A program made the translations under genes and the position numbers. A stretch of 15,845 nt of DNA from Planctomycetota bacterium (lineage in GTDB: Bacteria > Planctomycetota > UBA11346), in contig JBBQSO010000109.1 of the NCBI GenBank assembly GCA_038213805.1, positions 1 to 15,845 on the forward strand, given 5' to 3'. A model generated the notes under the pieces. That model searched no databases. It was not told the DNA's origin and worked only from the letters and a program-made list of their open reading frames with translations. Shown piece by piece: positions 1 to 15,845 of this stretch (its first letter is position 1; each line of letters starts with the position of its first letter).

Positions 1-2
1 GC

Positions 3-743
3 TGGTTTCGCGACGATCCGGCCGCGCACCCGGCGGTCGATGCGGCCGAGCGCGCGCGCATCGCCGCGGGCCGGGTGGTCCATCCACCCGCAAGCGTTGG
101 TGGCCGGCGTCTGCTGGCGCTGCTCACCAACCGCTCCCTGCTGCTGCTCTGCCTGGTCTATGCGGCCAACGGCTACGGTTTCTACTTCCTGATCACCTGG
201 CTGCCCAAGTACCTCGAGAGCTTCCAGCACTTCTCGCCGCTCGAGCTCCAGCTCTACGCCGGCCTGCCGCTCCTGCTCAGCGTGCCTGCGGACCTCTTCG
301 GCGGGCGGCTCACCGATGCGCTGGCGCGGCGCTATGGCCTGCGCTGGGGGCGCGCGGCGGTGGGCGGCATCGGCTACCTCCTCGCCGGCGTCGCGGTGGT
401 CGGGTCGACCTGCTGCACCTCGCCGGTGGTGGCGGTGGTGCTGTTCTCGTGCGGGGCCGCGTGCTCGATGGCCACCCTGGGCGCCACCTGGTCGAGCTGC
501 ACCGCCATCGGCGGCGCGGCCACCGGCACGGTTGGGGCGGTGATGAACTCGGCGTCGCAGATCGGCGCGTTCTGCAGCCCGCCGGTGCTCGCCTTCCTGG
601 TCAAGCACTACGCTGACTGGAAGATGCCGATTTACGTCATCGGTGCGCTCTACGTGGTCGCCGCGGTCGCGTGGCTGTTCATCGACGCGCGCCCGGCGGC
701 GCCGGCGGATGGCGCGGCGGACGCGGCTGTGCGCGCGGACTGA
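3..743 (+). CDS. MFS transporter, probably anion:cation symporter (sugar-acid transporter-like) family; 5'-truncated by the window edge
   Basis: The frame is open from base 3 (WFRDDPAAHPAVDAAERARI, like the central loop of ACS-family MFS carriers). About six hydrophobic helices follow, with YGFYFLITWLPKYL and a motif-A-like GGRLTDALARRYG. Stop TGA at 741-743. Confidence 0.85.
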   Translation, partial: WFRDDPAAHPAVDAAERARIAAGRVVHPPASVGGRRLLALLTNRSLLLLCLVYAANGYGFYFLITWLPKYLESFQHFSPLELQLYAGLPLLLSVPADLFGGRLTDALARRYGLRWGRAAVGGIGYLLAGVAVVGSTCCTSPVVAVVLFSCGAACSMATLGATWSSCTAIGGAATGTVGAVMNSASQIGAFCSPPVLAFLVKHYADWKMPIYVIGALYVVAAVAWLFIDARPAAPADGAADAAVRAD

Positions 744-857
744 CGGTCACCGCGGCGGGCTGCTGGCCACCTGCGAGAATCTCGCGCCTGCCCAGGGCTG
801 CACGCCCGCGCCATTGTCCCGCGCCCACCGCCCACACCATCCGCCCAGGAGCACGCC

Positions 858-1823
858 ATGATCCGTCGCCCACTGGGTTCCAGCGGCCTCACCATCTCCA
901 CGGTCGGACTCGGTGCGTGGGCGATCGGCGGCTGGATGTGGGGTGCGCAGGACGACGCCGACAGCATCGCCGCCATCCATGCCGCGGTCGACGCGGGGGT
1001 GGACTGGATCGATACCGCCCCGATCTACGGCTCCGGCCGCTCGGAGCGCGTGGTGGGCGAGGCGCTGCGGCAGCTGCCCAAGGCGCGGCGGCCGCTGGTG
1101 TTCACCAAGTTCGGCCTGGGCGACGACAGCGAGCAGGCGGCGAAGTCCGCGACGCGCGCGCAGGTGCTGGCGGAATGCGACGCCAGCCTGAAGCGCCTGG
1201 GCGTGGCGCGCATCGACCTCTTCCAGCTGCACTGGCCGGCGCCCCAGGACGTGGCCGAGACCGCGGGCGCCTGCGCCGAGCTGGTCGCGGCGGGAAAGGT
1301 GCGCTGTGTCGGCGTCAGTAATTTCACCGTCGCGCAGCTCGACGCGTGGGCGGCGACCGGCCTGCCGCTGCATGTGCTGCAGTCACCCTACAGCCTGATG
1401 CGCCCGGCGGTGGCGGACACCGTGCTGCCGTGGTGCCAGGCGCACGGCCTGGGCGCGATCGCCTATTCGCCGCTGTTCCGCGGCATGCTCTTCGGGACCT
1501 GGAGCGCGGCCAAGACTTTCCCGCCCCACGATTCGCGCAGCACCCACAAGGACTACCGCGGTGCGCGCCTGGCCCGGCACCTCGCCGCGATTGTCGAGCT
1601 GCAGGAACTCGCCGCCGACCACGGCCTGACCTGCCCGCAACTGGCCATCGGCGTCCTGCTCCGCACCCCGGGCCTGACTGGCTGCATCGTCGGTGCGCGC
1701 AACGCCGCGCAGGGGGCGGCGCTCGGCTGGCTGGGCGAGCCGGTAACGGCGGATCAGCAGGCCGCCGTGCAGCAGGTGATGGCACGGCTGAACGCGGATC
1801 TCGTGGGGATCCCCGAGGGTTGA
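858..1823 (+). CDS. Aldo/keto reductase
   Basis: AKR motifs GLGAWAIGG, IDTAPIYG (catalytic D and Y), FTKFG (K), SLKRLG..IDLFQLHWP (H), GKVRCVGVSNF and IAYSPL. AGGAG ribosome-binding site just upstream of the ATG. Confidence 0.93.
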   Translation: MIRRPLGSSGLTISTVGLGAWAIGGWMWGAQDDADSIAAIHAAVDAGVDWIDTAPIYGSGRSERVVGEALRQLPKARRPLVFTKFGLGDDSEQAAKSATRAQVLAECDASLKRLGVARIDLFQLHWPAPQDVAETAGACAELVAAGKVRCVGVSNFTVAQLDAWAATGLPLHVLQSPYSLMRPAVADTVLPWCQAHGLGAIAYSPLFRGMLFGTWSAAKTFPPHDSRSTHKDYRGARLARHLAAIVELQELAADHGLTCPQLAIGVLLRTPGLTGCIVGARNAAQGAALGWLGEPVTADQQAAVQQVMARLNADLVGIPEG

Positions 1824-1855
1824 GTCTGCGCTCTATCTGTCACCGCGTCACCGCG

Positions 1856-2158
1856 TCACCCCGGCAGCTTGGCCGCGAGCACGTCGACCTTCTCGATGGT
1901 GGGCGGTACGGCCAGCAGCTCAGCGGCGTTGGCCATGAGCGCGGCGGCGATCGGGCCGGAGAGGTGGGCGGCGCGCCCGCTCTCGTCGGCGAAGGCGTCG
2001 AAGATGCCGAACGTGGATGGACCCAGCCGCAGCGCGAACCAGGCGGTGGTCTTGGCCTCGGCGTTGGCCAGCGGCAGGGCGCTCGCCAGGAAGGCGGCGA
2101 CGGTGGCCTCTTTGCCGGGCTTGGCTTCGAGCTTGGCGAGAATTCCAACGGTGACCAT
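1856..2158 (-). CDS. Antibiotic biosynthesis monooxygenase (ABM) family / putative quinol monooxygenase, 100 aa
   Basis: MVTVGILAKLEAKPGKE...WFALRLGPSTFGIFDAFADESGRAAHLSGPIAAAL is a typical small ABM dimeric alpha/beta barrel. The start was moved to ATG 2158 (AGGAAG upstream); the longer 2425 ORF start looks non-coding. Confidence 0.85.
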   Translation of the reverse strand: MVTVGILAKLEAKPGKEATVAAFLASALPLANAEAKTTAWFALRLGPSTFGIFDAFADESGRAAHLSGPIAAALMANAAELLAVPPTIEKVDVLAAKLPG

Positions 2159-2396
2159 GGCGTCGCTTCCTGGGGATGGCTGATGATGCGAATGGGACGA
2201 TGTGGGTGTAGGGATGGGGGGGAGACGGTGCAATGCGATTCGAGATGGGAATAGGCAGGGGAGCGGCCTCATTCGTTCTGAGTGCAAAGGTAGGCGAGCG
2301 CCGTGCCCTCGCAGAACAGCGTTCGCGGAGGTGGATCTGCGTGGCGGAGGGTCCACGATCCGCCGCGTCAGCTCACTTCCGCAACAAGGAGGATTC

Positions 2397-2726
2397 ATGA
2401 TCGTCACCACCACCAACGACCTCATCGGCTACGAGATCGCGGAATACAAGGGCATCGTGCGCGGCCTGATCGTGCGCTCGCCGACCATCGCCCAGGGCAT
2501 CCTTGGCGGCCTGAAGAACATCATCGGCGGCCGCATCGGTGCCTACATGGAGATGTGCGAGCAGGCCCGCCAGCAGGCCTACGACTCGATCGTCGAACAC
2601 GCCGAACAGGTCGGTGCCAACGCCATCCTCGGCTTCCGCTACGACGCCACCGAAGTCTCCAGCCAATCAGCGGCGACCGAGGTGCTGTGCTATGGGACGG
2701 CGGTGGTAGTGCGCAGGATCGGCTGA
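2397..2726 (+). CDS. ybjQ: YbjQ / UPF0145 family protein (putative heavy-metal-binding), 109 aa
   Basis: MIVTTTNDLIGYEIAEYKGIVRG...GGLKNIIGG...EQARQQA...GANAILGFRYD...EVLCYGTAV matches the YbjQ pattern. AGGAGG at 2387-2392 precedes ATG 2397. Confidence 0.9.
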   Translation: MIVTTTNDLIGYEIAEYKGIVRGLIVRSPTIAQGILGGLKNIIGGRIGAYMEMCEQARQQAYDSIVEHAEQVGANAILGFRYDATEVSSQSAATEVLCYGTAVVVRRIG

Positions 2727-2756
2727 GTCGGTGCGCCGATCAGGAGGACCGCGAGG

Positions 2757-2933
2757 GTGAACAAGTACCTCTGGCTCGCCGCCGCGCTGGAGATCATTGG
2801 GCTCATTGGCGTACTCGTGGTCGTCACGAGCCCTGATCGGCGGATCGCGGCCGCGATCGCGGGCTGTGACCGTGTTGAATTCGATCAGGGTTTCCCGAGT
2901 GGTACTGCTACCGATCACTGTGATCGGCGCTGA
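2757..2933 (+). CDS. Possible small membrane protein (58 aa), hypothetical
   Basis: AGGAGG at 2742-2747, then GTG at 2757. Translation MNKYLWLAAALEIIGLIGVLVVVTSPDRRIAAAIAGCDRVEFDQGFPSGTATDHCDRR has an N-terminal hydrophobic helix. Absent from the ORF track, probably because it is short. No family recognised. Confidence 0.4.
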   Translation: MNKYLWLAAALEIIGLIGVLVVVTSPDRRIAAAIAGCDRVEFDQGFPSGTATDHCDRR

Positions 2934-3013
2934 ATGCAGCGCCGTGATGTTCCGTTGAGCGTTTGCGCGTTTGGAGTCGGCAGCTCGCGGAACTGGCGCC
3001 CGGTCTCCGTCTG

Positions 3014-4453
3014 TCACCTCGCGATATCCAGCACCACATCATCAATCACCAGCGCCCCCGCGCGCGTCCGTCCCTGCGTTGCGAGCTGCGCCGCGAAGCC
3101 GACGAAGGCGAGTGGGTAGCGGATGAGGCCCTCGCGGCCGGGCGCCGCGTTCCAGTGCCAGAGCGGGTTCGGCGAAAGCGGGAAAATGACATGCCGCCAG
3201 CCGCGCCGGCCGGGCTCGGGCAGCGGCTGGCGCCATTCGAAGAACTGGCCGTCGGCGTCGCAGAAGCGCACCGCGACGTGCTGCACGTCGGCACCGTCGG
3301 CAGACCACATGTCCAGGGTGATCGTGGCGGCGGCGCTGGAGGTCAATTCTGCAAGCGGCGCCCGTCGCACGCGGTAGCTGCAGTCGATCCACACGCTGTG
3401 GTCGGCCGGCCACGAGAAGTCGAGCGCCTTGCCGCTGGCCGCCGCGTCGGGCGCCACAACCAGGTCGAGGCCGGGCAGCTTGTCGTGGTAGCCGTGGCCC
3501 TCGAGGCCCGACTCCGCGCGCTCGAAGTCGTCGAGGACCAGGCGCTGTCCCGGTGCTGCCGGCGGCGCGGTCGGCGCCGCCTTGGCCACGGGCGGGTCGA
3601 CGCGGGTGGCGAACGCGGCGGCGGCCAGCGCGCCAACGACCGCAGTGCCGAAGGCGAGCATGGCCGCGACCTTGGCCGCCTTCGCCGCATGAGCCATTTT
3701 CGCCAGGGACGACACCTTGCCCGCGGCCGGCAGCGCGCTGGCCAGCGGCAGTAGCGGCGCCGCCGGCAGTTGCAGCACGAAGGGCACGGCCAGTCCGGCG
3801 AGGGTGTTGTCGGGCAGTCGCTGCTCGTCCACGCCCAGCATCTCGCGCAGGCGCTTGAGCCCGCGGTGCACCTTCACGCGCGCGTGATTGACCGTGCACT
3901 TCAGATCGGTGGCGAGGTCGTCGTAGGACAGGCCGCCGACGAGGTGCAGCAGCACCGGGCGGCGGTAGGCCTCAGGCAGGATGCCGATCGCGGAGTGCAC
4001 GCGCGCGACCAGCAGCGCGCGCTCGGCAAGATCCTCGCTGCCGGTGCCCGGACTGGTTGGCGTGGTGGCAAGCGCGGTGCCGAGCGGCCCGCTGCTGGCG
4101 GATCCGGAAGCATCCATGTCGGTGTTCCTCGGCGCGGGTGGGGCGATGGCGGAGGCCTGGATCGACCGCCGCTTCCGTCCGTGATCGATGGCGGTGGTGT
4201 AGGCGACGCGCATCAGCCAGGCGCGCGCGCCGCGCTCGGGATCTTCGCCCGCGGGGCGGAAGGCGAGCGCGGCGCGCGGCAGACCCATCCAGAAGTCCTG
4301 GTAGGCGTCGTCGGTGTCGTGCGCATCGCGGCTGCGGGTGGCGATCATGCGCCAGATGTCGGGGCCGTGGCGCTCGACCAGCAGCGCCCAGGACGTGGCG
4401 GCCCCGGGCCCGGACAGGCCGGCGAGGGCCGCTGCGGTGGGGGACTGGCTCAT
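3014..4453 (-). CDS. ECF-type sigma-70 factor with C-terminal extension (TM helix plus CBM11-like / galactose-binding-like beta-sandwich)
   Basis: Sigma region 2: LVERHGPDIW...DTDDAYQDFW...RAWLMRVAYTTAIDHGRKRR. Region 4: LPEAYRRPVLLHLVGGLSYDDLA...KVHRGLKRLREML. Hydrophobic helix KVAAMLAFGTAVVGALAAAAFAT (~3605-3673). C-terminal domain LVLDDFE...GKAL...DADGQFF...GWRHVIFPL...GALVIDDV. Start placed at ATG 4453; the ORF-track start at 4645 would overlap the divergent gene. Confidence 0.88.
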   Translation of the reverse strand: MSQSPTAAALAGLSGPGAATSWALLVERHGPDIWRMIATRSRDAHDTDDAYQDFWMGLPRAALAFRPAGEDPERGARAWLMRVAYTTAIDHGRKRRSIQASAIAPPAPRNTDMDASGSASSGPLGTALATTPTSPGTGSEDLAERALLVARVHSAIGILPEAYRRPVLLHLVGGLSYDDLATDLKCTVNHARVKVHRGLKRLREMLGVDEQRLPDNTLAGLAVPFVLQLPAAPLLPLASALPAAGKVSSLAKMAHAAKAAKVAAMLAFGTAVVGALAAAAFATRVDPPVAKAAPTAPPAAPGQRLVLDDFERAESGLEGHGYHDKLPGLDLVVAPDAAASGKALDFSWPADHSVWIDCSYRVRRAPLAELTSSAAATITLDMWSADGADVQHVAVRFCDADGQFFEWRQPLPEPGRRGWRHVIFPLSPNPLWHWNAAPGREGLIRYPLAFVGFAAQLATQGRTRAGALVIDDVVLDIAR

Positions 4454-4461
4454 GCTGGAGC

Positions 4462-4490
4462 ATAAGCGCAGCCCGGCCGCGCGCATTACA
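4462..4490 (-). promoter_or_regulatory. Putative ECF-type promoter for the sigma gene (TGTAAT-N16-CGCTTAT)
   Basis: On the minus strand: TGTAAT (4490-4485), 16-nt spacer, CGCTTAT (4468-4462), 8 nt, then ATG 4453. No SD sequence is visible, consistent with a leaderless autoregulated transcript. A matching motif sits on the plus strand. Confidence 0.5.
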
Positions 4491-4500
4491 GCCGCGCGGG

Positions 4501-4529
4501 TGTAATGCCGATGGGGTATGATCGCTGAT
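4501..4529 (+). promoter_or_regulatory. Putative ECF-type promoter for the first DUF1592-DUF1552 operon (TGTAAT-N16-CGCTGAT)
   Basis: TGTAAT 4501-4506, 16-nt spacer, CGCTGAT 4523-4529, 9 nt, then ATG 4539, which is in frame with the DUF1592 ORF. Confidence 0.5.
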
Positions 4530-4625
4530 CTGGCAGACATGAGTCCCCACCTCCATCGATCGCTTCGCGACGGCCGTGCCGTCAGCTCTTGGGGGAGGTC
4601 GGGTATTTTTATACAAAATTCTGTT

Positions 4626-7052
4626 GTGCAGACGCTTGCGATCATCTTCCTAAACGTTTTCGCGATCTGTGCCCCGGCCAGCGACAGCGCTCCTGCAGGG
4701 CGGTCCTCGACCGGCCAGCCGGACGCCGCGGCCGCGGTCGCGCTGGCCTACGCCCAGCGCATCAAGCCGTTCCTGGCCACCTACTGCCTGGACTGCCACA
4801 ACGCGCAGAAGCACAAGGGCGACCTGGACCTGGGCGCGCTGGGCGGCGACCCGGCCGCCCTCACCCGCACCACCCTGTGGCGGGACTGCGCCACCAAGCT
4901 GCGCGCCAGCGACATGCCGCCCGAGAAGGCCAAGCAGCCCAGCGACGCCGAGCGCGACGCCTTCGCCACGTGGGTACGCAGCCTGAAGGCGCTGTGCCCG
5001 CCCGATCCCGGTCCCGGCATGATCCGCCGGCTGTCGCAGGTGGAGTACGCCAACACCCTGCACGATCTGCTGGGCGCCGATCCCAAGGTCGCCGCCAGCC
5101 TGCCGCAGGATGCGGTCGGCGAAGGTTTCAGCAGCGCGATCTCACCGCTGCTGATGGAGAAGTACCTGCTGGTCGCCGACGAGGTGCTCGACCGGCTGAT
5201 CACCCCCGACCAGCTCACGGTGGAGTGGCGCGCGGGGCAGCTCGATGCGGTGGTCGGCGGCCATCCGGATGCGGGCCGCGCCGATGGTGCGGAGCGCCGC
5301 TTCAGCGGCCCGGGCGAGATGACGGCGACCATCGCGGCGCCGGTCGCCGGCACCTATACCGTGCGCGTGCACGCGGCCGCCGAGAAGGTCGCCAGTGCTG
5401 AGGCCGCGCGCCTGGCGGTGCGCATCGACGGCCAGGTGGTCGGCGAGGTCAAGGTCACCGCCGCGCCCAAGGCGCCGGGCACGTACGTGGTGACCTGCAA
5501 GCTGCCGGTCGGCCGGGCGCGGCTGTCGCTGCTGATGGCGAATCCCTACGTCGATCCGCCGCTCGCACGCAAGCCTGCACTGCCGGGCAAGCCGGTGCCG
5601 ACGCCGCCGGCCAAGCCCGGTGCGAAACCGGCGGCCCCAGGGCCCGCCGCGCCGCCCGCCGACGCCGCGCCGGCGCTACGCACGGTGATCGTCGACAGCA
5701 TCGAAGTGACCGGCCCACCCGCCGCCGCACCGTCGGAAGCGCAGCGGCGGCTGTTCGTCGCCGTTCCGGGCAAGGATCTCAGCAAGCGCGAGGCGGCGCG
5801 GCGCATCGCCAGCGCCTTCGCGCGCCGCGCCTACCGCCGCCCTGCGGCGCCCGATGAGATCGAGACGCTGCTCAAGGTCTTCGATCTCGCCGACGGCCAG
5901 GACGAGGTCTTCGCGGAAGCGATCAAGCTGATGCTCAAGGCGACGCTGGTCTCGCCCGCCTTCCTCTACCTGACCCCGGATGACGGCTCGCTGGTCGGCG
6001 ACGACGGCGCCATCGTGGCGCTCGGCGACCACCAGCTGGCGTCGCGCCTGTCCTACCTGTTCTGGTCGACCATGCCCGACGACGAGCTGTCCGCCCTGGC
6101 CGACGCCCGCACCCTGCACCTGCCCGCGACCATCGCCGCGCAGGTGCGCAGGCTGATCGCCGACCCGCGTTCGCGCGCGCTGTTCGCAGGTTTCGGCGCG
6201 CCGTGGCTGGGTCTCGACAAGCTCCCGGATCTGGCCGTCGACGAGCAGCGCTTCCCGCTCATGACCCGCGCCATGCGCGAGGCGATGTACGAGGAGGGCG
6301 CCCTGGTGTTCGCCGCGATCCTGCGCGAGGACCGCAGCCTGGTCGAGTTCGTCGACTGCGACTTCACCTACCTCAATGCCACCCTGGCGCGCGTCTACGG
6401 GCTGGAGGGCACGGTGACCGGCGCGCAGATGAGCCGCGTGCACCTGACCGACGGCAACCGCGGCGGCGTGCTGACCATGCCGGGCGTGCTGGCCGTGACC
6501 TCGCTGCCGACGCGCACCAGCCCGCCGCGGCGCGGGCGCTGGGTGCTGGAGCAGATCCTTGGCCAGGCGCCGCCGCCGCCGCCCGCCGACGTGCCGCCGC
6601 TCGATCGTCAGGCGCAGGCGGGGGCGGGCGGCGCCGCGCTGTCGCTGCGCGCGCGCACCGAGCGCCACCGCTCCGACCCGGCGTGCAGCGGCTGCCACCG
6701 CACCCTCGACCCGATCGGCTTCGGCCTGGAGGGCTTCGACGCCATCGGACGCTGGCGCGAGCACGACGACGGCGGCGCTGCGCTCGACACCGCCGGCGTG
6801 CTGCCCGGCAACCTCGCCTTCCGCAGCCCGCAGGACCTCAAGCGCCTGATCGCCGCACGCCGCGACGACCTCTGCCGGACCCTGGTCGGCAAGATCCTCG
6901 CCTACACCCTGTGCCACCGCCTCGACGGCTACGACGAGGTGGTCGCCGACGGTCTCGCTGCAGAGGTGGCGCGCGGCGGCTACCACTTCCAGGACGTGTG
7001 GGTGCGCGTCGCGACCAGCTATCCGTTCCTCAACCGCCGCATCACCCGCTGA
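4626..7052 (+). CDS. Secreted planctomycete-type cytochrome c protein with DUF1587/DUF1595/DUF1592/DUF1588/DUF1585 domains (copy 1)
   Basis: Signal-like QTLAIIFLNVFAICAPA. CxxCH motifs CLDCH (4785-4799) and CSGCH (6684-6698). Family motifs IRRLSQVEYANTLHDLLG, FARRAYRRP, LASRLSYLFWSTMPDDEL, RGGVLTMPGVL..TS...RTSP, and DPIGFGLEGFDAIGRWR. The start is uncertain: GTG 4626, ATG 4539 or ATG 4518, all in frame. Confidence 0.9.
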   Translation: MQTLAIIFLNVFAICAPASDSAPAGRSSTGQPDAAAAVALAYAQRIKPFLATYCLDCHNAQKHKGDLDLGALGGDPAALTRTTLWRDCATKLRASDMPPEKAKQPSDAERDAFATWVRSLKALCPPDPGPGMIRRLSQVEYANTLHDLLGADPKVAASLPQDAVGEGFSSAISPLLMEKYLLVADEVLDRLITPDQLTVEWRAGQLDAVVGGHPDAGRADGAERRFSGPGEMTATIAAPVAGTYTVRVHAAAEKVASAEAARLAVRIDGQVVGEVKVTAAPKAPGTYVVTCKLPVGRARLSLLMANPYVDPPLARKPALPGKPVPTPPAKPGAKPAAPGPAAPPADAAPALRTVIVDSIEVTGPPAAAPSEAQRRLFVAVPGKDLSKREAARRIASAFARRAYRRPAAPDEIETLLKVFDLADGQDEVFAEAIKLMLKATLVSPAFLYLTPDDGSLVGDDGAIVALGDHQLASRLSYLFWSTMPDDELSALADARTLHLPATIAAQVRRLIADPRSRALFAGFGAPWLGLDKLPDLAVDEQRFPLMTRAMREAMYEEGALVFAAILREDRSLVEFVDCDFTYLNATLARVYGLEGTVTGAQMSRVHLTDGNRGGVLTMPGVLAVTSLPTRTSPPRRGRWVLEQILGQAPPPPPADVPPLDRQAQAGAGGAALSLRARTERHRSDPACSGCHRTLDPIGFGLEGFDAIGRWREHDDGGAALDTAGVLPGNLAFRSPQDLKRLIAARRDDLCRTLVGKILAYTLCHRLDGYDEVVADGLAAEVARGGYHFQDVWVRVATSYPFLNRRITR

Positions 7053-7064
7053 CCGGAGTCCGCT

Positions 7065-8498
7065 GTGCGCAGAAACTGGCTTATAGACCGCCGCACCTGC
7101 CTGAAGGGGCTGGGCGTCGCCCTCGCCCTGCCGCTGCTCGACGTCATGGGCTGGGCCGATCCGCCCGCCGGCGGCGCCGCCGGGAAACCGCCGGTGCGCC
7201 TGGGCTGGATGTTCATGCCGTGCGGGGTGAACATGAAGGAGTTCTGGCCGGCCGACCCGAAGGCCTATCCGGCGACGCTGCCGTCCAGCCTCGAGCCGCT
7301 GCGCCCGGTGATCGACCAGTGCCTGCTGCTCCAAGGTATCGACAACATCGACCGCGCGCCCTACGCGGGCGCCGCCCACGCCATCGAGCTGTCCACCTGG
7401 CTGACCGCGTCCATCCCCGACCCGGCGAAGCGCGACATCATCGCCATCGCGCCGTCGGCCGACCAGGTCGCCGCCCAGCACATCGGCATCTACACCGCGC
7501 TGCCCTCACTGGAACTCGGCACGCGCAAGAACGAGGCCAGCGGCACCGGCCAGGAGGGGCTGAACAACCGCTATTACACCACCGGCTCGTACCGCACCGC
7601 GAGCGAGCCGCTGCCGGTCGAGACGAGGCCCGCGGAGGTGATGAAGCGCCTGTTCGCGTCACGGCAATCGACCCCGCGCAAGCGTGGCGGGCCCGCGGTC
7701 GATGCCGGCCAGTTCGCCGGCGCAGCGCCGGCGAGCGATGGCGAATCGCTCGACCGCAGCATGCTCGATCTGGTCCTGGACGGTGCCAAGGGCTTGAAGG
7801 CGCGCGTCAGCCGCGACGACCAGCGCCAGCTTGACGAGTACCTCGACAGCGTGCGGTCGCTCGAGACCCGCGTCGCCGCGATCGAACGCCAGCAGGCCGA
7901 GGCCGCCCGCGCCCACACCGGCAAGGCCGACGCCGCGGCCGCCAGCGCGCGCTCGGCGCCGCTCGAGGTCGCCATCCCGCCCGGCGAGGTGAAATGGAGC
8001 GAGCACGTGCGCGTGCTCGGCGACCTGATGATCCTCGCCTTCCAGGCGGACATCACCCGCGTCGGCACGCTGATGGCGTCGATGAACCACGGCATCAACT
8101 ACCCCGAACTGGGCTTCAGCGACAGCCACCACGAGAACAGCCACCACGGCGAGGACCCGGTGAAGCTCGCCAAGGTCGCGAAGATCGACCGTTTCAACAT
8201 CGAGCAGTACGCCTACCTGATCGGGCGCATGCGCAGCCTGCGCGAGGGCGCGGGCACGCTGCTCGACAACACCATCTTCACCTGGGGCTCCGGGCTGGGC
8301 GACGGCAACAACCACACCAACCGCTCCATCCCCACCATCGTCGCCGGGCGCGGCGGCGGCACCATCCGCACCGGCCGCCATGTGCCCAAGTGCAACGGCA
8401 ACCAGGGCGACCTGCTCACCGCCATCCTGGCACGCGCAGGCGTGCCGCTAGCCAAGCCGATCGGCAATGGGACGAAGCTGTTGCCGGATTTATCGTGA
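7065..8498 (+). CDS. DUF1552 (HXXSHH) family protein, copy 1, with twin-arginine-like N-terminus
   Basis: IDRRTCLKGLGVALALPLL, SADQVAA, LPSLELG, LDEYLDSVRSLE, LAFQADITRV, HHENSHH (8127-8147), GTLLDNT and GDGNNH. GGAG RBS; starts 12 nt after the DUF1592 stop, the usual pairing. Confidence 0.92.
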   Translation: MRRNWLIDRRTCLKGLGVALALPLLDVMGWADPPAGGAAGKPPVRLGWMFMPCGVNMKEFWPADPKAYPATLPSSLEPLRPVIDQCLLLQGIDNIDRAPYAGAAHAIELSTWLTASIPDPAKRDIIAIAPSADQVAAQHIGIYTALPSLELGTRKNEASGTGQEGLNNRYYTTGSYRTASEPLPVETRPAEVMKRLFASRQSTPRKRGGPAVDAGQFAGAAPASDGESLDRSMLDLVLDGAKGLKARVSRDDQRQLDEYLDSVRSLETRVAAIERQQAEAARAHTGKADAAAASARSAPLEVAIPPGEVKWSEHVRVLGDLMILAFQADITRVGTLMASMNHGINYPELGFSDSHHENSHHGEDPVKLAKVAKIDRFNIEQYAYLIGRMRSLREGAGTLLDNTIFTWGSGLGDGNNHTNRSIPTIVAGRGGGTIRTGRHVPKCNGNQGDLLTAILARAGVPLAKPIGNGTKLLPDLS

Positions 8499-8555
8499 GG
8501 AACGCGAGACTCGAGATGTGAGATGCGGGTTGCGGCGGGCGCGAGGGCTGATCGC

Positions 8556-8837
8556 CTACAACACCCCCGTCTCCAACTCCTCCAGATAGTGGAACTCCGG
8601 CGCCTTCACCCCCGCCTCGGCACGGATGCGCACCAGCTCCGGCGATTCGAAGAAGCGCCGCGCCCGGTCGAGCGACGACCACACCGAGAAGTGCACGACG
8701 CGGTTCGCGTCGCTCTCGCTGCGCAGCAGCTGCCAGCTGATCTCGCCGGCGGCCTTGCGGATGCCCGCAGCGCGGTCGAAGACGGTCTTCCACGCGGCGT
8801 AGTCCGCCACCTCGTGCACGATCAGGACGTGCGGCAT
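8556..8837 (-). CDS. Small ABM-like dimeric alpha/beta-barrel protein (93 aa)
   Basis: MPHVLIVHEVADYAAWKTVFD...RKAAGEISWQLLR...NRVVHFSVWSSLDRARRFFESPEL...AGVKAPEF. Its ATG overlaps the TGA of the upstream gene (TGATG). Only this C-terminal part of the 8556..9605 ORF looks real. Confidence 0.82.
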   Translation of the reverse strand: MPHVLIVHEVADYAAWKTVFDRAAGIRKAAGEISWQLLRSESDANRVVHFSVWSSLDRARRFFESPELVRIRAEAGVKAPEFHYLEELETGVL

Positions 8838-9940
8838 CAGCGCAGGCCCAGGCCGAGGACGTTCTTGCAGTAGGTCAAGCTGCGCTCGATCTGGTCCTTC
8901 TGGAAGTCCTGGTCGCTGGCGAAGGCGCCGCGGCCGGCAGCCAGGGGGTGGCCCTTCTTCGCCAGGGCGATGAAGCGCGCCAGCTCCGACGAGGCGTGCT
9001 TCGGCCACAGTTTCATGAAGGTGGGGTCGAGGTAGGGCAGCTCGCGGTTGAAGCCGCCGATGGTCTCGATGTGCACCGGGATACCCGGGCAGTGCGCGGC
9101 GAAATGGTCGAAGTAGGCCTTGAAGTCGACCACGCCGTCGCCCATCGCCACCCACTGCACCGTCGCGCCGGCCGGTGATTCCCAGATCATCGAATCGCGC
9201 AGGCTGGTGGTGAGTACATAGGGGGCGAGGATCTCGAGGCTGCTGAAGGGATCCTCCATGGTCCACACCGCGTTGCCGGAATCGAGGCACACGCCGAGGA
9301 AGTCCTTGCCGCCCGCCTCGATGAGGCCGGCCAGCTCGCGCGCCTGCATGTCGCCGGCGTGGTTCTCGATCGCGATCTTGACGTTGGCGTCGACGCTGCG
9401 CGCCTTCAGGGCCTGGCAGGTGGCGAGCATGTCGGCGATGCGCGCTTCGATGCCGCCCGGGGTCTTGCGGTCCTCGCCGGTGCCCAACACCACGCGCGCC
9501 ACCGGCGAGCCGAGCGCCTGCGCGACGCGGATGGCGAGCGCGCCGTGCTCCTCGGCGCTGCCCCAGGTCTTCTTGAACACCGTCGAGGTCGGACAGATGC
9601 TCCACGTGCCGAGGTGGATCTGCAGGCCCAGGTCGGCCGCCTTGGCGCGCAACCCCTTCAGATAGGCCTCATCAAAGTTCTCGAAGGCGTCGAGATCGGT
9701 GATGAACAGCGAGTCGAGCTTCAGCGACGCGGCGTAATCGATCAGCTGCGGCGCCTTCCACTTCATGGCGCGCACCGCGAAGTTGTCGAAACCGAGCTTG
9801 ATGCCGCGGCGCGCTACCGGTGCCACGGCTGCGGGCGCGTCGGCCGCGCCGAGGCGTCCGGGCAGGGCTGCGGCGGCCGCTCCGACCGCAGCGAGCTGGA
9901 GGAGGGTGCGGCGGGAAAGGGCGGTTGGGGTGCGGTGCAT
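8837..9940 (-). CDS. Tat-exported sugar phosphate isomerase/epimerase family protein (xylose isomerase-like TIM barrel)
   Basis: Tat signal LSRRTLLQLAAVGAAAAALPGRLGAA. Motifs AQALGSPVARVVLG, KIAIENHAGD, GVCLDSGN, WVAMGDGVVDF and VHIETI. Start placed at ATG 9940. Confidence 0.88.
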   Translation of the reverse strand: MHRTPTALSRRTLLQLAAVGAAAAALPGRLGAADAPAAVAPVARRGIKLGFDNFAVRAMKWKAPQLIDYAASLKLDSLFITDLDAFENFDEAYLKGLRAKAADLGLQIHLGTWSICPTSTVFKKTWGSAEEHGALAIRVAQALGSPVARVVLGTGEDRKTPGGIEARIADMLATCQALKARSVDANVKIAIENHAGDMQARELAGLIEAGGKDFLGVCLDSGNAVWTMEDPFSSLEILAPYVLTTSLRDSMIWESPAGATVQWVAMGDGVVDFKAYFDHFAAHCPGIPVHIETIGGFNRELPYLDPTFMKLWPKHASSELARFIALAKKGHPLAAGRGAFASDQDFQKDQIERSLTYCKNVLGLGLR

Positions 9941-10051
9941 GGCGGCGCAGCGTGCGCCGCCCCTGCCCCCGCGCCAGCGAATGGTCAGGGAGCGGACAGA
10001 TCCGCGCAGACGTATCAATCACACCGCTCGAATCCGCTCACCACCACGTGG

Positions 10052-10113
10052 ATCTTTCCTGGGACCGCGCGCCGCTGGCGCGCTCTCACCTGCGTGGACG
10101 GTCCCAGGAAGAT
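10052..10113. repeat. Intergenic inverted repeat / branched stem-loop
   Basis: Perfect 12-bp arms TTCCTGGGACCG (10056-10067) and CGGTCCCAGGAA (10099-10110), extendable across a 1-nt bulge. They enclose the hairpin GCGCGCC-GCT-GGCGCGC (10067-10083). Confidence 0.6.
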
Positions 10114-10136
10114 TCCCGGACGCGACCACGGGCCAC

Positions 10137-11726
10137 TCACGGTTTCACATCCGCCGCCATCGGTATCGCCGCCGTCATCACCGTGCGCGTGTCCAGCCCC
10201 TCGCCGCGCAGCCACACGCGTTCGAGGTCGTCCGCCACGGCGGCGCCGACCTCGGTGCGCAGGCTGGTCTCCCAGTCCGCACGTTCAACATAGCCGAAGC
10301 GGTGCTTGGCGAGGTAGCCGCGCAGGAAGGCGAAGAAGCGCGCCTCGCCGACCTTCCGGCGCAGCGCCTGGTAGAACAGGGCCCCGCGTCCGTAGACCAC
10401 CGCGCCATAATGGGTGTCGTCGTAGCGGTTGACGTCGAGGTCGAGAGCCAAGTGCTCGCGGCCCTCCATGGCGCACTCCATCGCACACATGGTCGCCGCG
10501 CCCTGGGCCGCCATCGCGCCCTGGGTCTGCTCCAGGCAATAGCCCGCGCTCCAGTTGGTCAGGCTCTCGTCCAGCCACGGCGCGCTATAGGAATCGTTGC
10601 CAACCAGATTGTACCACCACTGGTGTCCGACCTCGTGTGCGGTCGCGGTGATCAGCATCAGCATCGGCAGCGACTCTGCGCCGGCGTCGGGATCGGTGCG
10701 CACCGCCTCGTAAGGGCGGCGATCCATCAGCACCAGGCCGGTGGATTCCATGCCGCCGACGTTCTCGCCAAGAGGCACCTCGACCACATCGAGCTCGGTG
10801 TAGGAGTACGGTCCGAAACGCGCGCCGAACAGGCCAAGCGCGGCGCTGGCGACGTCCAGCGCACGCGCCGCGCCGGCCGCGTCGTCGCCACGCCACCACG
10901 AGCGCACGGTGGTGGCGCCGACTGCGCGGGTCTTCAGCAGGTAGTCGCTACCGACCACCAGGGCGAGGTTGCGCGTGAAGGGGCTGGCGATGGTCACGCA
11001 GGTCCCGCCGGCGACCGTCCGGCTGGCGATGGTGCTGCCTCCAGAGATCGCCTGCATACCGGCCGGGAGGGTGACGTGGGCGAGCAGGTGCAGCGATTCG
11101 TTCTGGGTGACGTCGCCCTTGTCACTGACCGGATGCAGTTCCCAGGCGCCGTGGCGGAAGACCGCTGGTTCCGGGTACCAGGAATACAGGCACCACACGC
11201 CCTCCTGGTGTGACAACAATCCGTGGAAGCCGCCCTGCGCGGAGACCGTCAGGTGGTAATCGAGTGTCACCTCGGTGCGCGCCCCCGCCGGCAGCGGCTG
11301 GGGCAGGGGCAGGAACAGGCCGAGGCGGTCGGCGGTGAGGTGGTCGACGGCGACCGGCAGTCCCGCGACGCGCGCCGCGCTGACGACGATGGCTGCGCTG
11401 TGGAAGTTCGCGCCATTGGCAAAAAGATGGAAGGCGAGTTCGCTCAGCGCCTGCCCGCTGCGATTGATCAGGGTGAGACGGACGTGACCGGTGAGCGTCC
11501 CGCCCGGCTCCAGGCGCGCGTCGAGCTCGTAGAGGGGGAAGCCGTCGGCAGCGTCGAGTTCGACCACGCCCGCCGGCGTGAGGGCGCGCGCGAGCTGCGG
11601 GCGCAGCACGGCGAAGCGGGTCTGCGGAGGCGTCAGGGCGGCAGCGGCCGCCAGCAGGATGGCGCCCAGCGCGACCAGCGCGGCGCAGGCAGGTGCCAGG
11701 CATTGGCTGAACCGAGTTGTGGCCAT
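10137..11726 (-). CDS. M1 family zinc metallopeptidase (aminopeptidase N-like), probably exported
   Basis: GGMES (GxMEN-like motif), HEVGHQWW...WLDES (HEXXH-X18-E) and distal YGAVVYGRGALF. N-terminal hydrophobic signal ACAALVALGAILLAAAAA. GGGGAG RBS before ATG 11726. Confidence 0.92.
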   Translation of the reverse strand: MATTRFSQCLAPACAALVALGAILLAAAAALTPPQTRFAVLRPQLARALTPAGVVELDAADGFPLYELDARLEPGGTLTGHVRLTLINRSGQALSELAFHLFANGANFHSAAIVVSAARVAGLPVAVDHLTADRLGLFLPLPQPLPAGARTEVTLDYHLTVSAQGGFHGLLSHQEGVWCLYSWYPEPAVFRHGAWELHPVSDKGDVTQNESLHLLAHVTLPAGMQAISGGSTIASRTVAGGTCVTIASPFTRNLALVVGSDYLLKTRAVGATTVRSWWRGDDAAGAARALDVASAALGLFGARFGPYSYTELDVVEVPLGENVGGMESTGLVLMDRRPYEAVRTDPDAGAESLPMLMLITATAHEVGHQWWYNLVGNDSYSAPWLDESLTNWSAGYCLEQTQGAMAAQGAATMCAMECAMEGREHLALDLDVNRYDDTHYGAVVYGRGALFYQALRRKVGEARFFAFLRGYLAKHRFGYVERADWETSLRTEVGAAVADDLERVWLRGEGLDTRTVMTAAIPMAADVKP

Positions 11727-12133
11727 GAGGCTCCCCAGACGTCCAGGATCACGGGCCCGCGCCCCGAGTCCACCGCTTGGGCCCGTGCGCAGGGCACATC
11801 TCCCGCGACGCAGGTCTCTGCGCTGCAAGGTCTGCCCACCTGTATCGAGGGGTGAGGGGAAGGTTTAAAGCGGGTGATCACTTCCATGTCCCGCACGTGC
11901 CTGAACCACGCAGCCTCCTCAGTGCTTGCCCAGGTGACATGGAACGTCGGGTCCGTCATTGTCTCAATTAAGCGAATCCTGCCCTGACTGGGTGGCCATG
12001 CGATCAGGCATTGCTATGCATCAGTCATTTTCACCGGTATCTGATGCGCGGTGAGGTCTCGTCGGAAATGCCAGAACAGGTTCAGGTCCATCGGGTAAAA
12101 GAGAGTGTGCCCCGTAGTTCTCCAAGGATCCCG

Positions 12134-14458
12134 ATGCGCGTCCCGTGGTTCGCCGCCCTGGCCCTGCTCCTGCCCGCGCTCTGCCCGGGCGCCGATCAGC
12201 CGGCATTCATGAAGGACGTCCATCCCCTGCTGGAGCACTACTGTTTCAAGTGCCACGGCGCCGAGAAGCATAAGGGCGACCTGGACCTGAGCACCTTCAC
12301 CAGCGAGGACGCGGCTCTGCACGGCGCGCGCACCTGGCGCACGGTGCGCGCCAAGCTCGATGAGAAGGAGATGCCACCGGAGAAGTCACCGCAGCCGACC
12401 GCCGCCGAGCTCGCCACCATGAGCGCCTGGCTGGCCACGGTGAAACGGCCGCCGGGACCGCCCGACCCGGGCCGCGTCACCATCCGCCGCCTCAACCGCA
12501 GCGAGTACGACAACACCATCCGCGACCTCATCGGGCTGGACCTCAAGCCGGCCGAGGGCTTCCCCTCCGACGACGTCGGCGAGGGTTTCGACAACATCGG
12601 CGACGCGCTGTCGCTGCCGCCACTGCTGCTCGAGAAGTACGTCGATTCCGCCATCGCCATCCTCGACAAGGCCATCGTCCACGAGGGCGTCGATCTGCAC
12701 GCCACCGGCGAGCAGCTGCCCGGCACCGCCGACGGCAAGCCGCTGACGCCCAAGAGCGATGGCCAGGCGCGCACCCTGAATGGCGCCGGCGAGCTGTGGC
12801 TGGACGTCAGCGTGCCGGCCGACGGCCGCTTCCAGCTGCGCGCCAAAGTCGGCGCCGATGCCGGCGGCGGCGATCCGGTGGTGTTGGCGATCAGCGTCGA
12901 TGGCGAAGCGCCCAAGGACTTCCGCATCAGCGCCAAGGCGGGCGCACCCGCCAGCCTGGGCGAGACCGTGCCCCTGACCAAGGGCGCGCACCGCTTCGCG
13001 CTGCGCTTCGCCAACCCGGTCAGCCAGCCGCCCAAGAAGCCCGCCGCCGCCAGCGCGGCCAGCGCCGCGGCCCAGGCCAAGGCCGACAAGCCGGTCGGCC
13101 CGCGCTCGCTGGTCATTGAGTCGGTCGAGCTCAAGGGTCCACCCGGCCCGCCCATCCCCGAGAGCCACAAGCGCATCTTCATCGCCAAGCCGGGTCCGGG
13201 CGTCAGCCGCCAGGATGCGGCACGCACCATCATCGGGGCCTTCGCCACGCGCGCCTTCCGCCGCCCGGTGGAAGCCGACAAGCTCGACCGCCTGCTGCAC
13301 ATCGTCGAACTCGCCGACCAGCAGGGCGAGGTCTTCGAAGACGCCATCGGCTACGGCCTGCAGGCGGTGCTGGTCTCGCCGGAATTCCTGTTCCGCGTCG
13401 AACGCGACCGCGCGCCGACCGAGCCCAACAACGCCTACGCGCTCGACGATTGGGAGCTGGCCTCGCGCCTGTCCTACTTCCTGTGGTCGACGATGCCCGA
13501 CGACGCGCTCTTCGCGCTGGCGAAGCAGGGCACGCTGCATGATCCGAAAGTGATCGAGCAGCAGGCGCGGCGCATGCTGAAGGACCCCAAAGCGCACGCC
13601 CTGACCGAGACCTTTGGCGAACAGTGGCTGCAGCTGCGCAGCCTGGAGACGCGCCAGCCCGATCCCAAGGCCTTCCCGGATTACGACAAGCCGCTGCGCA
13701 AGGCGATGTACGACGAGGCCGCGCTGTTCTTCGAGAACGTCGTGCACGAGGATCGCAGCGTCCTGGAATTCCTCGACGCCGACTACACCTTCCTCAACGA
13801 CCGCCTGGCCAGGCACTACGGCATCGCCAACGTCGACGGGCCGCAGTTCCGCAAGGTCCAGCTCAAGGACCACGTGCGCGGTGGCGTGCTGACCATGGCC
13901 GGCATCCTGACGCTGACCTCCAACCCGACGCGCACCAGCCCGGTCAAGCGCGGCAAGTGGATCCTTGAGGAGATCGTCAACCAGCCGCCGCCGCCGCCGC
14001 CGCCCGCGGTCGGCGAGCTGCCGCAGCAGGGTACCGGCGCGACCACCGGGCTGAGCCTGCGCCAGCTGATGGAGCGCCACCGCGCCGACGCGGTGTGCGC
14101 CTCGTGCCACCAGCGCATGGACCCGCTCGGCTTCGGTCTGGAGAACTACGACGCCATCGGGCGCTGGCGCGGCGACGTCGACGGCAAGGCGCTCGACGTC
14201 GCGGGCACGCTGCCTGGCGGCCGCACCTTCAACGGCCCGGTCGAGCTCAAAGCGCTGTTCATGGCGCGCAAAGAGGACTTCGCGCGCTGCCTGGCCAGCA
14301 AGCTGCTGACCTTCGCCCTGGGCCGTGGCCTCAAGGACGACGACGACATGACGGTCGAGGACGCCAGCGCCGCGCTGGCCCGCGACCAGTACCGCTTCTC
14401 GACGCTGGTCGCCCAGGTGGTCACCAGCTATCCCTTCCGCTACCGCCGCGCGCCGTAG
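12134..14458 (+). CDS. Secreted planctomycete-type cytochrome c protein with DUF1587/DUF1595/DUF1592/DUF1588/DUF1585 domains (copy 2)
   Basis: AAGGA RBS, then MRVPWFAALALLLPALCPGA signal peptide. CFKCH (12242-12256) and CASCH (14096-14110). Motifs IRRLNRSEYDNTIRDL, GFDNIG, LASRLSYFLWSTMPDD, RTSPVKRGKWIL and GFGLENYDAIGRWR. Confidence 0.93.
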   Translation: MRVPWFAALALLLPALCPGADQPAFMKDVHPLLEHYCFKCHGAEKHKGDLDLSTFTSEDAALHGARTWRTVRAKLDEKEMPPEKSPQPTAAELATMSAWLATVKRPPGPPDPGRVTIRRLNRSEYDNTIRDLIGLDLKPAEGFPSDDVGEGFDNIGDALSLPPLLLEKYVDSAIAILDKAIVHEGVDLHATGEQLPGTADGKPLTPKSDGQARTLNGAGELWLDVSVPADGRFQLRAKVGADAGGGDPVVLAISVDGEAPKDFRISAKAGAPASLGETVPLTKGAHRFALRFANPVSQPPKKPAAASAASAAAQAKADKPVGPRSLVIESVELKGPPGPPIPESHKRIFIAKPGPGVSRQDAARTIIGAFATRAFRRPVEADKLDRLLHIVELADQQGEVFEDAIGYGLQAVLVSPEFLFRVERDRAPTEPNNAYALDDWELASRLSYFLWSTMPDDALFALAKQGTLHDPKVIEQQARRMLKDPKAHALTETFGEQWLQLRSLETRQPDPKAFPDYDKPLRKAMYDEAALFFENVVHEDRSVLEFLDADYTFLNDRLARHYGIANVDGPQFRKVQLKDHVRGGVLTMAGILTLTSNPTRTSPVKRGKWILEEIVNQPPPPPPPAVGELPQQGTGATTGLSLRQLMERHRADAVCASCHQRMDPLGFGLENYDAIGRWRGDVDGKALDVAGTLPGGRTFNGPVELKALFMARKEDFARCLASKLLTFALGRGLKDDDDMTVEDASAALARDQYRFSTLVAQVVTSYPFRYRRAP

Positions 14459-14484
14459 CCCGCATCCCATTACGGAGCATCGTC

Positions 14485-15845
14485 ATGAGCAAGAACTGGC
14501 TGATCCCGCGCCGCACCGCCCTCAAGGGCGTCGGCGTGGCCATGGCGCTGCCGCTGCTGGAGGCGATGGGCTGGGCCGACGAGCCCAAGGGCGGGAAATC
14601 CGGCGCTTTCCGCGCGCCGGTGCGCAGCGCGTTCCTGATGATCGCCAACGGCGTCAACCAGGACGAGTGGAAGCCCAAGCCGGGCGCCACCGGCCTGCCG
14701 CGCATCCTGGTGCCGCTGGCGCCGGTGATGAAGAGCGTGCTGGTGATCAACAACCTGCGCCACGACAAGGCGCGCGGCAACGGCGACGGCGCCGGCGACC
14801 ACGCGCGCGAATCCAGCACCTTCCTGACCGGCGCGCAGTGCCGCAAGACCTCGGCCGCCGACATCCAGTCCGGCGTGTCGATCGACCAGAAGCTCGCCGA
14901 GAAGCTCGGCGCCTTCACCTCGCTGCCCTCGCTCGAGCTCGGCACGGAACGCGGCGGCACCGCCGGCAACTGCGATTCCGGCTACAGCTGCGCCTATTCG
15001 TCGAACATGTCGTGGCGCACGCCGAACACGCCGATGGGCAAGGAGGTCGATCCCAAGGCGGTATTTACGCGCATGTTCGCGGCGCGCACCTCGTCGCCGC
15101 CCAAGCGCCAGGCCGGGCCGCGCGTCGACGTGGGCGCCTTCGCCAGCGGCAAGGGCGAGGCCGAGGCGCCGTCCCTGCAGCGCAGCATCCTCGACCTGGT
15201 GATGGACGACGCCAAGGGTCTGCGCGGCGCGGTCGGCCTGAGCGATCAGCGCAAGATGGACGAGTACCTCGATGCGGTGCGCGCGCTTGAGAAGCGCATC
15301 GAGCACGCCGACCGCGACGCCGCCGAGGCGGCCAAGGCCAAGGACGAGAAGAAGCCCGGCACCTACTCGCCGGTGATCGCGGTCGCGCAGCCGTCGGGCA
15401 TCCCGCCCAAGTACGCTGACCACGTCAAGCTGATGTTCGACCTTGTCACGCTCGCATTCCAGACCGACATCACGCGCGTGGTCACTTTCATGTTCGGCAA
15501 CGGCGGCTCGAACCGCAGCTACCCAGAACTGGGCGTGATGGGCGCGCACCACGAGATCTCGCACCACGCCAAGGACCCGGTCAAGCTCGAGGGCATCGCC
15601 AAGATCAACACCCACCACATCGAGCTGTTCTCGTACCTGCTGCAGAAGATGCAGGCCATCAATGACGGCAAGGGCACGCTGCTCGACAACAGCCAGCTGA
15701 TGTACGGCTCGGCGATCGGCGACGGCGATCGTCACAACCACGACGACCTGCCGGTGCTGCTCGCCGGCAAGGCGGGCGGCACCATCGCCAGCGGCCGCAC
15801 CCTGAATGCCAAGGGCAACATGTGCGATCTGTTCCTGGGCATGGC
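14485..15845 (+). CDS. DUF1552 (HXXSHH) family protein, copy 2; 3'-truncated by the window edge
   Basis: Missing from the ORF track because it has no stop in the window; translated by hand. GGAG RBS, then MSKNWLIPRRTALKGVGVAMALPLLEAM...GDHAR...SIDQKLA...LPSLELG...CDSGYSCAY (14971-14997)...LAFQTDITRV...HHEISHH (15547-15567)...GTLLDNS...GDGDRHNHDDLP. Confidence 0.92.
   Translation, partial: MSKNWLIPRRTALKGVGVAMALPLLEAMGWADEPKGGKSGAFRAPVRSAFLMIANGVNQDEWKPKPGATGLPRILVPLAPVMKSVLVINNLRHDKARGNGDGAGDHARESSTFLTGAQCRKTSAADIQSGVSIDQKLAEKLGAFTSLPSLELGTERGGTAGNCDSGYSCAYSSNMSWRTPNTPMGKEVDPKAVFTRMFAARTSSPPKRQAGPRVDVGAFASGKGEAEAPSLQRSILDLVMDDAKGLRGAVGLSDQRKMDEYLDAVRALEKRIEHADRDAAEAAKAKDEKKPGTYSPVIAVAQPSGIPPKYADHVKLMFDLVTLAFQTDITRVVTFMFGNGGSNRSYPELGVMGAHHEISHHAKDPVKLEGIAKINTHHIELFSYLLQKMQAINDGKGTLLDNSQLMYGSAIGDGDRHNHDDLPVLLAGKAGGTIASGRTLNAKGNMCDLFLGM

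Follow-up and report, generated by a model that had tools for sequence, protein, structure and literature searches.

About half of ECF sigma factors autoregulate (PMC7776599), and boxes of the AAC and CGT types are typical of ECF promoters (PMC8103513). Some sigma factors are fused to membrane proteins and are freed by proteolysis, a route that is shown for IutY (ECF243) of Pseudomonas putida and supported for SCO4117 (ECF52) of Streptomyces (PMC8999054). In both, the sigma factor forms one protein with a membrane segment and a domain outside; the parts of SCO4117 include a proline-rich stretch as well as a carbohydrate-binding domain. In Planctomycetota, the ECF57 factors consist of sigma2 and sigma4 with two conserved cysteines (PMC8999054, section 3.5.2) and a long fused C-terminal extension, which is often WD40-like. 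Here we describe a sigma factor with likenesses to each of these. It is encoded in a planctomycete genome of 5.5 Mb and 69% GC, within a 15,845-nt stretch of DNA that was analysed as a whole and is called the window below. As in SCO4117 and IutY, the sigma part is joined to a predicted membrane segment and outside domain; as in ECF57, the protein belongs to the Planctomycetota, is extended at its C-terminus and carries a cysteine in sigma4. A bipartite motif of fixed spacing stands before the sigma gene and before the neighbouring DUF1592-DUF1552 operon, the arrangement of autoregulatory ECF promoters and their target operons. Judged from sequence, this promoter pair is real, conserved and ordinary in kind.

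Results

Domain organisation of the sigma factor

The 479-aa protein is a Planctomycetota ECF sigma factor (group 4) with sigma2 and sigma4, no sigma3 and a short linker (Table 1). Sigma70_r2 and r4_2 were its only Pfam domains, TIGR02937 was above cutoff, and the sigma model aligned to SigW, CnrH and RpoE at Z 13-14. The AlphaFold model, made from 37 homologs, had a mean pLDDT of 78.8, with values under 50 at residues 104-136 (the linker) and 239-291. Model comparison matched the C-terminal beta-sandwich to CBM11, the CBM-like domain of an exo-agarase, CBM30 and others. The match to 6r31_A (CBM11; Z 13.3, rmsd 3.1, 157 aligned) was tied with non-CBM sandwiches, FlaA1 and a complex I assembly factor, and the Atlas clusters matched by the domain were CBM27, CBM11 and CBM30 at 0.92-0.93. 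Pfam CBM_11 did not match the window protein at E 0.1; a relative, P0057, scored 14.5 bits on it (cutoff 27). Between sigma4 and the hydrophobic segment there was no Cys/His motif, and no zinc-finger (ZAS) Pfam match was obtained. No conserved downstream gene for a candidate anti-sigma factor was seen, and the neighbours vary among the relatives. An MFS transporter gene (window 75-743) lies near the sigma gene and also adjoins the ortholog in one relative (L003); it possibly encodes an uptake partner. In another protein, P0060 (567 aa), the same CBM-like domain lies behind a degenerate sigma-like and anti-sigma-like N-terminus.

Table 1. Positions in the window of the promoter elements, the sigma gene with its domains and candidate internal start, and the predicted target operon
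Feature	Position	Strand	Basis or remark
-35 box TGTAATGC, sigma gene's own promoter (predicted)	4483..4490	-	pattern match and ortholog conservation
-10 heptamer CGCTTAT	4462..4468	-	14 nt past -35; 8 nt to ATG 4453
Gap separating the -35 boxes, 10 nt	4491..4500	.	length not conserved
-35 box TGTAATGC, DUF1592-DUF1552 promoter (predicted)	4501..4508	+	pattern match and ortholog conservation
-10 heptamer CGCTGAT	4523..4529	+	14 nt past -35; 9 nt to ATG 4539
ECF sigma gene, 479 aa (sigma2, sigma4, hydrophobic segment, CBM-like domain)	3014..4453	-	
Sigma2 domain, residues 25-96, no cysteine	4166..4381	-	Pfam Sigma70_r2
Candidate internal start: SD-like box GAGGA (4130-4126), 8 nt, in-frame ATG 4117-4115 (Met113)	4115..4130	-	
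Sigma4 domain, residues 151-202, recognition helix TVNHARVKVHRG, near-invariant Cys186	3848..4003	-	Pfam r4_2
Hydrophobic segment, residues ~263-283, Ala-rich, probable single membrane anchor	3605..3667	-	read from sequence
Beta-sandwich domain like CBM11/CBM30/CBM27, residues 301-479, probable periplasmic sensor	3017..3553	-	model
DUF1592-type protein (CxxCH cytochrome domain, PSD3, PSD5, PSD4, PSCyt3, PSD2), predicted first target	4539..7052	+	
DUF1552 (HXXSHH) protein, second gene of the operon	7065..8498	+	12 nt downstream, own GGAG box

An outward-facing promoter pair

The preliminary description of this DNA reported two outward copies of TGTAATGC-N14-CGCT(T/G)AT, 10 nt apart, each followed after 8-9 nt by an in-frame ATG. 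Both copies and both distances were recovered, ATG 4453 opening the sigma frame and ATG 4539 the DUF1592 frame. The -35 boxes lie in a 26-bp near-palindrome (4483-4508) in which the 10-nt gap is nearly self-complementary too; the 10-nt gap of the closest relative is less symmetric. A genome-wide scan, as that description had proposed, matched the strict pattern at two sites in the 5.5-Mb genome, both in the window, and two looser patterns, down to TGTAA-N17-CGCT.A, still matched only these sites. When up to two mismatches were allowed, the window held two matches against a mean of 0.03 in shuffled sequence, and none of 200 shuffles reached two. Since the pattern was built from the tested sites, conservation in orthologs is a stronger test than this estimate of chance. 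A likeness between the two sides had also been noted past the ATGs. It is best read as coincidence, the divergent side not being kept in the closest relative. Neither a sigma70 promoter nor a terminator was found in 2600-4900. An AT-rich stretch at window 4600-4665, where the N-terminal part of DUF1592 copy 1 is encoded, is missing from the closest relative, and no sigma70 promoter was called there.

Conservation of the promoters

Full-length orthologs were gathered by genome searches and two collection scans. Loci found repeatedly (L053-L057) were counted once, near-identical loci were merged for the promoter comparison (L037, L038 and L040 with L054; L043 and L044 with L039), and L007 and L046 were dropped since they start at a contig edge. 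This left 12 distinct ortholog loci with the window counted in; they are kin, and hence not independent. A GTAA(T/C) -35 box precedes the sigma start at a matching distance in all 12, so the motif does stand upstream of homologous ECF genes, the check proposed earlier. The second, outward-facing copy is present in 10 of the 12. It is absent in L045, where the upstream gene lies on the same strand, and in L034, and the -10 boxes of these two loci deviate (TGT and CGA, respectively).

The promoters of the 10 loci picked for having both copies were aligned (20 promoters). The G, A and A of GTAA and the CG of the -10 box were invariant in this alignment, the -35 to -10 distance was 14 nt in 19 promoters, and the spacers varied, which agrees with the earlier remark that the similarity is confined to the -35 and -10 blocks. 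One divergent -35 box, in L036, reads TGAAAC. An in-frame ATG lies 6-9 nt past the -10 heptamer in 16 of the 20, and from each of the seven divergent ATGs that were tested the frame runs without a stop into DUF1587. Nine of the ten two-promoter loci have a DUF1592-type gene on the divergent side (L054 was judged by sequence). In L042 the divergent gene encodes a GH28 hydrolase, yet both motifs are present, which indicates that the motif goes with the sigma gene and not with DUF1592. The GH28 gene (L042:2100-3734) stands in the place of DUF1592, and the promoter-proximal ATG there opens just a short frame.

The distance between the two -35 boxes varies widely. It is 10 nt in the window and in L053, 38 nt in L042, 86 nt in L036, 88 nt in L041, 90 nt in L054, 141 nt in L056, 143 nt in L039, 154 nt in L057 and 260 nt in L055. 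Eight of the ten two-promoter loci thus have gaps of 38-260 nt, and among the 114 loci searched the 10-nt gap was confined to the window genome and its closest relative.

In ECF promoters, the -10 heptamer is taken to end at -7. With this geometry, we infer transcription starts near 4455 on the minus strand, 2 nt before the ATG, and near 4536 on the plus strand, 3 nt before ATG 4539; the corresponding leaders are 0-3 nt. The boxes are most likely ECF-type target promoters of the adjacent sigma factor, facing outward and giving near-leaderless transcripts. The earlier view of a motif belonging to this sigma factor, with possibly leaderless transcription in both directions, is thus favoured by conservation, linkage to the sigma gene and ATG spacing. 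Its further element, competition between polymerases as part of the design, was not supported and is taken up in the Discussion. Our literature search returned nothing on leaderless ECF promoters in planctomycetes; published surveys of planctomycete ECF factors may already give the motif of this group.

A regulon that appears local

A loose version of the pattern gave 85 matches in the genome against 160 for a reversed control, and a refined version gave 9 against 8, with no excess in 10 relatives. Since these counts are not above control, the regulon looks local, and no wider regulon past the promoter pair was seen in them. When the 27 DUF1592 genes of the genome were compared by eye with the lists of pattern matches, none of the others had the motif just upstream. 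The window itself holds a second DUF1592-DUF1552 pair (12011-15741), which has no motif upstream and whose start is probably ATG 12135, not TTG 12011. An outward TTACA..TGTAA pair on contig C84 (L073:695-720) was considered as a second instance of the promoter pair and rejected, there being no CG box at the right spacing. This pair and another at C55:14224-14248 are intergenic and without a CG box at 14 nt; they are possibly operators of other regulators. We found no paper that covers DUF1592 and DUF1552 together.

A candidate internal start in the sigma2-sigma4 linker

The linker of the window sigma contains an SD-like box followed by an in-frame ATG (Table 1), and the predicted product from Met113 is a 367-aa protein without sigma2. 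We aligned the window protein with 36 of its 44 matches, excluding eight as duplicate, partial or having another C-terminus. The linker position was Met in 31 and Val in 6 of these 37 proteins, and in none was it Leu or Ile. At the DNA level, the linker ATG is in frame in 12 of the 13 distinct loci, L042 being the exception, and 10 of the 13 have an SD 4-mer (GGAG, GAGG or AGGA) 4-9 nt upstream of it. L043/L044 have AAGGGA and L036 a weaker box, neither containing a full 4-mer. The linker SD falls differently across the codons from locus to locus (AGG-A, GGA-G and GAG-G). As a control we took 20 of the genome's 51 sigma2 matches, all short plus-strand ECFs, with a 135-nt linker each; none of these had an SD with an in-frame ATG, and three had one with GTG. 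The linker Met is also where one gene in the database, P0053 (from a contig of 1,386 nt), has been called to start, a weak indication in favour of an internal start. Together, the conserved linker SD and ATG suggest that a sigma2-less isoform may be made.

Codon usage bears on whether the box is there by chance. The box of the window gene uses AGG, which by hand count makes up just 2 of its 38 Arg codons; for the linker boxes of relatives, AGG is 4/43 in one and GGA 4 of 40 Gly codons in another. A third ortholog gene has nine in-frame GGA codons, which leaves the argument from rare codons a moderate one. Around the internal site, the mRNA was predicted to fold slightly less stably than its shuffles (z +1.0 to +1.2), a difference that is not significant. 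The linker Met is lacking in P0048-P0050 and P0058, and by eye just 9 of 25 distant relatives show it, so that it cannot be called general. A search of 48 genomes yielded no DNA for the Val-bearing subgroup. A linker start is clear in one of the five long-extension ECFs of the genome: the paralogous long ECF on C45 has GAGGAGG, 8 nt and an ATG in its linker (L068:1859-1874, minus strand).

Further starts may exist downstream. In a subgroup (L085:1282-1294; P0032-P0041, P0047 and P0053), a second SD and start are followed by a signal-like peptide that adjoins the CBM-like domain on its N-terminal side, and could give a free secreted form of that domain. One relative has stand-alone genes for the CBM-like domain (L086:507-1140 and L087), the former with a strong SD and a signal-like N-terminus. 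The subgroup start and the stand-alone secreted copies fit the capture of extensions from neighbouring genes (PMC7671368). More than half of P0061-P0105, by eye, carry GG-x-x-x-M after sigma4 and before the hydrophobic segment. This motif is, as we read it, the protein trace of a putative internal start giving a sigma-less protein.

Discussion

We propose that both promoters would be read by RNA polymerase carrying the ECF sigma factor encoded next to them, one promoter feeding back positively on the sigma gene itself and the other driving the DUF1592-DUF1552 operon, both with nearly leaderless mRNAs. The single hydrophobic segment would tether the sigma factor at the inner membrane, with the carbohydrate-binding-type domain outside. 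Glycan bound there would, probably through proteolysis, free the sigma2-sigma4 part, which would then amplify its own synthesis and turn on DUF1592-DUF1552. A polysaccharide signal would be in keeping with the GH28 gene next to the sigma gene in L042. The mirror look of the window pair would be incidental, having arisen when the intervening DNA of two copies of the same promoter was lost and the distance shrank to 10 nt in this lineage. We put the probability of this account as a whole, from the self-reading sigma factor to the incidental mirror, at about 0.75.

Other explanations concern the layout of the pair and the identity of the sigma factor. Two polymerases competing for adjacent -35 boxes, as the preliminary description had it, would make the back-to-back layout a selected switch that balances autoregulation against operon output. 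Some 81 nt separate the predicted transcription starts, a distance that borders on the -80 limit for calling tail-to-tail overlap, interference is known at lambda PR/PRM (both PMC3167631), and the closest relative keeps the 10-nt gap. With gaps of 10-260 nt, however, most orthologs work without tight spacing, which makes competition incidental and a selected switch improbable; mild interference at the window pair is possible but cannot be needed across the family. The near-perfect inverted repeat of the window, gap included, would also suit the operator of a dimeric transcription factor, with the -10-like boxes incidental. Against an operator, the half-sites are 38-260 nt apart in eight of ten loci, every half-site retains a CG box of its own at 14 nt on the downstream side, and among the 114 loci searched the 10-nt form is limited to the window genome and its closest relative; we regard an operator as very improbable. 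Finally, an ECF encoded elsewhere could read both promoters, the adjacent sigma gene being merely a target. The genome has 51 sigma2 matches, and a stand-alone ECF on contig C31 (L075) has TGTAACCG-N15-CGTTATC upstream of its own gene, so cross-reading is possible. A tethered sigma factor would, moreover, need basal transcription, and the region 2600-4900 lacks a recognisable sigma70-type promoter. The recognition helix of the C31 sigma factor nevertheless differs from that of the window sigma, genome-wide counts at control level are unlike a shared regulon, and the motif accompanies the sigma family over loci of ~40-88% identity with differing neighbours. We therefore consider a foreign sigma factor unlikely, and favour the adjacent one as the reader of both promoters.

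The linker start is a separate matter. One frame may encode both the full tethered ECF and an SD-led brake made up of sigma4, membrane segment and CBM-like domain, with a third start in the subgroup giving a free secreted CBM-like domain; we hold this proposal tentatively, at somewhat less than an even chance. The predicted short form would compete for signal and protease, and a released lone sigma4 would occupy the polymerase flap or the TGTAATG boxes, unable to melt DNA. When sigma2 and sigma4 were separated in an ordinary ECF, they were inactive (10.1101/534826); a sigma2-less form would thus more likely inhibit than activate. [quoted passage not shown] This speaks for another explanation, in which the Met is kept for protein function in the sigma3.2 finger, the purines are chance codons and no short isoform exists. 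It is also favoured by the proteins without the Met (L042, P0048-P0050), by the missing SD 4-mers of L036 and L043/L044, and by GGA not being rare in the ortholog gene with nine such codons. It has to accommodate a position that is Met or Val only in 37 of 37 proteins amid low conservation and pLDDT under 50, an SD spelled in different registers, and control linkers that combine SD and in-frame ATG in 0 of 20 cases. We give this protein-function explanation close to an even chance. Our literature search found nothing on an internal start in an ECF gene.

On its own, the promoter pair is textbook ECF biology. It ties one of the 27 DUF1592 loci of the genome to a specific regulator with a predicted glycan-type sensor, and thereby offers a handle on an unexplained planctomycete gene family: if the inducer is found, the job of the operon follows. 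The GH28 replacement in L042 points to polysaccharide use. An internal start, if true, would add to ECF control a mode that our literature search did not turn up, in which a sigma gene encodes its own sigma4-only decoy, and the locus would be a self-contained system of sigma, decoy and sensor that places a DUF1592-DUF1552 operon under glycan control.

In its predicted mode of action, the window sigma resembles the ECF57 design of planctomycetes and also ECF52. Unlike in ECF57, its sigma2 has no cysteine, so the two-cysteine hallmark is missing, and its extension is a CBM-like sandwich in place of WD40-like repeats. Unlike SCO4117 and IutY, it comes from a different phylum and has no anti-sigma domain of the zinc-finger kind in the stretch from sigma4 to the membrane segment, the position at which the fused sigma-anti-sigma proteins of ECF48, ECF52 and ECF53 have a ZAS. 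With no cysteine in sigma2 and no zinc-finger, we file it in neither ECF57 nor ECF52. Its promoters differ from the usual AAC/CGT type in having GTAAT at -35 and CG(C/T) at -10, and its regulon apparently consists of two promoters. The pair resembles the tail-to-tail lambda PR/PRM promoters in facing outward, in its closely spaced -35 regions and in possible interference; unlike lambda, it has a predicted single sigma factor for both promoters, no evident repressor and a spacing that is not conserved. SigO-RsoA illustrates that sigma4 can exist apart from sigma2, as it would in the candidate short form, and sigmaR that one ECF gene can have two starts, the alternative one being earlier. Unlike in either, a single frame here would give a full sigma factor and, from an internal start, a form made up of sigma4, membrane segment and sensor.
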